Origin: an uncultured Lentimicrobiaceae bacterium
GTDB taxonomy: Bacteria > Bacteroidota > Bacteroidia > Bacteroidales > SKPS01
Direction of reading: 5' to 3'
Length of the DNA: 64,000 nt
Assembly: GCA_964652685.1 (NCBI GenBank)
Contig: CAZZBS010000013.1
Coordinates: 2,933 to 66,932, forward strand
Part shown: positions 1 through 64,000 of the stretch, piece by piece
How positions within the stretch are numbered: position 1 is the stretch's first letter
Layout: each line of letters opens with the position of its first letter
The notes under the pieces: model-generated
Database searches by the model: none
Seen by the model: the letters and a program-made list of their open reading frames with translations, nothing else
Told to the model about the DNA's origin: nothing
Program-made: the position numbers and the translations under genes

Positions 1-2391
1 GTGCAATAAGTCATTAAAATATTTTGACTTTGTGTTTTTTAAATCAAAAACATTCATTTTTACAAAATCAAAAAGTGGTTTAGGGTTTACATCAAGTTTG
101 TACGACAAATTTTCAAAAACACTTTCGCTACCAACAGAATAACCATTTATTGCCCTACTTGTTGACAAGCAATTCAGATCTATACTTCCAAAGAGTAGTA
201 AATCCAGTTGCTTTGAATTTACCTTCAAATATTCTTTCTTGTTGAAGAAAGGAGATTCACCGACAACGCTTTTCACTTCCTGTAATTCTTTTGAATTGAA
301 ATTGTATTGCTTTCTGATTTCAAGTTCAATTTTTGATTCTAAGAAAAGCCGTTGATAATCGTTTTCAATATCTTCAATAATTAACCTTTCAAGAAACAAA
401 TCAAGGTTTTTGATTGCCGAATAATTGAAGTGTTTAAACTCAAAGTTTGGTAATTTCTTTTGCAGATATTTTTCTTTCAACTCTAGGCATTCTTTACTTT
501 TCTCTGCAATGAACTTTGAATCCAAAATATTTTGAGCGACAGGAATTTTAGAAATGTAGCCAGCACTGATTGTAAACTTAGGATTGATAAGTTTCAAAAG
601 GAAAGTTGCAATCCTTGAATTCAGAAAAGCAAGGTGAGCATACTTATCACCTTTTAAAACCTGAATGCCTGGACCTGATGCAATAAAAACTTGATTCTCT
701 TTCAGCACTCTGACATTTAAGCCCAAAGTTCCAGTATCACTGTAAACGAGTTGTGTTGTTGGTATTTTATCAATGTTCCTTAATGCACTTCCCTTATTTG
801 CTTTTATGATTTCTGCATTTTCACCCCAATGCACTTTGTAATAATTCAAGCCAGCCCATTTGCTGAAACCACCGCCTTTGCTAACCAATTTCCAATCGGG
901 GCTTCCGTTTACTTCCCAAGCAAATTTTACAAACTCAGTATTATTTCCTGTTGAAGTTCCTTGCATCGGATTTGCAAACTCAGAGTAAAGTTGAAGCTCT
1001 TGAATGTTTTCAAAACGATGTTCTAATTGATAGTTGAATTCAAGGTGACTGTTTTTCAAAAACTGATTTTGGTTCAACTCAAAAGTCAGTTCAGTAGAAA
1101 TATTTTTATTTGTTACCAAACTTATTTTCTCTGCAATATTTTTGAATTTCAAATTGTAAAACCTTGTAGTTTTTATTGCAGAGTTTCCAATTACACATAA
1201 AGCAACATTTGTTTTCTCTCCGTTAATATCTTCAAAAGCATTGCTTCCTAAATCAATGCACTCTTTCATTGTTTGCTTTGCTAAAAATATTTTTCTGAAA
1301 TCTTTGAGTGAAGATAAATACATCCAGTTGTTTTGCGACACAACACCCAATACATCTTTCTCATTCATCAACTGAATAGTACGTTGAATGAATGACGCGC
1401 ACAAATCACCTTTACTTTCGGGATAGTTTGCAAGCAAATAATTTTTCAGTGAAGTGTCCATATCCCGTTTGCCCATAAATGGAGGATTGGTTACAAATAC
1501 TTTTATTTTTTTTTCTTTATCGAGCTTTTCTAATTCAGTTTTAAAAGTTGCTCTGCCAATTGCATTTGATGTAACGTGAGGATTTATGAAACCCAATTTG
1601 TCATTTACAACTCCACCAAAAATTTTAATGGGAGTTGATTTGCATGGAACTGCAAATCCGCAAGCTTTGACAAACAATGACAGTGAGGCAATTTTAGAAA
1701 GATTTGAATCCAAATCATAACCGACAATTGAACTATTCAAAATCGTGTCAACAATCTTTTGGCTTGTCCAATTCAGTTTTGACCTTTTGTAAAGGTTGTA
1801 AAGGTGTTCAAAAGAATAATTCAGGAAATTACCACCACCTGAAGCAGAATCAATAACAACAATTTTTTGAATATCGGATTTATCAAAGCCTGACAATGAT
1901 TCATTAACTAAATATTTCACCATGTATTTATCAGTAAAAAACTGAGTGGTAAAAAGTAAATCTGAATCTTCAATTTTTGCATTGTCTTTTCCGATTCTTT
2001 TGAATGCAGATTTCTCTAAATCCTTTTTTAAGAATTGGTAAGACCAAGAAATAATATCATCAATATCATCATCTATTTTTTCAAATGCAACTTTCAATTT
2101 TTCAAAAACAGAAGAAAGCAGTTCAGTTTGAAGTTGAGATTCTATTACAAGAAAAATTTCAAACAGTTCTGGAAATCTTTGTTTAACAAGTTGGATTTCT
2201 GTTTTGAATTCAGAATGATAATCAGCAAAAGAGATTTTCACTTTGCCAGCATTGATTTGCTTATTTCTCAAAGTGAAAGTTGCAATTAAAACAGAAAAAA
2301 AGATGCTCAAGTCCTGCACAGGAATTTTCTTTTCCATCGGACTTAAACTTCCAATGAAGTATGCAATAAGACTTTTGATCTTCTGTTTCAC
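1..2391 (-). CDS. pglX: PglX/BrxX-like N6-adenine DNA methyltransferase, 3'-truncated by the window edge (797 codons visible; not in the ORF track)
   Basis: I translated the minus frame by hand: GTG at 2391, no stop down to position 1. It has PglX-type motifs in order: ISWSYQF, TTQFFTDKYMVKYLVNESL, motif I DSASGGGNFL (1831-1851), motif IV NPPFMG (NPPF at 1477-1488), YPESKGDLCASFIQR, QNNWMYLSS, DLGSNAFEDINGE, QGTSTGNN, KGGGFSKWAG. Confidence 0.8.
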   Translation of the reverse strand, partial: MKQKIKSLIAYFIGSLSPMEKKIPVQDLSIFFSVLIATFTLRNKQINAGKVKISFADYHSEFKTEIQLVKQRFPELFEIFLVIESQLQTELLSSVFEKLKVAFEKIDDDIDDIISWSYQFLKKDLEKSAFKRIGKDNAKIEDSDLLFTTQFFTDKYMVKYLVNESLSGFDKSDIQKIVVIDSASGGGNFLNYSFEHLYNLYKRSKLNWTSQKIVDTILNSSIVGYDLDSNLSKIASLSLFVKACGFAVPCKSTPIKIFGGVVNDKLGFINPHVTSNAIGRATFKTELEKLDKEKKIKVFVTNPPFMGKRDMDTSLKNYLLANYPESKGDLCASFIQRTIQLMNEKDVLGVVSQNNWMYLSSLKDFRKIFLAKQTMKECIDLGSNAFEDINGEKTNVALCVIGNSAIKTTRFYNLKFKNIAEKISLVTNKNISTELTFELNQNQFLKNSHLEFNYQLEHRFENIQELQLYSEFANPMQGTSTGNNTEFVKFAWEVNGSPDWKLVSKGGGFSKWAGLNYYKVHWGENAEIIKANKGSALRNIDKIPTTQLVYSDTGTLGLNVRVLKENQVFIASGPGIQVLKGDKYAHLAFLNSRIATFLLKLINPKFTISAGYISKIPVAQNILDSKFIAEKSKECLELKEKYLQKKLPNFEFKHFNYSAIKNLDLFLERLIIEDIENDYQRLFLESKIELEIRKQYNFNSKELQEVKSVVGESPFFNKKEYLKVNSKQLDLLLFGSIDLNCLSTSRAINGYSVGSESVFENLSYKLDVNPKPLFDFVKMNVFDLKNTKSKYFNDLLH

Positions 2392-2393
2392 AA

Positions 2394-2714
2394 TTATTTC
2401 TCCTTTGATTTTTTAGCGTAAATAGTTAATTGTTCATTGACAAGTTGAATCGCATCGTAAGTAGTTTTGTTTACACCATACTCTTTCAAAATCTTTTCGG
2501 CAGTATGCTTTACTTTCAAACTTGCTTCTGACACTTTGTAAAACTTGGCTAATCGTTTTAACTGTTCACTTGTAGGTAATCGTTCTCCTCTTTCAATTTT
2601 ACTGAGCATCGGAGAATCAATATCAGTCCCTTTTGACACCTGATGAAGTGTTTCTTCTCTTTGTTTTCTTAACTCTCTTAGATATTGGCCTAATTCTGAC
2701 TTAAATTTATTCAT
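2394..2714 (-). CDS. XRE-family helix-turn-helix transcriptional regulator
   Basis: LGQYLRELRK...TLHQVSKGTDIDSPMLSKIERGERLP is a classic XRE HTH. ATG 2714 is preferred over the TTG at 2747 because it follows a -7 promoter box. Its stop is 2 nt before the MTase start. Confidence 0.85.
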   Translation of the reverse strand: MNKFKSELGQYLRELRKQREETLHQVSKGTDIDSPMLSKIERGERLPTSEQLKRLAKFYKVSEASLKVKHTAEKILKEYGVNKTTYDAIQLVNEQLTIYAKKSKEK

Positions 2715-2718
2715 ATTG

Positions 2719-2748
2719 CAAAAATACGACTTGTCAATATTTGACAAA
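2719..2748 (-). promoter_or_regulatory. Bacteroidota sigma-A promoter (TTTG..18 nt..TATTTTTG) overlapped by a perfect palindrome TTGTCAA-N3-TTGACAA, a candidate XRE operator
   Basis: Plus strand CAAAAATA at 2719-2726 reads as TAnnTTTG on the minus strand, 4 nt before ATG 2714. The inverted repeat is at 2731-2737 and 2741-2747. Confidence 0.6.
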
Positions 2749-2799
2749 AATATACTGTTTTGTTTTATTATTTCTATTTATCAGGAAAAAGTTTTCAAC

Positions 2800-2925
2800 A
2801 ATTTTATAATTTAGCCAACGCATTTGCAAGCACATTGCCAAAGCCCTACGAGCCAACGCTTCAACCAAAGCTTTGTCAAAGAGCTTGCAAAGCCAACGCA
2901 CCAAGAAAAATTGTTTTATAAAATT
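2800..2925. repeat. Three AGCCAACGC direct repeats bracketed by a 10-bp inverted repeat
   Basis: AGCCAACGC at 2813, 2851 and 2891. AATTTTATAA at 2800-2809 pairs with TTATAAAATT at 2916-2925. Confidence 0.6.
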
Positions 2926-3050
2926 TGCCGACACTTAAAAAAATAAAAAACGCTGACACACAAGCCGACCCAGACAGAGAAGTAGAATGTGAAAATGACA
3001 CGAAAACTGAAAAACGACAATGGCTTACAAGACTGGAAGACAGAACACTA

Positions 3051-3179
3051 GGCGGTAACAGGCGGTATATTTTATTGCCGGGAAAGTGCGTGTTTCAGTA
3101 TTTCTTCATCTAATAAACTTTCATGTATCTTGACAGGTAAGTGCTTCGAAATCGGCAACAAAAACATACCGCCAATCCG
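3051..3179 (+). mobile_element. attC-like (integron cassette recombination site-like) imperfect hairpin whose right core lacks the TT of GTT
   Basis: GGCGGTAAC (R''-like) is followed by the arms GGCGGTAT 3061-3068/ATACCGCC 3166-3173 and TTGCCG 3075-3080/CGGCAA 3153-3158. It ends AATCCG|AT where GTT would be expected. Confidence 0.5.
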
Positions 3180-3358
3180 ATATCCTGTGCACCTTCGATG
3201 GCAAGCATTTCTATAAGGGAAGATATGCCAACACTTCTGACATTCTGTACACTTATGATGGTAAGCACCTGTACCGGGGCAGGTATGAAAACAGCAGCGA
3301 CATATTGTTGACCGTTACGGGTGCCATACCCGTATGCTTGTTTCTTGTGGTTATGTGA
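3176..3358 (+). pseudogene. 3' remnant of a 20-aa tandem-repeat protein gene; 5' part missing at the island junction
   Basis: Reads SDILCTFDGKHFYKGRYANT-SDILYTYDGKHLYRGRYENS-SDILLTVTGAIPVCLFLVVM*, with no start codon or signal peptide. Same architecture as the intact 24802-25242 protein. Confidence 0.7.
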
Positions 3359-3367
3359 GATCAACCG

Positions 3368-3703
3368 TTAGTACATCATATGCTTTTTATTCTGGTTCCG
3401 CCATCCTGCCTGTGATTCATACTCCACAAAGTAGATTTTCAGGTCGGCTTGGCTTTCGTAATCCACGAAGTAGATTTTTTTCTTTGCCTGGCTCGCATAA
3501 TCAACGAAATACCATTTGCCATTGTTCTGACCTGCCTGACTTTGGAATTTCACCTTGTACACCTTCAGGTCACACTAGCTTTCATATTGCACCACAAACA
3601 CTTTCACATCCGCCTGACTCTGGTAATCCACCGTGTACACCTTCTGTGCTTTGGTGGCGGTAATGGTGAACAGCAGTACCGGTAAAAGAAGCATCGGTTT
3701 CAT
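3368..3703 (-). pseudogene. DUF6150-like secreted 13-aa repeat protein interrupted by an in-frame TAG
   Basis: ORFs 3575..3811 and 3368..3562 share a frame and read ...VFVVQYES*CDLKVYKVKFQSQAG.... The other repeats have YESQAD, so the TAG at 3575-3577 replaces a Gln codon. Signal peptide starts at ATG 3703. Confidence 0.75.
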
Positions 3704-3953
3704 GGTGGAAGCGGATTGATGTGCTTCAAAGGTAAGCATTTTTTGGTGTAATGGATTCAGTGTACCATCTTTCATACTTTTTACCTTTCTAACAGAAATA
3801 TATACAGACATATAGAATTAGTCTTTGCTGACAGCCAGCCCGCTGATGTCAGATGGGACTCCGTCAGGAGTAATAACCCCTCTTTCAGCAATAAAGCTTA
3901 CCTTTGTGCTCACTATAGTTCATAGAGATTCAACCATCATAAAAGATATCCAA

Positions 3954-4442
3954 ATGACAACTTCTGTTATCACTGAGCAGGAAATATTTGACATACAGCA
4001 GGCATGGGGAGAAGGTGTTGTAAAAATCGGAAAGGTTTATGCTGAAAATGGCGATTACAAATCAACTGCTGTCGAATTCATTAATGTATTTTACAATTAT
4101 CAGGAAAGTAGTGTTTTGTTTAAGCCGACGCTTGTGTCGGAGAAGCAATTTCGAACTGAGTTTGACGGAGCGTTGTCCTATTTTATTAGTGGGGATGAAC
4201 ATTACCCCGAAGACCATGGGTTTGCCATAAAACCCTGGAGTAAGGTCCGCTGGGAAAATATTGGAATAAGAAGCATTGGCAATATGGCTGTTGCAATGGG
4301 CAACTATTATTTCACACCTGCAAAGGAAGGGGATGATGTGAAAGCAGAATATTCATTTGCATACACGAAAAACAGGGAAGGCAAATTAAAAATTATTCTG
4401 CATGACTCACATTTGCCCTATAAGCCTGTAGAAAAACATTGA
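3954..4442 (+). CDS. COG4337-like (iota-class, SnoaL/NTF2-like fold) carbonic anhydrase candidate
   Basis: AWGEGVVKIG, VLFKPTL, GALSYF, YPEDHGFAIKPW, AMGNYYF, and C-terminal LHDSHLPY (family typically LHHSSLPY). ATG 3954 chosen as the start. Confidence 0.65.
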   Translation: MTTSVITEQEIFDIQQAWGEGVVKIGKVYAENGDYKSTAVEFINVFYNYQESSVLFKPTLVSEKQFRTEFDGALSYFISGDEHYPEDHGFAIKPWSKVRWENIGIRSIGNMAVAMGNYYFTPAKEGDDVKAEYSFAYTKNREGKLKIILHDSHLPYKPVEKH

Positions 4443-4606
4443 AAATATCCTGAACTGAAACAAGGTGCCGGAAATGTGACAATTGAAATTGCCGGTTACA
4501 TGGGGATCTAGGGATCCCGACTATTTGTTATAAAATCAAACTCCTGAACTTCAGTTACCTGTTGGTATTGATTGCCCTGCTTTGAATCAATCGAAAAAGT
4601 GGATGA

Positions 4607-5731
4607 TCATGGCTTCAAAGGAATCTCGACCCTGAAGGTTGTCCCTATGTCCGGTTTACTCTCCACCGTAATGGTTCCTTTGTACAATTCAACCATCTTT
4701 TTAGCAATAGACAGTCCTAATCCACTTCCGGTAATATGCTTTGTCTTCTGGTTCCTGATCCTTACAAAATCCTGCATCAACATTCCCATTTCCTCCTGTG
4801 TCATACCTATACCTGTATCCTCAACAGTGATCGTTACAGATCCATTGCTTTTTCTCAGGTCTATAAATACGCTTCCGTTCTCCTTGTTATATTTTACAGC
4901 ATTTGAAACAAGGTTATTGAAGATGATCTCCATTTCATTTTGGTCGGCATTTATAATAATGCTCTCATCACCTTCGAGGGTTACTGTGATATTATGTTGA
5001 ATTGCCAGGGGTTCAACAGTATCGGCAACATTCCGTGCAATATCCACAAGATCAACAGGATGGATGTCTCGTTTTTTAACGCCTGACTCCATGCGCGTAA
5101 GGTCAAGCAGATCGAGAATGAGGCCACGCATCCCCTTGATCCTTTCAATAGACCTTTCTATCATCTCCATGTAATCATCAATCTGATTGCCGACCTGTTT
5201 GTCTTTCATTATTTTCAGGTATCCTTCAACGGCATTTATCGGTGATTTCAATTCATGAGACAGTACCGAAAGGAACTGAAAGCGAACACTCTTTCCCTCC
5301 TCCTTCATGCGGCGGGTCATCCGGCGCAGATAAAGATGTTTGGTGATGTTTTCAACGGATGTCTTCAGTTCCTGTGGGGTGAATGGTTTCGGAACAAAGT
5401 TATATGCTCCCTGATTTGTAGCTTTTATTGCCAGTTCCAGTGATGCGTAAGATGTGATCATGGTTACTGCAATATCGTAGTCTTTGTTTTTGATGTATTC
5501 AAGAACCTCAATACCCTGGATCCCCGGAAGTTTATTGTCCAGCAGGACAATGTCGATATTTGTGCTGTCGATGATTTCGATGGCTTTTTCACCGGTACCT
5601 GCCTCAAGGATATCATACGTGAAGTCCTCTTCCATGAATGGGTAGCTTACGGAATAATTCCGAAGGGCCCTCACGATGCTCGAGATTATCCCGGGTTCAT
5701 CGTCAACGACAAGAAGTTTTAACTTGTTCAT
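4607..5731 (-). CDS. Cytoplasmic hybrid histidine kinase (REC-HisKA-HATPase)
   Basis: N-terminal receiver (LVVDDE, LLDNKLPG, KP), H-box SHELKSP, N-box NLVSNAVKYN, G1 DTGIG, G2 GSGLGL. Confidence 0.9.
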   Translation of the reverse strand: MNKLKLLVVDDEPGIISSIVRALRNYSVSYPFMEEDFTYDILEAGTGEKAIEIIDSTNIDIVLLDNKLPGIQGIEVLEYIKNKDYDIAVTMITSYASLELAIKATNQGAYNFVPKPFTPQELKTSVENITKHLYLRRMTRRMKEEGKSVRFQFLSVLSHELKSPINAVEGYLKIMKDKQVGNQIDDYMEMIERSIERIKGMRGLILDLLDLTRMESGVKKRDIHPVDLVDIARNVADTVEPLAIQHNITVTLEGDESIIINADQNEMEIIFNNLVSNAVKYNKENGSVFIDLRKSNGSVTITVEDTGIGMTQEEMGMLMQDFVRIRNQKTKHITGSGLGLSIAKKMVELYKGTITVESKPDIGTTFRVEIPLKP

Positions 5732-6006
5732 ATACTCGGGGTTTATAATAATATTTGTCAGATCTATCGTGCAAAAGTGATGATAAATTGTGTACCGGTT
5801 TGTATAGTTTCAGGATTGGAATTGGGTTACCCGATAGTCGTCCGTTGTGCATTTACACTGTATTAGTGGAAGGTCCAGCCCGGTAGCTTTTCCCGGAGGT
5901 TTGGTGATGAAAAATGGTATAAACAGCTTTAAGTTCAGCAGTACAACTATTATGGCTTTCAATCGTGACATTATTACCTGATAACGATAAATCCTGAAAA
6001 AAACAT

Positions 6007-6029
6007 GGCATGGAAAAAAGTTCCATGCC
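6007..6029 (-). terminator. Rho-independent terminator after the receiver gene
   Basis: Perfect 9-bp stem GGCATGGAA/TTCCATGCC, with a U-run on the minus strand (AAAAAAA at about 5997-6003 on the plus strand). Confidence 0.7.
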
Positions 6030-6052
6030 CGTTTTCCTGCCATACGGAATTA

Positions 6053-6550
6053 TTATCCGATATGTTTTTCAATTTCATATAGAATTTTCTCAGCATCAAT
6101 AGGTTTCCTGACAAAACCCTTTACAGGAAACCAGTGTGAATTTCCTTGTTCGTCCATGTAATCAATACCGGCTGTATTGTCTACCACATTTTTTACCAGT
6201 ATTACCCTTAAATCTTTGAAATCGGGATTTTTGCGATATTCTCTTGCCATCTCCTGTACACTTGATTTGGAGGTCATAAGAATATCAATTGATGACTGAA
6301 TAAGGAAAGGGATATCTTTGAACTCATCACTGGAGAGCATCTGCCTTGCAAGTTCAAAACCTTCGTAAGGTGTTGTCATCATAACGTCAAGAATGGCAAG
6401 ATCCGGCTTTTCATTCCTGAGCATTTCAATACCCTCTTTACTGTTGCAGGCAGTTATGACCTGATAACCTTTTGATGTAAGAATGGTCTTAAGGGTGAGC
6501 AGGATATCTTCATCATCGTCAACAAGAAGGATTTTTTTTGTATTTTCCAT
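6053..6550 (-). CDS. Single-domain response regulator with an internal insertion
   Basis: ILLVDDDEDI, ILDVMM and RKP receiver motifs; no output domain. Confidence 0.85.
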   Translation of the reverse strand: MENTKKILLVDDDEDILLTLKTILTSKGYQVITACNSKEGIEMLRNEKPDLAILDVMMTTPYEGFELARQMLSSDEFKDIPFLIQSSIDILMTSKSSVQEMAREYRKNPDFKDLRVILVKNVVDNTAGIDYMDEQGNSHWFPVKGFVRKPIDAEKILYEIEKHIG

Positions 6551-6657
6551 GCTATATTTTATTTGGATTTATTATTTAAATATTTATCATTAAGGTTATT
6601 GTATGAATACATACTTGTTGGCAGCCGTGTAAAAAATCCAGGATTTCCTTGTTCAAC

Positions 6658-7116
6658 CTACCAGACTTCAGTATATGCAGCATTGGTATAAATATTTTCA
6701 AGGCGCACTTTATGCCCTTGTTCCATTATTGCAAGCTGAAGAAATACCTCCTTTTCATTCTGATTTTCGATGGCATCAGCAAATCCCTGATACATCAACA
6801 TTGCCTCCTCCTCCTTTTTCATAGCCAGGGCAATTCCTTCTGCAAACGACATATCGGAAGTGAGAGGTGGGAGCTCTGTTGATTCAGCAATCTTATAGTC
6901 TGAGGTACTGGCTTTGAAGTTTAATTTCAACGACTCGTTCATGACAAATCCTTCGAGTGTCCGCTTATGGTTCAACTCCTCTTCGGCAAGTTCACGAAAA
7001 GTTCCTTTGAGATTATCTGACTTGGCTTTCAGGGAAGCACTGAGATAGAATTCATAAGCCTCTATTTCGTTTTGGATCGCCATTTTTAGTATCCTGTGAT
7101 AATCCGCATTGTTCAT
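6658..7116 (-). CDS. Rubrerythrin/ferritin-like diiron protein
   Basis: AIQNEIEAYEFY, LAEEELNHKRTL, AMKKEEEAMLMY, EQGHKVRL (ExxH pairs). Start trimmed to ATG 7116. Confidence 0.85.
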   Translation of the reverse strand: MNNADYHRILKMAIQNEIEAYEFYLSASLKAKSDNLKGTFRELAEEELNHKRTLEGFVMNESLKLNFKASTSDYKIAESTELPPLTSDMSFAEGIALAMKKEEEAMLMYQGFADAIENQNEKEVFLQLAIMEQGHKVRLENIYTNAAYTEVW

Positions 7117-7203
7117 GTTGTTGTTATTTTTGGTTAAGAAACTCTTGATTGATAAGTCATTCAAATAAATAAACGAAGAGTTAGATATTGGGACAAAAAT
7201 AAA

Positions 7204-7244
7204 AAAATGTATCATAACAATCAAATTCCGGGGCGATACATTTT
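7204..7244. promoter_or_regulatory. 10-bp perfect inverted repeat with a 21-nt spacer in the divergent fdh promoter region
   Basis: AAAATGTATC at 7204-7213 and GATACATTTT at 7235-7244. Confidence 0.4.
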
Positions 7245-7391
7245 GCATCATATTAGGAATGATTTTAAATAAGCTGTCCTGAGTGCCAATCATTACTAAT
7301 TTTGGGTTTTTTTTGTTTTGTTTTCTAATTTTGCTCATTGTACCCATACGGTTCATCAGTGGCAGAACTTAATCAACAAATTCATAACATC

Positions 7392-7796
7392 ATGGAACCC
7401 ACTATTGTACTTTCAGTAAAATGCCCGCATTGCAAAACCTCCCTAATGGATGACAGTACCATCCTGAAAGGAAAACCGGGAATAAGAATTAACATTGAAA
7501 CTGAAAAGGAGCGAGGGGTTCTATGGTTATGCCCAATATACAACTGTTTTACCCATAAAAGCAATATTGAGATTGCAGATGATGAACCGGTTAAATTTTT
7601 CTGCCCTCATTGCAATAAGAGTCTTAACAGCGACATAAGATGCAAGCTTTGTGATGCATCATTGGTGGATTTGAATATCAACATAGGTGGCAAGGTGCAT
7701 GTCTGTTCGCGAAAGGGGTGCAAAAATCATTTTGTGGTTTTTGAGGATCTGAATGATGCGCTGAGGCTTTTATACGATAAATTCGACAACCAATAA
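7392..7796 (+). CDS. Small Cys-rich metal-binding protein, first gene of the fdh operon
   Basis: CPHC, CPIYNC, CPHC, CKLC, CSRKGCKNH. Stop lies 17 nt upstream of the FDH start. Confidence 0.7.
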   Translation: MEPTIVLSVKCPHCKTSLMDDSTILKGKPGIRINIETEKERGVLWLCPIYNCFTHKSNIEIADDEPVKFFCPHCNKSLNSDIRCKLCDASLVDLNINIGGKVHVCSRKGCKNHFVVFEDLNDALRLLYDKFDNQ

Positions 7797-7813
7797 AACC
7801 AAAATCAATTTTT

Positions 7814-10534
7814 ATGGAAAATACAGTCAAGGTTAATATTAATGGCAAAATGCTGGAGGCCAGACAGGGAAAGACTGTGTTGGATGTTGCCCGTGAGAAC
7901 AACATCTACATACCTACTCTTTGTTATCATGCCAGGACAGGGAAAGCAGGCAAATGTCGTGCATGCCTTGTTGAGGTTGAGGGTTTACGGGGATTGAAAG
8001 AGAGTTGCGCCCTGGAGGTCAAGGATGGTATGGTGGTAAAAACCCGTACCGACCAGATCATTGAGATCAGAAAAATGATCGTTGAGCTTCATTTGTCAAA
8101 TGGTGAACATAACTGTATTGCATGTGAGAAGAATGGTCATTGTGAATTACAGGACATGGCCTATCATCTTGGCATAGAGAGGCCGGGGGTGTTGGTTGAT
8201 CACGACAAGATTCCTTTGGATGTTTCATCAGAGGGGATTATCAGGGAACCGGGGAAATGCATTGAATGTGGAAGGTGCATCCGCGCTTGCAACAACAATG
8301 TGATGCATGAGGTTCTTGATTTCGGCTGGCGTTCGGATCACATCCGGGTAATCTGTGACGATGACAAACCGATGGGAGAGTCATCATGTGTGCAGTGCGG
8401 TGAATGTGTACAGGTATGTCCGGTAGGGGCACTTACCTTCAAAAACGCCAAAGGTATGGGTCCATACTGGGAGCTTGAAAAGACAAAGGTTATCTGCACC
8501 TACTGTGGGGTTGGATGTTCTGTGGATATGTTCACAAAGGACAACAGGTATGTATACTCCATGGGAACAGAGGAGAACTGGGAAGGTTATGCCAATAAGG
8601 GAATGTTATGTGTCAAGGGGCGTTTTGGTTTTGACTTCCTGAATCGTGAAGACAGGTTGGATTCACCATTGATCAGGAAAAACGGGAAGCTGGAGAAAGC
8701 GGGCTGGGATGAGGCGCTGGATCTCGTAGCCGAAAAATTCAGCACCATCAGGGCAGAGCATGGTGCGGGATCGATAGGTTTCTTTACCTCCGCCAGAATA
8801 TCAAACGAAGAGAATTATGCACTAATGAGGTTCGCAAGGGGGGTTGTTGGCAACAACAACATCGACCATTGCGCCCGACTGTGACATAGCTCTACGGTTG
8901 CGGGACTGGCAATCACGTTAGGTTCAGGTGCAATGACCAATAGCATGCAGGAAACTGAAGATTCAGACATTATTTTTATTATTGGCACGAACACAACCTG
9001 GAACCATCCGGTTTTCGGAGGTATGATCAAAAAGGCTGTAATGCAGAAGGGGGTTAAGCTTATTGTTGTTGATCCCCGTGACATCGGCCTTTCAAAATAT
9101 GCTGACATCCACATGAAGCAGAACCCCGGTTCAGACAACGCCCTTTTAATGGGCCTTCAGCATATTATCGTAAAAAACAACTGGCACAACAAGGCATTTA
9201 TTGAAGAGAGGTGTGAAGGATGGGATGAATACCTCCAGAGCCTTGATTTTTACACACCCGGGAAGGTTGAGGAGATAAGCGGTATTCCTAAGGAGCAGTT
9301 GTATGAGGCTGCAAAGCTTTATGCCACATCCGGACGGGGTGCTGTCTTTTATGCAATGGGTATTACACAGCACTCACATGGGGTTGACAATGTAATGGCA
9401 GTAGCAAATCTGCAGATGATATTAGGCAATTACGGACTGCCCGGTACCGGTGTTAATCCGCTTCGTGGCCAGAACAACGTGCAGGGAGCATGTGATATGG
9501 GTGGATTACCAAACGTATTCACAGGTTATCAGCCTGTTGTAAATGAGGATGCACGCAAGAAATTTGCTGAAGCCTGGGGAAAGAAGCCTGAGGAAATGGA
9601 TGACAAGGTCGGGCAGACTGTTACCACAATGGTCCAGAATGCAGGTGATTCCATCAAGGCTCTTTATATTGTCGGAGAAAATCCCATGATGTCTGACCCA
9701 AATCAGAATCATGCAAAGAAGCAGATGCAGAAGCTCGATTTCATGGTTGTTCAGGACATCTTCCTGACGGAAACTGCCCAGATAGCCGATGTTGTCTTAC
9801 CGGCTTTTGCATTTGCTGAGAAGTACGGTACAATCACCAATACTGAGCGAAGGGTTCAGTTTACAAACAAGGCGCTCATAGGCCCTGCGGGTGCGAAAAG
9901 TGATCATGAAATTATTGCAGCCATAGCTAAGAGGATGGGTTGTGAAGACTTCCCGGAAACTGTTGATGAATTATATGACGAGATACGAAAACTGACTCCC
10001 TCTTATGCCGGCATTTCTTATGAGAGGATAAGGAACAGCGCAGGCCTCAGATGGCCATGTCCGACTGAAGAACACCCCGGGACACCCATACTGCATATTG
10101 GAAAGTTTGCCCGTGGCAAAGGGCTGCTTAAACCTATTGAATACAAGCCGCCGTCCGAATATGCAGATACGGATTATCCGCTGGTCCTTACCACAGGACG
10201 GTTATTGCAGCATTATCATACCGGGTCAATGACAAGGCGCTCAAAGGTGTTGAATGGTATCGTTCCATCCGGGATGATTGAAATAAACGCTACTGATGCC
10301 AAAGCACTCAATATTAAGAACGGCGAAAAAGTAAAGGTCTCATCACGTCGTGGCACTATTGAGATCACTGCTCTGGTAACCACAAAGATCAAAAAGGGGA
10401 TAGTCTTTATACCCTTCCATTTTGCAGAAACTGCTGCCAATATTTTAACCAATGATGCTCTTGACCCTGTAGCAAAGATCCCGGAATATAAGGTTTGTGC
10501 CGTTAAGGTCGAGAAGATTGAAGAGTGTTGCTAA
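7814..10534 (+). CDS. fdhF: Selenocysteine-containing formate dehydrogenase alpha subunit (NuoG-like Fe-S N-terminus plus Mo/W-bisPGD domain)
   Basis: ORFs 7814..8884 and 8933..10534 are in frame, and the TGA at 8882-8884 falls in IDHCARL-U-HSSTVAGL, the FdhF catalytic Sec position. Also CTYCGVGC, PLRGQNNVQGACDMG, LTTGR and MPFH-like FIPFHF, plus N-terminal 2Fe-2S and 4Fe-4S motifs. Confidence 0.93.
8882..8914 (+). promoter_or_regulatory. Bacterial SECIS element
   Basis: Hairpin GGTTGC (8896-8901), loop GGGACTG, GCAATC (8909-8914), starting 11 nt after the UGA with a G-rich apical loop, as in the E. coli fdhF SECIS layout. Confidence 0.8.
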
Positions 10535-10551
10535 TAATAATCCCCAGGTAA

Positions 10552-12282
10552 ATGAAGAAGGAATTAATAAAAAGAATAGAAAAGATCATGGGCAGATATC
10601 CGCAGAAGGAATCTGCCCTGATGCCTGCCCTGATGCTTGTTCAGAAAGCAAATGGAAACAACCTGTCAAAGGAGGATGTTGCGGAAATTGCCGACATCAT
10701 TGGTATACCGCTTTCAAGAGCATTTGGTGTTGCAACCTATTATTCAATGTTCAATGTTGAAAAAGGGATTGGGAAATACCATCTTCAGGTTGACACCAAT
10801 ATTCCTGCAACCCTGATGGGGGCTTTGGATATTTACAATTACTTGAGTGAAAAGTTAGGCATTAAGCACGGAGAAACAACTCCTGACGGACTTTTTACCC
10901 TTTCTAAGGTTGAATGTCTTGCCTCTTGTGGCACTTGTCCGGTGGTTCAGGTTAACGACGTTTATTATGAATTGATGACCCGGAAGAAAGTTGATCTTCT
11001 GATCGATTCATTGCGCAACGGAATAATGCCTGACCTGCCGGTGGAATATCATTACGAATCGTTGTGCAATGTTCTGTTGAAAAACCGTGGTGTTGAAAAT
11101 GCCACTTCAATCAAGATTTATAAGGAGCTCGGCGGGTATAAGACACTTGCCAAAGCTTTAAAGATGAAACCTGAAGAAATCATTCAGGAGGTAAAGGATT
11201 CTCAGTTGCGTGGGAGGGGTGGTGCAGGTTTCCCGACAGGGATAAAATGGGGTTTCCTTCCCAAAAACACGGATAAGCCGGTGTATCTTATCTGTAATGC
11301 AGATGAAGGTGAGCCGGGTACTTTCAAAGACAGGCAGATTCTTGCCTATGACCCACACCTTCTTGTTGAGGGAATGGCGATTACTGCTTATGCATTAGGG
11401 TGTAAACTTGCTTTTATCTATATCCGTGGTGAATTTTCATGGATTGCAGAGATATTGGAGAAAGCTATTGCAGAGGCAACGGCTGATGGACAGTTGAAGC
11501 ACATGGATGACATCATTGTTCACCAGGGTGCCGGTTCATACGTCTGTGGCGAAGAAACAGCCCTTATAGAGTCTATTGAAGGCAAGAGAGGTTTTCCCAG
11601 GATGAAGCCACCATTTCCCGCAGTGGAAGGATTGTATCATTGTCCGACCATCGTGAACAATGTTGAGACACTTGCAAGCGTACCCTATATTATTCAAAAC
11701 GGAGCCAACGCCTTTAAACAATGGGGTTCCGAAGGGGGGTACGGATTTAAACTGTTCGGTGTTTCAGGTTGCGTGAATAAACCTGGTGTTTACGAGTGTC
11801 CGATGGGGATCCCTTTCAGCAAGCTTATTGAGATGGCCGGAGGTATAAAGGGTAAGATGACAGGCGTTATTGTAGGGGGACTTTCTGTACCTCTGCTAAC
11901 AACTGAAGAGCTTAAAAAAGGTCCCGGATTGAAGATGGATTATGAATCATGTTTCGACTACGGAACATCCCTGGGGTCCGGTGGTGTAATGGTTATCAGC
12001 GATGAGTTCTCCATCCCGGAGATAGCTGTCCGTACCATGCAGTTCTATAACCATGAGTCGTGCGGACAGTGTACACCATGCAGGCAGGGTTCCAGCATGA
12101 TGCTCAGTATTCTTAAAAAAATCATAGACGGCAAAGGCGAATCCGGAGATATTGATAAAGTTTTATGGCTCTGTAACAATATTAAGGGCAACACACTTTG
12201 CCCGACAGGTGAAGCATATTCATCCCCGATAAAAACCATGATCAACAAATTCAGAAAAGAATTTGAAGAATTAGTAAAATAA
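10552..12282 (+). CDS. NuoE-NuoF fusion (FMN/NADH-binding diaphorase subunit of the FDH)
   Basis: NuoE part VATYYSMF...VECLASC. NuoF part RGRGGAGFPTGIKW, NADEGEPGTFKDR, YVCGEETAL, NNVETLA, ESCGQCTPCRQG...LCPTG. Confidence 0.88.
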   Translation: MKKELIKRIEKIMGRYPQKESALMPALMLVQKANGNNLSKEDVAEIADIIGIPLSRAFGVATYYSMFNVEKGIGKYHLQVDTNIPATLMGALDIYNYLSEKLGIKHGETTPDGLFTLSKVECLASCGTCPVVQVNDVYYELMTRKKVDLLIDSLRNGIMPDLPVEYHYESLCNVLLKNRGVENATSIKIYKELGGYKTLAKALKMKPEEIIQEVKDSQLRGRGGAGFPTGIKWGFLPKNTDKPVYLICNADEGEPGTFKDRQILAYDPHLLVEGMAITAYALGCKLAFIYIRGEFSWIAEILEKAIAEATADGQLKHMDDIIVHQGAGSYVCGEETALIESIEGKRGFPRMKPPFPAVEGLYHCPTIVNNVETLASVPYIIQNGANAFKQWGSEGGYGFKLFGVSGCVNKPGVYECPMGIPFSKLIEMAGGIKGKMTGVIVGGLSVPLLTTEELKKGPGLKMDYESCFDYGTSLGSGGVMVISDEFSIPEIAVRTMQFYNHESCGQCTPCRQGSSMMLSILKKIIDGKGESGDIDKVLWLCNNIKGNTLCPTGEAYSSPIKTMINKFRKEFEELVK

Positions 12283-12342
12283 CCTTCTCAATAATTTATA
12301 ACCTTTATTCATCAACAAACAAAACCAAAAGGAGATTGAATT

Positions 12343-13170
12343 ATGTCAAACAAACCAAGCGAAATTGTATTGGGCTGTATTAATGCCGGATCGTACAAAG
12401 CAAATTTGAATATTAAGAATTTGTTATTAAGAGGATTTATGGCAGGTTTGTTCATTGCTGTTGGAGGTGCTCTTGCAACAGTATGTGCAACAGGAATTGA
12501 AACTGCCGGCATCAAACAACTAGTTCTGGGATCAGTCTTCCCCGTAGGACTCATCGCGATCGTGCTAACCGGAATGTCTCTTTTTACTGGTGATACAATG
12601 CTTCTGCCCATGTCTGCTATGCACAAGCAAATTACATGGTCGAAAGTACTTTGGGTATGGCTTATTGTCTACATTGCCAATTTTATCGGTTCAGTATTCT
12701 GGGCCTACCTGATGAATGTTGGTCCGTTCGCAAAACTGGATCCTGCAACAGGTATGCAATCCCTTACAGTTTTTGGAGAAAGTGCCGTAAAGATCGCTGA
12801 AGCCAAAGTATTAGGTTATAAGGCAGCAGGTGCCACAGGATTATGGTCAGCTTTTATGAAAGCCATAGCCTGTAACTTGCTTGTTAATACTGCCATAATC
12901 CTTGCTTTCTCATCAAAAAGTATGATTGGAAAGTTCTTTGGAATATGGTTCCCGATCATGGCCTTCGTTTCTTCAGGATTCGAACATAGTGTAGCCAATA
13001 TGTATTTCATTCCTGCTGGTATTTTTAGCGGAGCTAATGTTTCATGGGGTGAGTTTTTAACATGGAATCTCGCTCCTGTTACACTTGGGAATATAGTGGG
13101 AGGTATGATATTTATTGGTGTAGTATATTATTCATGCTATAAAAAAGAACTTCCCGGTATTGCAGAATAA
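12343..13170 (+). CDS. fdhC: Formate/nitrite transporter (FdhC/FocA family)
   Basis: GSVFPVGLIAIVLTGMSLFTG, KAIACNLLVN, FPIMAFVSSGFEHSVANMYFIP, PVTLGNIVGG. Confidence 0.9.
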   Translation: MSNKPSEIVLGCINAGSYKANLNIKNLLLRGFMAGLFIAVGGALATVCATGIETAGIKQLVLGSVFPVGLIAIVLTGMSLFTGDTMLLPMSAMHKQITWSKVLWVWLIVYIANFIGSVFWAYLMNVGPFAKLDPATGMQSLTVFGESAVKIAEAKVLGYKAAGATGLWSAFMKAIACNLLVNTAIILAFSSKSMIGKFFGIWFPIMAFVSSGFEHSVANMYFIPAGIFSGANVSWGEFLTWNLAPVTLGNIVGGMIFIGVVYYSCYKKELPGIAE

Positions 13171-13192
13171 CCATCTTTCTGAGAACTAATAA

Positions 13193-13219
13193 GGGGCTGC
13201 CAATAAAAAAAGCAGCCCC
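13193..13219 (+). terminator. Probable terminator of the fdh operon
   Basis: 8-bp GC stem GGGGCTGC/GCAGCCCC just after the FNT stop; the U-tract is weak. Confidence 0.55.
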
Positions 13220-13340
13220 ATATTCATTTTATAATACTTTGATTTAATAGGTTTACAAGTCAACTCATCATGCACTGTCAGCAAAAGAAAAGTATCCTAT
13301 AAATGGTCATTATCAGCCATTCCTGGATATATAGTAACTC

Positions 13341-14522
13341 ATGATACAACGGCCTGACTTCATTATAATTGGTTCCACTGGCAGAAACACCGGTAAGACT
13401 GAATTTGCGTGCCGGTTGATAGAGCGGTACGCAAAAACCAATAAAATATATGGAGTTAAGGTGGTTACCATAGACCCCGATGAGGGTAACTGCCCCAGGG
13501 GCGGGAAAGGTTGCGGGGTTTGCACCTCCCTGAAAAAAAATTTCGAGATCATTGAAGAGAATCAGATTTTACCGGGCAAAGACACATCCAGGATGCTTGC
13601 GGCAGGTGCGATAAAAGTTTTTATGTTGAAAGTGAATCAGCATGCACTGGAAGAGGGGATAAATGCATTTATAAAACTTGTTCCGGATGATACGCTTGTA
13701 GTCTGTGAATCAAACTCTGTAAGAAAAGTTGTTGATCCCGGGCTTTTTCTGGTTATAAAAAATGTCAGGGAGAAACGGATAAAGGAGAGCTGTGCCGAGG
13801 TAATCGACTATGCAGACAAGGTGATAGATTTCCTGGAAATGAATTGGAATTTCTCTCCCGAGAGGATATATATACGTGATAACAGTTGGCAAATACGGGA
13901 GAATGCCACTGCAATCATCCTGGCAGGTGGTAAAAGCACAAGGATGGGTGGTGAAGACAAAAGTTTATTGCCTGTGAATGGCATACCATTGATAGAACAT
14001 ATATCAAATCAACTGAAAGGACATTTTGATGAAGTTCTGATCGGTGCCAATGATCCGGAGAAATATTCCTTCCTCCATCTGCGGGTAGTACCGGACATTG
14101 AAGCAGGTAAAGGCCCTCTTATGGGTATTTTATCATGTCTTGATGCTTCAGATAGTGAATTGAATTTCATAACAGCCTGCGATATACCAGAGATGAACAT
14201 TAAGCTTATAAGAAGAATGATAAATCTGGCTTCTGATGCCGACATTGTAATGCCGGTCAGCGAAACTGATAAGTACGAGCCTTTATACGCCATATACAGG
14301 AAATCTGTAGCAGGATTTGCACGTAAGGTGTTGGGTAATAATAAACGCAGAATAATAGAACTATTCGATTACACCAGGGTTACGTTTACTGAGTTCAAAG
14401 AGGATGACTGGTATCAGAATATAAATCTTAAGGAAGACTACGACAGTTTTGTGAAAAAGCGCGAAACAAGGCAATGTGACAGAGAAGATGATGATCGTTT
14501 TTTAGCTCAACATTTTGTTTAA
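13341..14522 (+). CDS. mobA: Fusion of an uncharacterised Cys-motif P-loop domain to molybdenum cofactor guanylyltransferase MobA
   Basis: C-terminal half: ILAGGKSTRMGGEDK, GKGPLMGI, TACDIP, EPLYAIY, NIN. N-terminal half: GSTGRNTGKT and CPRGGKGCGVC. Confidence 0.8.
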   Translation: MIQRPDFIIIGSTGRNTGKTEFACRLIERYAKTNKIYGVKVVTIDPDEGNCPRGGKGCGVCTSLKKNFEIIEENQILPGKDTSRMLAAGAIKVFMLKVNQHALEEGINAFIKLVPDDTLVVCESNSVRKVVDPGLFLVIKNVREKRIKESCAEVIDYADKVIDFLEMNWNFSPERIYIRDNSWQIRENATAIILAGGKSTRMGGEDKSLLPVNGIPLIEHISNQLKGHFDEVLIGANDPEKYSFLHLRVVPDIEAGKGPLMGILSCLDASDSELNFITACDIPEMNIKLIRRMINLASDADIVMPVSETDKYEPLYAIYRKSVAGFARKVLGNNKRRIIELFDYTRVTFTEFKEDDWYQNINLKEDYDSFVKKRETRQCDREDDDRFLAQHFV

Positions 14523-14634
14523 GAAAACTATAATAAAAAGATTTTTTTTTCATTGCAGGTTTATCATAATCCATTAAGTTTGCCTGAATAACCAAAAGTC
14601 TGAAGATAAGTATTAACCATTAATTTCCAAAAAG

Positions 14635-15822
14635 ATGACAACAAAACGGTTACTTCTAATGGTTTTGGTGATGATATTCATTACCCCTGTTATAAATGCG
14701 CAGGATAAAGAAAAAGAGGGTGACAAGAAGTTGGTCCTGATCCCTTATGGATTTGTAAAAGGAGATATGTTTTATTCCACTGCCGAGGTGACTTCGTTTG
14801 GTGTCCTGAGTCTTGCTGCCCCTCAGTTAGCCACAGGCGGTGAACAGAGTGCAATAGGTTTTACTGCGCAACACTCGCGTCTTGGACTTCGTGGTAGTGT
14901 CGGCGAGAAGATCAAAGCAGGAGGTCTTATTGAGATGGATTTTTTCACAAATGCATTTGATGCAAACGGAAAACCCCGCATCCGGCTCGGTTATGCATCC
15001 GTTTCCAAAGGAGGTTTCGAAGCCCGTTTAGGACAGCAATGGGACCTTTTTTCCCCCAATAACGCTTTTACCAACAATACGAATGGAAATATGTGGTTTG
15101 CCGGTAACAGGGGCTTTCGTAGAGCGCAAATCCAAATGAGCTATAAATATGATTTAGGCGATTTTGTTCCGATGATACAGGCATCAGTGGGCGAAGGAGC
15201 AAGAGACAATGAGGGCCTGGGAAAAGACAACCTCTCCGGCATTCCGATGATACAGGCCAGGGTATCCGGATTGATTTATAAAAAATATACTATTGGCGTA
15301 TCCTATGTTCAGGCAGGATTTCTTGAAAAAAAAGGCTCCAATATCGTAATACAAGATAGTACCTGGATTTTACCATCTGATTATACCGCTACTACAACCG
15401 GAATAGGCATAGATTTTAATGCACCGGTACATAAGTATTTTGCATTATCAGGTGAATTCAATATAGGGACTAACCTTAATAATGCTAATTTATTTAACAT
15501 TGCCGGTAATTATTCATTTAAAGATGTAGCAGGGAAAGCCAGTCTCGTTAATAAGGAGAGTATTGGCTTGTGGTTTAATGCACGTTCACAGGTTACTGAT
15601 TGGATGCGTGTTGTCGTAGGTTATGGTTTTGATCAGAATACTACGGAAGGTTTAGCGGATGGCTCATTAGAGAAAAACAGTGTTATCTATGGCAATTTAA
15701 CATTTCCCGTTAAACATGGCTTTTCAGTTGCCGTAGAGTTCCAGAATATTACCGGCAAAAGAATTAATGCTGATGATTTGGTCGCTAATATAATCAGCTT
15801 ATCAGCATCAGTCAGTTTTTAA
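14635..15822 (+). CDS. Outer-membrane porin (DcaP-like)
   Basis: Signal peptide, YGFVKGD, QHSRLGL, IEMDF, PRIRLGY, LGQQWDLF and a terminal Phe. TAAGTTTG promoter box at 14575-14582. Confidence 0.7.
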   Translation: MTTKRLLLMVLVMIFITPVINAQDKEKEGDKKLVLIPYGFVKGDMFYSTAEVTSFGVLSLAAPQLATGGEQSAIGFTAQHSRLGLRGSVGEKIKAGGLIEMDFFTNAFDANGKPRIRLGYASVSKGGFEARLGQQWDLFSPNNAFTNNTNGNMWFAGNRGFRRAQIQMSYKYDLGDFVPMIQASVGEGARDNEGLGKDNLSGIPMIQARVSGLIYKKYTIGVSYVQAGFLEKKGSNIVIQDSTWILPSDYTATTTGIGIDFNAPVHKYFALSGEFNIGTNLNNANLFNIAGNYSFKDVAGKASLVNKESIGLWFNARSQVTDWMRVVVGYGFDQNTTEGLADGSLEKNSVIYGNLTFPVKHGFSVAVEFQNITGKRINADDLVANIISLSASVSF

Positions 15823-16373
15823 TTAGTTGATCCTGAACAAGCATTAACAATCAGATTGTTAATAAAATAACTAAAGAATATTGGTGGGTTTTTCCACGGA
15901 TATTTCATTCTCATATTGAGCTGCATAATTCTCAGACAGGATTTTGTACCATTGCTTCTTTCCCACAGGATATCTTGTATAAGTATATCAAAAAATGCAT
16001 GTTGATGAACATTCCCTTTATCTGAGGATGTATTCAAGCTAATCAATATCAGAGGTTCGAATGTGATCGTATTACAATCTGGCCGAATCCCTGGCATTGT
16101 TGCCGGACTACAATCCACGACGGACATTGTACCACCTTTGCTTTGTCTCCGAAAATACAGGTTTATGCTATTGAGTCGCTAAATGTTGTTTAGACGAAGT
16201 AACGAACTCTCAAAAAGCAGACATAAACAAGCCTGGCTGACAACCGGAAATTTCCCTACACGATGATTGAATTGTTCTATCTTTGTTTGAGATGTAAATC
16301 AGGTTATCTTTTTCTTTCTTTCATCCCGGGAACCTGGAAGATCGGCTGTAAAACCAATAAACAATGATCTGTT

Positions 16374-18152
16374 ATGGAAACAACAAGGACCTTTGATCTC
16401 CTGGAGAGATACAGGAAGTATTTCATGAAAGAGGTTGCCCTGGCCTTTAAACAACAGCGGACCTGGATAAGATACAGCACACAGCAATACATCGATTACG
16501 CTTATCATCTAAGTTATGGCTTGTTGGCAATGGGCTTCAGGAAAGGGGATAAGATCGCAACCATTTCAAACAACCGCCCTGAATGGAATTTCGTTGATAT
16601 GGGCATGGCCATGGTGGGCATTGTGCATGTTCCGGTATACACTTCCCTGATACCTGATGAATACGAAAACATTCTCAGGCATTCCGATGCCCGGCTGGTT
16701 TTTATTGCGGACCAGGGATTGGCACAAAAGATCCGGCCCATTGCAGATAAGATTTCTATGCTGGAGGGTATCTATACCTTTAATGATGTAGAAGGAGAGA
16801 AACATTGGACAGAGATTGTGGAGCTGGGGAAACAGGAAGCAGATAACCAAAGAGAAACTTTGGAGCTTATCAAAGCTGGCATTCAGCCGGATGATCCTGT
16901 GACCCTGATCTATACTTCAGGTACCACGGGTAATCCCAAGGGTGTATTGCTATCCCATGCCAACCTTGTGAAAAATTTTCTGGCAGCGGTGGATGTCTTT
17001 CGCCTGGAGCCTGAACACAGGTATTTGAACATCCTTCCCCTGTGCCATGTCGGGGGCCGGTTAGGCAACTACCAGACGCAGTACAGTGGCAGTAGTATCT
17101 ATTATCCTGAGAGCATGGGAACCATGGCAGCCGACATGAAGGAGATCAAACCCCATGGATTTGATGCGGTCCCGAGAATTCTCGAAAAAATCTTTGACAA
17201 TATCATTGCAAGAGGGAAAAAGCTGAGAGGGATCAAAAAAGCGATCTTCTTCATGGCGGTCAACAATGGGCTGCGGTATAAAACGGAAGATGAAAGTTCG
17301 GAATGGTACAAGATGAAATTGCGGCTTGCCGACAGGCTCGTTTTCTCCAAATGGCGTGAAGCGATCGGTGGCAATGTCAGGCTGGTGGGATGTGGAGGAG
17401 CGGCCTTACAGCCAAGGGTTGAACGTATTTTCTGGGCAGCGGGCATCAAGGTGCTTAATATGTACGGACTCACGGAAACATCCCCCATCATCACCATTAA
17501 CAGGCAAAACAAGCCTGATTTGAAACTGGGCACCGTAGGCTCGGTGATACCCGGCGTTAAAGTGAAGATCGCCGATGATGGGGAGATCTTATGCAAGGGG
17601 CATAATGTCATGCTGGGCTATTATAAAAATCCTGAACTTACCAAAGCGGCTTTTACAGAAGATGGATGGTTCTGTACCGGAGATATCGGTTCACTTGAAC
17701 ACAATCGTTTTCTTCAGGTTACAGACAGAAAAAAGGAGATCTTCAAGCTTTCAAGTGGGAAATTTATTGCACCTCAGATCCTTGAAAACAGGTTCAAGGA
17801 GTCGTTATTCATTGAACAGGTTATGGTAGTGGGAGAGCATGAGAAGTTTGCCAGTGCGCTGATAGCGCCAGATTTTGTGTTCGCCAGGGAATGGTGTTCG
17901 GATAATAATATCCTTTTCAGCACCCCTTCAGAACTGATTACCCATGAGCAGTTTATGGAGGTGTTGAACAGGGAGGTGGAGAGGTTCAATAAAACGGCTT
18001 CTGATTTCGAACAGATCAAGAGGTTCCGTCTGGTGCCGGATGTCTGGTCACCCGAAACAGGTGAGTTGTCACCGACACTTAAGCTGAAACGCTCTTTCCT
18101 TGCTGGAAAATACAGGGAATTGATCAACCAGATATACTCCAGGCAGGGTTGA
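16374..18152 (+). CDS. Long-chain fatty acid-CoA ligase (AMP-binding)
   Basis: IYTSGTTGNPKGV, YGLTETSP, TGDIG, DRKKEIFKLSSGKFIAP, LSPTLKLKR. TATCTTTG promoter box at 16278-16285. Confidence 0.92.
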   Translation: METTRTFDLLERYRKYFMKEVALAFKQQRTWIRYSTQQYIDYAYHLSYGLLAMGFRKGDKIATISNNRPEWNFVDMGMAMVGIVHVPVYTSLIPDEYENILRHSDARLVFIADQGLAQKIRPIADKISMLEGIYTFNDVEGEKHWTEIVELGKQEADNQRETLELIKAGIQPDDPVTLIYTSGTTGNPKGVLLSHANLVKNFLAAVDVFRLEPEHRYLNILPLCHVGGRLGNYQTQYSGSSIYYPESMGTMAADMKEIKPHGFDAVPRILEKIFDNIIARGKKLRGIKKAIFFMAVNNGLRYKTEDESSEWYKMKLRLADRLVFSKWREAIGGNVRLVGCGGAALQPRVERIFWAAGIKVLNMYGLTETSPIITINRQNKPDLKLGTVGSVIPGVKVKIADDGEILCKGHNVMLGYYKNPELTKAAFTEDGWFCTGDIGSLEHNRFLQVTDRKKEIFKLSSGKFIAPQILENRFKESLFIEQVMVVGEHEKFASALIAPDFVFAREWCSDNNILFSTPSELITHEQFMEVLNREVERFNKTASDFEQIKRFRLVPDVWSPETGELSPTLKLKRSFLAGKYRELINQIYSRQG

Positions 18153-18234
18153 TGGATTGATGAGGGTGATGTCGGAACCGACAATCCCGGCTCGAAAAGC
18201 AAAGACAGACACAGCAAATAAAAACCATCCCCAT

Positions 18235-19410
18235 ATGATCATTCAACCGGTAAAGGATAGGAAAAGCAGAAAAACCTTTCTGGATGTTGCCAGGATCATC
18301 TATGCCGGTGATCCGGTCTGGGTGTGCCCATTGGACCGCGACATCAACGCGGTATTCGATCCGAAAAAAAATGTTTACTATAAGCATGGGACCGCAGAAC
18401 GGTGGATTGTAAGGGACAATGCCAGAAAGCTGGCCGGTCGCATTGCTGCCTTCATCGATTTCAAGACCTCTTCATCAGGAGGGCTGCAAACAGGAGGCAT
18501 CGGTTTTTTTGAATGCATCCAGGACCAGGCTGTTGCCGATATGCTTTTCGACAAGGCAAAAGAATGGTTGACAGATCAAGGGATTGAGGCCATGGATGGG
18601 CCGATCAATTTCGGGGAGAGAGACAGTTACTGGGGATTGCTGGTCGAAGGGTTCACACACCCCTCTTACGAAATAGCGTACAATCCACTCTATTATCGTG
18701 AGCTGTTTGAAAATTACGGATTTAAAACCTATTTCAAACAGGAGGGTTTTCATCTGGATGTCACCAGACCTTTACCGGACCGGTTCCTGAAAATTGCCGA
18801 ATGGGTTGCCGGCAAACCCGGATATGCCTTTGAACACTTTACATGGAAAGAGGAGAAAAAGTACATCCATGATTTTGCGCAGGTTTTCAATGCTGCCTGG
18901 AAACCGTTGATTGAGAATTTCGAGCCGCTGACGGAAGATTATATCCAGAAGACACTCAACAAGGCGAAAGCCATCCTGGAGGAGGAGTTCATCTGGCTTG
19001 CCTATAAAGATAACAGGCCGATCGCCATCTACCTGATGTATCCTGATGTCAATCAGATATTGAAATACCTGAACGGCAAGCTGCACCTTTGGAATTTGCT
19101 GAAGTTTCTGTATCTGAAAAATAAGAAAACCATGACCAGGGCAAGAGGGGTTTTAATGGGTGTCATCCCGGAATTTCAGAACCTGGGCATTGAATCTGCC
19201 TTTGTGATGAAAGTGGCCGGGGTGATACGCAACAAACCGCACTACAGGGAGATCGAGTTTTCGTGGGTGGGGGATTTCAATCCCAGGATGCGGAAGATCT
19301 TCATTTCGGTTGGTTGTGTCCCGGCCAAGCATTATATCACCTACAGGTACCTTTTCAACAGGAATGCCGAATTTGTCAGGTATCCTGTACTGGTAACGGG
19401 TAAGGGATGA
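18235..19410 (+). CDS. YghO/bacterial ceramide synthase (bCerS)-like GNAT acyltransferase
   Basis: YAGDPVWVCPL, AGRIAAF, GGIGFFEC, MDGPINF, GLLVEGF, YNPLYY, GVIPEFQNLG, EFSWVGDFN. Start trimmed to ATG 18235. Confidence 0.65.
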   Translation: MIIQPVKDRKSRKTFLDVARIIYAGDPVWVCPLDRDINAVFDPKKNVYYKHGTAERWIVRDNARKLAGRIAAFIDFKTSSSGGLQTGGIGFFECIQDQAVADMLFDKAKEWLTDQGIEAMDGPINFGERDSYWGLLVEGFTHPSYEIAYNPLYYRELFENYGFKTYFKQEGFHLDVTRPLPDRFLKIAEWVAGKPGYAFEHFTWKEEKKYIHDFAQVFNAAWKPLIENFEPLTEDYIQKTLNKAKAILEEEFIWLAYKDNRPIAIYLMYPDVNQILKYLNGKLHLWNLLKFLYLKNKKTMTRARGVLMGVIPEFQNLGIESAFVMKVAGVIRNKPHYREIEFSWVGDFNPRMRKIFISVGCVPAKHYITYRYLFNRNAEFVRYPVLVTGKG

Positions 19411-19451
19411 AAATCTGTCATGGACCTGAAATTCCGACTTATCAATAAAGC

Positions 19452-20900
19452 ATGAAATACGATATCATCATCATCGGTGCCGGGCTGGGTGGATTGACAG
19501 CCGGAGCCAAGCTGGCCAAAGAGGGCCGGCGTGTGCTGCTTATCGAACAGCATGACAAACCCGGCGGATGTGCCACAACCTTCCGCCGAAAGGATTTTGT
19601 ATTTGAAGTGGGGCTCCATGAGATGGACGGGTTGGACAAAAGAGATATACAAACCAGGATATTCAGCGACCTGGGTGTCTTTGATCACGTGGAATTTCTC
19701 AGGGTACCTGAATTTTATCACTTCATCCATAACCGGCACCAGATCACCATCCCCCACGACCCCGCAGTGGCGTTGGATAGGTTGGTTTCGTCATTCACCG
19801 CTGAAGAGAGTGGTATCAGGGCTTTTTTCGACCGGTTGCTCAATGCGAGAAAGAGGGCAAAGGAATCGGAAGAGGAGCCGGAACAAACCATCGGTGAATT
19901 CCTGGACAGTATCATCGTGGATGAGGAGTTGAAACTTGTACTGATGGGCAACCTGGGTTATTTTCATGATGATCCATATTCGATGTCGCTGAATTATTAT
20001 GCTATTGCCCAGGGAAGTTATTTCCAGGGAGGTGGGAATTTCATCAAAGGAGGTTCCCAGAAACTATCCGATTGCCTGTCCGATGTAATCATCCGGTATG
20101 GCGGGGTTGTGCTGCTCAACCACATGGTCACCGGAATCATCGTGGAAAACAACAGAGCCGTCGGGGTGAAATATACCGGATCCCGGAAAGGCAGTTCCCC
20201 GGAGATAAGGGCCTTTGCTGAAGAGATCATTGCCAATTCCGCCATTCCCAACGTGGCAGACCACCTTCTTTCCGGGGAGCATGGAGAACACCTCAGGCAA
20301 CAACTGCAGGGCCTGAATCCCGGTGCATCATTACTGACGCTTTATCTTGGATTCAGAAAGAAACTGAAAGATTTGGGCAGCCGGTATTATTCAACCTTTG
20401 TCTTTGATGATTCAATCAAAACCATTGCTGACATTCACAGCAACAACCGCGGGGATTTTGAAAGAAGAAGTTTTACCTTCATCGATTACAGCCAGGTCGA
20501 TGCAGGGCTCACGGCTGGGGATAAAAGTGTGGCTGTCATCTGCTGCAAGGATTATTGCAGCGACTGGGAGGGGCTTACCCCTGAGGCATACAAAGCGATG
20601 AAGGAGAGGGTCGCAAACATATTCATCCGGAGACTTGAAGAACTGGTTCCCGGCGCCGCAAGCCAGCTTGAGTACTTTGAGGTGGGAACCGCCAGGACAG
20701 TGCAACGCTATACGCTCAATCCGGCAGGGGCAGTCTACGGATTTGCACAAACACCTTTCAGGGTCAGAAAAGAAAACATTAAAGGGATAGATCATCTCCA
20801 TTTTGCATCGGCATGGACCAAAACGGGAGGCGGATTTTCAGGAGCCATCTACAGTGGGTATTTCTGTGCATTGGGCATCATCAGGAAGGCAACAGGTTAA
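19452..20900 (+). CDS. CrtI/retinol-saturase-like FAD-dependent oxidoreductase
   Basis: IIIGAGLGGLTAG, EQHDKPGGCATTF, FEVGLH, KGGSQKLS, TVQRYTLNPAGAVYGF, GGGFSGA. Confidence 0.85.
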   Translation: MKYDIIIIGAGLGGLTAGAKLAKEGRRVLLIEQHDKPGGCATTFRRKDFVFEVGLHEMDGLDKRDIQTRIFSDLGVFDHVEFLRVPEFYHFIHNRHQITIPHDPAVALDRLVSSFTAEESGIRAFFDRLLNARKRAKESEEEPEQTIGEFLDSIIVDEELKLVLMGNLGYFHDDPYSMSLNYYAIAQGSYFQGGGNFIKGGSQKLSDCLSDVIIRYGGVVLLNHMVTGIIVENNRAVGVKYTGSRKGSSPEIRAFAEEIIANSAIPNVADHLLSGEHGEHLRQQLQGLNPGASLLTLYLGFRKKLKDLGSRYYSTFVFDDSIKTIADIHSNNRGDFERRSFTFIDYSQVDAGLTAGDKSVAVICCKDYCSDWEGLTPEAYKAMKERVANIFIRRLEELVPGAASQLEYFEVGTARTVQRYTLNPAGAVYGFAQTPFRVRKENIKGIDHLHFASAWTKTGGGFSGAIYSGYFCALGIIRKATG

Positions 20901-21000
20901 GATGCCATACACCGAAAGCAGGTCAATATAGTAGAACAGCAACAGGGGTAAGTAATTCAATTTGATACGTTACAGAAACCGGGGATTTAGCAGCATTTTA

Positions 21001-23199
<2,199 letters not shown>

Positions 23200-23493
23200 T
23201 TAATGATTATACTGATCAGGCCATGTTTGTAATACTTACGGGAGTTGGTTATTACGCTTTTGGTGATGATGAAAGGTGCACATAAAAAACCAGCTCCCGG
23301 GTGAAATTATTAAAAATCCCGAACATCATTAACAAAACCTTATGAAAATTGTTTCCGGTAATCCCCATCATATACCAAGGCCGGAATCACACGAAATGCA
23401 TCGAAAAGTGGACACACTCCATTTCGACGGCATGCTCTAGTGTCAGCCAGGAGTTATAAAGTTGCCAATGCCTTACAGGACCTTGCTTGAAAG

Positions 23494-24600
23494 TTATTTT
23501 CTAAAAACCGCCACATAGGGATTTCCATTGCCATTGGTAAATTCTCCTGCTGCATAGATATTACCGGCATCATCAGTACACATTGAAAGAATGCGATTAT
23601 TGGCATTGAGGGCTCCAAGCTCAGTCCATGAGTTTTTACTGACATCCCATTTCCCGACAGCACCTCCACTGCTCATACTGAAACTACCAGCAGCATGAAT
23701 GTAAGTGCCGTTGGTTGTAAGTGTATATATTTGATCATTTACTTTGGCTGCAATACTCTGAGGGCCATGATTCCAAGCTAGAAAATAAGGTTCGCCCGGA
23801 TTTGCATTGGGATATGAAAAACTTCCTCCTGCATAAAAATTCCCGATATTATCCCTCTCAAGAGCATAAACACTACCACCTGGTGCATGTTCGGTCAACA
23901 TCATTGAATTAGCCCATGTGTTGCCGTTCCAGATGGCCACATAGCATTTCCCATCAGGATTTGTAAAATCACCCGCTGCAGTAACATATCCATTTGCATC
24001 AACCTTGATGACATTGATAGGGCCATTTGCGTCTAGATTCCCCACCTCACTCCAATTGTTTCCATCCCATTTTGCTACGAAGTAACTGGTACCATTTGTA
24101 AAACCTCCAGCAGCATAGACGTTTCCATCCTTGTCTGAGAAAATGGTGTTGATAGGGCCAATGGCACCATTCAGATGAATGTTTCCGAGGTTATGCCATT
24201 GACTCCCATCCCACTTGGCAACGTAACGATAGTAAGTGCTTTGTTGCTGATAGTAGGCATCTGCGTAAACATTGCCAAGACTATCTGCGTAAAGGGCATT
24301 GATCATCTCACTTGACCTGAAATCTCCAAGAGCAGTCCAATTGCTTCCATCCCATTTAGCTACATATTTCCCTGTATTATCGGTGAAATTACCTGCCGCA
24401 TACACATTGATACCATCGGTACATATACTGTTGATACGATCGTTTGCATTAAGGTTTCCAAGTTCAGTCCATGTATTACTGTTATTAGAAGGTTTTTCTT
24501 CTTCGGTACAGGCCGAAATTAGAATAACAGCTGTCATAGCCAACACCAACGCCAATTGACTATAGTTATGGTTCCTGTCATTGATCATGGAAGTTTTCAT
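23494..24600 (-). CDS. Lipoprotein with approx. 50-aa beta-propeller repeats
   Basis: Lipobox ISAC. Repeats of the form INSI..D..NVYAAGNFT....YVAKWDGSNW..LG. Start trimmed to ATG 24600. Confidence 0.75.
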   Translation of the reverse strand: MKTSMINDRNHNYSQLALVLAMTAVILISACTEEEKPSNNSNTWTELGNLNANDRINSICTDGINVYAAGNFTDNTGKYVAKWDGSNWTALGDFRSSEMINALYADSLGNVYADAYYQQQSTYYRYVAKWDGSQWHNLGNIHLNGAIGPINTIFSDKDGNVYAAGGFTNGTSYFVAKWDGNNWSEVGNLDANGPINVIKVDANGYVTAAGDFTNPDGKCYVAIWNGNTWANSMMLTEHAPGGSVYALERDNIGNFYAGGSFSYPNANPGEPYFLAWNHGPQSIAAKVNDQIYTLTTNGTYIHAAGSFSMSSGGAVGKWDVSKNSWTELGALNANNRILSMCTDDAGNIYAAGEFTNGNGNPYVAVFRK

Positions 24601-24801
24601 TACATGATTGTCAGTGTTTATCGTGCTGACGCTGCACTTTTTATGAATAATAAGGTTGTGAAACGGGTCTTTAAACTGGCAAATATACATCATGAAATGT
24701 ATAAATAATTGGAAAAATGATCAAGCAGACCCTTTTAATTGCTAATATTTCTTCAGATATAATGCACCCGAATTAAAAAGAAAAAGAAAATCATCTGATG
24801 G

Positions 24802-25242
24802 CTATTCCAGGATATAGATCATTATGGCAACCGGGAGTTTGCCTTCAATATTCAACAGAATCTTACCCGAACTATATTCACCTTGTCGGATATACTGACC
24901 GTCAAAGTTATACAGAATCTTTCCGGAATTATATTGCCCCTGCCTGATGTATTTCCCGTCCCAATTGTACAGTATCTTGCCCGATTTATAAGCACTCTGC
25001 CTGAAATACTGGCCGTCCCAGTTATACAGGATGGTGCCTGAAGGATACTGTCCTCTTTTGATAAAAGTTCCGTCCCAATTGATCAGGACCTTCCCTGAAG
25101 GATATTGCCCTTGCCGGAGGTATACCCCATCCCAGTTGTAAAGGATTTTCCCGGATGCATATTCACCCTGCCTGACCAGGGTCTGCCCTTGGGCGTTTAT
25201 CATGGTGACTATGATGAAGGAAAGAGTAATGAACGTCTTCAT
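24802..25242 (-). CDS. Secreted 19-aa tandem-repeat protein of unknown function
   Basis: Signal peptide, then about 5.5 copies of RQGQYxSGKILYNWDGxY[IL], ending GKLPVAIMIYILE. Confidence 0.75.
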   Translation of the reverse strand: MKTFITLSFIIVTMINAQGQTLVRQGEYASGKILYNWDGVYLRQGQYPSGKVLINWDGTFIKRGQYPSGTILYNWDGQYFRQSAYKSGKILYNWDGKYIRQGQYNSGKILYNFDGQYIRQGEYSSGKILLNIEGKLPVAIMIYILE

Positions 25243-25252
25243 GATGTAGTGT

Positions 25253-25498
25253 TCAGGTTAACCTGGCAACATATTCATCCACAATCTGCCTGGCTTCGTT
25301 GTAATCGCGGAAAGCGACAAACACCTTCACCGGGAATGCTCCTCCGGGATCGGTCCACCAGGGATTCAGGGTGCCCATGATATCATCTTTCAGGAAGGCT
25401 TCAATACCGGCATTTTCCAAAAGACTCTTCACCATTCCCGTATGCCATGGATTTCCTGCGAATATCTCCACAGGGTCTGTGTCTTGGTAGGTTTTCAT
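25253..25498 (-). CDS. DUF2007-like putative signal-transducing protein
   Basis: MVKSLLENAGIEAFLKDD...VKVFV...ARQIV. Confidence 0.75.
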   Translation of the reverse strand: MKTYQDTDPVEIFAGNPWHTGMVKSLLENAGIEAFLKDDIMGTLNPWWTDPGGAFPVKVFVAFRDYNEARQIVDEYVARLT

Positions 25499-25522
25499 GT
25501 GGATCTGTATGGTTGGATCAAT

Positions 25523-26275
25523 TCACCTTGTACATTCAATAAGGAATTCCCTGGATGTTTCATTCAGTTCATTTCGTTGAAAGTCACCGTATATATGATA
25601 TTGACGAAAATCTGAACGAGCAAGCAGATGCTCCAGTTCATAGCGGAAGAAATAACGTAACGGGATTTTCCATTCTTCAGAATGAACCTTGTTATCTTCA
25701 TCCCACTCAATCGTAAAAGTAATGTTGATAATCTGGGTGATCAGCTCCGGCCTGGTACTGACGTACCGTTTCACATATTTTCCCGTCTCGTATTCCCCTT
25801 CAAAATCTTTGTGGTGCTCAAATCCCTTAATTAGTTGGTTCAGGTCGGGTATAAATGTGTCAAAAATAAAACGTCCACCAGGATGAAGGTGCCTGTGTAT
25901 ATTGTTCAGGGCTTTAATCTGATCATCTTTGTCGAGAAGATGCATAAAGACCCTGAAAGGTGCAATGATGAGATCAAACCGGTCTTCAAATGAAAAATCA
26001 AGAATACTCTGTTTACTGATCCTGTGAAATAAACCGGTATCCAGTTTGTCTTTTAACACATCGAGCATTGATTCACTGATATCAATGCCGTAAATATCGG
26101 CATGATGATGTATGGCGTCAAGGAAAAACCGTCCTGTACCTGTCCCCACCTCAAGGACTTTACCCCTGGTATTTAACACCTCCTGCATGAAAAATCCATG
26201 ATCGACAGTGTCCCTGAGTTGATGATAGATCAGGTCATAGAATCTGGCGAAAGTATCCGGATAGGGATAGTTCAT
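25523..26275 (-). CDS. Class I SAM-dependent methyltransferase
   Basis: VLEVGTGTGR, GIDISESML, LHPGGRFIFD. Confidence 0.88.
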   Translation of the reverse strand: MNYPYPDTFARFYDLIYHQLRDTVDHGFFMQEVLNTRGKVLEVGTGTGRFFLDAIHHHADIYGIDISESMLDVLKDKLDTGLFHRISKQSILDFSFEDRFDLIIAPFRVFMHLLDKDDQIKALNNIHRHLHPGGRFIFDTFIPDLNQLIKGFEHHKDFEGEYETGKYVKRYVSTRPELITQIINITFTIEWDEDNKVHSEEWKIPLRYFFRYELEHLLARSDFRQYHIYGDFQRNELNETSREFLIECTR

Positions 26276-26495
26276 TTATATTGAGATTTACTGCTGGTTA
26301 CTCTCTAAGCTTACCTTTTTCTGATGGAATGTCCCCGAAGGGGTGATTTGATTTTTATAGCAGCGAATCAACAGAAGGAATACCCAAAATTACATCATTT
26401 TTTTGTTCAGGAATGTTTATCTTGCTGCAATTATCCGGGCAGTGCTGAAATCAGGTTTTCTTCCGGGGTACAGTGAAATGATTAGCATAGGATCC

Positions 26496-26921
26496 ATGTG
26501 GTTATGGCACCTCATCGACTGGTTTTTCGTAGTGTTTCACACTGCCCTGATCTTTTTCAACCTGTTCGGGTGGATCCCAAAACGTATCAGAAAGTGGAAT
26601 CTTTTGGTACTCCTTCTTACCGCTGCCTCCTGGTATTTGCTGGGCATCTTTTACGGGTGGGGTTACTGTTTTCTGACCGACTGGCACTGGCAGGTGTTGG
26701 GTAAACTATCTGTTTCGCCTTCAGAACATTCCTATGTACAGTATCTTTTGCGCAGGTTGCTAGGGATGAAGGTAAGTGCAGATTTTGCTGACATCCTTAC
26801 CGCTTCCCTGTTTTTTGCCGCATTGGCCATATCGGTATATGTCAATCTGCGGGCTATTCTGAAAGCACGGTTATTTTCCCGGTACCATAGTGGGAAAAAA
26901 CAGCCGGATTGTGACCGATGA
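26496..26921 (+). CDS. DUF2784-like membrane protein
   Basis: FHTALIFFNLFGW, GYCFLTDWHW and hydrophobic helices. Start trimmed to ATG 26496. Confidence 0.7.
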   Translation: MWLWHLIDWFFVVFHTALIFFNLFGWIPKRIRKWNLLVLLLTAASWYLLGIFYGWGYCFLTDWHWQVLGKLSVSPSEHSYVQYLLRRLLGMKVSADFADILTASLFFAALAISVYVNLRAILKARLFSRYHSGKKQPDCDR

Positions 26922-27656
26922 TCACTTTTTTAGTGATGCTTTTGTGAAGCGGTACGCCGGTATATCCTGATCAAATTTAATGCTGGTGATATTGAACTCG
27001 GTTCCTTTTCCCTGTTTCAGCATGTCTTTGTAAACCATGGTATGTGGGAACCACCTCCCCTGTACCTGTTTTATATCCGACAGTTCAATTCTTTTAAGCA
27101 ACTGCCCGCTCCTGGCATACAGTTCCTGCTTCAGTGGCACATAACGTTCCTGGTCAATCCAGATCTTCTGCGAATGATAGGCAATGTCCTGTACTTTGGC
27201 CGTCAGATCAAGCTGCCAGGTGGTACGGTCCCCGATCTTTTCCTGCCCGGCAATTTTTGCTGAATAGACCTCACTGAGTTTTCTGTCGTCCATCATATCT
27301 TCATACGAGAGGTCGGATCCCATTAACGATTGCCGGAGCATGTGCCCTGATATCTGGATGATACGATCGGTTAAGGGATTGTAGATCCAGAGTTGCCCTT
27401 CGAGTTTTAACATTTTGGTCCCTTCCTCGCTGGCCGGTGACAGGTATTCCGTGAAGGCTTTTTTAGCCCCTTCGGCCCATGTTTTTGAGGTAATGGTGCG
27501 GCTGCTCCGCCTGCCATGGATGGTCATGGAAGATTCCAGGATGCGGTTCCTGGATGAGAGGTTCTGGTCCACTTTGTTGAGGATGGTGTTGGTGTCCTGT
27601 ATCGGCATTGACAATGCCAGGGTGACCAGGGTGATCCAGATAATAAGTGTATTCAT
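26922..27656 (-). CDS. LolA-like outer membrane lipoprotein-sorting protein
   Basis: EYLSPASEEGTKMLK, LWIYNP, SLMGSDLSYEDM, KIWIDQERYVP. Confidence 0.8.
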   Translation of the reverse strand: MNTLIIWITLVTLALSMPIQDTNTILNKVDQNLSSRNRILESSMTIHGRRSSRTITSKTWAEGAKKAFTEYLSPASEEGTKMLKLEGQLWIYNPLTDRIIQISGHMLRQSLMGSDLSYEDMMDDRKLSEVYSAKIAGQEKIGDRTTWQLDLTAKVQDIAYHSQKIWIDQERYVPLKQELYARSGQLLKRIELSDIKQVQGRWFPHTMVYKDMLKQGKGTEFNITSIKFDQDIPAYRFTKASLKK

Positions 27657-27669
27657 GGTTTTGATTTGT

Positions 27670-28941
27670 TTAAACTTCCAATTCTTTGAATAACTGTGCG
27701 GTTTGTCTTTTATAGATGCCTCTGCCGGAAAGGGCGTTGCCTGTCATCATGGCAATGACGCCGGGGATGAAACCGATATACCAGGCAGCAGGTACCAATT
27801 TGGCCCTGATAATGGTAGGGAACATCATGGAGGATCCCTGGAGGGCATCAAAACGGAATCCGACCTCCTGAAGGTACCATGAAACACCCAGGCCTGTAAG
27901 AGTTCCGACAACAGAACCAATCATCCCGATGATGACCCCCTCCAGGAGCAAAGTCCGGTAGATATGTTTTTTCTCTTCCCCCATAGCCAGGCGCAGGCCG
28001 AATTCGGTATAACGGCGCAGCCCACCCAGGAGGCCTGTGTTCCAAAGCACTACCGACATGGCCAGGACAAAAACAAAGACCAGGATGAAGCGCATCAGGT
28101 CAGCAATATCGAGATATTCTGTCATGCCGCCCTGTTCTTTCAATCTGACCATAATGGGTGCAAATTCGCTGTCATCACCTTCATGCATCCGGTTGAATGA
28201 GCTGGCTATACCCGCAGCCTGCGTATCGTAATATTCATTATCATAATGGAAGCCAAGGATTTCCGTTGCTCCATCCTGCATGAGGAAAGCCTCCTGCGCA
28301 TCGGTGATGTCGATGATAATGCTTCCTTTGTCCATAACGGCGGTTCCAAATTTTACGGTACCTGCAACCATGAAATTTCTAAAAGCCATGCTTCCCTCCA
28401 TAGTGGTTCCGAAAAGGGTAAATACATCCCCGGTACTGACCTTAAACCGCTCGGCAAAGTCATGGGTGATAAGGGCTTCACCTGGTTTTGAAGGTATTCT
28501 CCCTGTCACCAGGGAGGTTCTCAGATTGAACCGTTCAGCTTCCATGGATTCCGGGGAGAAGAGGTCGAAACTCCAGCCAAGCACAGGACCCTGTACCCGG
28601 GTTTGCCCATTTTCATCGGGAAAATCAACCAGGGCCCCGAAGCGGATCCTTTCAACCCAGGAGTAGTCCGGGTAATCTGTACTGAGTTGTTTTTTCAGTG
28701 CACCGATTTCAGTTATACCCAGTTCAGCGGCGAGTTGGCTCTCATCCTCGGCAAAAGCCCGTGTCATCACCCTGACATGGCCGGTCTGGAAGTTGGCGGT
28801 CATCCTTACCGAATCGATAAGAATTCCTTCGATCCAGCAGGTTAGCAACACGGTAAGTGCAACCCCCAGTGCGACGACCAACGCCGGAAGCACACTTCTG
28901 CTCCTGTCACTGATGATTCCTTTGAATAAAAACCTGATCAT
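27670..28941 (-). CDS. ABC transporter permease (LolE/MacB/FtsX-like)
   Basis: N-terminal TM, large periplasmic domain, RYTEFGLRLAMGE and C-terminal TMs. Confidence 0.85.
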   Translation of the reverse strand: MIRFLFKGIISDRSRSVLPALVVALGVALTVLLTCWIEGILIDSVRMTANFQTGHVRVMTRAFAEDESQLAAELGITEIGALKKQLSTDYPDYSWVERIRFGALVDFPDENGQTRVQGPVLGWSFDLFSPESMEAERFNLRTSLVTGRIPSKPGEALITHDFAERFKVSTGDVFTLFGTTMEGSMAFRNFMVAGTVKFGTAVMDKGSIIIDITDAQEAFLMQDGATEILGFHYDNEYYDTQAAGIASSFNRMHEGDDSEFAPIMVRLKEQGGMTEYLDIADLMRFILVFVFVLAMSVVLWNTGLLGGLRRYTEFGLRLAMGEEKKHIYRTLLLEGVIIGMIGSVVGTLTGLGVSWYLQEVGFRFDALQGSSMMFPTIIRAKLVPAAWYIGFIPGVIAMMTGNALSGRGIYKRQTAQLFKELEV

Positions 28942-30110
28942 TGTATTTTTCCTTTAAGTGCGTCAGTGGGATTCATCTTCGATATTCTCCTTGCGGGCAT
29001 GTAGCTGACAATGGTTGCTGAAATAACTACAAGGAGCACACTGGAAAGGATCATTCCCAGGCTATAGGCAGGGATGATGCTGTCGGAAATGGAAACACCC
29101 ATCTCATCGGTGGAGGCAGGCATGGGGATCCCGTTCATCCGGATGATGAGAAGGACAGGTATTCCGTATATGGCTCCGATAAGGAGAGCAAGGATGCTAT
29201 GAAAGCTTCCTTCCAGGGTGAAGATCCTGACCACCTGGCTTCGGGTCATACCCAAGGCAATATAGGTTCCGATTTCGCGCTGCCTCCTGAAAACGGAAAG
29301 CACCTGTGTGTCGAAGATAGCCAGCAATGCGATGGCCAGCAAAAGACCGTAGATCAATCGGCTGCCCGCTTTCTTGGATTGAATGATCTGTGCTATGTCG
29401 CTGTGCAGTTCATCTGTGCTTTTAAATATCCAGGGATTCTCGACGGTGGCTGAAATCCCTTGTGCCATTACCATCAGCGTCGCTTCGTTCTGCATACCGG
29501 TCATCTCCTGCCACTTGTCCAGGGCTATCCAGATCTGTCCCTGGTCAACGGAAGGGACTGAAGTGCGGAAAACATCTGCAACAGTAACCTCCCGGGCATC
29601 AAAGGTGCCATTCCGGTCACGCCACTGGATAATGACCTTGTCTCCAATGTTAAGTTTGGTTGTTCTGGCCATCTTGCTGCCCATGATAACCGGTATATCC
29701 ATGGTGTCTTTTCCCCGGAGTTTACCGGTAGGTAACCTAAGGATCTCCTGCCCGGGGTCAATACCTTTGATCAGGATGTTGACCATCCTTCCATGTGGAA
29801 ATACAGATCCCTGGGTTATCAATACAGGTAACAGTTTTTTATCCTGTACCATTTGGTTAAGGGCTGGAGATACCGGGGCATGTGCATCAGACAGAGCAAA
29901 AGGATCATACCTGTCGTATGCTTTATGCCATATCTGACCACCTCCGGTTTCCCAGGCTGTGGTATCATCCAGGGCTTGCCGGTTCCAGCCGTCAAGCATG
30001 CCATTGTAAAAGACGATTACAACGAACGTAAATGACAGGACCCCAACGTTGAGCCAGGTTCTCAGCCCTGCACCCAACAGGTTTTTGAAGGCTAATGTAA
30101 TGGCTGTCAT
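28938..30110 (-). CDS. ABC transporter permease (LolC/MacB/FtsX-like)
   Basis: LAFKNL, RRQREIGTYIALGM, PARRISKMNPTDAL. 4-bp overlap with the next gene. Confidence 0.85.
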   Translation of the reverse strand: MTAITLAFKNLLGAGLRTWLNVGVLSFTFVVIVFYNGMLDGWNRQALDDTTAWETGGGQIWHKAYDRYDPFALSDAHAPVSPALNQMVQDKKLLPVLITQGSVFPHGRMVNILIKGIDPGQEILRLPTGKLRGKDTMDIPVIMGSKMARTTKLNIGDKVIIQWRDRNGTFDAREVTVADVFRTSVPSVDQGQIWIALDKWQEMTGMQNEATLMVMAQGISATVENPWIFKSTDELHSDIAQIIQSKKAGSRLIYGLLLAIALLAIFDTQVLSVFRRQREIGTYIALGMTRSQVVRIFTLEGSFHSILALLIGAIYGIPVLLIIRMNGIPMPASTDEMGVSISDSIIPAYSLGMILSSVLLVVISATIVSYMPARRISKMNPTDALKGKIQ

Positions 30111-30121
30111 GACTTTGGTCT

Positions 30122-30823
30122 TTAATGAGTTTGTATCAGTTCATCTTTTTCTACTGTGCCATCCAACAGGTGGATGATCCTGTCGAGGTACTGCATCACT
30201 TTTTCATCATGGGTGGCAAAGATAAAGGTGGTTTTCAGCTCCTTGTTGAGCTGTTTCATGGTTTGCAGAATATGATGGGAATTTTTTGCATCGAGATTGG
30301 CCGAAGGTTCATCAGCCAGGACAATCTGTGGTTTTTTTACCATGGCACGGGCAATGGCGACCCGCTGGCTTTCTCCACCCGAAAGCTGAGCCGGTTTTGA
30401 TTTAGCCTTGTCGGTGAGGCCAACCCAATCCAGTGCTTCCATGACTGCCCGGCGGCGTACAACAGCGCTCATTTTTTGCAGCAGAAGGGCAAATTCCACA
30501 TTATCGTACACAGTGTAAACAGGAAGGAGGTTGTAAGTCTGAAAAACAAATCCGATGTGATAATTGCGTAGCCTGGCAGATTCTCGGTGCGATAGGACTG
30601 AAACCCTTTTTCCGAGTATGGTGGCTTCCCCCTCCGAGGGTGTATCAAGCGATCCGATAATGTTAAGCAATGTAGTCTTACCCGAACCGCTTGGCCCTAC
30701 CAGACCGGCAAACTCCCCTTTACGGAACTGAAGATTAATGTCTCGTAGTGCTGTGAAATCACCTGTTCCAACCTTAAATCTCTTGTGGAGACGATCAATG
30801 GTGATAATTGCATGATTTTCCAT
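30122..30823 (-). CDS. ABC transporter ATP-binding protein (LolD-like)
   Basis: GPSGSGKTT, LSGGESQRVAIARA, LADEP, ATHD. Confidence 0.93.
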   Translation of the reverse strand: MENHAIITIDRLHKRFKVGTGDFTALRDINLQFRKGEFAGLVGPSGSGKTTLLNIIGSLDTPSEGEATILGKRVSVLSHRESARLRNYHIGFVFQTYNLLPVYTVYDNVEFALLLQKMSAVVRRRAVMEALDWVGLTDKAKSKPAQLSGGESQRVAIARAMVKKPQIVLADEPSANLDAKNSHHILQTMKQLNKELKTTFIFATHDEKVMQYLDRIIHLLDGTVEKDELIQTH

Positions 30824-30837
30824 TTTGATAAATGTGT

Positions 30838-31977
30838 TTAATGGGTATAAACAACCATGAGCTGCAATCCTTTACCTCCGAAAAAATAATTGTTACCGGT
30901 CATCTGAGGCAGTTGGTATTCGGAAGGATTCCAGTATGCCATGGCATAGAGGGAAATATGTTTGAATTGTTTCTTCCAGCTCAGGAAACTGTAAGTTTGA
31001 TGCTCATGCCAGTCGAAAAACATCATCCCATTCAGATGATCAAATAATCCGATCGGATAGGAAAGAGAAAGAGCTGAAAAATGGAAATCATTTGACAAAG
31101 CTGAAAGTTTTCTGTTATAGATAAAAACAAGATGCTCAATCATCAGGGTGAGGCCGTTTCCAAGGCTGAAGGTAAAGTCGGTTCCGCCTGTCAGGATCAC
31201 CTGATTGGTCAGGGAGCCGATATCCTTTGTTTTGCTGATCAATGAACCCTCAAGCCAGATGCCGGGGCCTATGTCCCATTTACCGTCCATCCCGACCCTG
31301 TGTTCAGGCACCTCTTTTCGGGGGATCACTCCCGGGCTCGTCAAACGGGTATCGGATAACCTGAAGTGATAGGAGACCGCTGCTTCCCCACGGGGAACAG
31401 GATATTGAAACCTGCCCCCCGCTTCCGGAATCTTTTGCAGGGTCTTTCCCACCTCCCAGGTTTTGGGATCCTTGTTGCCCCATAAACCCCATAACCAGAT
31501 GTTGCCATTGTTTAAAAAGTAATATCTGCCCAGAATGCCATACACACCATCGGTGAGTTGCAATGGATCGCGTGGATCCATCTTGTCAAACCACATGAGT
31601 GGCCGCAACATCGTCGCTGAACCGAAATTGATCTTCTGCAACCCTGCTCTTACTTCAAGCCGGTCTTTGGAATATCTTGCCCAGATCCTGTATGGTTTTA
31701 GTAGCATTTCCGAAGAAATGGTGTCAAATGGGCTGAATCCCACATTGTATTGCAGGTTGACAGAGGCTTCAAAGTCGAGGGGATTTCCCTTTATCGGGTG
31801 CCTCCCGTAATTGATCTGAGGAATATACCTCGCACCAAGCCGGCAGGGAAGCTCAAGCGATGGATTGAAGTTGCCCCAGCCGGATAACTGACCCCGGAAA
31901 CTCAATGTATCATGAATCTGGGCCACCGATGTGAAGCCGGTAAAGAGCAATATTCCGGTGAAAACTGCATTTTTCAC
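30838..31977 (-). CDS. Predicted outer-membrane beta-barrel protein
   Basis: Signal peptide, alternating beta-strand pattern, RAGLQKINFG...DPRDP, terminal LMVVYTH. Confidence 0.65.
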   Translation of the reverse strand: MKNAVFTGILLFTGFTSVAQIHDTLSFRGQLSGWGNFNPSLELPCRLGARYIPQINYGRHPIKGNPLDFEASVNLQYNVGFSPFDTISSEMLLKPYRIWARYSKDRLEVRAGLQKINFGSATMLRPLMWFDKMDPRDPLQLTDGVYGILGRYYFLNNGNIWLWGLWGNKDPKTWEVGKTLQKIPEAGGRFQYPVPRGEAAVSYHFRLSDTRLTSPGVIPRKEVPEHRVGMDGKWDIGPGIWLEGSLISKTKDIGSLTNQVILTGGTDFTFSLGNGLTLMIEHLVFIYNRKLSALSNDFHFSALSLSYPIGLFDHLNGMMFFDWHEHQTYSFLSWKKQFKHISLYAMAYWNPSEYQLPQMTGNNYFFGGKGLQLMVVYTH

Positions 31978-32570
31978 CCTTGTTCCTCATTACGTGGTGA
32001 AATACCGTAAACAATGATATTGGCCATTTCCATGATCATCTCCTCAGGAGTGCTGAAAAGAGCTTTAATGTTGTCATCATTAGCAATGTCAAGAAACTTG
32101 CGGGAAAAAAGAAAAAGGAACTCCAGGTTCAGGTCTTTTCTGAAGAATCCTTTATTCTGTGCCTCCTTCATGTTAGCCAGCATATCCTGCCAGGTAGCCG
32201 CCGATTTCTCCATGATATAGGTGGTCAAACCGATGTCACTACTGTTATAAAAGTCCTGCATGAATTCGGGACTTATTTCATGAACTCCGCTCACCTTCAG
32301 GCTGATCATCTCCTGCATCTTCTGCTGTACCGGAGTTTCTGCATGCATGATTCGCCTGAACTCAGACACACTGTTGTCAAACAGCTGGTCAAGGACTTTT
32401 TTTGCAAGATCTAGCTTATTGGAGAAAAATCGGTAAAAGGTCATTTTACTGACTCCTGCCTCCTGGCAGATCTCCTCAACGGAAATACGCCGGAAACCAT
32501 GTTTCCAGAAGAGCTTGCGGCCCGCCCTGAGGATTTCAACATACTTCCTGTTTTGGATTAAATCTTTCAT
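31974..32570 (-). CDS. TetR/AcrR family regulator
   Basis: LFWKHGFRRISVEEICQEAGVSKMTFYRFFSNK. Start ATG 32570, with a TATATTTG box at 32599-32606 (minus strand). Confidence 0.92.
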   Translation of the reverse strand: MKDLIQNRKYVEILRAGRKLFWKHGFRRISVEEICQEAGVSKMTFYRFFSNKLDLAKKVLDQLFDNSVSEFRRIMHAETPVQQKMQEMISLKVSGVHEISPEFMQDFYNSSDIGLTTYIMEKSAATWQDMLANMKEAQNKGFFRKDLNLEFLFLFSRKFLDIANDDNIKALFSTPEEMIMEMANIIVYGISPRNEEQG

Positions 32571-32702
32571 ATTATGTATAATGATACCAGTAATGGCACA
32601 AATATACGAATAAAGAAATATAAAACAAGAAAAGTAACAATTATTTTCATTTTTTTTCATTCCGGGGAAATGTGTACTTTTATCCACCAAAATACCCCTG
32701 GG

Positions 32703-33584
32703 ATGACCAAGCAGGAGGAAAAATTTGCGAAGCGAAGGCTTCGGAACTCATACATTTCTACAAGTGTTAGTATCACACTGGTTCTCTTTATGTTGGGACT
32801 TACCGGAACGATCCTTATTTTTGCTCGGGATATATCGGTTCGGGTGAAGGAGAACTATTCCTTCACGATTTATATGGCAGATGAGGTCCCCTCTGATGAG
32901 ATCATGCGTTTTCAGAAATACCTCGATACCCGGGATGCTGTTAAAAGCACCAGGTATATCACTTCGGAGGAAGCATCTGAAGAATATGCCCGGGATATTG
33001 GAGAAGATTTCATCGGTATCATCGGGAAGTCTCCCATTCCTGATCATATTGAGCTCAGAGTGAAATCGGAATATGCCAATCTCGACAGTCTGCAATCTTT
33101 GGAGGAGGATGTCGCCGGGAGGGAGATTGTGGCCGATTTTCATTATAACAGAGGTCTGATTGAACGGGTGAACGACAACATGAAGAAATTTGGGTTGATC
33201 CTTACAGGATTTAGCATCCTTCTTTTTTTAATTGCATTTGCATTGATAAATAACACGATACGACTTGCTGTTTATGCCAATCGTTTCACTATCCGAAGCA
33301 TGCAGATGGTTGGTGCAACCCAGCGTTTCATCCGCCGACCCTTCCTCACCAGGGGCATCTACCAGGGTATCATCAGTGGACTGTGCAGCATCCTGTTGTT
33401 ATTAGGCACCTATTACGTTATTAATCGCGAGGTTGAAAACCTGATTACTTTACAATACCTTGACGTGTTGTTGATATTGTTTGCTTTTGTAATTTTGGCG
33501 GGTATCATCATAGCATGGATATCAACCTGGTTAGCAGTGAGAAGGTACCTTCGTTTGAAAACAGACCTGCTGTATCAGTTTTAA
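32703..33584 (+). CDS. ftsX: Cell division permease FtsX
   Basis: STSVSITLVLFMLG, LINNTIRLAVYANRFTIRSMQMVGAT..FIRRPF. Followed by the DUF3098-uppP-truB block. Confidence 0.9.
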   Translation: MTKQEEKFAKRRLRNSYISTSVSITLVLFMLGLTGTILIFARDISVRVKENYSFTIYMADEVPSDEIMRFQKYLDTRDAVKSTRYITSEEASEEYARDIGEDFIGIIGKSPIPDHIELRVKSEYANLDSLQSLEEDVAGREIVADFHYNRGLIERVNDNMKKFGLILTGFSILLFLIAFALINNTIRLAVYANRFTIRSMQMVGATQRFIRRPFLTRGIYQGIISGLCSILLLLGTYYVINREVENLITLQYLDVLLILFAFVILAGIIIAWISTWLAVRRYLRLKTDLLYQF

Positions 33585-33630
33585 TGACAGATCTATCCGA
33601 GAATCAATAAGCATCTGAGACCTGAGAACC

Positions 33631-33933
33631 ATGAATAAACCTGATAAAAAAAAGCCAAATGTGGTGAAGAAAACCGCTCCTTCACCCAAAAATACAGAGG
33701 ATGAATTTCCATTCACACGCGACAACTATAAATGGATGATCATCGGGATCCTTGTATCTGTGTTGGGATTCATTCTTATGAGCGGTGGGGGTACCGATGA
33801 CCTAACCCAGTTTGCCGGCAATACCCTATTTTCACCGATGAGAATGACCATTGCCCCCATTCTTATACTGGGCGGTTTTGCCCTGGTGTTGTTTGCTATT
33901 GTCAAGAAGCCCAAAGAGGATAACAACAACTGA
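33631..33933 (+). CDS. DUF3098 membrane protein
   Basis: NYKWMIIGI...GFILMSGG...FSPMRMTIAPILILGGF; usual position between ftsX and uppP. Confidence 0.85.
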   Translation: MNKPDKKKPNVVKKTAPSPKNTEDEFPFTRDNYKWMIIGILVSVLGFILMSGGGTDDLTQFAGNTLFSPMRMTIAPILILGGFALVLFAIVKKPKEDNNN

Positions 33934-33952
33934 ATCCTAAAAGGGAATACCT

Positions 33953-34750
33953 ATGAGCTGGATTGAAGCAATGATCCTTGGCCTGGTTCAGGGATTAACG
34001 GAGTTTTTACCTGTCAGCAGCAGTGGTCATCTCGAGATCGGAAAGGTACTGCTTGGCGTGGAAGCAGAACACAGTCTTATCTTTACGGTTGTCGTTCATG
34101 GAGCTACCGTTTTAAGTACCATTGTTGTTTTCCGGAAAGAAATCGCACAGCTTCTCGCCGGGTTGTTCCGTTTCCGTTGGAACGAGGAGACCAGATACAT
34201 TGCGCTCCTTTTTTTATCAATGCTTCCTGTGGGACTATTGGCTTTCTTCCTGAAGGATGAGATTGAATCACTTTTTTCAGGGCGTCTCATCCTGGTAGGG
34301 GTGATGCTGTTGATTACGGCAATATTACTGGGATTGACCCGTTTTTTTAGCCCTAAAACCGGTAAAATCAAAGGATGGGATGCTTTGGTGATAGGCGTTG
34401 CACAGGCTGTGGCAGTGTTGCCTGGTCTTTCGAGGTCGGGTGCAACCATTGCTACAGGGCTCATGCTTGGAAAGAGCAGGGATGAAGTAACACGTTTCTC
34501 TTTTCTGATGGTGCTTCTACCTATCCTGGGGCAGAATACCCTATCGCTTCTTACAGGAGAGATTTCCGGAACGGATGCAACCGTCCCGTCATTAGCACTG
34601 GTTACCGGCTTTATCGCAGCATTTATTGCAGGTTTTTTTGCCTGCAGCTTGATGATCCGCATCGTAAGAAAGGGCAACCTGATCTATTTTGCCATTTATT
34701 GTTGTATCATTGGACTCATTGCAATTGGATACAGCCTTTTCCAGCCCTGA
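33953..34750 (+). CDS. uppP: Undecaprenyl-diphosphatase
   Basis: GLVQGLTEFLPVSSSGHL, PGLSRSGATI. Confidence 0.96.
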   Translation: MSWIEAMILGLVQGLTEFLPVSSSGHLEIGKVLLGVEAEHSLIFTVVVHGATVLSTIVVFRKEIAQLLAGLFRFRWNEETRYIALLFLSMLPVGLLAFFLKDEIESLFSGRLILVGVMLLITAILLGLTRFFSPKTGKIKGWDALVIGVAQAVAVLPGLSRSGATIATGLMLGKSRDEVTRFSFLMVLLPILGQNTLSLLTGEISGTDATVPSLALVTGFIAAFIAGFFACSLMIRIVRKGNLIYFAIYCCIIGLIAIGYSLFQP

Positions 34751-35456
34751 AGAATTTCTCAGGAAACAGGGTGCGATCATTCCGATGGAAAAACCCATGG
34801 AGTGGACATCATTTGATGTGACAAACAAAATCAGGGTTCATCTCAGGTACAGACACAACATTCCAAAAATCAAAGTTGGTCATGCCGGCACCCTTGACCC
34901 CCTGGCCACCGGATTGTTACTGGTTTGTGTGGGTCATACCACACGTCAGATCATATCGCTCCAGGACATGGAAAAAACCTATACCGGCACCATCCTCCTG
35001 GGCTCATCCACACCCTCCTTCGATGCTGAAACGCCTGTTACCAAAGTGATGCCGGTGGACCATATATCACCGGAAATGATCAGGCAAGCTGCCGCTGATC
35101 TTACCGGAGAAATCATGCAGGTACCACCGCTTTATTCAGCTGTTAAACAGGGGGGGGTCAGGGCATATGCCATGGCCCGGAAAAATAGGGAGGTAACACT
35201 GTTGCCAAGGCCCATTACCATCCACCGGTTTGATATCACCCGGATAGAAGGCTTATTGATCGGTTTTGAGATCACCTGTTCCAAAGGAACCTATATCAGA
35301 TCTGTTGCCCGTGACCTGGGCGCTGCCCTGGGCACTTGTGCCTATCTGACTGAACTGAGAAGAACCCGGATCGGGTACTATAATGTTTCAGATGCTTATA
35401 CCCCTGAACAGCTTGATGAAGCATTCAATGAGATTTTCAAAAAGTTCATTCGTTAA
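34725..35456 (+). CDS. truB: tRNA pseudouridine(55) synthase
   Basis: KPMEWTSFDV, KVGHAGTLDPLATG, QVPPLYSAVK, CSKGTYIRS. The TTG start at 34725 is inferred. Confidence 0.95.
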   Translation: MDTAFSSPEEFLRKQGAIIPMEKPMEWTSFDVTNKIRVHLRYRHNIPKIKVGHAGTLDPLATGLLLVCVGHTTRQIISLQDMEKTYTGTILLGSSTPSFDAETPVTKVMPVDHISPEMIRQAAADLTGEIMQVPPLYSAVKQGGVRAYAMARKNREVTLLPRPITIHRFDITRIEGLLIGFEITCSKGTYIRSVARDLGAALGTCAYLTELRRTRIGYYNVSDAYTPEQLDEAFNEIFKKFIR

Positions 35457-35668
35457 CAGGTTATGGGAACTAATCAGCAACTTCTTTCGTTAAATGTCAG
35501 GTGACAGGTAGTCAGAACCAAAAAGCTCATCCCTGAAAACGATCTGATATGTTTGTTGTTTTTTAGGCAGAGCTTTCTTTTGCTGAAATCTGAAAATAAT
35601 GCTGGACAAAGCCTTCAAAATTGATTATATTTGCATGGGTTTTATGAAGTTAATTAGGAAGTAGCGGT

Positions 35669-36718
35669 ATGAAACTATCACAATTCAAGTTTAACTTACC
35701 TTCAGAACTTATAGCCAGTTATCCTCCTGAAAATCGTGATGAGTCAAGGATGATTGTCCTTAACAGGAAAGATCAATCCATTGAACACAAAAGCTTTAAG
35801 GATATTTTACAGTACTTCGATGACGGAGATGTTTTCGTGCTGAATAACACAAAGGTGTTTCCGGCCAGGTTGGATGGAGTGAAAGAAAAAACAGGGGCCA
35901 AGATTGAAGTGTTTTTATTGCGCGAACTAAATCATGAGTCGAGGTTGTGGGATGTACTGGTTAATCCTGCAAGGAAAATCCGTATCGGGAACAAACTTTT
36001 TTTTGGAGAAGACCAGTCGCTGGTTGCTGAAGTTATTGATAATACCACTTCAAGGGGTAGAACTCTGCGGTTCCTGTACGACGGGCCATACGACGATTTT
36101 AAAAAGAAAATCCAGTTATTGGGGAAGACCCCATTGCCAAGAGTGATCGACAGACCGATCGAACCGGAAGATCAGTTCAGGTACCAGACGATCTATGCAA
36201 AGCATGAAGGTGCCGTAGCTGCTCCGACCGCCGGGATGCATTTCAGCAGGGAGCTGATGAAACGCCTCGAACTGAAAGGGATTTCTTTTGCTGAACTCAC
36301 ACTCCATGTCGGTTTGGGTAACTTCCGGAAGGTTGACGTCGAAGATCTTTCGAAACATAAAACCGATTCGGAGCAGATGTTTATTGATGAGTATGCCACA
36401 GAAATTATTAACAAAGCTAAGGTAACAGGGAAAAATATCTGTGCTGTTGGCACCACTTCACTGAAAGCTCTTGAGACAGCTGTTACCCTCTCCGGTATTG
36501 TAAAGCCCTATGACGGATGGACCAATAAGTTCATTTTCCCCCCTTATCAGTATACTACTGCCAATACCCTGGTGACCAACCTGCACCTTCCCCAGTCAAC
36601 CATGATGATGCTTGTATCAGCATTTGCCGGATACGAATTTCTCATGCATGCTTATAAAATTGCCGTTGAAGAGAAATACAGATTTTTCTCATATGGTGAT
36701 GCCATGTTAATCAGATGA
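35669..36718 (+). CDS. queA: S-adenosylmethionine:tRNA ribosyltransferase-isomerase
   Basis: [56 protein letters not shown] box at 35626-35633. Confidence 0.97.
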
Positions 36719-36734
36719 TCCATGATCCGGGCGT

Positions 36735-37412
36735 ATGGAAAGATATGTGATTATTGTGGCAGGTGGAACAGGGGTCAGGATGCAGAGCGGAATCCCGAAA
36801 CAATTTATCCCTGTTGCGGACAAGCCTGTGCTGATGCACACCATGTTGGCTTTCAAAGCGGCATTTGAAGACATCCACATCATTCTGGTCCTGCCCGAGA
36901 AATATATCAAACTCTGGAAGGATCTCTGTGTAGAGTTTTCCTGCACTATCAGTCATACCATCACATCGGGTGGTCCAACCCGGTTCCATTCGGTGCGACA
37001 GGGATTAAAACTTGTTAAGGGTGATGGCATTATTGGTATACATGATGGTGTACGACCCTTCGCAAGTCAGCAGACTATTCGGACAGCCTATCAGACAGCA
37101 GAAGAACGAGGCACTGCGGTCCCCGTCATTGAATTGAATGATGCAATCAGGATGGTGACCGTTGACAATGCTGCACCTGTGGACCGTAACATTTACAGGA
37201 TTGTCCAAACACCGCAGTGTTTCAGGGCTGACATTATCAGAAACGCTTATAAAACCAACTATAAACCGGAATTTACGGATGATGCGGTTGTAGTTGAAGC
37301 ATCTGGTATAACGGTTGAACTGACCCAGGGCAATTACGAAAACATTAAGATCACCCGTTCTGTTGACCTGGCCTTTGCTGAAGTACTCACGAAGAAACGT
37401 TTTGTCATCTGA
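36735..37412 (+). CDS. ispD: 2-C-methyl-D-erythritol 4-phosphate cytidylyltransferase
   Basis: VAGGTGVRM...PKQF, IHDGVRPF, VQTPQCF, TDDA, NIKIT. Confidence 0.95.
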   Translation: MERYVIIVAGGTGVRMQSGIPKQFIPVADKPVLMHTMLAFKAAFEDIHIILVLPEKYIKLWKDLCVEFSCTISHTITSGGPTRFHSVRQGLKLVKGDGIIGIHDGVRPFASQQTIRTAYQTAEERGTAVPVIELNDAIRMVTVDNAAPVDRNIYRIVQTPQCFRADIIRNAYKTNYKPEFTDDAVVVEASGITVELTQGNYENIKITRSVDLAFAEVLTKKRFVI

Positions 37413-38529
37413 TTTTTCTTCCTTTCCAATGAGGTCGGGCAAAGAAAGAGGCGATCCCGGTCAGGGAGGTATAAAAAGGATAGAGCAGAGCAGTAGGGAT
37501 GAACCAAAGAAGTAGTTTCGATTGGCCATATTTTTTCGTCATGATGGCCAGAAGGGGGAAATCGCCTGCACTTTTTATGGCATATAGCCATATAGCCCAA
37601 GACAGGTCTTTACTGACTATAGACAACGCCAGGCCGCCAATTACTGATAAATTGGCCAGGAGCACGAGAATGGCGATTCCGATGGCAGTTGGATTGCGGT
37701 AAAATCTGCTCTTGGAAGCCCATCGGACCCTTTGGCGTAAAAATGCTGCAAATGAACCTGTCACAGAGGTTGTGACAATGCCGTCCATAGCAAGGTTCCA
37801 TCCAATGGAAGCAAGCCCTGCGTGTTTTGTAAAATGGTGCAACAGGAATACATCATCACCCGAAGAGATATGCATGTGCTTGTCAAAACTGCCTGTACTC
37901 AGGAAAACTTCTTTATTGAAAGCCATATTGGCACCATTGCACATAAAAGGGATGCCCAACTTTGCTGCTCCGGCGGATGTAGCAACCAGGCCATAAAAAT
38001 CGAGAGCTTCTATGGCAGATACTGGATGCGTTGTGGTTTTCAGTTTAACAAGCCCGGCGATGAAGAAGTATTGATCTTCCGCAAACATCCTGTTATAGGA
38101 TGCAATCCAGTTCTTATCCGGCAGGCAGTCTGCATCTGTGACAAGAATATAGGGATGACGGGCTTTCCTGGCGCCCAGTGTAATTGCTGATTTTTTACCC
38201 GGCATACCTCCGGTATCACGAAGGTTCAGGTAAAGCAAGGGATAATTTACTTCAGGATTCTGGATTAGGGTGGAGGTATCATCTGTCGAGAAATCATCCA
38301 CCAGGATCACTTCAAAGGTTGCAGGGTCCATTGTCTGATGCTTAAGGGCTTCAAGCAGAAAGGGGAGTCTGCCGGACTCATTACGGAAAGGGATGACTAC
38401 GGACAGCGAAACAGAAGTGTGCCCATGCTGATTTCTTTTCTTTTTGCCCGTCAGGATAAAACCTACTGAAAACAGGAGCATTACGACAGCATATAAAGCG
38501 ATGATTGAAATCAGCAATGTGGGAATCAT
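37405..38529 (-). CDS. Family 2 glycosyltransferase, membrane-anchored
   Basis: VVIPFRNE, VDDFSTD, TDAD, SGDD, QRVRW. Confidence 0.9.
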   Translation of the reverse strand: MIPTLLISIIALYAVVMLLFSVGFILTGKKKRNQHGHTSVSLSVVIPFRNESGRLPFLLEALKHQTMDPATFEVILVDDFSTDDTSTLIQNPEVNYPLLYLNLRDTGGMPGKKSAITLGARKARHPYILVTDADCLPDKNWIASYNRMFAEDQYFFIAGLVKLKTTTHPVSAIEALDFYGLVATSAGAAKLGIPFMCNGANMAFNKEVFLSTGSFDKHMHISSGDDVFLLHHFTKHAGLASIGWNLAMDGIVTTSVTGSFAAFLRQRVRWASKSRFYRNPTAIGIAILVLLANLSVIGGLALSIVSKDLSWAIWLYAIKSAGDFPLLAIMTKKYGQSKLLLWFIPTALLYPFYTSLTGIASFFARPHWKGRKIR

Positions 38530-39557
38530 AGTCTGGAGGTTTTACCATTCCGGAATACTTTCAGATGGTATACGAAAAAGGTTCCCAGGATGGCAGGGAT
38601 AAATATATTGATCAGCCAAAGCATGGTAGAGGTGCTGACAACAGTCAGATCGGTATGATGATCCATTCCATGTGATTGGAAATAAAACGAGAAGAAGAAG
38701 AGTGCAACAGAACCCCTGACACCGATTTCTGATAGGGCAATGGATGGAATAACGCTTACAACCAGGTAGGTCACAGAGGTAAAAATCATGGTATGCCAGA
38801 AAGGAATGATCAATCCGAAGAAGCGCATCAATAGGAAAAACTGAATTGAGAACACGGCATATCTGCTCAGGCTGAAGAACAGCACATGCAGCAATTCACA
38901 GGTTGAATAAGCTGCGATGATATGTAATCTTGAAGCAAACCGGGGTTGTCGTTTCCGGATCCAGTTCCCCAGATATTTATCCACAATATCAATGTTGAAA
39001 TAGAGAAGGATGAGGAAAGCAGCGGTGATGAAAGAAAAAAAAGCAATGAGGGCATCCAGGTAAGTAAATCCGGTGGGAAACCATGCATACTGCCAGGTGA
39101 AAAAGATCAAACCGGTACCGCCAAAAAGGATGGTAGCCAGCAATTGGCTGTAGCTACCGATGATGGTCATAAAAAAAACTTTCCAGGGATGGGTCTGATC
39201 CAGGATGAAGGATCTGCCGAGAAACTCTCCGAGCCGGTTGGGGGTGAATGTCCCGACACTGATACCGGTGAAAATGGCTTTCAGTGAACGAAGGAAAGTG
39301 ATATGTTCGGTTTTCCGTATCAGGAAACGCCATTTCAGTGCTTCCAGTGACCAGTTCAAACCCATGAGTGCTATGGCGAGAACTAAAAGATAGTTATTCT
39401 GTCCGGGATAAAACTGGGAGGCAAATCGTTCCCATAGCGTATCAATGGGGCCCTGTTTCCTTAGCTGGAGGTAGAGGGCCAGATAAGCAACAACAACAAT
39501 AGCAATCCTGATGACAATGTTTTTTAGTTTGCGTATCTTTGGATTCTTAATTGCCAT
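38526..39557 (-). CDS. Lysylphosphatidylglycerol synthase TM-domain (flippase-like) protein
   Basis: NWSLEALKW, FTPNRLGEFLGR, EIGVRG and multiple TM helices. Confidence 0.85.
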   Translation of the reverse strand: MAIKNPKIRKLKNIVIRIAIVVVAYLALYLQLRKQGPIDTLWERFASQFYPGQNNYLLVLAIALMGLNWSLEALKWRFLIRKTEHITFLRSLKAIFTGISVGTFTPNRLGEFLGRSFILDQTHPWKVFFMTIIGSYSQLLATILFGGTGLIFFTWQYAWFPTGFTYLDALIAFFSFITAAFLILLYFNIDIVDKYLGNWIRKRQPRFASRLHIIAAYSTCELLHVLFFSLSRYAVFSIQFFLLMRFFGLIIPFWHTMIFTSVTYLVVSVIPSIALSEIGVRGSVALFFFSFYFQSHGMDHHTDLTVVSTSTMLWLINIFIPAILGTFFVYHLKVFRNGKTSRL

Positions 39558-39568
39558 CTCGCGGTATT

Positions 39569-40123
39569 TTGAAAACTGACCGAATCGTCATGGGTGTGGA
39601 TCCCGGAACCAATCTCCTGGGTTATGGTGTTATTGAGGTGTCAGGAGTTAGGATTCGTGTGGTCACTTTAGGGGTGTTAAAATTAGCAAATTACGGTGAT
39701 CCTTACACCAAGCTTCAGAAGATCTTCGAAAAGATACTTGGGCTTATTGACAATTATCATCCGGACCATTTTGCCATTGAGGCCCCTTTTTACGGGAATA
39801 ATGTGCAATCAATGCTCAAGCTGGGGAGAGCCCAGGGCGTATGCATGGCTGCAGCCTTGTATCGTTCAGTTCCCGTTTTTGAATACAGTCCGAGAAGGGT
39901 AAAGCAATCCATCACAGGCAGAGGATCTGCATCCAAGGAGCAGGTGTCGGGTATGCTTCATAATCTGCTGCAGTTTGATGCCGGTACCTGTTCCCTGGAT
40001 GCAACCGATGCTTTAGCGGTGGCTTTATGCCATTATTACAGCGGAGGTGAGCACCACGGAAAACGGTCAGCATACAAGGATTGGGAAGCATACATCAAAA
40101 ATAATCCGGGAAAAATAAAATAA
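39569..40123 (+). CDS. ruvC: Holliday junction resolvase
   Basis: MGVDPGT, AIEAPF, KLGRAQG, DATDALAVALCH. TTG start inferred. Confidence 0.96.
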   Translation: MKTDRIVMGVDPGTNLLGYGVIEVSGVRIRVVTLGVLKLANYGDPYTKLQKIFEKILGLIDNYHPDHFAIEAPFYGNNVQSMLKLGRAQGVCMAAALYRSVPVFEYSPRRVKQSITGRGSASKEQVSGMLHNLLQFDAGTCSLDATDALAVALCHYYSGGEHHGKRSAYKDWEAYIKNNPGKIK

Positions 40124-40170
40124 TCCCGGGTTCAGGCTGATTGATAAATCATCCTGATTTGTGCAACCGA

Positions 40171-40566
40171 TCAGGGGATGGCAGCACGGATCATCTCAGC
40201 GATCCGGGTAAACTCATCCTGTGAGAGCCGTAGTTTTGCACGACTAAATTCCATATCGGTAATGCTGTTGATCGGGATAAGATGGATATGGGCATGTGGA
40301 ACTTCAAGACCGATCACTGTGATGCCAATCCTTTGGCATGGAATGACACTGCCTATGGCTTGTCCAACTCTTTTTGCAAATCGGAAAAGGTCTGTATAAT
40401 CCTCCTCGGAGAGATCAAAAATATAATCTGTTTCGGTTTTTGGTATAACCAGGGTATGACCTTTTGCCAGGGGATTGATGTCAAGGAAAGCAAGAAAACG
40501 TTCGTCCTCAGCTACTTTATAGCAGGGGATTTCACCTGATGCAATTCGTGAAAAGATGGTTGCCAT
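40171..40566 (-). CDS. HIT family nucleotide hydrolase
   Basis: TIFSRI..GEIP, GHTLVIPK, VPHAHIHLIP. Confidence 0.93.
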   Translation of the reverse strand: MATIFSRIASGEIPCYKVAEDERFLAFLDINPLAKGHTLVIPKTETDYIFDLSEEDYTDLFRFAKRVGQAIGSVIPCQRIGITVIGLEVPHAHIHLIPINSITDMEFSRAKLRLSQDEFTRIAEMIRAAIP

Positions 40567-40569
40567 GGT

Positions 40570-41046
40570 TTATCTTGATATTTCAAGGATTTTCAGTTCA
40601 ATCACTCCGGCAGGAGCTTGGATTTTCGCGATTTCACCAGCTTTCTTGCCCAGAAGTCCGCGTGCAATGGGAGAGTTGACAGATATTTTATTGGATTTAA
40701 TATCAGCTTCATTTTCAGGCACAATGGTATAAACCATCTCTTTACCTGTTTTTTGGTTTTTAAGGCGCAGGGTTGAAAGAAGCAAAACTTTTGACTCATC
40801 CATTTTCGATTCATCAAGGATCCTGGCATTGCTCAGGAGTTCCTGTACTTTGGATATCTTCATTTCCAGCATACCCTGGGCATTCTTCGCTGCGTCGTAT
40901 TCAGCATTTTCCGAAAGATCGCCTTTGTCACGGGCTTCTGCTATCTGGTGGGAGATGATTGGCCGTTGGACATTGATCATCTCATCCAGCTCATTCTTAA
41001 GCTTCTGATAGCCCTCTTTGGTGTAATAGGTAATCTTACCCATCAT
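40570..41046 (-). CDS. greA: Transcription elongation factor GreA
   Basis: EARDKGDLSENAEYDAAK, ISVNSPIARGLLGK. Start trimmed to ATG 41046. Confidence 0.97.
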   Translation of the reverse strand: MMGKITYYTKEGYQKLKNELDEMINVQRPIISHQIAEARDKGDLSENAEYDAAKNAQGMLEMKISKVQELLSNARILDESKMDESKVLLLSTLRLKNQKTGKEMVYTIVPENEADIKSNKISVNSPIARGLLGKKAGEIAKIQAPAGVIELKILEISR

Positions 41047-41180
41047 ACTGTCTCCTTTATTTCGATAAAACCTGTTGTTTTCTATAACAGAAGAAGACCC
41101 TTGGTTCAAGGGCCCCCTTCAGATAATGTATTATACAAAACGCTTGCTAAGATAAGCAATTGTTTGAGAAAAAGCAAGTA

Positions 41181-42275
41181 TCAGATACTGATTCTCGCTC
41201 CGATGGTATGTGTGCCACTAAAAGGTTGAGATGCTCTGTAGGAGTAATCAACGGAAAAATGGGTTCCTTTCTCCTTGTTCAAGGGTACATTCAGAGATAA
41301 CCCACCGGTAGGGCCGGTGAATGCAGTGGTTCTTTCGGCGTCATCCAATATACCTTTTTCATACACATATCCGGCGCGTAAGAAAAGGATTCTTCTGAGT
41401 CCATATTCAAGGCCTACAGCAACCTGGTCCTTGGTGAAAGAGTTCGAGGTGAAGTTTGCGGCCGCCGTAAGCTTGTGTTCCTTGCCGAAATAGAAGTCAT
41501 AGGAAGCACCAATCTTGATCAGGGATGGAAGCTCATATGCTTCAGAACGTTGCTCAAAGGTGATCTGGTTGTCATCCGACTTGTTGACAAATCCACGGAT
41601 GGAGATCCCGTCACCTGAATAGTGAATCCTCGGGCCGACATTTTTCATGGAGATACCAAACTTAACCTGTTCCATAGCTCCAGTAACATACTGAATTCCC
41701 GCATCAAGTGCTACTCCCTGGGCGGATATATCGGCCAGCGACTGGTTGATGATCCGTATGGTAGCCCCGCCGTAAATACTATTCGAAAATGCTTTGGCAT
41801 AAGATATCCCGATATTCATATACTTCGGGGAGAAGTTACCTATACCGCCTTCCGGCAAGTCTACCGTGGTGATCTCAATATCGCCGAAACTCATGGCCAT
41901 CACATTCACGCCCAATACACCTTTATTTTCACCCAGTTTTTGGACAAGCCCGAAATTACTGATGGTGATACCTGATCCTTTCAGCCATTGACTTTGGGCA
42001 AACAGTAATTCGGTCTTGTTGATGAATGCTGTTCCGGCAACATTAAGGAAGATGGCTTCCAACCCGTTGACACAGGCTGAATTTGCATCGCCCCATCCCG
42101 AACTTCTGGCAAAAGGATTAATCAGCAACTCCATTGCACCGGCCTGTCCTGCCCTGTCATCATTACCTGCCCTGGCAACCTGTACAGGGATCAGTAAAAT
42201 ACCTGCCAGCAATCCGGTCAATAATATCTTCATCGTATTATTCATAATCTGATGTTTTATATTGTTTCTGTTCAA
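41181..42275 (-). CDS. PorV/PorQ-like outer-membrane barrel
   Basis: LLINPFARSSGWG, AIFLNVAG, ALDAGIQY, LRAGY, VDYSY...THTIGARISI. Confidence 0.8.
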   Translation of the reverse strand: MNRNNIKHQIMNNTMKILLTGLLAGILLIPVQVARAGNDDRAGQAGAMELLINPFARSSGWGDANSACVNGLEAIFLNVAGTAFINKTELLFAQSQWLKGSGITISNFGLVQKLGENKGVLGVNVMAMSFGDIEITTVDLPEGGIGNFSPKYMNIGISYAKAFSNSIYGGATIRIINQSLADISAQGVALDAGIQYVTGAMEQVKFGISMKNVGPRIHYSGDGISIRGFVNKSDDNQITFEQRSEAYELPSLIKIGASYDFYFGKEHKLTAAANFTSNSFTKDQVAVGLEYGLRRILFLRAGYVYEKGILDDAERTTAFTGPTGGLSLNVPLNKEKGTHFSVDYSYRASQPFSGTHTIGARISI

Positions 42276-42287
42276 TGATACTTTGGA

Positions 42288-45200
42288 TCAGAAAGCATTG
42301 ACGTCAACAGGACGCAATGTGCCAAACCACTTGATTGTTTTTTCACCGATGCCCGGAGCATTAACATGGATGATATAGACCCCGCCTGCGATTGGAATGC
42401 CGGCATAATTCTTCAGATCCCATTCCAGGTAAGTCAGATCATCATCTTTCTTAAACTTCCTGACCATCGTGCCGTTTACTGTATAGATCGATACAGAACA
42501 TTCTTCGGGCAGGTTGGTGATCTTGATCCTGTTGTCAAGTTGGTCTGTCTCGTATGCTGAGTAAGCATAGTATGGATTGGGGACAGCCCTTATCAGGTCA
42601 AGTGCCGACTTTGCCACTTCATTCATATTGGTCTGTGTAGCAATGTCGTATGTTTCGAATGTGTACATCGGATAATTATCGTTAACCGGATTGGCAGAGC
42701 CTGTGGTAGCTGCATAAAACTTGTTGTACGGCCTGATAACACGGATTCTCACCCTTACATCGGTGGGAATGTCTGACGGTTTGTCAAGCTTATAACCGGT
42801 GGCGACCATCGGAATATTGACCCATGAGGCATCAGCATAGATTTTACGTGTGAGGTTCTGATTGTTCTGACTCAGGTAATCGTAGATGAAGTTGCCGCCA
42901 TCATAGGCAGGAACAGCGTCACTGTTGTCTGAATTATGACCGAAGATATAGATGTAATGTTTACCGCCGAAAAGTACCTGCCCGTTACTGATTCCAAGAT
43001 TTGTCACGTATTTATCGGTAGGATTCCAGAGCATGTCCGCCCCGTTTTCTCCTGCAAGCCATGAATCTTCACCAAACGCCATATTAAGGCGTTCTCCTGT
43101 TTCAGTATTAATAGCATATCCGGGGAAGTAACTCATTCCGGTTGGCTGCGAACCGAAGTTTGTAGCTTCATCGGTTCCTGTATTGCCATTGCGGTCTTTG
43201 GACGGACTCTTTCTGAGCATCATCTTTTCCGCACTACCAATGGAAAGTTTGGAGTCTTCCTGCATTTCGATCACAGGGCATCGGGTCCATTTGGAATCGT
43301 CTGCAGTGAACACAATGTCAACACTATGCAGATTATTCATCTTGTTGAGTGAACCGAATTTATTCCATTGTGGACCATGTGCATGCCTGGAGGCAAGCCG
43401 ATAGGGTGCCCACATTCCGCTGAGTACCTTCTCGTAATACTCTTCCGGATCGAGCCAGTTTTTCCCGTCATTGCCCGGTTCATAGTCATTATTTTCCGGT
43501 TCCGCATTGTCATCCAGTGTTCCGGAACGGATCCAGTTGAATGGGCCGGGTTGGTCGAAATCGGTTACACCGGTAAGCCAACGTTTTGAACTGTCGGCAA
43601 AAGTCATTGTTGCTTCCAGGAATCCGTTCTGCGGTGCATTGGTCACATCACCGGGCAAAGGTACCTGTCCGATGGTGATGGCCAGACCATAATCCCTCTT
43701 GTAAAGTCCGCAGTCGATCAGCAGTTGTTCGTTAGCTACTTCAATGGTTTTCTGCGCATGGATTGTGTCATAATCACCATCGTGCTCGTAATAAAGGGTC
43801 CAGGTTGTGCTTCCTACCGGTTGGCTGGGATCGAACTTAAGTGTATATCTTCCCGGTTTAACATTGAGCGGATCGATGACCTTCACATTGATAGGTCCAC
43901 GGCTGTTAAGATATACAGGATTTTCGACCTTGTGAGGTGGACCGGACAAGATCTGATCAATGGTTTTTTGGGTCAGATCGACAATCATTCCCCCATTGCC
44001 GTTGCCTTCAATACGTGTGATCTTGGGTCCATCACCATATTGTGCCTTGATCACGGTTCCACCAGATTCAGGTGATGTAATATGAGGAATGGCGGGAATA
44101 GCAACAATAGAGCCACCGGACTGTGTCTTTCTGCTGCCAAGGTATGGGGTTTTTTGACCTCGTAGTCCTTCGGGCTGGGCAGGATCAATTACATAGGGAG
44201 CAAATTCATTATGAGCATAAGCAATCGCAATGAAATAATAGGTTTTATTGTTTACAAGTTTTTTGTCACCGGTGGCAAATTTGTCTTCGGTGATTTTGAC
44301 CGAATGGAACAATCCTTTATTTGCACCGTTAACTTTTTCACGGGGTACATGAAGCCCAAGGTATCCGTCGTATTCATAGTTGATGATCCTGGATATGCCA
44401 TTTTTGATATCACACTGGGCAACGAGTCTGACTTTATCAGCATCGGCACTTTCGATATCGCTGGCGGTGACAGTTGCATCGCGCACCTGGAAGATCTGAT
44501 ATCCTTCAAAGGTATACATGGAGTCTCCGCGAAGGTTGGACGGGATGGAATCGGGGAATACAATAGAGGGATCGTAGATAGAATAATCCTCATGGTAATT
44601 GTCGTTGTTTTTTCTGTTGACCATATAAAGGATCAGCTCTTTGTTCATTTCCTGAATGATCAGGTCAGGGGCATCCGGTCCTTCGACGATGGCAAAGCAG
44701 TTATCAAAGAGCCGCTGGCATTTATCATCGACAATCCTGAGCAATTCAACGGAAGCCCAGGTGCCGCCTGAGGTGGCACGGGCCCATGGAATACCTACCG
44801 TGATGTAGTTAATGGCACCCGATTCAAGGGTAAAAGGGCCTGCCGACTGCATAAAACGACGGTCGAATGCCTGGTTGCCTGCAGTCTGTTCTGTCCAGTA
44901 TTTGGGACCGTTGGGGGGAGCTCCGCCGGTTCCCCAGTCACATGGGTCAGAATCACCAGGGAACATGAAATCGCATTCAGGACCGTAAGCGCCGGAGTTA
45001 TAATGGGCATTGCCGCCATAAAGCATCTTGGTGCCGTCTTTCCAGATACCACGCAGGAAGCTATAGTATTCAACAGCAACATCCGGATCGCTCATATAGG
45101 CTGCACCACCATTGTTGTGATATACAAACCTGCGCATACCGAAACGTTCGTTGTCAACGATGCCATCCTCAAAGTTAACGCCGTTGATGCTTACATCGCA

Positions 45201-46418
45201 GGCACGTTTGGTGAAGTAAGAGGTGTCACCGGTAATGCTGTCGATACTCATGGTTTGGATCCATTTCGGGTTGTCGATTCCATCGGGATCCATGTAAGGG
45301 CCCTGGAAGAAGTCAACTCCGACAGCAGGCGGATTGGCTCCGTAAGCATATACCTGACCACTGCCGTCGATTTCCGGGCCATTGTAACAATAACCCAAAC
45401 CACGCAATACATCGCACCCTACATAATCGTCCCAGGCATGTCCCAGGTCGGTGTCTACCCACTGTGAAAAGTAAGTTTCAGTGAGCCGGAAAGTTGACCT
45501 GTTGATTATTTCATAAGAATAAAAGGTCATATCGTTGATCTCATCACTGGTTGTGAATCCGAAAGCCTGGGCACGTATTTCAAGTCCGATAGGTTCACCT
45601 GAGGTTTCAGTATGAATGTTTCCCTTGTCGTTGAAAACCCACCACAATGTCATATCACCCTTTAGGATCTGGTCGGCAAGACGTCCACCGAATGCGATGT
45701 CAAGGGTGGTTTCAACGGTTGGCAGGTCCGATTTGCAAAGCTTGTTTGAGCGGTCGAAATCGTAGTAAGGATAGTCACCGAGTTCCCATTCATAAATACC
45801 ATTCTCGTTTCTGTCGAAAAAAGGTGCAAGATATGGTGATTGCCCCTTGGCTGTGTTACCTTCCCATGGCCATTCCTGGATGATCTTTGGAGGAGCTGGG
45901 TATTCCTCTGCAGGCATGAACTGACCGGTAGCATCGTCAACGTAGGAGAGAAACTCTGCTACCTGGCCACGGGTGATCACAAAGTGCCGGTCATAGTCAC
46001 GGCATGTCTCTGCATCAATGGAAGCAGTGCCGTCAATGGTGAGCGGCCCCGGCCAGTAATCATTCCCGACCTGCCTGTATCGTAAGGCTGCAAGTTTCAA
46101 CTGGTCATTGACATCAAGACCTCCGATCCATAAGGATGCGGAAAACATAGAGGTCCGCTTTGATCCCTTGGGGATCTCATACTGTGGTTCACCCTGCAGG
46201 TCCCACCACATGTCGCCACCTGTATTGATTCTCGCCCTCACATTGTTGATGTCAAGCTCAGTGGCACTTGTCGCAGGTAAGCAGCCTGCTGCAATCTTCT
46301 TATTCCCCCCTGATGGTGGGAATACTCCAGGAACTTTCTCTGCCAACACAGTTGATGTAACTGTCATAATGGCTAATGCCATCAGCAGATATCGGATTCT
46401 CATTTTCATTTTGATCAA
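42288..46418 (-). CDS. Large secreted protein with a T9SS-type C-terminal domain; function unknown
   Basis: Signal peptide, LDINNVRARI...LWIGG...DYWPGP N-terminal domain, C-terminal IRAVPNPYY...IYTVNG...WDLKN..GIPIAGGVYIIHV. Confidence 0.8.
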   Translation of the reverse strand: MIKMKMRIRYLLMALAIMTVTSTVLAEKVPGVFPPSGGNKKIAAGCLPATSATELDINNVRARINTGGDMWWDLQGEPQYEIPKGSKRTSMFSASLWIGGLDVNDQLKLAALRYRQVGNDYWPGPLTIDGTASIDAETCRDYDRHFVITRGQVAEFLSYVDDATGQFMPAEEYPAPPKIIQEWPWEGNTAKGQSPYLAPFFDRNENGIYEWELGDYPYYDFDRSNKLCKSDLPTVETTLDIAFGGRLADQILKGDMTLWWVFNDKGNIHTETSGEPIGLEIRAQAFGFTTSDEINDMTFYSYEIINRSTFRLTETYFSQWVDTDLGHAWDDYVGCDVLRGLGYCYNGPEIDGSGQVYAYGANPPAVGVDFFQGPYMDPDGIDNPKWIQTMSIDSITGDTSYFTKRACDVSINGVNFEDGIVDNERFGMRRFVYHNNGGAAYMSDPDVAVEYYSFLRGIWKDGTKMLYGGNAHYNSGAYGPECDFMFPGDSDPCDWGTGGAPPNGPKYWTEQTAGNQAFDRRFMQSAGPFTLESGAINYITVGIPWARATSGGTWASVELLRIVDDKCQRLFDNCFAIVEGPDAPDLIIQEMNKELILYMVNRKNNDNYHEDYSIYDPSIVFPDSIPSNLRGDSMYTFEGYQIFQVRDATVTASDIESADADKVRLVAQCDIKNGISRIINYEYDGYLGLHVPREKVNGANKGLFHSVKITEDKFATGDKKLVNNKTYYFIAIAYAHNEFAPYVIDPAQPEGLRGQKTPYLGSRKTQSGGSIVAIPAIPHITSPESGGTVIKAQYGDGPKITRIEGNGNGGMIVDLTQKTIDQILSGPPHKVENPVYLNSRGPINVKVIDPLNVKPGRYTLKFDPSQPVGSTTWTLYYEHDGDYDTIHAQKTIEVANEQLLIDCGLYKRDYGLAITIGQVPLPGDVTNAPQNGFLEATMTFADSSKRWLTGVTDFDQPGPFNWIRSGTLDDNAEPENNDYEPGNDGKNWLDPEEYYEKVLSGMWAPYRLASRHAHGPQWNKFGSLNKMNNLHSVDIVFTADDSKWTRCPVIEMQEDSKLSIGSAEKMMLRKSPSKDRNGNTGTDEATNFGSQPTGMSYFPGYAINTETGERLNMAFGEDSWLAGENGADMLWNPTDKYVTNLGISNGQVLFGGKHYIYIFGHNSDNSDAVPAYDGGNFIYDYLSQNNQNLTRKIYADASWVNIPMVATGYKLDKPSDIPTDVRVRIRVIRPYNKFYAATTGSANPVNDNYPMYTFETYDIATQTNMNEVAKSALDLIRAVPNPYYAYSAYETDQLDNRIKITNLPEECSVSIYTVNGTMVRKFKKDDDLTYLEWDLKNYAGIPIAGGVYIIHVNAPGIGEKTIKWFGTLRPVDVNAF

Positions 46419-46464
46419 TATTTGATTTTTGTTTTTACTGTTGATTGAATGGCCAAATTAAGGA

Positions 46465-49400
46465 TTAGAGACTGACCATGATACCTATACGGATCCGGCG
46501 TGGTAGTGAATAATTATAGGGATTGTCAACGGCAATGGAGTAGAAGTCACGGTATGCCTGTGGATCTCTCTGGTCGTTGATCTGTGTCTGAAACTCGGCT
46601 GCAGAAAGGTATCCGTCATCATCCGGATTTCCTGTTGCACGATAAACACCCATCACATTTTTGGTGTTCAGCACATTGAGTACCTGCACATAAACATTGG
46701 CATAAATCAGTTTCTGTTTGTCACCATCCCCAAGTGAAAGTATGATGTCACGGTCAGCGCGGGCATCAATGGCGAACTGCCAAGGCAACCTTGATCCATT
46801 GATGGACCCCTGCAGTATGGCACCGCTGGTCAGGAGTGATGCGTAAACAGTACTGGACTTGCTGTAAGGCACGCCTGAACCTCCTCGGAAGGTGAAATTT
46901 ACGCCGGTGCTTTCAAGAAGTTTGATGGACTTGGTGGTTCCGTCAGACTTTTTCCTCGTAATGACCGGTCCGTTGTAAAGGTTGCCCTGGTCGAAGCGGT
47001 AGTCAATGACCGTTGAAACAGCATGACGGCGGTCGAATGAAAGCGGGTTGGTAGTTCTGAGATTGGGTTGGCCGGAACGGATGAGGGCGGCTGCAGACTC
47101 TTCACTGGAGCCGGTGCCGTCAGCGAATTGCATCGTATAACTGGCTTTAATCCAGATGTTAGCGGTTCTCCTGAGGTCATACGAAATAGTATATCCTTTG
47201 ACCGTACCGAAATCAAGATTGTTATAAGAATAATAATTGTTAGGATACGCTCCTGAGTAACGGTATGACTGAACAAGATCCCTCATCTCGCGGTAGAAGG
47301 CAGAGAGTTTAATCGAAGAACTGTTGTTAAGTTTCTGCTGGAATCCAAGTTCATAGTCAACTGTTTTCTCGGGGAGCAGGTTGGGGTTGTTGATGGAAGA
47401 ACTTCCATACTGGCTGATGAAAAGATATTCAATGGGATTCATCCGGTTTCCGTATGTGGGCCTTTTCGACAGGACATCGTAATGTGCAAAGAAAAGGGCT
47501 TCATCGGATATCGGGAAAGAAAAAGAAATGCGGGGGAGGAAATTGTTCTGGGGTTCATAATCCTTAAAAGCTGTCTCATTCACCTGTTCCTGATCGGGAT
47601 CCACCAGGTAGGGAGCGATACCGGTCCCGGTTTCAAGCACTTTCGGGTCCACTATTTCAGTTCCCTGGGCATTGTACCATTGGCTGCCCGAACGGTAACC
47701 CACAATGGCGGAGGGATTTTTCAGGTCATTCACATAAACGACATAATCGGGACCCATAGTGTTCGGGTGCTCAACAGTGACGCCACCAATTTCCTGAACC
47801 TGTTGGACAGTTTTTGCATTGTATAGCAGGTAAGGATCCCTCAGCACCTTCTGGTTGGCATCAAACCGGTCAACACGAAGTCCGATGTTGAAAATAAGGT
47901 CACGGAATGCAAACTTGTCTTCAATATAACCGGCCATGTATATGGGCTCAAAAGGAGCAATGGGGCGGGTGTATCTGCCGTCAACCTGTTGGGTGAAAAA
48001 GTCATTCAGGCTGGGTTTGTAATCGAGCACCTTACCCGTATGGTCGAATCCATAATAAGCTACCAAAGCATTATTTCCTGATCTCAGGAGTTCGTCAGCG
48101 CTAAACCATTCTATTTTGAAAAGGGAAGGATCCAGGTTGTCAACATCAATCCAGTCAAGGGCACCGTATCCCAGCTCTTTTCTGAGGTTATAGTCAAAGA
48201 AGAACTGTGAATTCAGGTCAAGCAGTCTTGGATAATTAATAGTATCCTGAAATACTTGTTGTCCATTGGCATCGGTTACATACACCGGTTGGGGATTGTT
48301 TTTATCCAGTTCCCGGATATGCCAGTTGGCATACTGACGCATGACAGTCCATAGTCCGATGGGAGCGAGGGTGTATGCACGGTCGACACGCTGCTCATAC
48401 TGTAGTCCGAATTTGAGGGAATGATTTCCGATATCAGCAGAGGCATGGGCATTGATGCCGATCTGCGTATTGTAAACCTGGCTGTATCCGCTGTATGGTG
48501 AGCCTGTGTTGGGGAACAAACCGTATACTGATGTGGGGCCATCTCCGTTCAGTAGTCCCTGGCCAAGCTGGACGTAGGAATAATTTGCATATAAACCGGA
48601 ATGAAGATCGTACAGACTGTAATACTGGTCGGTATAATTGGCCAGTAGCGGGTTTATCTCAGACCTTTCGAAGGTATACAGGGTATCGCGGAATCCGTTA
48701 TGGATCCATACATTACTATAGCCGGCAATGGTATCGGTTCCCAACTCGTAACTGTTGACTTTGTATGTTTTAAACTTACCTACATAGCCATATTTGAAAA
48801 CATCATCCTTGTGGTCGCGGTGCTCGCTTTTGGCTATTGTACGGGTGTAGTTTGCATTAATGGTATAGTAAAGGTTTTTAATGAGGGTTCCTGCACTCTG
48901 TCCGCTTTCAAAACGTTGGGTATATCTTCCGAACAAACTGTATTCACTGAAAGTGCTGTGCCCGCGTGTATTGGGATTAAACATGGCGGACCTTGCTGAC
49001 CATGCGTCGGCATCACTGTAATTCCAGCGGCCTCCGATAGAGAGATTGGCCGTTTTAGATAAACGGACATCTATTTTTCCGGATAAGCTGGTTCCCTTGG
49101 AAGTGTTGTATTCATTGGCCTTCAGGTTGATCATGTCTGATTTCCTTATATATTCAGAGTTGGCAAAGGATCCGAAACCCAGGCCGGATGGGCGGAGAGG
49201 ATTCTCCTGCAGCCATTTAAGCGTGTCTGGATTCACGGTGTAAGTCCCCCCGTATGCTGGTGCATCATCTTTATTGTAGTAAAACTCCCCTGAAAGGAAG
49301 TACCCGATTATGGATCGTTGCACGTTGTTTTCAGTCCGAACGAGCAGCGGCCCCTGGAGATTGATACCTAAAAGATTATACCCATAAGGATCAGTCAGCA

Positions 49401-50121
49401 TGGATGTGACAAATTCAAGCCCACCTCCAAACTGCCGTGAAGGACCTTTGGTGGTAATGTTGATAACGCCACCGGTTGCATCACCGTACATGGATGGTAA
49501 CCCACCTGTGATGACCGTCACCTGGTCGATAGCAGATTGGGGCACCCCGCTTGATCCACGCACCCTGACACCGTCAATATAGGTGACAGTGCCGCTGGAA
49601 CGCTGACCACGGATCCCACCAATGTTCCCGTTCTCATCTGTGAATACACCCCCGACAGTAGCAGCAACAGAAGCTGCCGAACGGCCAGGCATCTTCTTGA
49701 TCTCTTCCGATGTCAATGTGCCTCCTGTCTGGGTCTGGTCAGCATCAATCAGTGGCACTACATAGTCAGTTACAGTATACGTGGTGATCACCGTCTGGGT
49801 AGGCTTCATCTCAATGTTGAAAAATACAACCTGCCCGCTCTTGATAATTACACCCTTGATCTTCTGGGGCTCAAAACCCACATAGGTGATGGTGACATCA
49901 TACGTTCCAGGATTGATCGGCTTGATATGATACTCCCCCTGAAAATCGGTCGATCCCCCGGTGATCATATGACCGCCGGACTCAATGACAATATTGGCAA
50001 AAGGAATCGGCTCCTTGGTGTCCTTGTTGGTGACTTTACCTTTCAAAGAACCCGCTTGCGAAAAAACCAGCATCGTGGATGCCAGTATTACTGCGATGGT
50101 CAATAGTAATTTCTGAAACAT
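46465..50121 (-). CDS. TonB-dependent-receptor-like outer-membrane protein with an N-terminal carboxypeptidase-regulatory-like domain
   Basis: GSLKGKVT...EPIPFANI, plug-like YIDGV...TGGLPSMYGDATGGVINITTK, LLPEKTVDYELG, C-terminal PRRIRIGIMVSL. Confidence 0.85.
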   Translation of the reverse strand: MFQKLLLTIAVILASTMLVFSQAGSLKGKVTNKDTKEPIPFANIVIESGGHMITGGSTDFQGEYHIKPINPGTYDVTITYVGFEPQKIKGVIIKSGQVVFFNIEMKPTQTVITTYTVTDYVVPLIDADQTQTGGTLTSEEIKKMPGRSAASVAATVGGVFTDENGNIGGIRGQRSSGTVTYIDGVRVRGSSGVPQSAIDQVTVITGGLPSMYGDATGGVINITTKGPSRQFGGGLEFVTSMLTDPYGYNLLGINLQGPLLVRTENNVQRSIIGYFLSGEFYYNKDDAPAYGGTYTVNPDTLKWLQENPLRPSGLGFGSFANSEYIRKSDMINLKANEYNTSKGTSLSGKIDVRLSKTANLSIGGRWNYSDADAWSARSAMFNPNTRGHSTFSEYSLFGRYTQRFESGQSAGTLIKNLYYTINANYTRTIAKSEHRDHKDDVFKYGYVGKFKTYKVNSYELGTDTIAGYSNVWIHNGFRDTLYTFERSEINPLLANYTDQYYSLYDLHSGLYANYSYVQLGQGLLNGDGPTSVYGLFPNTGSPYSGYSQVYNTQIGINAHASADIGNHSLKFGLQYEQRVDRAYTLAPIGLWTVMRQYANWHIRELDKNNPQPVYVTDANGQQVFQDTINYPRLLDLNSQFFFDYNLRKELGYGALDWIDVDNLDPSLFKIEWFSADELLRSGNNALVAYYGFDHTGKVLDYKPSLNDFFTQQVDGRYTRPIAPFEPIYMAGYIEDKFAFRDLIFNIGLRVDRFDANQKVLRDPYLLYNAKTVQQVQEIGGVTVEHPNTMGPDYVVYVNDLKNPSAIVGYRSGSQWYNAQGTEIVDPKVLETGTGIAPYLVDPDQEQVNETAFKDYEPQNNFLPRISFSFPISDEALFFAHYDVLSKRPTYGNRMNPIEYLFISQYGSSSINNPNLLPEKTVDYELGFQQKLNNSSSIKLSAFYREMRDLVQSYRYSGAYPNNYYSYNNLDFGTVKGYTISYDLRRTANIWIKASYTMQFADGTGSSEESAAALIRSGQPNLRTTNPLSFDRRHAVSTVIDYRFDQGNLYNGPVITRKKSDGTTKSIKLLESTGVNFTFRGGSGVPYSKSSTVYASLLTSGAILQGSINGSRLPWQFAIDARADRDIILSLGDGDKQKLIYANVYVQVLNVLNTKNVMGVYRATGNPDDDGYLSAAEFQTQINDQRDPQAYRDFYSIAVDNPYNYSLPRRIRIGIMVSL

Positions 50122-50242
50122 ATTGGTTGATTTATGTGATAATTGTTCAATAGGTTATGGCATTAAAAAGGGGGGTAAATTTAAACATTAATTACTAATA
50201 TTGACAAAATTTTTTCCTGAGGTTTTCGTAAAGATTTCGTTA

Positions 50243-50716
50243 TCAATTATAAGGGCGTGTTAGTATGGTATGGTATATGACTGCGGTTCTCAGATCGAAA
50301 CTTTCGGCCAATGCCCGAACCTCCCCGGGCACTGAAGGCTTATCTTTTCCTGTAACGGTTTCCTCAACAATGATGGATGGAGTAACGTCAAAACCCTCCA
50401 TTGTAATGGAGGGGGTTGAATACTCCGGTTCCTTAAACGCATAATCTTCAAGTGTTTCAAGATTGCCGCCCAAAGGTGTCAGCGTTTCAAGGGATTCAGC
50501 AGGTGTAGGGTTGTTTTCCAATGTTTCTTCCAGGCTTTCTTCGGGTTTTTCATCCAACAGCCTCTTTAACATCTCCTGAAAATGTTTCTCCTCTCCCTCC
50601 ATCGGCTGTCCTGCCGGTGCATTTCTCTTTGCCTGGTCTTTTTTCTTCACCGCTTTGTAAATATTGATTACCACTGTCACAATGATAATCAGAATAATGA
50701 GTAGTTCTTCTTTCAT
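50243..50716 (-). CDS. Hypothetical membrane-anchored acidic protein
   Basis: N-terminal TM helix, SLE.L repeats, C-terminal FDLRTAVIYHTIL. Confidence 0.65.
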   Translation of the reverse strand: MKEELLIILIIIVTVVINIYKAVKKKDQAKRNAPAGQPMEGEEKHFQEMLKRLLDEKPEESLEETLENNPTPAESLETLTPLGGNLETLEDYAFKEPEYSTPSITMEGFDVTPSIIVEETVTGKDKPSVPGEVRALAESFDLRTAVIYHTILTRPYN

Positions 50717-50909
50717 TACGGGTACGATATTTACTGTCGGCTAAGATACATAATGTCGCTGATATGATGGCTTTGGACCAAATGAAAAAAGTACTTCGTT
50801 ATCACAACTTTTGGTCATAAAAATAAGGATCAAATTGTTACGAATGTAACCTAAACAGGATGCGGTAAGAGCAGAACAGTTTGCGGAACGGAAAAGGTGT
50901 GCTAAGGGA

Positions 50910-51695
50910 TCAAAGATGGCTGATTTCCTGGAGAATGATCTCTTTCTTCCTTCTGGAAACTGGCACCGTAGTGCCATCCTGCAATAGGATGTACCCTCCG
51001 TCGTCTTTCAGGTAGCTCTTGATATAGGCAATATTGACAAGGTGAGATTTGTGGGGTCGGATGAAACCATACTCACTCAGTAACTCTTCATTCTCTTTTA
51101 AGGTCTTGGAAACCATAATGGTTTTTCTGTCCCTGATGAAAAACCTTGTGTAGTAATCATCTGATTCGCATCGGATGATGTCTTTGATGTCTATCACATG
51201 CATCCCTTCAGAGGTTGACAGGATAATGCGCTTCGAGGCAGGATTCTTTTCCCGTATGTTTTCAAGAAGGACCCTGATGTGTTTGTTGATCGTACCATCG
51301 TTCTTTTTCTTTTGTACTTTGCTGACGGCATTTTTCAACTCTGCCGGCACAATTGGTTTCAGAAGGTAATCGAGTGCACTGTACCGGATGGCTTTAATGG
51401 CAAACTGATCGTATGCGGTGGTAAATACCACTTCAAAGTTGATTTCATCGAGTTCCTCCAGCAACTTGAACCCGCTGCCGTCCGGCATCTGTATGTCAAG
51501 AAAAACAACATCGGCCTGTTTTTCCCTGATCACCTGCAATCCGGTATGAAAACCGTCTGCTTCTCCAACCAACTCGACTTCATCCTGACAATACTTTGCA
51601 AGCAATCCGGACAGGGTATCCCTGCTCCTCTTTTCATCGTCAATAACAATGGCTCTGATTTTCATGGCTGTGATATTTGGTGCAATATTAATCAA
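50910..51695 (-). CDS. LytTR-family response regulator
   Basis: VIDDE, FLDIQMP, TTAYDQFA, DYLLKP, FIRPHKSHLVN. Confidence 0.93.
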   Translation of the reverse strand: MINIAPNITAMKIRAIVIDDEKRSRDTLSGLLAKYCQDEVELVGEADGFHTGLQVIREKQADVVFLDIQMPDGSGFKLLEELDEINFEVVFTTAYDQFAIKAIRYSALDYLLKPIVPAELKNAVSKVQKKKNDGTINKHIRVLLENIREKNPASKRIILSTSEGMHVIDIKDIIRCESDDYYTRFFIRDRKTIMVSKTLKENEELLSEYGFIRPHKSHLVNIAYIKSYLKDDGGYILLQDGTTVPVSRRKKEIILQEISHL

Positions 51696-54600
51696 ATCTC
51701 AATAAAAGGCATCTTGATCTCCACACGGGTGCCACATGCAATGGAATCCTTTGTGTACTTATCAATAACATTGACTTTTAATTCCTTATCATCGTTTGCA
51801 TTCAGTATATCAAGTCTTTGCTGGGTGATCATCATACCACTTGACTTCCTTTCCAGTCCTGATTCCTGCGCAAGTTGCATTGCCCTTACCCTTCCAACAC
51901 CATCATCTTCGATGATACAGAAAATGAAATCATGATTTTGTTCCATCCGGATACTGACTGTCCCTTTTTCCTTTTTATACATCAACCCATGTATGATGGC
52001 ATTTTCAACGTATGGCTGGAGTATCATGGGGGGGATTCCTGTAAAATCCTCATCAATGGAAGGGTCAACATCAATAGAGAATTCAAACTTGTCATCAAAT
52101 CTCAACTGTTCAATTTCAAGGTAATATCTTAGTGCGATGAGCTCTTCCCTGACAGGTATATAGGATTCCCGGCTATTGGTAAGGACCTGACGCATGAGCC
52201 TGGCAAACTTAGCAAGGTAGTCAATGGCTGTGTCGGGTTCATTGTTTACCATATAACTTTGAATGGAGTTTAATGTGTTGAAGATGAAGTGAGGATTCAT
52301 CTGTAACCTGAGGGCTTTCTGTTCAAGCTCAAAGTATTGTTTCTCCATTTCAAGCAACTGTTTCTCTATCTTGTGTTTCCGGTTAATCCGTTTAATCCGG
52401 TTTGTTACCATAATGTAAGTAAAAAACACAATGATAAAGGCCATACTCCCACGGAAAATCCATGTGGTATACCATGGGGGTGCGATAAACAGAGTTATAG
52501 CGATTCCCTTTTCATTCCAGATGCCGTCATTGTTTGAGCCTTTAACCCTGAACCGGTATTTTCCGGGAGGAACGTTCGTATATTCGGCAAGTCGGTCATA
52601 AGCATCGGTACTGATCCATCCCTTTTCGAAGTTTTCAAGAGTGTATTTGAACTGGTTTTTTGCCGGATTCGCGAAATCAAGGGCTGTGAAATTAAATGCG
52701 AAGAAATTCTCACTGTATTTGAGATAGATGGTATCTCCGTCGAACAATTCGCGGTGGGCCAGCTTATCAAAAATATAGAACCCTGAAATAGCAATCCTTG
52801 CAGGTTTTTCATTTTTCCTGATTTCATCGGGAAAAAATGAATTAAATCCGTTCATGCCCCCAAAGAAAATACGACCGTTGGATGTCCTGAGCGATGCACC
52901 CAGGTTAAACTCATTGCTCTGGATGCCATCTTTAACTCCGTAAGTGATAAAACTTTCATTGGTAATGTTGAACCGGGCCAGCCCTTTATTGGTTGGGATC
53001 CAAAGGTTACCGTTCTGGTCATCAATTACTTTGTACACTACATTGTTCGGAAGGCCATCTTTCTCAGTATAAAAACGGTACTTTCCTGTTGTCGGGTCGT
53101 ACCGCATCAGTCCTCCACCCATGGTGCCAATCCAGTAAATACCACCGGGACTTTGATATATGCTGGATATCCTGAGCTGATTTGCCGTAAAACGCTGTTT
53201 CATATCGGGGAAAGCAGGGTAGAACTTCTGTCTGACTGGTTCGAACCAACAAAGGCCTGCACCGGTTGCGATCCAGATTCTGTTGTTTTTATCTTTGTAG
53301 ATGTCAAAAACATTATTGTCGGGCAGCGATAACGGATCATTGACATCATGCAGGTAGTTAATGAATTTCTCGCTGGTTTTTTCGAATTTGTTCAAACCCT
53401 GTTCAGTTGCAATCCACAGGAACCCTTCATGATCCTCAATGATCTTACAGACAAAATTATTCGTAAGAGAATTCGGTATCTCCCGGTTCATGGTGTAATG
53501 CTTGATCTGATAGGTCCTTGGGTTATATCTTGACAAGCCGCCTGTTGAACCGATCCACATAATTCCATTGGCGTCTTTATGGAAAGCTCGTACAAGTCCG
53601 TTTATCAAAGGTGTGGGTTTTCCATGTCTGTCCTCCATTAGTCTGAAGATCCCTTTTTCTGGATAAAACAGGTTAATACCGTTTTCGCTACCTACCCAGA
53701 TCACACCGTTATCATCTTCAAAAAAGCTGAATATCACATCGCTTAATAATCCGAATGGGTCACCGGGGACTTGTTTGTGATGTCTGAACTTGCTGGAATA
53801 ACTGTCATACTTGTTCAGTCCGCTGTAGGTGCCGATCCATATGATGCCGGCATGATCCCTGAAAAGACTGTATATTTGGTCATTACTGAGGCTTTGTGGG
53901 TCATCTTTCTTGTTCTGCAGAATTTTATACGAATCATCGTTTGTGTTCAGGATGATCAGACCCTCTCTGGCTGTTCCGATCCACAGCGATCCATCTGAGA
54001 GAAAGAGCAGGTCATAAATCTGATTTTCAGGTAGTGTCGGGTCGGTGGATTGGTTTCTGAAAAAATGTTTTACCTCTTTCCCAGGGTAATTGATACGGAA
54101 GAGCCCTTTCTGGGTCCCGATCCAGAGGCTGTGATCAGGGTGCTGGGCAATGCAATAAACCGGCAGCATTGAAAGGGTGTCCCAGTCGTTGGAGCGGTTG
54201 TGGTGAATAAAGCTATTTGTGGCAGGTTGAAATAATTCCAGCCCTTTGAATGTTGCAATCCAGATCTGTCCCTGGTCGTCACAGAATATATCATTGATCC
54301 AGTTGTTGATCAGACTCTTGCTTTGGGTAATGTCGTGCCGGTAATTCCGGAAGCGGCCTGTTTTCTGTTGATAAACACTGATACCCCGGTTGGTGCCTAT
54401 CCAGATATTACCTTCCCTGTCCAGGCATAAAGACCTTATCCTGTTATGTACCAGCGAATATTCATTTCTGTGGTCATTACGGAAAATGGTTATCTTATCC
54501 CGGATCCTGTCGTAAACATTCAGCCCGTCATCTGTCCCGATCCAGATCAATCCGTCATAGTCTTCAACAAGAGCCTGTATGTTCTGGTTGCTCAGCCCAT

Positions 54601-54883
54601 TCTCTTCATTCCAGACCGTGAAAGTGTAGCCGTCATACTTATTAAGGCCATCCCATGTGCCAAACCAGAGAAATCCGTACCTGTCCTGGATCATCGTCTG
54701 AACTGTGTTCTGTGACAATCCCTTTTCGTACCTGACCATGTCGGTGGTAATCCGTTCAAAAGTGACAGATGGTTTTTTCTGTGGTAAAGCAGGCCCCCCC
54801 CACAAGATCGCCAACAACAGCAGCCAATACCCGGGATGCCGGAAGGGTTCCGGTAACCTGATCGAATGGCACATGTTCATCAT
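51692..54883 (-). CDS. LytS-type sensor kinase with periplasmic beta-propeller and Y_Y_Y domains
   Basis: Reg_prop repeats (WIGT..GL), YRFRVKGSN, TM helix, LRLQMNPHFIFNTLNSI, QPYVENAIIHG. Confidence 0.92.
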   Translation of the reverse strand: MMNMCHSIRLPEPFRHPGYWLLLLAILWGGPALPQKKPSVTFERITTDMVRYEKGLSQNTVQTMIQDRYGFLWFGTWDGLNKYDGYTFTVWNEENGLSNQNIQALVEDYDGLIWIGTDDGLNVYDRIRDKITIFRNDHRNEYSLVHNRIRSLCLDREGNIWIGTNRGISVYQQKTGRFRNYRHDITQSKSLINNWINDIFCDDQGQIWIATFKGLELFQPATNSFIHHNRSNDWDTLSMLPVYCIAQHPDHSLWIGTQKGLFRINYPGKEVKHFFRNQSTDPTLPENQIYDLLFLSDGSLWIGTAREGLIILNTNDDSYKILQNKKDDPQSLSNDQIYSLFRDHAGIIWIGTYSGLNKYDSYSSKFRHHKQVPGDPFGLLSDVIFSFFEDDNGVIWVGSENGINLFYPEKGIFRLMEDRHGKPTPLINGLVRAFHKDANGIMWIGSTGGLSRYNPRTYQIKHYTMNREIPNSLTNNFVCKIIEDHEGFLWIATEQGLNKFEKTSEKFINYLHDVNDPLSLPDNNVFDIYKDKNNRIWIATGAGLCWFEPVRQKFYPAFPDMKQRFTANQLRISSIYQSPGGIYWIGTMGGGLMRYDPTTGKYRFYTEKDGLPNNVVYKVIDDQNGNLWIPTNKGLARFNITNESFITYGVKDGIQSNEFNLGASLRTSNGRIFFGGMNGFNSFFPDEIRKNEKPARIAISGFYIFDKLAHRELFDGDTIYLKYSENFFAFNFTALDFANPAKNQFKYTLENFEKGWISTDAYDRLAEYTNVPPGKYRFRVKGSNNDGIWNEKGIAITLFIAPPWYTTWIFRGSMAFIIVFFTYIMVTNRIKRINRKHKIEKQLLEMEKQYFELEQKALRLQMNPHFIFNTLNSIQSYMVNNEPDTAIDYLAKFARLMRQVLTNSRESYIPVREELIALRYYLEIEQLRFDDKFEFSIDVDPSIDEDFTGIPPMILQPYVENAIIHGLMYKKEKGTVSIRMEQNHDFIFCIIEDDGVGRVRAMQLAQESGLERKSSGMMITQQRLDILNANDDKELKVNVIDKYTKDSIACGTRVEIKMPFIEI

Positions 54884-54937
54884 GGATTACATTTGATATA
54901 TTGAAGGAAGATTTGATTCTATGAAGATAGACCTCGA

Positions 54938-55282
54938 TCAATCCTGTCTGCGCCTTTGCCTGTTATCCTGCCATTGGTAATACCATCTTTCATAGAAAGG
55001 CTCCTTTTTGTTCTCGCGCCACCGCCTGGATTTCTTTTCCAGTTCACGCATCTGTTTACGGGTTTCTTTGTCCTGTATCTTCTTCTGCCTTTCAGCCAGC
55101 TTCTGGTATTCATTCTCACGGTTGTCCTGTCGCTGATCAATCTCTTTTTTGGTGTTGCTGATTCTTCGGTCATCCTTTCGTTGCATACGATTTACCGTAT
55201 CACAGGAGGAAAAGAAAAACGATATAAGAATCAGGGTCAACATGGGAACCAGGATGATGCTTTTCCGAATGAATGGGTTCAT
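54938..55282 (-). CDS. Small highly charged lipoprotein, hypothetical
   Basis: Lipobox FSSC followed by an R/K/E/Q-rich helical body. Confidence 0.6.
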   Translation of the reverse strand: MNPFIRKSIILVPMLTLILISFFFSSCDTVNRMQRKDDRRISNTKKEIDQRQDNRENEYQKLAERQKKIQDKETRKQMRELEKKSRRWRENKKEPFYERWYYQWQDNRQRRRQD

Positions 55283-55406
55283 AAAGAATAATTTTTACGA
55301 AATTACTGAATCCGTTGAAATGACAGGAAGTTTGGACGATGATATTTTAGGGTGTCATGTAACATTTCGAGGTATCTTTGCATGGAATGACAAAGCTGAT
55401 GATAGT

Positions 55407-55844
55407 ATGAACGTTATAACCACTGCAAGTTGTATGGCAGTATTAATGGCCGTGGCCCTGGTTTTATGTCCGGGATGCGACAGGGAAGATAAGGAACGTG
55501 TTCCTTATGTGTATGTGAATTTTCAGGCAGATGTGACTTCGGGTCAGTTTACGGAGTTACAATTGATTGGCGGGTGGGTTTACGTCACCGGGGGGTACAG
55601 GGGTATTATTTTGCATAGAAGTGCTTTCGAGGAAATTGTGGCTTTAGACCGGACATCGACTTATAAGCCTGAAACAATGGGTATTCAGGTGGTGGTGGAA
55701 CCAAACAACATGTTTGCGGTCGACACAGTTAACGCTATGAAATATTTGCTGATGGATGGTTCAGTTGTGGAGGGTCCGGTAAGTAAGCCATTGAAAAGGT
55801 ATCGGACTACTTTCGATGGCACTATGCTTCATGTTTATAACTGA
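55407..55844 (+). CDS. Rieske-fold-like lipoprotein lacking the Cys ligands
   Basis: Lipobox PGC, GGYRGIIL, ALDR, DGSVVEGP..PLKRY. TATCTTTG box at 55373-55380. Start ATG 55407. Confidence 0.6.
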   Translation: MNVITTASCMAVLMAVALVLCPGCDREDKERVPYVYVNFQADVTSGQFTELQLIGGWVYVTGGYRGIILHRSAFEEIVALDRTSTYKPETMGIQVVVEPNNMFAVDTVNAMKYLLMDGSVVEGPVSKPLKRYRTTFDGTMLHVYN

Positions 55845-56696
55845 TCAAAGCCCCGGAGACAACCTGAGGCTTTCCCTCGGATGAACACTCAATACGGGGA
55901 TGGGAGACTGATTGACCATCTGTTGTGCATAAGGACCCAGCCAGAGGTTCATTGCGCTTGTGGTCTGCTCAGTCATAATCGTGATTAGGTTCGCTTCGAT
56001 CTGCGTGGCAAATTCAATGGTGGCTTTGGTCACATTCCCGGCTTCAATCTTATGAACCTGATGTCTGACGCCGAATTTCACAAAGTGCTTTGAAACCTGG
56101 TCGATATAACTGTCGATCATGTTCCTGTAATGGTCAACAGAACTTGTGTAAAGGCCCAGAACGTACACTTCGGCGTTGAAATAATGGGCAATGTCGGTTG
56201 TGATGGCTACCTTCTGCCTGGTTTCACGAGTATCATCAAGAGGGAGTACAATTTTGGTAAGGTCACGGTTGATATCCACCCCCAAACGAATGGTGATCAC
56301 GGGGCAGGGAGCAATGGAAATCAGTTTATTGGCATTGCTGCCGATCCAGAAAGGATCGTAGCCGGAAGTGCCGTGTGTACCGACCAGAATGAGGTCAGCC
56401 TCCTTCTCTTTTGCCAGCTGGGCTATTTCCTTGTACACCTTTCCCTTTCGGATCGTAAAGGTCATCTTGGATTCCGGAAGCATCACCTGATATTTCCTGA
56501 CCAGATCACTGAATTTATCCTCCACAACCTGGTTGATATCAGTGTCTTTTTCAGTGAGCAGGTTTTTGGCAATCGACGGAATGTTTACCCATACCATAAG
56601 GAGATCTGCTCTCGCTTTGCGCGCAATGGAAATAGCATGTTCCAGGCAGTTGATGGAATTGTCTGAAAAATCTATCCCTACAATGATTAGTTCCAT
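55845..56696 (-). CDS. Universal stress protein (two USP domains)
   Basis: VGIDFS, LILVGTHGTSG, GSNANKL...PCPVITI. Confidence 0.9.
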   Translation of the reverse strand: MELIIVGIDFSDNSINCLEHAISIARKARADLLMVWVNIPSIAKNLLTEKDTDINQVVEDKFSDLVRKYQVMLPESKMTFTIRKGKVYKEIAQLAKEKEADLILVGTHGTSGYDPFWIGSNANKLISIAPCPVITIRLGVDINRDLTKIVLPLDDTRETRQKVAITTDIAHYFNAEVYVLGLYTSSVDHYRNMIDSYIDQVSKHFVKFGVRHQVHKIEAGNVTKATIEFATQIEANLITIMTEQTTSAMNLWLGPYAQQMVNQSPIPVLSVHPRESLRLSPGL

Positions 56697-56729
56697 ATTA
56701 TTCTGGTTTTGGTTTATGCAGGTTGTTTT

Positions 56730-57143
56730 TTAAAGGTCGGGAAGATCAATTTTTGATGGAACAACATAAGCCATTTCAAAATGTTTGAGGACATCCTGTA
56801 GAAATTTTTCTGCTTCAAGTCGGGTCCTGAAGTTTCCAACCCGAACCTTGAAATTCGGGGCGTCAAATGTTACATAAGCTTTCGTGTCAGGGAAAAACAT
56901 CATAAAACGTCTTCGCTCATTGTTCGCCCGGTTTTTTGCATTGGAGCCGGAATCGAAAAAGATCTGAATTCTGTATCCTGTGAGACCGTTAAAGCCCTCA
57001 TTGTTACTGATATGTTTCGCAACCAATGCAGCTACCCTTTCATCCTGGATGATATTCACCTCCCCTTGAACCACCTTCTGTCCGTTGGCGATGATCGTGA
57101 AGAAAGTTATTATAATCAGAATTATTACCACACGTATCTTCAT
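56730..57143 (-). CDS. SPOR-domain protein
   Basis: GYRIQIF...APNFKVRVGNFRTRLEAEKFL. Confidence 0.9.
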   Translation of the reverse strand: MKIRVVIILIIITFFTIIANGQKVVQGEVNIIQDERVAALVAKHISNNEGFNGLTGYRIQIFFDSGSNAKNRANNERRRFMMFFPDTKAYVTFDAPNFKVRVGNFRTRLEAEKFLQDVLKHFEMAYVVPSKIDLPDL

Positions 57144-57442
57144 ACTTTCATTCTTTATTTTATAAACCAGGATTTTGGATGGTCGGTTTCACAAAATACC
57201 CAAATTGCAAATATAATATAAGAAATGAAATTACCAAATAGCTGATAAAATTTCAAGTTAGTTTTACTGGTACGATTTACCTGAATCTATGGAGGCCACA
57301 TGACAAATGCTTGATATCCAAATATATAAAATATCTGTCAATGGGTAAATAAACATGAGCACAAAATGAAAAATGACAGATGGTCTTAATCTGCTGATGA
57401 TTTTTCTTGCGATGTTTTAAACTTCCCTTAAGGGGCTACCTG

Positions 57443-58288
57443 TCAATGAAGAGCAAAATCGTATAAATTCCTTGATCTGAGAGAAATAACCGGTAAGTGG
57501 CAGTGATTGATCATCTGCTGCGCATAGGAACCAAGCAGCAGGTTGCTCAATGTGGTTTCCTGTTCGGTCATAATGATAATTACGTCTCCATTCTTTTCTT
57601 TAGCAAATTGGATTGTAGTATCAGTGAGGTTGTCGGCTTCCCGGATATGGGTCGAATTAATCACATTTTCGTTAAGTAAATATTTTTCAACCTGAAGACA
57701 GTAAGAGGCAATCAGGGCTTTCATTGCATTGGATGTAACCAACCCAAGGATAAATACTTCAGCATTGAAAAGTTTTGCCAGATTGGCGGTAAACGGCACC
57801 TTTTGCCTTGACTCCATGGTACTGTCAATGGGTAGTACGATCCGTGATATGCTTTTCCTTGCATCTTCTCCGTACCGGATGGTGACAACAGGGCAGGGTG
57901 AATTGGTTACAATGCGGTAAGCATTACTCCCGATCCATGAAGGCTCAAAGCCTGAAATACCATGGGTGCCAACTACAATCATATAGGCATCATGGTATTT
58001 GGCCTGGTTAACGATTTCACGGTCAACCTTACCCGAACGCACTTTATACATAAGTTTGCCTGACCTCATTTCAAACGTGTATTTCGTGATAATCTCCTCC
58101 AGTCTTTTTTTGGCTTCCTTCCGGATTTCATTCCTGTCGTCGCTGAAAATGGATTCTTCACGTTGCGGTTTCATCACATGTACCAGCATTACATTGGCAT
58201 GGGCTTTATTGGCAACACTGGTGGCGAATTTTAAAGCATGCATGGATCCTTTGGAGAAGTCGATTCCAACAATGATGATTTTTTTCAT
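57443..58288 (-). CDS. Universal stress protein (two USP domains)
   Basis: VGIDFS, VVGTHGISG, GSNAYRIVTNSPCPV, GSYAQQMINH. Confidence 0.9.
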   Translation of the reverse strand: MKKIIIVGIDFSKGSMHALKFATSVANKAHANVMLVHVMKPQREESIFSDDRNEIRKEAKKRLEEIITKYTFEMRSGKLMYKVRSGKVDREIVNQAKYHDAYMIVVGTHGISGFEPSWIGSNAYRIVTNSPCPVVTIRYGEDARKSISRIVLPIDSTMESRQKVPFTANLAKLFNAEVFILGLVTSNAMKALIASYCLQVEKYLLNENVINSTHIREADNLTDTTIQFAKEKNGDVIIIMTEQETTLSNLLLGSYAQQMINHCHLPVISLRSRNLYDFALH

Positions 58289-58572
58289 ACGTCATATAAT
58301 TGAGTTAATATTCTGCTTGTTACTGGAACGATTACATCCGGGCATCTATCCATAAAATCCATTGTAAAGATATAATAAGATGCCAGCGTTTCACACATTG
58401 GGCGTATTTTTTTTCTTCTTCAGATGGATTTGGAAGTGATGACCCTTTGTAAGAGGGTGTTCATAGGAGGAATCCCCCCCTTTCACCGATTTATTGTTTA
58501 CAGCCCTGGCAATGCAATATACTTTTGTCGCATCAATCAGAAAATCAGGTTTCATCATTAAAAAGAAAAACA

Positions 58573-59307
58573 ATGGAAAAGCATTTTCATTTGCACACGG
58601 AGAATGGGATGAAGGAAATCAAACCCTCTCTGAAAAGGAAGACCATTATGTTTGGTCTGCTGATCATTGCTGCCGGCATCTTTTGGCTGCTGAGAAATTT
58701 CAATCTGCTCGACGATACTTTAGAACGGGCTGTTTTCTCCTGGCAGGCGTTGGTAATATCCATCGGGTTGTTGAATGTGGTCAATGGTCGTTCACGCTTT
58801 TTTGGACTTTTACTGATCCTTCTGGGCTCTTTTTTCCTTATTACGCAACTTTACAATCTGCCGGTAACTTTCAGCCAGGCATTCTGGCCTTCCCTGATTA
58901 TCCTGGGCGGACTGATGGTCATTTTCAGTTCCCGACGGTTATTCCGCAGGAAGTTGCAGGTGGTTACGGAGGGGGATGACTTTTTCGAAGAGGTGTCGGT
59001 ATTCGGAGGCCGGGAACGGAAGGTGGTCTCATCCAGCTTCAAAGGGGGCAAATCTATTTCTGTTTTTGGGGGCTCTGTCCTGGATTTCACCCGATGCGAC
59101 CTAGCACCGGGGCCTCAGGAAATCGAATTTGTTTCCGTTTTTGGTGGTGCTAAAATAATTGTACCTAAGGAATGGAATGTGAAAACAGAGGTGGCCGGCA
59201 TCCTGGGTGGTTTCAGTGATAAAAGGTCCATGGATCAGGTTCATGAAGATAAACTGTTAATCATTAAAGGAGTTGCTATCTTTGGAGGCGGGGAACTGAT
59301 CAACTAG
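58573..59307 (+). CDS. LiaF-like membrane protein (DUF5668 TM plus C-terminal domain)
   Basis: GLLIIAAGIFWLL, SWQALVI, FWPSLII, then VFGG repeats. Start ATG 58573. Confidence 0.8.
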   Translation: MEKHFHLHTENGMKEIKPSLKRKTIMFGLLIIAAGIFWLLRNFNLLDDTLERAVFSWQALVISIGLLNVVNGRSRFFGLLLILLGSFFLITQLYNLPVTFSQAFWPSLIILGGLMVIFSSRRLFRRKLQVVTEGDDFFEEVSVFGGRERKVVSSSFKGGKSISVFGGSVLDFTRCDLAPGPQEIEFVSVFGGAKIIVPKEWNVKTEVAGILGGFSDKRSMDQVHEDKLLIIKGVAIFGGGELIN

Positions 59308-59333
59308 GTCATCCCTGTTATCAATCCGGAAAA

Positions 59334-60398
59334 ATGATAAAAAGGCGATTGCCATTGATTTATGCCGGGATATGGATCGTGCTTGCAGCAGCCCATATCC
59401 TGGTTTTAGTGTTTGCCTATAAACTGGAACCATTGCCTGCAGTGGTCGAAGGACTGCTTTTTAACTTCTCGTTTGCGCTGCTCGGAATAGGATTATGGTA
59501 CATGGTCAGATATTCTGACCTGAACCGGCGCTCCTGGCTTGAACTTTTATTTGTCCATCTTACGGGTGTTACCGTTGTGCAACTAATCTGGATCGTTCCT
59601 GTGTACCATCTGCTGAAACTTATCTTTGCAGGCAATCTGGTTTATGTAGGTTTCTTGGAAGAAACCCTGACCATCCGTGTAATCACCGGTACGGTACTGT
59701 ATGCAGCCATCGTCAGCATTGCCTATTTGGTAGATAATATCAGGCGGTTACGTGACCAACAGAAGCGGGAAGATGAGCTTAAAAACCTGCTGAAGGATTC
59801 AGAATTGAGTATGCTGCGATTTCAGATCAATCCCCATTTCCTTTTTAACAGTCTGAATGCTGTAAGTTCTCTGATTATCAAACGCCCGGAAGAGGCAAAC
59901 CAGATGGTGCTGAAACTTTCAGGATTCATGCGTTATTCCCTTGAATCTGCCGGAAAGGCAATGAGCACTGCCGGCAAGGAACTGGAGCATTGTAACTTGT
60001 ATCTTGACATTGAACGGGTGCGTTTTGGAGAACGCCTGAAGGTGAAGATGAAGACAGAAGAAAGCCTGAATGATTATCCCGTTCCCGCCATGTTGCTGCA
60101 ACCCCTAGTGGAAAACGCAATCAAACATGGATTAAATGATGCCGAAGAGGGAATCCTGGTTCATGTTACATTGGAAAATACCAGCAACGGATTAAAGATC
60201 ATAGTTACCAATCCGGCAGGGATCAAAAGTAAAAGATATGCTGTCGGAACAGGAACCGGCCTGAAAAACATCCGCTCCCGCCTGGAAAACCTCTATGCCA
60301 GAAGCGATCTGATGCGTATCAGGGAGGAAAACGGGTTGTTTATCGTTACCATTAACATACCGCCAGATGTCAGAAAAGGTGAAAAGTCTTATCATTGA
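59334..60398 (+). CDS. LytS/YehU-type sensor histidine kinase
   Basis: TM helices, LRFQINPHFLFNSLN, LQPLVENAIKHG, GTGTGLKNI. Confidence 0.92.
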   Translation: MIKRRLPLIYAGIWIVLAAAHILVLVFAYKLEPLPAVVEGLLFNFSFALLGIGLWYMVRYSDLNRRSWLELLFVHLTGVTVVQLIWIVPVYHLLKLIFAGNLVYVGFLEETLTIRVITGTVLYAAIVSIAYLVDNIRRLRDQQKREDELKNLLKDSELSMLRFQINPHFLFNSLNAVSSLIIKRPEEANQMVLKLSGFMRYSLESAGKAMSTAGKELEHCNLYLDIERVRFGERLKVKMKTEESLNDYPVPAMLLQPLVENAIKHGLNDAEEGILVHVTLENTSNGLKIIVTNPAGIKSKRYAVGTGTGLKNIRSRLENLYARSDLMRIREENGLFIVTINIPPDVRKGEKSYH

Positions 60399-61119
60399 TG
60401 ATGAACCACCGGCCAGGGAATTACTCAGGCATTACCTCGGCCGGATTCATGAGATACAGGTAATTGGGGAATGTTCCAATGGATTTGATGCTCTGAAAGT
60501 TATCCGCGAGGAAAATCCGCAATTGATCTTCCTTGATATTCAGATGCCAAAGATCAGTGGATTTGAGTTGCTGGAGGTACTTGAAAATCCCCCTGAGGTT
60601 ATTTTCTGTACGGCCTACGATGAATGGGCCATTAAAGCTTTTGAGATGCATGCTGTGGACTACCTCCTGAAACCTTTTTCCGAAGAACGGCTCCAACAGG
60701 CGGTCGAACGGGCAGTTGAACGGATAAAAAAAGGGAGAGGGCAATTGTCTGAGACGAATATCGGGATAAAACAGATCATACAATCACCAGGGAAATGCCT
60801 GACACGGATCATTGCCAAAACAGGTACTACCCTTACGGTGATACCGGTCGATGCCATACATTACCTTGAAGCCCAGGATGATTATGTGATGGTTGTTTCT
60901 GATCAGGGGAACCATCTGAAAGAAAAACCCCTGAAATTCTATGAAGAATACCTGCCGGGGGATGTCTTCATTCGGATACATCGCAGTTATATTGTTAATA
61001 TCCGAAGAATTAAAACTATTTCCCTGTATGGGAAGGAGAGCTATATGGTTAAGCTGATTTCAGGTGCAGAAATCAGGGCAAGTGCTTCAGGATACAGGGT
61101 GTTAAAAAACCTTCTGTAA
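60367..61119 (+). CDS. LytTR-family response regulator
   Basis: IIDDE, FLDIQMP, DYLLKPF, FIRIHRSYIVN. Confidence 0.93.
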   Translation: MSEKVKSLIIDDEPPARELLRHYLGRIHEIQVIGECSNGFDALKVIREENPQLIFLDIQMPKISGFELLEVLENPPEVIFCTAYDEWAIKAFEMHAVDYLLKPFSEERLQQAVERAVERIKKGRGQLSETNIGIKQIIQSPGKCLTRIIAKTGTTLTVIPVDAIHYLEAQDDYVMVVSDQGNHLKEKPLKFYEEYLPGDVFIRIHRSYIVNIRRIKTISLYGKESYMVKLISGAEIRASASGYRVLKNLL

Positions 61120-61223
61120 ATGACCTGTTGTTTTATGTCAATGGTTGTTTATCTTTGTTCAACCTGTCATCATCAAACCGATTATTTAATTCATCATACG
61201 TTGAACAAACACTTAGGATAGTT

Positions 61224-63017
61224 ATGAGATCAGTTTTGGTTACATCCCTGCTTTGCCTGTTTGCTTTTTTTATAGCGGACAGGATATCAGCTCAATGCTG
61301 TATTTTCACCTACCAGCAACAGGTGGAGCCACCGACCTCCGCTGCAACGTTTGGGGTTGCATTGGGTGATTTTGACAATGATGGCGATCAGGATGCTGTC
61401 GCTATTTCAGCTTATTACGGGGTGGATGTTTATTTCAATAACGGGAGCGGAACATTTACATTGAGTGCCCAGTACGCTACCGGCAGCAATGGCGATTTCT
61501 ATGGGGTCCATGTAACTGATGTCGATAATGACAATGATCCGGATATCATTGCAATCCCATTTTATACTTCAACCCCATTGACTATTCTCTTCAACAATGG
61601 GGCGGGAGTGTTCTACCCCATAAGTATTTCATCCTCCATCGCCACCTACAATGCTGCCGTTGGGGATATCGACGGTGATAATGACATCGACATCTTCCTT
61701 CCAAACTCCGGAGGAGGTTCAGGAAAAGTATTCAAGAACAATGGCATGGGAACCTTTACCTTGTACCAGACTGTTACAGGTGCCCGTGGTCATTCAGCGG
61801 CCCTGGGAGACCTTGATAATGACGGTGATCTGGATGCCTTTATGGTAGAGAACAGCACTTATGGTTATTCTGTATTTCTCAACGATAGCACAGGCAATTA
61901 TACCCAGCTTGGAACTACCATGGGAGCCAATGGCTCCTTTGTTGCACTCGGAGACCTGGACCAGGACGATGACCTGGATGCATGGGTTGGTAAAATGAAC
62001 AACACATCTGAAATTTGGATTAATAACGGAAGCGCTTCATTTACCCTGCATTCAACCATCACTACTGGTTCCTACTGCAAATCGGTCAACCTTTACGACT
62101 TTGACAATGATGGCCTGCTTGATATTTTCCTCGGATTTTACAGCTCCACTCCACAAGTGTGGCAGAACCTTGGGGACCTTACGTTTACCCTCTGTTACCA
62201 GGCTCCTGTGGGATCAAGTTCGCATGGCCAGGCTGTCGGTTTCCTGAACAATGATCCTTATCTCGATATCTATTCAGGATTATTTAGTAACACCGATGGT
62301 GATTATGTTTTTCTGAATGCCAGCCCTTATATTGAATATCCTTCATCACCTTACTGTCCTTATGACACAACGACATACAATGTGGTAATGACCGGCACAC
62401 CGGGAGGAACTTTTGCTTCGGTGCAACCAGGCCTCGACCTGGATTCGGCCACAGGCGATATTATCCCTGTAACCAGCATTCCCGGATTCTATACGGTGCA
62501 GTACACCATTCCTGGCTGCAGCGTCAGCACTTCAGTAACCATCATAACGATGGATATGGGTACATCGGTCAGCAATACCACCATCACAGCAAACCAGGAT
62601 TCTGCTGCCTATCAGTGGGTGGATTGTAACAATGGATTTATTCCTCTTCCAGGGGATACAAACCAAACCTTCACCCCCTCCCAGTCAGGAAATTATGCGG
62701 TTATTGTGACCTACCAGGGATGTACCGATACTTCCGCCTGTGTGTATATTTCTATCTCAACAGATATTCCTGGGATGGATGATTCAGGTATCATTCAAAT
62801 CTTCCCCAATCCGGCAGATGAATTCTGTATCATAAGAGCACCCAGAAACTTTAGTGGTGTTCCTTTTGGCATATATGACCAAACCGGTAGAAAGATAATC
62901 TCAGGCTGTTTATCAGTGGATTTAACCCGTGTGGATTTGGCACCTTTGCATCACGGCTTCTATATTTTTAAGACAGAGGATGTTAAACGTCTGACATTTA
63001 AGTTGTTGAAGCTATAG
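61224..63017 (+). CDS. FG-GAP/VCBS-repeat protein with a T9SS type A C-terminal domain
   Basis: Repeated GDxDNDGDxD motifs; C-terminal IQIFPNPA...IYDQTGR...GFYI. Start ATG 61224. Confidence 0.88.
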   Translation: MRSVLVTSLLCLFAFFIADRISAQCCIFTYQQQVEPPTSAATFGVALGDFDNDGDQDAVAISAYYGVDVYFNNGSGTFTLSAQYATGSNGDFYGVHVTDVDNDNDPDIIAIPFYTSTPLTILFNNGAGVFYPISISSSIATYNAAVGDIDGDNDIDIFLPNSGGGSGKVFKNNGMGTFTLYQTVTGARGHSAALGDLDNDGDLDAFMVENSTYGYSVFLNDSTGNYTQLGTTMGANGSFVALGDLDQDDDLDAWVGKMNNTSEIWINNGSASFTLHSTITTGSYCKSVNLYDFDNDGLLDIFLGFYSSTPQVWQNLGDLTFTLCYQAPVGSSSHGQAVGFLNNDPYLDIYSGLFSNTDGDYVFLNASPYIEYPSSPYCPYDTTTYNVVMTGTPGGTFASVQPGLDLDSATGDIIPVTSIPGFYTVQYTIPGCSVSTSVTIITMDMGTSVSNTTITANQDSAAYQWVDCNNGFIPLPGDTNQTFTPSQSGNYAVIVTYQGCTDTSACVYISISTDIPGMDDSGIIQIFPNPADEFCIIRAPRNFSGVPFGIYDQTGRKIISGCLSVDLTRVDLAPLHHGFYIFKTEDVKRLTFKLLKL

Positions 63018-63175
63018 ACCTCAATGAACTGCCGCATCCGGAAGCAATTTCCGCATTACCACAGAATAGGTTGCCTGGTTTATTGCATCATCAATAATGA
63101 TGGATTTCATCACATAAAAGATTAGGTAAGGTGACAGGCAATCATTTCCCCTCCGGATTTGTTACTGAATCAGCC

Positions 63176-64000
63176 ATGGAACAATTAAAGTATTTCGTAA
63201 TCAGAGTTATTCGACCGGGACTTTTGGTGTTCTTGTTCATGTCTTTGCAGATGAATGGTTCTCCTCAGACTTCCATTACCCTATCTTTTACAGCTTCCTT
63301 TGAAGGGATTCACAAATCACTGGATAGCATAAAGATAGTAAATGTAACCCGTGGGGGGGATACAACCTTGTATGGTATTGACACAATGCTGTACCTGGGT
63401 CCCGGCATTACGGTTCAGGAGGATGGTTTTCAGCATAGCGAAGGGATGTCTGATGTTACGGTTTATCCTAATCCTTCCATGTCTTATGCATTTCTTCAAT
63501 TCTCTCTTTTGTCTGAGGATAAGGTCATAATCAGGGTGCTTGACCTGCAGGGAAAGGAGCAGATTAAACTCTTACGGGAGCTTCCAGCCGGGAAGCATCT
63601 TTTTTCTTTATCACCTGGTACAAGTGGGATTTTCCTGATATCAGCAGAAACCCGAACCCAACGTGTTGTCAGTAAATTCATACATTACGGGAATGATGCA
63701 GAGTCACGCCACATGGATTATCTGGGAAGTAAGATCGAGAACATGCGGACAGAAAAAACCGCTTCCGGATTTGACTGGATGCCGGGTGATCAGGTGAGGT
63801 ATACGGGTTTTGGCCCTCTGGACAGTTTTATTTTTGGCCACGATATCCTGGAAGATACCCTGGTGCATTCAGACACATGCACATTTTATCTCAGGCATGG
63901 CATCCCTTGTATCGATGCACCTTTCATTAATGATGTCGATGGGAATATTTACAGGACAGTACAGATCGGTAACCAGTGCTGGTTAAGGGAAAACCTCAGA
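63176..64000 (+). CDS. FISUMP-domain (Fibrobacter major paralogous domain) protein, partial; runs off the window and is not in the ORF track
   Basis: Open frame from ATG 63176 to the window end, translated by hand. It has an internal VTVYPNP...VLDLQGK CTD-like segment and ends DVDGNIYRTVQIGNQCWLRENLR. Confidence 0.8.
   Translation, partial: MEQLKYFVIRVIRPGLLVFLFMSLQMNGSPQTSITLSFTASFEGIHKSLDSIKIVNVTRGGDTTLYGIDTMLYLGPGITVQEDGFQHSEGMSDVTVYPNPSMSYAFLQFSLLSEDKVIIRVLDLQGKEQIKLLRELPAGKHLFSLSPGTSGIFLISAETRTQRVVSKFIHYGNDAESRHMDYLGSKIENMRTEKTASGFDWMPGDQVRYTGFGPLDSFIFGHDILEDTLVHSDTCTFYLRHGIPCIDAPFINDVDGNIYRTVQIGNQCWLRENLR

Follow-up and report, generated by a model that had tools for sequence, protein, structure and literature searches.

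Sedentary chromosomal integrons, such as the superintegron of Vibrio cholerae with its ~125-nt VCR sites, are the closest described counterpart of the cassette system reported here. The two share imperfect palindromes of ~130 nt with AAC and GTT boxes and a crossover after the G, the cassette-wise complementarity of the boxes, and long arrays in which the cassettes, mostly with a single gene, share one orientation and include toxin-antitoxin and defence cargo. In both, a tyrosine recombinase gene stands at the head of the array; in the sister genome G020, it is divergent from the array. SALINs, or attG insertions, are single attC sites without an integrase, resulting from cassette insertion at a genomic 5'-GWT-3' (Loot et al., bioRxiv 10.1101/2022.09.11.507474). 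The same work reported chromosome-altering excision that took place outside the insertion point.

IntegronFinder surveys revealed almost no integrons in Bacteroidetes, whereas one site family is found here in two thirds of 301 Bacteroidales genomes. The cassette system to which it belongs is little-known and widespread in Bacteroidales. The window, a 64-kb stretch of contig C13 of an uncultured Lentimicrobiaceae bacterium (genome G000), carries a stranded, damaged copy of one of its cassettes (Table 1); a clean insertion of this copy into a working gene is not demonstrated.

Table 1. Features at the left end of the window.
Feature	Position	Strand	Description
Methyltransferase 1	1..2391	-	876 aa, Eco57I/MmeI-type; first of two methyltransferases in the R-M cargo
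XRE/HTH controller-type regulator	2394..2747	-	117 aa from TTG, or 106 aa from ATG at 2714
Module A, 3' copy	2806..2970	+	conserved non-coding element, repeated in many genomes of the order
Spacer from module A to the site	2971..3049	+	part of the conserved cassette tail
attC-like recombination site, module B	3050..3179	+	imperfect palindrome; covariance model R1, 139.8 bits
6-fold beta-flower gene remnant, 5'-truncated	3180..3358	+	PF21786 profile positions 29-78 of 125, E = 1.8e-14

An attC-like site at the end of an AT-rich island

The initial annotation described an AT-rich block with minus-strand XRE and methyltransferase genes, ending in an attC-like hairpin. Both descriptions are confirmed. 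The GC content of positions 1-2800 is 28-34%, compared with ~44-48% for the contigs, and both genes are present. The hairpin, module B, starts with a left box, AGGCGGTAAC (3050-3059), and forms a long imperfect stem, in which 3061-3080 faces 3153-3173. Within this stem, GGCGGTAT (3061-3068) pairs with ATACCGCC (3166-3173) and TTGCCG (3075-3080) with CGGCAA (3153-3158), and one bulged base is visible. The 3' spacer AATCC leads to the crossover G, and the palindrome ends exactly at this conserved G (3179). Compared with shuffles, the DNA folding yields z = -2.6 and -2.85 for the two strands.

In an alignment of 94 module B copies, 81 read GTT at this point; the window has G3179/ATATCC (the slash marks the crossover) and, like the closest copies, retains the whole conserved block as far as the G. 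The stems covary, with compensatory changes in 11 of the 14 pairs of a 139-position model. Among 40 independent copies, 97.7% of the cells are paired, a value equalled by none of 500 shuffles. An Rfam scan of window positions 2400-4000 returned nothing relevant. Imperfect palindromes, TAAC and G/TT boxes and a conserved structure are thus all present, as in attC sites: window 3050-3179 is an attC-like site ending a large cassette of an integron-like system of Bacteroidales and other Bacteroidota. Module B was at first taken for an IS or transposon end because copies sit at contig ends; this idea was dropped after the arrays, the covariation and the box rule appeared.

Further copies, whose existence the initial annotation had anticipated, are abundant. 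Structured sites of this family, ~137 nt long, are present in 204 of 301 Bacteroidales genomes, which represent 156 of 208 genera; they form co-oriented arrays of single-gene cassettes, the single ORFs ending a few nucleotides 5' of each site. One complete genome contains at least 98 sites, most of them within one same-strand region of ~275 kb (an array of ~85 cassettes). Each cassette begins with bases that can pair with the left box of its own site: over the 7 nt after GTT, the match to the reverse complement of that box averages 5.2/7, against 2.4-3.0 in controls (p = 1.7e-9), with at least 6 matching positions in 16 of 23 cassettes.

Co-oriented arrays stand beside an integrase gene in the sister genomes G020, G035, G038 and G158. 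The adjoining enzyme is a tyrosine recombinase intermediate between Xer and IntI, with 186-202 bits on TIGR02249 (G020, G038, G013), below the cut-off of 265. It lacks ~40 residues, the IntI insert, that are present in the true IntI of G030, and has an extra N-terminal stretch of ~85 residues. The additional domain and the score of a classical integron integrase are both absent. All 18 genomes with this recombinase carry at least two sites, compared with 5 of 16 without it (p = 1.5e-5). No array beside an integrase gene exists in the window's own genome, where one strong and two decayed solo sites were found; the R1 model detected a single site across the 64 kb of the window, and contig C9 gave none over its first 12 kb. 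The tyrosine recombinase that the initial annotation proposed to look for is missing as well: no matching gene was found in this 97%-complete genome, the best TIGR02249 match being Xer-like with 78 bits.

A restriction-modification module as cassette cargo

The island contains a controller protein, two methyltransferases and a PLD-family nuclease, its missing part being located on C9. As judged from the sequence, methyltransferases, a restriction nuclease and an HTH controller are united in one module, and the cargo is a complete type II R-M module, probably IIS-like. The domains recognized are Eco57I / MmeI_Mtase (twice), RE_NgoFVII / PLDc_2 (once) and HTH_3. The controller, at the head, and the two methyltransferases form a reversed operon; the nuclease gene is co-oriented with the recombination site. 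The last 79 codons of methyltransferase 1 lie outside the window, leftward, at C13:2693-2932. In Pfam, this enzyme scores 70 bits for Eco57I and 32 bits for MmeI_Mtase, and the regulator matches HTH_31 and HTH_3 (E ~1e-11); PADLOC gives control-protein and HTH matches for the latter. In five related loci with listed ORFs, the length of methyltransferase 1 and the gene order of the module are constant, and the position of the regulator is shared by all related modules. The DNA of the module is present in ~20 genomes. An exact-protein look-up of methyltransferase 2 returned only a 5.7-kb Logan contig of the source run. The nuclease gene is split by an IS: one half lies on C9 and the other on C13, and the 1585-nt high-copy element between them is bordered by a 7-bp duplication (AGTAATT). 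Of the R-M enzymes, this leaves the two methyltransferases.

Methyltransferase 1 had been annotated as PglX-like. A partial match does exist, but it is confined to the central part of the protein (238-281 bits on PglX models), and the enzyme belongs to an R-M system, not to BREX. A BREX identity was rejected, as the score on the BREX-1 PglX model (281 bits) is below its cut-off of 500 and the neighbors are a second methyltransferase, a PLD nuclease and an HTH protein. No homologues of PglZ, BrxC or BrxL were found among the island genes.

The R-M module is cassette cargo. In two other genomes, L088 and L091, the same four-gene module forms a single cassette between two sites, of 7266 nt and 7301 nt; the XRE-methyltransferase orientation is reversed in these loci too, and each cassette obeys the box rule at 6/7 positions. 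This bears out the earlier proposal of a cassette-like, multi-gene methyltransferase unit of more than 3 kb. Upstream of the site lies module A, with a core at ~2834-2883 (CACATTGCCAAAGCC..CAAAGCTTTGTCAAAGAG) followed by an extension. It is high-copy in metagenomes (depth 459-497 vs. ~20). Six sister cassettes have a common start, G/TTACCGCC, 5' and 3' copies of module A bracketing the cargo, and the same tail; the whole tail (2822-3179) shows 82-89% identity in sister cassettes, and the last 40 nt of the spacer are near-identical in six other genomes. The cargo carried on this non-coding chassis includes R-M, Mokosh-like, PDC-M60, NACHT and other systems.

These cassettes might reflect a two-level gene capture in Bacteroidales, with site-borne cassettes and a cargo slot bracketed by module A as a second recombination site, although this reading is tentative and rather doubtful. 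At the first level, an Xer/IntI-intermediate enzyme without the IntI domain would move whole cassettes, with the G/WT chemistry and secondary-site preference of classical integrases. At the second, two direct A cores of ~52 nt on a portable chassis of ~750 nt would bracket a slot exchanging multi-gene defence systems. The window would then be a decayed product of both levels.

The two junctions of the orphan cassette

The cassette in the window is an orphan: no matching recombinase accompanies it, ~200 nt of its 5' end, including the TTACCGCC start, are gone, and the nuclease is IS-split. On the right, the crossover G itself is the point where the site joins a G/AT inside a dead beta-flower fragment. 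The joint, CCG/ATATCC at 3179/3180, is a 5'-GWT-3' junction cut after G, and as the initial annotation held, the breakpoint is at the canonical crossover and G/AT fits the secondary-site consensus of classical integrases. As TCCG is compatible with either partner, the joint could lie anywhere over 3176-3180. Within the genus, G/AT is read at three solo or terminal sites, among them G006:C1:718310 and G000:C39. By its GWT joint, the locus suggests that the Bacteroidales enzyme family, too, follows the secondary-site rule of classical integrons.

The fragment itself is, as described earlier, part of a repeat gene without its 5' part. Its frame, from 3176/3180, reads SDILCTFDGKHFYKGRY.. and lacks a start codon, with a TGA in frame at 3131-3133; a full-length paralogue lies at window positions 24820-25176. 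Positions 3150-4300 recur with zero differences in Logan contigs from both the source run (X1) and an independent landfill metagenome (X2), and a misassembly at ~3175, which would have undermined the junction, is thus not seen.

The far end of the island, reached via C9, presents a tRNA-Ala gene, a GIY-YIG gene, three short direct repeats and the truncated cassette, which now begins inside its 5' A copy. The initial annotation predicted the missing 5' half of the repeat gene and a G/TT core beyond this end; neither is there. The G/TTACCGCC start was sought in the left flank of the island and is absent, and no target is joined to a TT.. cassette start. As the left end is not G/TT and the TTACCGCC start is missing, at least two events must have occurred. 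In same-genus genomes, the tRNA-Ala flank contains no empty site or gene half, and synteny is not conserved.

The locus is, with fair probability, a stranded R-M cassette whose right joint was made by an Xer/IntI-like recombinase at a GWT-type secondary site and whose left truncation is separate. The enzyme, ancestral or acting in trans, would have recombined the folded site with the secondary site, either by insertion, the left side being lost afterwards, or by deletion from the site into neighboring DNA. The truncation beside the tRNA-Ala/GIY-YIG hotspot would be a separate event. The identity of the site, the cassette character of the module and the sequences of both junctions are established. 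The part of a recombinase in the right junction and the order of these events are presumptive; the joint-forming event is not assignable to an enzyme here because G000 has no recombinase gene.

A less likely origin of the right junction is an illegitimate or microhomology-mediated deletion, its ending at the crossover base being a coincidence in which no site-specific recombinase took part. The 4 nt at 3176-3179 (TCCG) are a possible microhomology, the breakpoint at the island's left end is clearly not site-specific, and the genome lacks the recombinase gene. However, the chance of ending within those 4 nt is low, the conserved block is unbroken as far as the G, which also holds for the closest copies, and G006:C1:718310 and G000:C39 also break exactly after the G, followed by AT.

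More improbable still is the event originally proposed, in which recombination between attC and a secondary site placed a single cassette in an intact host gene. The position of the right junction at G/AT agrees with it, as does the behavior of the module as a cassette elsewhere. On the contrary, the far end shows no beta-flower sequence and no G/TTACCGCC, and a PF21786 search of the window's own genome did not find the 5' half anywhere in the assembly. The sister species G002 carries the same truncated fragment without module B and without the cassette; the disruption of a functional host gene is therefore not demonstrated. In the G002 fragment, Pfam recognizes the domain solely from KGRY onward, and a weak, frameshifted resemblance seen by eye further upstream was set aside for this reason. 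No empty site or gene half was found in the upstream flank of the G002 fragment compared with G000; across the family, the fragment accompanies the DUF6150 neighborhood only in G002, again with no empty site and no other gene half. The search for an empty site in related genomes, suggested by the initial annotation, thus gave none.

An assembly chimera across the high-copy A and B repeats, joining an R-M island and a B/beta-flower junction from different cassettes or organisms, is very improbable. In its favor, the metagenomic depth of modules A and B exceeds that of their flanks 20-30 times, the Logan graph is interrupted at 2842/2873, and the X1 depth is 28.8 for the island vs. 20.8 for the host side. 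However, 2873-2949, 2920-3079, 3050-3169 and 3150-4300 are covered by exact unitigs with a depth of 15-21, the island and host depths co-vary in three samples (28.8/20.8, 3.7/4.4 and 4.8/4.6), and the order R-M, A, B is identical in the independent assemblies L088 and L091. Least credible is that module B is no recombination site but a structured 3' element (a terminator, small RNA or REP-like repeat) accumulating behind genes: its location directly 3' of ORFs and its strongly conserved loop sequence would fit, but a terminator does not predict post-GTT bases matching the left box of the next downstream site, and neither ~85 co-oriented array copies, nor linkage to one recombinase family, nor IS ends targeting one fixed position are expected, and the region has no Rfam family match.

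Comparison with known systems

The cargo resembles Type IIS-like R-M systems (Alw26I/Eco31I/Esp3I-type methylases; NgoFVII/BfiI-type nucleases) in its HTH controller, its PLD-family nuclease (RE_NgoFVII / PLDc_2) and its two Eco57I/MmeI-type adenine methyltransferases (TIGR02987-like, 76 bits). It differs in that all island scores are below the equivalog cut-offs and the nuclease gene is IS-interrupted in G000. The likeness to BREX is limited to the central part of methyltransferase 1 and PglX.

Like a SALIN, the locus consists of a solitary site with cargo in a genome without an integrase, with no further att sites nearby, and its G/AT joint fits GWT. In contrast to SALINs, the enzyme family is different and the cassette lacks an intact 5' end; because of the latter, a clean attC x attG insertion is not demonstrable. 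The locus illustrates the fate of such a cassette after loss of the recombinase.

If the system works as its sequence logic implies, structure-specific cassette recombination would not need the IntI-specific domain, and multi-gene defence systems of 3.5-7 kb would travel as cassettes in Bacteroidota of anaerobic digesters, sediments and other environments. Compared with sedentary chromosomal integrons, the Bacteroidales recombinase stays below the IntI cut-off, without the IntI-specific insertion and with ~85 additional N-terminal residues. The internal loop that separates the box from the stem is asymmetric in the Bacteroidales site (1-2 nt vs. 4-5 nt), and the sequence of this site is conserved across the families of an order. 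Moreover, some Bacteroidales cassettes are 3.5-7 kb long and carry several genes on a conserved non-coding chassis.

The attC-like site family

The leftmost 2.8 kb of the window are AT-rich (GC 28-34%, against about 44-48% in the contigs) and encode, on the minus strand, an 876-aa Eco57I/MmeI-type methyltransferase and an XRE/HTH protein. This block is followed by an imperfect palindrome, which folds better as single-stranded DNA than its shuffled versions (z = -2.6 and -2.85 for the two strands), and by a beta-flower gene fragment without a start codon, with a stop just upstream, within the hairpin. The arrangement described in the initial annotation, an XRE and methyltransferase block, a hairpin and a start-less repeat-gene fragment, is confirmed by GC content, ORFs, folding and the PF21786 match. 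Further to the right, a DUF6150 gene contains an in-frame TAG followed by an altered codon, while its orthologue in the sister species G002 (..YESQADLKVY..) is stop-free. The window copy is probably a pseudogene or contains a sequence error.

Coordinates of the features discussed (window positions unless a contig is named; C9, C13, C36 and C39 are contigs of the window's own genome, G000)
Feature	Position	Strand	Remarks
Module A, non-coding repeat	~2806-2970
Module B, attC-like site	~3050-3187
Imperfect palindrome	3050-3179		GGCGGTAT (3061-3068) paired with ATACCGCC (3166-3173); TTGCCG paired with CGGCAA
Beta-flower fragment	from 3176/3180	plus	frame SDILCTFDGKHFYKGRY..; Pfam PF21786 (6-fold beta flower), profile positions 29-78 of 125
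DUF6150 gene	3368-3811	minus	PF19647, E = 3e-24; TAG at 3572-3574
Decayed solo site	C39:17308-17446	minus	about 43 bits; ordinary chromosomal surroundings
Decayed solo site	C36:4538-4674	plus	about 43 bits; ordinary chromosomal surroundings
Nuclease, residues 1-332	C9:1045-47
Nuclease, C-terminus	ends at C13:303		convergent ORF
IS parts	C9:1-47, C13:1-54
tRNA-Ala(GGC), GIY-YIG gene, three repeats	C9 (L100) 1150-1700
Site array of G158 (L070-L072)	G158:C1:3.68-3.96 Mb		about 85 co-oriented sites in roughly 275 kb

The non-coding stretch 2800-3180 recurs in many genomes of the order Bacteroidales as two modules, A and B. Nineteen aligned copies of B (about 139 nt) have the left box ..YAAC and the right end CCG TTR.. 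in common, together with a long stem in which 11 of the 14 pairs show compensatory changes. R1, the covariance model built from this alignment, matches B in 204/301 genomes and 156/208 genera of the order. Of the stem cells in another 40 copies, taken from 36 genomes, 97.7% are paired, a value approached by none of 500 shuffles and by no slid register. The complete 3.97-Mb Bacteroidales genome G158 alone carries at least 98 copies, most of which share one strand and fall in a region of about 275 kb. Where this array was sampled over 20 kb, every site lies a few nucleotides 3' of one co-oriented ORF; the sampled cassettes measure 0.6-1.4 kb, with IS copies scattered between them, and one holds a HEPN/nucleotidyltransferase-like pair.

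The 7 nt after GTT at the cassette start are the reverse complement of the left box belonging to its own downstream site, a pattern that is explained if a circular cassette is cut at G|TT. The match averages 5.2/7 and reaches at least six positions in 16 of 23 cassettes; the controls average 3.0 when the upstream site is used and 2.4 with unrelated sites (p = 1.7e-9). This box rule, known from integrons, is the decisive test of site identity. The hairpin is a member of a very large recombination-site family: its designation as attC-like is borne out by the distribution of B, the stem covariation, the co-oriented arrays and the box rule.

The restriction-modification cargo and its chassis

Contig C13 begins just 2932 nt left of the window, its first 54 nt being the terminal part of a high-copy IS of 1585 nt (depth 293 vs. 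about 29). The ORF next to it encodes the C-terminal part of a PLD-family nuclease of 410 aa (RE_NgoFVII / PLDc_2), the remainder of which is found on C9. The two nuclease halves, together with the 7-bp duplication AGTAATT on either side of the IS, give the order C9 (reversed), IS, C13. The IS thus splits the nuclease gene; both methyltransferases are intact. The same IS end is present at five other contig ends, and contigs of two landfill metagenomes (X3, X4) suggest an uninterrupted nuclease gene.

The island cargo, consisting in order of the nuclease (plus strand), methyltransferase 2 (819 aa), methyltransferase 1 (876 aa) and the XRE controller (all minus), is a type II R-M system, probably IIS-like. 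Of the PglX-like methyltransferase proposed initially, a partial resemblance to PglX remains; the gene is part of an R-M module, and no further BREX gene turned up in the island. The same module occurs in about 20 MAGs with 72-89% nucleotide identity, labelled Flavobacteriales, Chitinophagales, Sphingobacteriia, Cytophagales, Bacteroidales and others. At two of these loci (L088 and L091) it sits exactly between two same-strand B sites, in the orientation of the window, as cassettes of 7301 and 7266 nt that both satisfy the box rule at 6/7 positions. This demonstrates that the methyltransferase block is cassette cargo, as had been supposed. A copy with 75% identity lies on a 126-kb contig (L093, JBDIVL010000005.1) of a MAG labelled Candidatus Brocadiaceae (Planctomycetota), reflecting either a transfer between phyla or a binning error.

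The left box of the window site is AGGCGGTAAC; hence, its cassette is expected to start with G|TTACCGCC. Cassettes with this start are found in six other genomes and share a chassis: the start, about 170 nt, a 5' copy of module A, variable cargo, a 3' copy of A and a tail 82-89% identical to window 2822-3179. The cargo comprises a type II methyltransferase with an HNH-like protein, two Mokosh-like helicases, PDC-M60, a NACHT protein with a RelA/SpoT-like protein, a type II R-M system with an XRE gene and, in one case judged by eye only, thioredoxin-like, ArsR-like and transporter-like genes. A defence cassette with several genes is thus nothing unusual in this system. The core of module A (~52 nt) is rich in GCCAAC and CAAAGC motifs and contains the inverted repeat TTTGCAAGC / GCTTGCAAA. 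Two direct repeats of A per chassis cassette bracket the variable cargo (L203-L208), the 5' and 3' copies forming two subtypes, and in metagenomes A is as abundant as the attC-like site.

The ends of the island

At the right end, the conserved block extends to G3179 and is followed by ATATCC. TT follows the G in 81 of 94 aligned sites. G|AT is also found at two other solo or terminal sites of the genus (G006:C1:718310 and the one on C39); of the two decayed copies in G000, one continues G|ATCAAA. Another exception reads G|AA. In three genomes (G006:C20 about 1950, L032; L182; L190), the IS end TCAGAMTGTCTAA abuts an attC-like site at the crossover G or directly beside it, recalling the IS1111-attC elements, which target attC in classical integrons. 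For classical integrases, cassette insertion at genomic sites follows a 5'-GWT-3' consensus, with the cut after the G, and excision outside the cassette insertion point can alter the chromosome (bioRxiv 10.1101/2022.09.11.507474). What the site is, the cassette nature of its cargo, the IS hit in the nuclease gene and the two junction sequences are established; the history of the joint is an inference. Most likely, a recombinase of the array-adjacent family linked the folded site with a GWT target lying in a gene that was by then defective or dispensable. This would have come about either through an insertion whose left portion was lost afterwards or through a deletion that started at the site and ran into flanking DNA. 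A microhomology deletion through TCCG could also have produced the right joint, but is rather unlikely.

On the left, beyond the nuclease start, what is left of the 5' A copy is its 3' half, and about 200 nt of the cassette start, TTACCGCC included, are missing. The flank also holds three direct repeats of GGGGTCAAYATSCYCCGG, a GIY-YIG gene and tRNA-Ala(GGC). On C9, the tRNA precedes the 88-aa GIY-YIG gene, and the repeats correspond to the 3' end of that gene. The initial annotation had predicted the 5' half of the repeat gene here, joined to a G|TT core; it is absent from this end, and none was found in the G000 assembly, where the sole other copy is a full paralogue 21 kb away. In G002, the same gene fragment stands beside DUF6150, truncated at least as far, without module B. 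A simple insertion of the defence cassette at a secondary site, splitting the beta-flower gene, is thus improbable.

Downstream of tRNA-Ala, each genome of the genus has a different region, and the locus resembles an integration hotspot; in G001, the 3' end of the tRNA gene is duplicated. The left truncation beside this hotspot and the IS insertion would be events separate from the joining of the site to the GWT target. An assembly chimera across the repeats is very improbable. The right junction recurs, with no differences, in contigs of two independent metagenomes. Lastly, a non-recombination role of B is hardly credible: neither a terminator nor a small RNA can account for the box-rule pattern.

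The recombinase and known integrons

A tyrosine recombinase of 354-371 residues adjoins the arrays in G020, G035, G038 and G013. Its scores are intermediate between known families: 207-211 bits for NF040815 (XerA / integron integrase; cut-off 220), 186-202 bits for TIGR02249 (integron integrase, in two pieces; cut-off 265) and 156-188 bits for XerC / XerD (cut-off about 330). Compared with the true IntI of G030, about 40 catalytic-domain residues are absent and about 85 N-terminal residues are extra. In 34 genomes that were screened for sites as well as recombinase and gave an unambiguous recombinase call (two further ones were borderline), at least two sites occur in 18/18 with the array-type recombinase vs. 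5/16 without it (Fisher p = 1.5e-5). A search of G000, a Lentimicrobiaceae-like Bacteroidales MAG from a bioreactor, did not find this gene; its sites are the strong one of the window and two decayed solo copies. The G158 record stops 10 kb past the last site, and the array-head recombinase was not located.

A full-text literature search found no description of the module B family, and IntegronFinder surveys of the Bacteroidetes report, apart from one complete integron in Salinibacter, nothing but In0 elements. The classical integron label is withheld, because the system fails the defining integrase test. Still, the Bacteroidales cassette system works like a sedentary chromosomal integron, with an array in G158 comparable in size to the Vibrio superintegron, and the window locus looks like a SALIN.

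Follow-up and report, generated by a model that had tools for sequence, protein, structure and literature searches.

The cassette found in the window (the whole 64,000-nucleotide stretch of DNA analysed, from an uncultured Lentimicrobiaceae digester bacterium) is probably best explained as a mobile NAD-linked formate dehydrogenase (FDH) module, which would act reversibly and would mainly scavenge external formate. Its genes run on the + strand in the order Cys-rich gene, fdhA, NuoE-NuoF fusion, FNT channel, P-loop/MobA fusion and porin. An earlier note on this DNA had placed five of these (Sec-FDH, NuoEF fusion, FNT channel, MobA fusion and porin) correctly in both strand and coordinates. The features of the region are as follows.

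4607-5731, - strand: REC-HisKA-HATPase hybrid kinase, a conserved neighbour of the cassette
6053-6550, - strand: single-domain response regulator, a conserved neighbour of the cassette
7297..7333, + strand: two Bacteroidota-type -7 boxes (TAATTTTG) 5' of the first gene, found with the regular expression TAnnTTTG (consensus match only)
7392..7796, + strand: 134-aa Cys-rich protein with two zinc-ribbon-like halves, 17 nt 5' of fdhA
7814..10534, + strand: fdhA, Mo/W-bisPGD formate dehydrogenase alpha subunit with NuoG-like N-terminal [2Fe-2S]/[4Fe-4S] domains
8882..8884, + strand: UGA selenocysteine codon (U357)
8896..8914, + strand: SECIS-like hairpin GGUUGC-GGGACUG-GCAAUC, beginning 11 nt 3' of the UGA
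10552..12282, + strand: NuoE-NuoF fusion flavoprotein, 576 aa, with FMN/NADH site and N3 [4Fe-4S]
10789..10941, + strand: degenerate NuoE [2Fe-2S] site, from alignment to NDUFV2
11212-11241, + strand: GRGGAGFPTG in the NuoE-NuoF fusion
11299..11334, + strand: ADEGEPGTFKDR motif of complex-I / non-bifurcating type, residues 250-261, exact
12055-12084, + strand: ESCGQCTPCR in the NuoE-NuoF fusion
12343..13170, + strand: FNT-family channel (PF01226, 258 bits)
13193..13219, + strand: terminator-like GC-rich hairpin followed by an A/U-rich tract, 3' of the FNT gene
13341..14522, + strand: fusion of a P-loop/Cys-motif domain with MobA
14575..14582, + strand: -7 box TAAGTTTG 5' of the porin gene (consensus match only)
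14635..15822, + strand: outer-membrane beta-barrel porin of an unnamed family

The boxes at 7297..7333 are a candidate promoter of the core operon, which would have its terminator-like end in the hairpin at 13193..13219 (dG -18.6 kcal/mol, z = -3.15; none of 200 shuffled sequences folds equally well), and the box at 14575..14582 is possibly the porin's own promoter. Because a terminator-like hairpin follows the FNT gene and there are separate -7 boxes, the layout suggests two or three transcription units. Depth is flat in the sole RNA-labelled run. In relatives, an extracytoplasmic Cache-domain sensor kinase is encoded between or beside the two regulator genes; unlike in these, it is absent from the window. 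The start of the region delimited by the earlier note, 7392, is the start of the Cys-rich gene, which was left unmentioned there. This gene lies directly 5' of fdhA in eight related loci (L001-3, 5, 7, 9, 11, 12), and Cys 11, 14, 71, 74, 84, 87, 105, and 110 of its product are invariant; the DZR match is below the cut-off, and the AF2 model (pLDDT 78) has no PDB fold match.

A new observation is that the cassette is patchy: of 201 genomes sampled in the order, 6 have it, and a genome from the same genus is among the majority without it. Also new is the finding that in most relatives the FNT slot of otherwise syntenic loci holds an OFA/SfMCT-like MFS monocarboxylate transporter. SfMCT, a characterised member of this family, is L-lactate-specific, and only monocarboxylates with at least three carbons compete for uptake (PMC6573034). 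This specificity counts against the MFS transporter as formate carrier in the relatives. The FNT channel itself is nearest to FocA, yet below the equivalog cut-off, and has both the T motif (LFTGD) and the H motif (FEHSVANM). Where the contigs of related loci extend far enough, the MobA fusion nearly always follows the transporter gene; residues 191-338 are the MobA domain, and the N-terminal 185 aa are a P-loop domain with the motifs GSTGRNTGKT and CPRGGKGCGVC. MobA is the molybdenum cofactor guanylyltransferase. The earlier note had tied its reading to the conservation of the MobA and porin genes with fdh, and the three are indeed co-conserved (Fisher p = 2.9e-7).

The fdhA gene consists of two ORFs joined through the in-frame TGA at 8882-8884, which places U357 in the motif HCARLUHSST. 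The joined product matches TIGR01591 at 826 bits (cut-off 666). Among 14 aligned orthologues, codon 357 is TGA in 12 and TGT or TGC (Cys) in two. The loop of the SECIS-like hairpin is invariant in 12/12 Sec loci, in which all 3'-arm changes preserve pairing (GC/GU, UG/UA), and in both Cys loci the loop and the basal pair are altered by synonymous changes. With selB, selA, and tRNA-Sec present in the genome, on contig C35, the UGA is on sequence grounds a selenocysteine codon. The alpha subunit is of the cytoplasmic type, with no Tat signal. FdhA is the sole true Mo/W enzyme in the genome; the only other PF00384 match is a Stn/Nfn-like protein, and this search found no partner periplasmic FDH. 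A search of the genome for FdhD and MOSC homologues found none, so that maturation of FdhA may be unusual or incomplete.

For the flavoprotein, the note's proposal of an NAD-linked, non-bifurcating enzyme is borne out at the level of the signature. The motif ADEGEPGTFKDR is present and the C-terminal 2x[4Fe-4S] domain is missing, both as it claimed; the protein has the NADH_4Fe-4S domain at its C-terminal end and no N-terminal cluster domains. Sequence criteria that separate bifurcating from non-bifurcating flavoproteins have been published (PMC9304861, PMC7311640), and by these bifurcation needs clusters B2-B5 and C1 as well as residues A202/M204; the FDH flavoprotein has T/K where bifurcating BfuB subunits read A/M. 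In the fetched loci, as in the paralogues encoded by this genome, flavoproteins with ADEGEPGTFKDR have no C-terminal ferredoxin domain and those with ADEGDPGAFM[DN]R have one. The same genome offers the contrast: the C-terminal 2x[4Fe-4S] domain is present in three of its HydB-type paralogues, of which two have ADEGDPGAFMDR. The NuoF part scores 380 bits against complex I Nqo1/NuoF, compared with 306-322 against HydB and 259-285 against FdsB/Fdh1B, and phylogenetically the FDH NuoEF sequences form a clade (support 100/100) nested in one of complex-I NuoF (100/100), with Bfu-type HydB and short HydB in separate clades. At the NuoE site, VDTNIPA stands in place of the first Cys pair (VCxxxxC) and ECLASCGTCP retains the second pair and one extra Cys. 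The first pair is replaced by D/A in 16/16 Bacteroidota orthologues, all of which have thus lost N1a/C1 ligands, whereas the other NuoE/HydC domains aligned, taken from the fetched loci, have four Cys each. The NuoE domain has lost its canonical N1a [2Fe-2S] site, and its role is probably structural only. From these features and by analogy, it is most likely that the enzyme exchanges electrons with NAD(H) only.

The porin sequence begins with a signal peptide, ends in Phe and has no Pfam match of its own, and a few homologues match PF13609 weakly. AlphaFold2 models the protein as a beta-barrel (mean pLDDT 84.6), with the DcaP channel as best PDB fold match (E 1.4e-17, TM 0.75), followed by Omp32, OmpT, and OmpF. 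Homologues occur in NuoEF-type, Bfu-type, and periplasmic FdhAB-NrfD loci, one locus being in candidate division KSB1; that one porin family is linked to FDHs of three different architectures, and in two phyla or more, is new. Among the contexts examined, no informative one was without an FDH, and because an FDH adjoins the family in each of these, the protein is a candidate formate porin, based on gene context and fold, and is probably anion-selective. The family does not accompany Mo/W enzymes in general, since it occurs in 11 of the 201 genomes sampled from the order and a PF00384 enzyme in 126. Five of the members examined are in periplasmic FdhAB-NrfD operons, which are read here as formate-oxidising.

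It is very improbable that the enzyme is ferredoxin-dependent or bifurcating after all, through a partner encoded elsewhere or a re-ligated NuoE cluster (Asp and three Cys). Since 15 of the 16 orthologues keep Asp81 and the extra Cys, binding of some cluster is conceivable, and Rnf and several Bfu-type complexes in the genome would make reduced ferredoxin available. However, a single Cys is left at this site in locus L011, and the flavoprotein, nested as it is within complex-I NuoF, has neither the N- and C-terminal cluster domains nor the A/M residues of characterised BfuB. For the porin, it is unlikely that oxyanions for the enzyme (tungstate/molybdate, or selenite) are supplied rather than formate. 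This would explain the position after mobA and the company of mostly Sec-containing FDHs: the porin gene is directly 3' of this cofactor gene in many loci, most of the associated FDHs have Sec, and the fold class takes in anion-specific porins (OprO ranks 44th). Against this, the porin is far rarer in the order than PF00384 enzymes, and Cys-type FDHs (L011, G107) are also accompanied by it. Moreover, the periplasmic FDH operons encode the porin as sole transport gene, with no inner-membrane oxyanion transporter, and there formate need cross the outer membrane only, while the cytoplasmic cassettes pair the porin with a monocarboxylate transporter.

Flux direction is where the earlier note went further than the data, its headline being possible syntrophic formate export, with import and oxidation as the other option. 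For export, the enzyme would be mainly an NADH-driven CO2 reductase, and formate would leave by the FNT channel and porin to methanogenic or other formate-consuming partners; this is possible, if doubtful. Also new is that the genome has neither pyruvate formate-lyase (PFL) nor FdhD nor complex I, whereas Na+-NQR and fumarate reductase are encoded, and without PFL any formate produced by the organism must come from this FDH. The genome also encodes a short-HydB hydrogenase with the non-bifurcating signature ADEGEPGTFKDRE and no extra cluster domains, as in syntrophs (PMC7311640), and near-identical sequence is present in bioreactor, biogas, landfill, and sludge metagenomes. The hydrogenase, the missing PFL, and the methanogenic habitats fit export equally well. 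Syntrophus aciditrophicus exports formate with soluble NADH-dependent FDHs and a FocA-like channel, at ~20 uM formate (PMC8805022). On the other hand, reduction of CO2 by NADH is endergonic at standard conditions, and a dedicated porin is, in our judgement, not expected to be necessary for efflux of a small anion. Import and oxidation are at least as likely, because of the FdhAB-NrfD contexts of the porin, the Na+-NQR and fumarate reductase present in the genome, which are a productive sink for NADH, and the Cache sensor kinase beside the cassette in relatives. A mainly anabolic use, with formate made or taken up for formate-tetrahydrofolate ligase (FTHFS) and one-carbon units, is quite unlikely. 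FTHFS is present (850 bits), and PFL is missing as a formate supply, but the FTHFS gene is on another contig and one-carbon metabolism is universal, yet most of the order, the same-genus genome included, is without the cassette; a selenoenzyme, its own porin, and sensor kinases are judged to go beyond anabolic need.

In the scavenging reading preferred here, a horizontally mobile cassette would encode a soluble, cytoplasmic, Sec-containing Mo- or W-FDH with an alpha subunit of Fds/FDH1 architecture and a complex-I-type NuoE-NuoF flavoprotein, its bis-MGD cofactor being made by the P-loop/MobA fusion. Formate would cross the outer membrane through the porin, which would be dedicated to it and is probably selective for anions, and the inner membrane through the FNT channel (the MFS monocarboxylate transporter in most relatives). 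The electron path linking the formate/CO2 site to NAD+/NADH would be the NuoG-like Fe-S chain in FdhA, then N3 [4Fe-4S] and FMN, without ferredoxin or bifurcation. The reaction would be reversible, with its direction set by formate, CO2, and NAD(H) levels. NADH from formate would be useful because Na+-NQR and fumarate reductase are encoded, and the selected function would mainly be the route from external formate through NADH, Na+-NQR, and menaquinone to fumarate reductase, with formation of formate from CO2 as an overflow valve while partners hold formate low.

Among the closest known systems is the tungsten FDH1 of Methylobacterium extorquens AM1 (Fdh1AB; PDB 7E5Z / 7VW6), likewise a two-subunit NAD-linked FDH. 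Its alpha subunit, with a NuoG-like N-terminus, gives the better of the two best full-length PDB sequence matches to FdhA (682 bits, aligned over residues 4-902). The beta subunit is described as likewise joining NuoE and NuoF in a single chain of similar length (572 aa, compared with 576 aa here). In contrast to FDH1, the catalytic residue here is Sec rather than Cys, the beta subunit is of the complex-I lineage (282 bits against Fdh1B, 380 against complex I NuoF), the NuoE [2Fe-2S] ligands are lost, and the host is an anaerobic member of the Bacteroidota in which the genes are clustered with those for channel, porin, and MobA. The FdsGBA(CD) enzymes of Rhodobacter capsulatus and Cupriavidus necator (PDB 6TG9, 6VW7) share the non-bifurcating path from Mo-bisPGD through an Fe-S chain and FMN to NAD+, and R. 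capsulatus FdsA is the other full-length match (659 bits). However, in these Cys enzymes of aerobes FdsB is a subunit apart from FdsG, which binds a [2Fe-2S] cluster, and FdsC (FdhD-like) and FdsD are required, as opposed to the genome here with no FdhD homologue found. Formate cycling in S. aciditrophicus (PMC8805022) similarly combines a cytoplasmic NADH-linked FDH with a bidirectional FNT channel, and the non-bifurcating HydAB/Hyd1ABC hydrogenases of syntrophs (PMC7311640) show the same division into non-bifurcating and bifurcating flavoprotein signatures. S. aciditrophicus belongs to another phylum, and no partner periplasmic FDH was found here; unlike in the syntroph systems, the NuoEF fusion lacks the N1a site and a porin is encoded alongside. 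For the porin, the nearest folds are those of DcaP (Acinetobacter baumannii, PDB 6EUS) and Omp32 (Delftia acidovorans, PDB 1E54 / 2FGQ; E ~1e-11). The Omp32 entries are titled anion-selective and were solved with bound malate. Sequence identity to DcaP and Omp32 is only 12-20%, and, unlike these, the family here is defined by its FDH gene neighbourhood.

The source genome of the window (contig C13, 2933-66932) is metagenome-assembled (2.89 Mb, 97 % complete), and the cassette within it consists of six genes on the + strand. The earlier note had described the selenocysteine-containing formate dehydrogenase (FDH), NuoEF fusion, FNT channel, MobA fusion and porin as lying on one strand, and all of these are indeed on the + strand between 7392 and 15822:

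7392-7796, + strand, 134-aa Cys-rich protein
7814-10534, + strand, FdhA, two ORFs bridged by an in-frame TGA at 8882-8884
8896-8914, + strand, SECIS-like hairpin GGUUGC-GGGACUG-GCAAUC, with a 6-bp stem and 7-nt loop, starting eleven nt past the UGA
10552-12282, + strand, 576-aa NuoE-NuoF fusion
12343-13170, + strand, FNT channel
13341-14522, + strand, P-loop domain fused to MobA
14635-15822, + strand, 395-aa secreted protein (the porin), with no Pfam match

In a survey of 201 genomes sampled evenly across the order, six, belonging to six different families, had a NuoEF-FDH orthologue at 68 % identity or above, and a genome of the same genus was without one. Full-length homologues of the porin are present in nine of the 201 genomes, including five of the six that are FDH-positive (Fisher p = 2.9e-7), supporting the co-conservation of the porin with fdh on which the earlier note's module depended. 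The nearest relative in the genome collection (locus L001) has a NuoEF that is 92 % identical. An iota-carbonic-anhydrase-like gene at 3954-4442, which scores 131 bits against NF047901, below the cut-off, was considered for membership of the module and rejected, as none of the related FDH loci carries a homologue; its nearness to the cassette looks incidental. Divergent from the cassette is a rubrerythrin/ferritin-like gene (6658-7356, - strand), which is kept in two related loci (L001 and L002); the edge of L122 likewise has a rubrerythrin gene.

In the window, the cassette is flanked by a response regulator and a REC-kinase. Six related loci (L001-L005 and L008) have a Cache_3-Cache_2 sensor kinase as well, which separates the two flanking genes in L001 (3642-5390) and is beside the cassette in the other five. 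The source genome does not have this kinase; in the window the REC-kinase and response regulator genes are only about 320 nt apart (5731-6053). Candidate Bacteroidota -7 boxes are present upstream of the first gene and of the porin gene, and a hairpin followed by an A/U-rich tract is present 3′ of the FNT gene (dG -18.6 kcal/mol, z = -3.15), therefore two or three transcription units are likely. The stretch was found in only one sequencing run labelled RNA-Seq, in which contig depth is flat, roughly 2-7, on both strands and equal in genes and spacers. This run is probably DNA or uninformative, and its depth was dropped as evidence of expression.

FdhA scores 826 bits against TIGR01591 (cut-off 666) and contains the U357-H358 pair and PLRGQNNVQG motif, matching the catalytic Sec/Cys-His and Arg of Mo/W-bisPGD alpha subunits. 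Its N-terminus is NuoG-like, with matches to Fer2_4, NADH-G_4Fe-4S_3, Fer4_7, and Molybdop_Fe4S4, and it aligns over its full length with Methylobacterium extorquens FDH1 alpha (682 bits) and Rhodobacter capsulatus FdsA (659 bits), subunits of two NAD-linked enzymes. The in-frame TGA lies within the motif HCARL-U-HSST, and 12 of 14 aligned Bacteroidota orthologues have this TGA, the other two having a Cys codon (TGT or TGC) in its place; natural Cys-type orthologues include L006 and L011. The loop of the SECIS-like hairpin is identical in all 12 Sec loci; three positions vary in its 3′ arm, where only GC/GU and UG/UA changes occur, all of wobble type and with no double compensatory changes. 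Both Cys loci have synonymous changes in the loop and basal pair, with the encoded peptide still TVAGLA. As the single-sequence fold after the UGA is not significant alone (z = 0.61), the case for the hairpin comes from these comparative data. In the source genome, selB, selA, and tRNA-Sec are together on contig C35. FdhA therefore has the features of a bacterial selenoprotein: UGA and Cys codons interchange, a SECIS hairpin lies downstream, and the genome encodes selA, selB, and tRNA-Sec. It is also the sole true Mo/W-bisPGD enzyme of this genome. Contig C35, which is not the contig of the cassette, also holds selD, a yedF/TusA-like gene, and a class-V aminotransferase in the same region (8703-14161). 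Several relatives have sel genes right beside their FDH cassette (for example L113, 1-6143, and L123, 1-2178), thus FDH may be the main selenoprotein.

The NuoEF fusion has Complex1_51K, SLBB, and NADH_4Fe-4S matches, as well as the GRGGAGFPTG and CxxCxxC...C motifs of the FMN/NADH site and the N3 [4Fe-4S] cluster, and its NuoE domain (PF01257, 142 bits) directly precedes NuoF. The motif that the earlier note had reported in this subunit, ADEGEPGTFKDR, is exact at residues 250-261, and the reported lack of a ferredoxin-like extension is likewise confirmed, NADH_4Fe-4S being the last domain, with no C-terminal 2x[4Fe-4S]. The HydABC-type bifurcating (Bfu) enzymes depend on the BfuB clusters B2-B5 and the BfuC cluster C1, and have A202 and M204, residues missing from non-bifurcating homologues (PMC9304861; PMC7311640). 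Here, the N-terminal [2Fe-2S] and C-terminal 2x[4Fe-4S] domains that hold B2-B5 are absent, and the motif reads ADEGEPGTFK, without the A and M residues of ADEGDPGAFM. The dichotomy proposed from the window holds in the fetched related loci and in the five paralogues of the source genome: proteins with ADEGEPGTFKDR lack the C-terminal 2x[4Fe-4S] domain, whereas those with ADEGDPGAFM[DN]R have it.

In the NuoE domain, the first Cys pair of the [2Fe-2S] site is replaced, with VDTNIPA in place of the VCTTTPC of NDUFV2. All 16 Bacteroidota orthologues have D/A here, so that two of the four ligands are replaced, and in the most divergent of them (L011) one Cys is left at the site; every other NuoE or HydC domain aligned from the fetched loci keeps all four. 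On the basis of these replacements, the cluster equivalent to C1 (N1a in NuoE) is predicted to be absent or non-canonical, which argues against bifurcation of the Bfu type. The NuoF part scores higher with complex I Nqo1/NuoF (380 bits) than with bifurcating HydB (306-322 bits) or FdsB/Fdh1B (259-285 bits). In a maximum-likelihood tree, 15 FDH-linked NuoEF sequences form one clade (support 100/100) within a complex I NuoF clade, also supported at 100/100, that includes Bdellovibrionota, Acidobacteriota, and others, apart from the Bfu-type HydB and short-HydB clades. The flavoprotein is therefore predicted to be NAD-linked and non-bifurcating, with activity that would depend on NAD+/NADH. Among the apparent Acidobacteriota and Bdellovibrionota relatives, the three inspected (L016, L024, and L019) are not fusions: in each locus nuoE and nuoF are individual genes of an ordinary nuo operon.

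The possibility that the FDH is the NADH-input module of an 11-subunit complex I was considered. Queries for NuoA, B, CD, D, H, and L, taken from the fetched nuo operons, found nothing in the source genome by tblastn; with no complex I membrane arm, the FDH would be soluble rather than a Nuo input module. The source genome also encodes a HydABC with a short HydB of non-bifurcating signature, a bifurcating-type HydABC, a third, divergent HydABC-like set, a Bfu complex resembling Stn/NfnABC, one subunit of which is a 1228-aa GltD/NuoG/molybdopterin-like protein, and Rnf (C10:48765-52295, C10:21372-25146, C10:13458-17620, C5:78-6164, and C27:32383-36492).

The MobA domain of the P-loop fusion scores 127 bits against PF12804, above the cut-off, and 119 bits against TIGR02665 (cut-off 152). 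Its N-terminal P-loop domain has a weak match to MobB (E 0.0066) and no sequence match in the PDB. No FdhD/FdsC was found by tblastn in the 97 % complete genome, using a verified FdhD query (PF02634, 242 bits), nor was a MOSC homologue; relatives with other types of FDH encode FdhD and MOSC next to mobA. Speculatively, the P-loop domain, which has a Cys motif (CPRGGKGCGVC; 13341-13895), might take over the sulfuration or insertion of the cofactor. The Cys-rich protein at 7392-7796 has no annotation across 49 homologue clusters, and its AlphaFold2 model, which is decent, has no PDB fold match (best E 0.5). The family may be a metal-centre maturation factor or chaperone. Elsewhere in the Bacteroidales its members are tail-to-tail with hypE-hypD-hypC, and on an Asgard archaeon contig two tandem copies are upstream of a Bfu-type flavoprotein (L047:1042-1884; L114-L118, around 10001-10402).

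The FNT protein (PF01226, 258 bits) has the LFTGD and FEHSVANM motifs, with the pore Thr and His. It scores 150 bits against the FocA equivalog TIGR04060, for which the cut-off is 290, and formate is suggested as its substrate by the gene context. An FNT gene occupies the slot between nuoEF and mobA in the window and L006 only; in nearly all relatives a transporter gene of about 425 aa is there instead. This is an MFS member of the OFA/SfMCT-like family in L001 (NF049980, 335 bits), has Pfam MFS_1 in L122 and L123, and was matched by tblastn in L113. That one conserved slot is filled by either of two monocarboxylate carriers of unrelated families supports transport as a step of the cassette. 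The characterised SfMCT is specific for L-lactate, with uptake competed only by monocarboxylates of at least three carbons (PMC6573034).

Like the 16-stranded outer-membrane porins, the porin has a signal peptide, an aromatic C-terminal residue (Phe), and a beta-barrel fold in its AlphaFold2 model (mean pLDDT 84.6). Its best PDB fold match by Foldseek is DcaP of Acinetobacter baumannii (E 1.4e-17, TM 0.75), followed by Omp32, with entries titled anion-selective and solved with malate, OmpT, and OmpF. It has no match to Porin_4 (PF13609) even at E = 1, and a few of its 185 homologues match this domain, weakly. Its invariant Arg/Lys residues (82, 94, 115, 117, 162, 163, and 209) are candidates for the pore lining. 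Four sampled genomes have the porin without NuoEF-FDH. In two of these (G101 and G118) it closes an operon of Tat-FdhA (Sec), FdhB, NrfD, FdhE-like, MobA (in G101), and MOSC-like genes, as identified by Pfam in G101 and by matching ORF pattern in G118; in a third (G107) it is beside mobA-fdhD-MOSC and a Bfu-type FdhA/HydB/HydC enzyme, and the fourth copy is at a contig end and uninformative. Among six more homologues examined for context, one being this same contig-end copy, the three most distant (44-45 % identity), one of them from candidate division KSB1, are all inside periplasmic FdhAB-NrfD operons, in one case between fdhD and fdhE, and two further ones are in repeats of the window's cassette. 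None of the informative contexts examined is without an FDH. A PF00384 enzyme is present in 126 of the 201 order genomes and the porin in few, therefore it does not accompany Mo/W enzymes in general. Downstream of the porin in the periplasmic FDH operons of the KSB1 genome and of one other are a 264-aa gene and a TonB-dependent receptor (L119:11527-14271; L120:11528-14468).

Two questions of interpretation follow, what the porin carries and in which direction formate flows. Formate is the favoured substrate of the porin, and metal oxyanions are roughly half as probable: the periplasmic FDH operons have no transport gene besides the porin, and there the outer membrane is the one barrier to formate, whereas oxyanions would also need an inner-membrane transporter. 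The conclusion drawn is that the enzyme is a two-way valve linking formate and NAD(H). The earlier note had offered either syntrophic export or the oxidation of imported formate; both keep supporting points, with the balance tipping slightly towards import and oxidation as the selected function. In favour of export, pyruvate formate-lyase, considered as a source of formate, is absent from the source genome, which also has the short-HydB hydrogenase, the habitats are methanogenic (bioreactor, biogas, landfill, and sludge), and there is a precedent in Syntrophus aciditrophicus (PMC8805022). In favour of import, the porin family elsewhere occurs with periplasmic FdhAB-NrfD enzymes, the Cache sensor kinase is beside the cassette in relatives, and the complex I membrane arm is missing. 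The transfer of electrons from formate to NAD+ is, moreover, exergonic under standard conditions, and Na+-NQR and fumarate reductase offer a route for NADH derived from formate, which could in this way drive fumarate respiration. Genes for these were found by local tblastn, and NqrA (570 bits), NqrF (622 bits), and the fumarate reductase flavoprotein (1149 bits) were the ones checked against NCBIfam. A complete-looking nqrABCDEF is next to ApbE-like and UbiA-type prenyltransferase-like ORFs (C14:5336-11246), and the fumarate reductase is of frdCAB type (C3:73098-76502).

Formate ranks among the main electron carriers between species in digesters, sediments, and guts, and to our knowledge little has been established about how it crosses the Gram-negative outer membrane. 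A porin family that trails FDHs of three architectures is a concrete, testable candidate for this passage. No description of an FDH-linked porin family was found in the literature, nor of FNT/MFS alternation in one slot or a NuoEF fusion without the N1a site. It is possible, if a little short of probable, that the porin belongs to an undescribed formate-selective family dedicated to FDHs, accompanying periplasmic FdhAB-NrfD enzymes as well as cytoplasmic NuoEF-type and Bfu-type ones and spanning two phyla or more (Bacteroidota and candidate division KSB1), making outer-membrane formate flux an encoded and regulated step of anaerobic interspecies electron transfer, and that the N1a-less NuoEF fusion is a distinct, complex-I-derived lineage of NAD-linked FDH. 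Within methanogenic systems, the cassette distinguishes those fermentative Bacteroidales that can tap or feed the formate pool. FdhA-NuoEF is a possible catalyst for NADH-driven CO2 reduction and, as a compact two-subunit NAD-linked selenoenzyme with a complex I-lineage flavoprotein lacking N1a, a natural experiment on the purpose of that cluster.

A soluble NADH-dependent FDH paired with an FNT channel has already been described in syntrophs (PMC8805022). Judged from sequence, the enzyme of the window would have the same working mode as the FdsABG/Fdh1AB type, but without the four-Cys NuoE cluster and the FdhD partner of that type, and its flavoprotein is of the complex I lineage rather than that of FdsB.

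Follow-up and report, generated by a model that had tools for sequence, protein, structure and literature searches.

Background

Formate dehydrogenase (FDH) is the most common bacterial selenoprotein, and in the fdhF gene of E. coli the UGA codon for selenocysteine (Sec) is followed by a short coding-sequence hairpin over the V-A-G-L codons and is decoded by SelA, SelB, SelC and SelD. Its product FdhH (Sec140) has no NuoG-like Fe-S domains at its N-terminus and acts within formate hydrogenlyase, not with a NuoE/F diaphorase. The characterised FDH1 of Methylorubrum extorquens has Cys instead of Sec, and the FdsABG enzymes likewise carry a Cys ligand. FDH1 (Fdh1AB; 7vw6, 7e5z) is a soluble, two-subunit, NAD-linked tungsten enzyme whose beta subunit (7e5z_B, 572 aa) is a NuoE/NuoF fusion. 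FdsABG of Rhodobacter capsulatus and Cupriavidus necator (6tg9, 6vw7) is NAD+-dependent, reduces CO2 reversibly and combines a NuoG-like FdsA with separate NuoF- and NuoE-type partners, FdsB and FdsG, plus FdsD and FdsC. The archaeal F420-dependent FDH (9t1s) is coupled to F420 via a different partner subunit and is devoid of the NuoG-like N-terminus.

In Bacteroidales the Sec trait was barely recorded. One survey reported it in no member of the Bacteroidetes (Zhang 2006, PMC1794560), and the supplement of another lists six Sec-trait species, Chryseobacterium taeanense, Cyclobacterium qasimii, three Dyadobacter species and Spirosoma linguale, with none in Bacteroidales (Peng 2016, PMC5029168). 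These six possess SelA, SelB and SelD, but a detectable selenoprotein gene is absent in five of them (PMC5029168). An explicit report of a Sec-containing FDH in Bacteroidales or Lentimicrobium was not found in the literature. Here we describe a gene that almost certainly encodes such an enzyme, in a window of 64,000 nucleotides (the whole stretch of DNA that was analysed) from the metagenome-assembled genome (MAG) of an uncultured Lentimicrobiaceae bacterium.

Results and discussion

A formate dehydrogenase gene with an in-frame UGA

Under translation table 11 the window contains two ORFs in the same frame, 7814..8884 (356 aa) and 8933..10534 (533 aa). When TGA is read as U, positions 7814-10534 (plus strand, as for all features of the locus below) translate into one protein of 906 residues, FdhA, with U357 as the sole recoded codon (...NNIDHCARL-U-HSSTVAGL...; TGA at 8882-8884, in HCARL-U-HSST). 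A preliminary description of this DNA had pointed to an in-frame UGA at the catalytic position of CARL-U-HSST and expected automated pipelines to miscall the gene as broken, and both expectations agree with our data. In the public protein collection it appears as separate products of 356 and 533 aa, and the public records consulted for this MAG and for a relative store the gene as two fragments under a generic name; the C-terminal piece of the related MAG, for instance, is a 531-aa 'molybdopterin-dependent oxidoreductase' at NCBI.

FdhA matches the NCBIfam model TIGR01591 (Fdh-alpha) over its full length (positions 1-672 of 672; 825.7 bits, curated equivalog cut-off 666.25). It possesses the Pfam domains Fer2_4, NADH-G_4Fe-4S_3, Fer4, Molybdop_Fe4S4, Molybdopterin and Molydop_binding, of which the 4Fe-4S, molybdopterin oxidoreductase and MGD-binding families (PF04879, PF00384 and PF01568) each exceed the gathering threshold. 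NuoG-like 2Fe-2S and 4Fe-4S domains are thus placed N-terminally, followed by a Mo/W-bis-MGD catalytic module. The best sequence match to this module is the F420-dependent FDH (9t1s_L, E = 4.9e-224), while FDH1 of M. extorquens represents the closest solved full-length architecture (7vw6_A, E = 1.4e-203 over residues 4-902); FdsA (E = 1e-196) and the MopB catalytic module shared with E. coli FdhH (1aa6_A, E = 8e-155) are also matched. U357 pairs with the non-standard residue X of CARLXHSATV in the solved 9t1s_L, so that Sec and then His (CARL-U357-H358) stand at the Mo/W ligand position, the same dipeptide as at the metal site of FdhH. Moreover, NPLRGQNNVQGACDMG is conserved in this alignment and the arginine motif RGQNNVQG is present; we take the Arg of the conserved motif to correspond to Arg333 of FdhH.

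The identical TGA occurs in independent landfill metagenome contigs and is therefore not an assembly error. Contigs from a biogas-fermenter run labelled RNA-seq ('RNA?') span most of 7300-13300 and are identical to most of the locus, with no coverage of 8830-8987, the stretch containing the UGA; they are consistent with transcription of the fdh locus. The two adjacent ORFs thus belong to a single formate dehydrogenase gene, and the UGA inside it almost certainly codes for selenocysteine.

A conserved hairpin downstream of the UGA

A candidate SECIS hairpin is located at 8896..8914, where GGUUGC (8896-8901) and GCAAUC (8909-8914) form a 6-bp stem around the 7-nt loop GGGACUG (8902-8908), after a spacer of 11 nt from the UGA. 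It lies over the V-A-G-L codons as in E. coli fdhF, but with a loop different from the GGUC type found there. The hairpin is the minimum free energy (MFE) structure of the 40 nt starting at the UGA (-7.2 kcal/mol). This energy is no better than that of shuffled sequences (z = -0.18 for 40 nt and +0.42 for 59 nt), so thermodynamics alone would not single the hairpin out, and we therefore turned to comparative evidence. The 59-nt fold from the UGA (-11.9 kcal/mol) contains additional lower pairs; however, a G-to-A change at column 48 (window position 8917) in three orthologues breaks this extended lower and middle stem, and only the 6-bp upper stem was therefore retained.

Among 16 Sec-type orthologues the stem is paired in 98.9% of cells, with two pairs changed on both sides in a compensatory manner, and none of 500 shuffles matched either the observed paired percentage or the covariation score. 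Synonymous-codon entropy falls to its minimum at codons 359-368 (0.10 bit versus a mean of 1.29), and the strongest synonymous constraint of the whole fdhA hence coincides with the hairpin. Three Sec forms have the hairpin as their MFE fold, and two Cys forms do not; by inspection, the Cys homologues retain 4-5 of the 6 pairs, and some of the pairing follows of necessity from the conserved peptide V-A-G-L-A. The comparative evidence, unlike the thermodynamics, thus supports the hairpin that the preliminary description had placed directly after the UGA, as far as covariation and synonymous constraint can indicate.

The published bSECIS model asks for an apical loop of 3-9 nt that has G at its first two positions, an upper stem of 4-16 bp, a distance of 16-37 nt from UGA to loop and an MFE of at most -7.5 kcal/mol (PMC13188914). 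Our hairpin lies within these limits for its loop (7 nt, GGGACUG), stem (6 bp) and UGA-to-loop distance (17 nt), while its energy is borderline, with -7.2 kcal/mol for 40 nt, which just misses the limit, and -11.9 for the 59 nt that include additional lower pairs. An Rfam scan of the window gave no matches, which is uninformative here because, to our knowledge, Rfam contains no bacterial SECIS family.

Neighbouring genes and enzyme type

Directly upstream of fdhA, an ORF of 152 aa (7338..7796) has only a sub-threshold match to a Pfam double zinc ribbon, and its counterparts occupy the same place in 9 Bacteroidales relatives (50-88% identity). Downstream, fdhB (10552..12282) starts 17 nt after fdhA, an arrangement conserved in relatives, and encodes a diaphorase subunit in which NuoE and NuoF are fused (TIGR01959, 513.8 bits; TIGR01958, 149.5 bits). 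Its Pfam domains 2Fe-2S_thioredx, Complex1_51K, SLBB and NADH_4Fe-4S predict a 2Fe-2S cluster, an FMN/NAD(H) site and a 4Fe-4S cluster, and with 576 aa it equals the beta subunit of FDH1 in fused layout and in size. The next gene (12343..13170) encodes a FocA/FNT-family formate channel (TIGR00790, 213 bits, below the cut-off of 232.3; TIGR04060 FocA, 150.6 bits). It is followed by a MobB-like P-loop domain fused to MobA (13341..14522), with NTP_transf_3 (MobA-like) at residues 191-338 (126.7 bits), 119 bits for TIGR02665 (under the cut-off of 151.85) and, at the N-terminus, the P-loop GSTGRNTGKT together with a weak match to MobB; this fusion is kept in relatives. At the end of the locus, a secreted protein of 395 aa (14635..15822) with a signal-peptide-like N-terminus and the C-terminus ...SVSF found no family match in profile searches. 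Proteins with 52-63% identity to it occur downstream of MobA in 8 relatives, and its inferred fold is probably an outer-membrane beta-barrel.

Both the NuoG-like N-terminus of the alpha subunit and an FMN diaphorase partner of NuoF/NuoE type are present, as in FdsABG and FDH1, and the neighbouring genes point to a soluble FDH, linked to NAD, of the type known from Methylorubrum (FDH1) and Rhodobacter (FdsABG), with Sec as a difference. The Cys ligand of the characterised members is replaced here by Sec (UGA), and Cys forms are sister lineages of the Sec clade (see below); we therefore regard the enzyme as a Sec variant working like FdsABG and FDH1 rather than as one of the characterised Cys enzymes. 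Differences in composition are also seen, for NuoE and NuoF are fused here and separate in FdsABG, and no FdsD was seen in the fdh locus. The metal, tungsten in FDH1, may be W or Mo in FdhA.

Selenocysteine machinery on another contig

The window itself contains no sel genes, as the preliminary description had stated: all above-cut-off matches to tRNA-Sec, selA, selB and selD are found on contig C35, and the weaker matches listed include none on C13, the contig of the window. A gene cluster on C35 comprises tRNA-Sec, selA, selB, a selenocysteine-lyase-like gene, yedF and selD. The tRNA-Sec(UCA) (G000 C35:14067-14161, minus strand) matches Rfam RF01852 over its full length (61.5 bits, gathering threshold 47) and is called tRNA-SeC(tca) by ARAGORN, while SelA (514.8 against a cut-off of 267.9), SelB (313 against 242) and SelD (367.6 against 125; Cys type, GCSVK) all exceed their cut-offs. 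The C-terminal half of SelB had no match by Pfam or PDB sequence search. An AlphaFold2 model from a 5-sequence alignment (pLDDT 77.8 overall and 80-90 in the C-terminal half) contains four C-terminal winged-helix units (helix/beta-hairpin), and the best-matching folds are those of bacterial SelB structures of full length (5lzb_z, E = 5e-41, TMq 0.70, 652 columns; 4zu9). Support for the putative SECIS-binding winged-helix domains of SelB comes only from this predicted fold.

With the complete machinery scoring above curated cut-offs, the organism has what Sec decoding needs. The earlier proposal that it decodes Sec is thereby supported, and the genome search suggested as a check, for selA, selB, selD and tRNA-Sec, recovered all of them in one cluster where a lack of any Sec machinery would have spoken against it. 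The closest SelA and SelB homologues all belong to Bacteroidales MAGs, and the nearest SelA relatives include a Lentimicrobiaceae MAG with a 94%-identical FdhA; tRNA-Sec adjoins selA in all four genomes of this comparison.

A scan for other UGA/SECIS genes, also proposed earlier, was run with coarse screens. A codon-usage score over 4703 in-frame TGA sites proved too noisy, placing FdhA at rank 287, and 17 candidate sites remained once a shadow-ORF filter and the distance to the following ATG had been added. On reading the sequences, all of these but FdhA look like adjacent genes, in which a signal peptide or an N-terminus that can be recognised follows shortly behind the TGA. A genome-wide list of redox motifs with hairpins held nothing convincing as a further selenoprotein, and no credible intragenomic Cys paralogue aligned to a TGA. 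FdhA is tentatively, given the coarseness of the screens, the only selenoprotein of the genome.

Distribution of the Sec form among Bacteroidales

TGA at codon 357 is shared by 14 Bacteroidales MAGs at 76-95% identity (segment-wise), and by two more at 49-51%. The 14 sequences form one clade (support 99/100), and the Cys forms, which have TGC or TGT at the aligned codon, are sister lineages of this Sec-FdhA clade. The more distant Bacteroidales Sec forms of genomes G793 and G581 carry a GGUCU hairpin loop. Among sampled genomes of the order, selA is present in 8 of 9 with TGA at the FdhA Sec site (Fisher p = 1e-7). All three genus mates of our organism carry selA; in the related genome G793 (92% complete), TGA occupies the Sec site and selA was not detected. 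Our survey further identified selA in 45 of 400 other, evenly sampled species genomes of the order (~11%), in about 25 sampled Bacteroidales families, and in 1 of 400 other sampled Bacteroidota genomes. The rarity of Sec in Bacteroidota assumed in the preliminary description thus stands at the level of the phylum, where the earlier surveys reported none or six, but has to be qualified for the order: since 45 of 400 genomes have selA, the trait is recurrent in environmental Bacteroidales and not a singular oddity. Unlike in five of the six species of the earlier survey, the machinery is here accompanied by a clear Sec-FdhA, in a clade common to many uncultured anaerobic families.

Alternative explanations and proposed mechanism

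We deduce, with a probability of about 0.93, that the gene at 7814-10534 is intact, that it encodes the catalytic subunit of an NAD(H)-linked FDH of the cytoplasm, and that its UGA 357 is decoded as Sec via the SECIS and SelABCD. The two proteins in gene calls and public databases, and an ATG 16 codons past the TGA, would also fit a pseudogene or truncated pair, in which the UGA stops translation and leaves a 356-aa Fe-S protein, possibly with a separately initiated 533-aa fragment. This seems very improbable, as the TGA and the otherwise open 900-codon frame are kept in 16 species-level lineages down to 49% identity, a stop would split the catalytic domain between its 4Fe-4S and Mo-binding parts, and both the synonymous constraint over the hairpin and a Sec machinery co-occurring with the TGA form argue against it. 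Still less credible is a selenium-free reading of the UGA as a standard amino acid (Cys, Trp or Gly), whether through code reassignment or through suppression by a near-cognate tRNA. Global reassignment was rejected, since TGA ends 410 of 1000 long ORFs (41%) and is a normal stop in a standard genetic code; a dedicated tRNA-Sec, SelA, SelB and SelD are encoded, and the hairpin is conserved in TGA forms only, even though the closest non-Sec homologues function with Cys here.

The bin could also be chimeric, the C35 cluster coming from another organism and the genome being unable to decode Sec. Indeed, fdhA and the sel cluster lie on separate contigs (C13 and C35) of a 53-contig MAG, and C35 has the second-highest GC of all (50.5% versus 47% overall; bin range 43.5-50.8%) with a tetranucleotide distance above the median of the bin. 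C13 itself, however, is as distant from the bin mean as C35, the estimated contamination is only 0.83%, and the Bacteroidales affinity of SelA and SelB, including the MAG with the closest FdhA, together with selA in the genus mates and in eight of the nine sampled order genomes with the TGA form, leaves a mixed origin with hardly any probability.

Starting from the computed gene, UGA, conserved hairpin, machinery, subunit architecture and RNA-seq contigs, we infer Sec insertion in FdhA to proceed as follows. SelA would make Sec-tRNA from Ser-tRNASec with selenophosphate from SelD, and the hairpin 11 nt past the UGA would work as a bacterial SECIS, drawing SelB-GTP-Sec-tRNASec to a ribosome that has paused at this codon. 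Sec357 would then be a ligand of a Mo or W bis-MGD cofactor, which the MobB-like/MobA protein may help to supply by providing MGD. Electrons would pass along the NuoG-like Fe-S chain of FdhA to FdhB (FMN) and on to NAD+, the presumed acceptor; the reverse reaction, CO2 to formate, may be possible, and the FocA-type channel would move formate. In physiological terms, the enzyme may serve to oxidise formate, or it may make formate and so dispose of electrons within the syntrophic communities of digesters. This mechanism is a textbook one, with standard decoding of an ordinary kind of selenoprotein, and nothing in it is new.

The novelty is limited to the host, an uncultured anaerobic member of Bacteroidales in which the gene is split by gene callers. 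When the metabolism of Bacteroidales from digesters, landfills and wastewater is reconstructed from the split records, both a working NAD-linked FDH and a selenium requirement would be missed. The published distribution is also updated, with selA in about one in nine evenly sampled Bacteroidales species genomes and a coherent, monophyletic Sec-FdhA clade that reaches across several of the families with selA. It is conceivable, at slightly less than even odds, that Sec use is long-standing in many families of uncultured anaerobic Bacteroidales and was passed on there largely by vertical descent, with FdhA perhaps as the only selenoprotein here, and that it was missed earlier through reliance on cultured genomes and split gene calls. 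If so, selenium supply could limit the formate-based electron exchange of Bacteroidales in digesters, landfills and sediments.

An in-frame UGA within a single formate dehydrogenase gene

When ORFs are called with table 11, the formate dehydrogenase alpha gene fdhA (7814-10534, forward strand) appears as a same-frame pair, 7814..8884 (356 aa) and 8933..10534 (533 aa). With TGA translated as U, the same interval yields a 906-residue protein whose sole recoded codon is U357 (TGA at 8882-8884, forward strand), in the context ...NNIDHCARL-U-HSSTVAGL.... This read-through product spans the entire NCBIfam equivalog model for formate dehydrogenase subunit alpha (TIGR01591; 825.7 bits versus a cut-off of 666.25), bearing out the preliminary description of one gene, seen as two ORFs, with a UGA at the catalytic position. 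Pfam recognises an N-terminal part with a 2Fe-2S domain, a NuoG-type 4Fe-4S region and a 4Fe-4S dicluster, followed by molybdopterin 4Fe-4S, molybdopterin oxidoreductase and MGD-binding domains, and inspection of the translation revealed no Tat-type N-terminus. Automated pipelines had been expected to miscall such a gene, and the public protein collection indeed keeps separate 356-aa and 533-aa products; NCBI's name for the C-terminal fragment in a related MAG is "molybdopterin-dependent oxidoreductase".

A general recoding of UGA is rejected, because TGA is the stop of 410 of 1000 long ORFs in the genome, and so is a sequence error at this codon, since contigs of two landfill metagenomes from another study span it with zero differences. 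We also found contigs identical to most of 7300-13300, with 8830-8987 left uncovered, in a run from a biogas fermenter that is labelled RNA-seq (with the flag 'RNA?'; DNA can be present); they are consistent with transcription of the fdh locus.

Comparative support for a SECIS-like hairpin

The SECIS-like hairpin previously noted directly downstream of the UGA was recovered at 8896-8914 (forward strand), 11 nt past this codon, with the stem arms GGUUGC (8896-8901) and GCAAUC (8909-8914) enclosing the loop GGGACUG (8902-8908). When the 40 nt from the UGA are folded, this hairpin is the MFE structure (-7.2 kcal/mol), with no excess of stability over shuffled sequence. In loop size, stem length, the leading G and the 17 nt between UGA and loop it agrees with the bacterial SECIS model (PMC13188914), and it falls narrowly short of the -7.5 kcal/mol criterion.

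The comparative support for the hairpin is stronger than the thermodynamic support. TGA occupies the same codon in 14 Bacteroidales MAGs (proteins 76-95% identical over two fdhA segments), and the sequence downstream, ACGGTTGCGGGACTGGCA, is nearly invariant. Codon entropy averages 1.29 bits over the 470 columns in which the residue is conserved and its codons are degenerate; the gene-wide minimum in 8-column windows, 0.10 bit, lies at codons 359-368. The distant Sec forms (TGA at the ligand codon) of the sampled relatives G793 and G581 (49-51% identity) have, at the equivalent position, a hairpin with another stem sequence and the loop GGUCU. Among 16 Sec sequences, 98.9% of cells are paired and both partners change at two of the pairs; none of 500 shuffles attains either this level of pairing or the covariation score of the real alignment, and registers slid along the alignment give pairing of at most 66%. 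MFE folding gives this hairpin for three Sec forms and does not give it for two Cys forms (TGC or TGT at this codon). The hairpin alone is not diagnostic, because the conserved V-A-G-L-A peptide dictates part of its pairing and Cys homologues, on inspection, keep 4-5 of the 6 pairs. The diagnostic feature is the synonymous constraint over the hairpin.

Selenocysteine machinery in the source genome

The preliminary description held that this organism decodes Sec, and the machinery whose absence would speak against this is present in the source genome (2.89 Mb, 53 contigs, with an estimated completeness of 97% and contamination of 0.8%). The window is part of contig C13, and another contig, C35, carries a sel cluster with all genes pointing one way: tRNA-Sec (Rfam 61.5 bits versus 47; ARAGORN tRNA-SeC, anticodon TCA), selA (514.8 bits versus 267.9), selB (C35:10469-12445, reverse strand; 313 bits versus 242), a cysteine-desulfurase/selenocysteine-lyase-like gene (TIGR01977, 476.5 versus 377), yedF (TIGR03527, 205 versus 110) and a Cys-type selD (367.6 versus 125). 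The C-terminal 300 residues of SelB are conserved among relatives and were recognised neither by Pfam, SelB-wing models included, nor by PDB sequence search. An AlphaFold2 model (mean pLDDT 77.8; 80-90 in the C-terminal half) contains four helix/beta-hairpin units in this part, and the fold search with the model ranks full-length bacterial SelB first (5lzb_z, E 5e-41, TMq 0.70, 652 columns; then 4zu9). These residues are predicted to form the four winged-helix domains of bacterial SelB, and could represent a lineage-specific SECIS-binding domain suited to the GGGACUG loop.

The GC content of C35 is 50.5%; the bin as a whole has 47%, and its contigs range from 43.5 to 50.8%. Several lines tie C35 to the same organism as fdhA. 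Among 185,579 species genomes, the nearest SelA homologues belong to Bacteroidales MAGs, the top one to a Lentimicrobiaceae MAG that also bears the 94%-identical FdhA, and tRNA-Sec adjoins selA in each closest-SelA MAG. Moreover, selA is present in all three genus mates, and in 8 of 9 sampled order genomes with TGA at the FdhA Sec site versus 45/400 overall (Fisher p = 1e-7).

Two relatives deserve separate mention. G793 (L101, same order; 92% complete, 420 contigs) encodes an intact FdhA (49% identity) with a perfect 7-bp hairpin and GGUCU loop, and selA was not detected in this assembly despite the TGA at the Sec site. In G499 (L103, same genus), which possesses selA, the search for FdhA homologues gave only a Cys-type paralogue of 39% identity (CTRLCHAST); either the assembly lacks the Sec-FdhA, or the trait is sustained there by a different selenoprotein.

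Four coarse in-house screens, which small or atypical genes would escape, gave no second selenoprotein candidate in the source genome. On C19 (forward strand), a rhodanese-domain ORF ends in ...KSKGGC-TGA at about 7677, with a YeeE/YedE-like membrane protein in frame ten codons further on; these are probably adjacent sulfur/selenium-handling genes, and the TGA is probably not a Sec codon.

Enzyme type and the fdh locus

The closest solved structure to the FdhA catalytic module is the F420-dependent FDH 9t1s_L (E 4.9e-224), which has a non-standard residue X opposite U357 in CARLxHS. Over the whole length, FdhA aligns with the alpha subunit of M. extorquens tungsten FDH1 (7vw6/7e5z; residues 4-902, E 1e-203) and with R. 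capsulatus FdsA (6tg9). Its partner fdhB starts 17 nt past fdhA and encodes a 576-aa NuoE/NuoF fusion (2Fe-2S, FMN/NAD(H) and 4Fe-4S domains), a fused layout identical to that of the M. extorquens FDH1 beta subunit (572 aa); judging from Pfam domains, it lacks the ferredoxin-like add-ons of bifurcating HydB-type subunits. The enzyme is best read as an NAD(H)-linked formate dehydrogenase / CO2 reductase that is soluble and non-bifurcating and has Sec as its ligand; its direction, nucleotide specificity and metal are inferred.

A FocA/FNT channel separates fdhB from a MobB-like/MobA fusion (13341-14522, forward strand; MobA at residues 188-372, N-terminal P-loop GSTGRNTGKT with only a weak MobB match) that is maintained across relatives. 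The locus ends with orf395 (14635-15822, forward strand), a 395-aa secreted protein with a signal-peptide-like N-terminus, a C-terminal ...SASVSF and no Pfam or NCBIfam family match. It holds this position in eight Bacteroidales relatives (52-63% identity) and may serve the formate module as a dedicated outer-membrane beta-barrel or porin. Immediately 5' of fdhA, orf152 (7338-7796, forward strand; 152 aa, TTG start) encodes a zinc-ribbon protein, also directly upstream in nine relatives, that could have an accessory or regulatory role for the FDH. The order orf152-fdhA-fdhB-...-mobA-orf395 is common to Bacteroidales relatives.

Divergent upstream of the locus are a rubrerythrin-like protein (6658-7356), a stand-alone response regulator (6053-6550) and a receiver-histidine kinase hybrid (4607-5731), all on the reverse strand; the first two also occur near the fdh locus in several relatives. 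A nearby 205-aa ORF (3825-4442, forward strand) has no significant Pfam family (DUF4440 at E 0.01 only).

Distribution and phylogeny of Sec-FdhA

Bacteroidetes lacked the Sec-decoding trait in Zhang et al. 2006 (PMC1794560), and the supplement of Peng et al. 2016 (PMC5029168) lists six Sec-trait Bacteroidetes, none of them Bacteroidales and five without a detected selenoprotein. The earlier view that the trait is uncommon in Bacteroidota stands for the phylum, where selA occurs in 1/400 other genomes of an even sample, and does not extend to the order, where it occurs in 45/400 from about 25 families, the genus mates included; this order sample appears family-stratified, so 45/400 is not to be taken as a prevalence weighted by species. 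The 14 close Sec-FdhA sequences group in a single clade (support 99/100); its sister is a Cys form from a different Bacteroidales MAG, with Cys forms of Planctomycetota, Fibrobacterota and Hydrogenedentota next outward. Also widespread in the order is another clade, made up of Cys-type paralogues at about 40% identity (CTRLCHAST in two inspected examples). No paper explicitly reporting Sec-FDH in Bacteroidales came up in full-text literature searches.

Both the observation and the interpretation in the preliminary description are correct. Mechanistically, the standard bacterial Sec system acts here on the most common selenoprotein of bacteria. The gain lies in taxonomy and practice: environmental Bacteroidales contain a coherent Sec-FdhA clade that was under-recorded before and that public annotation splits.
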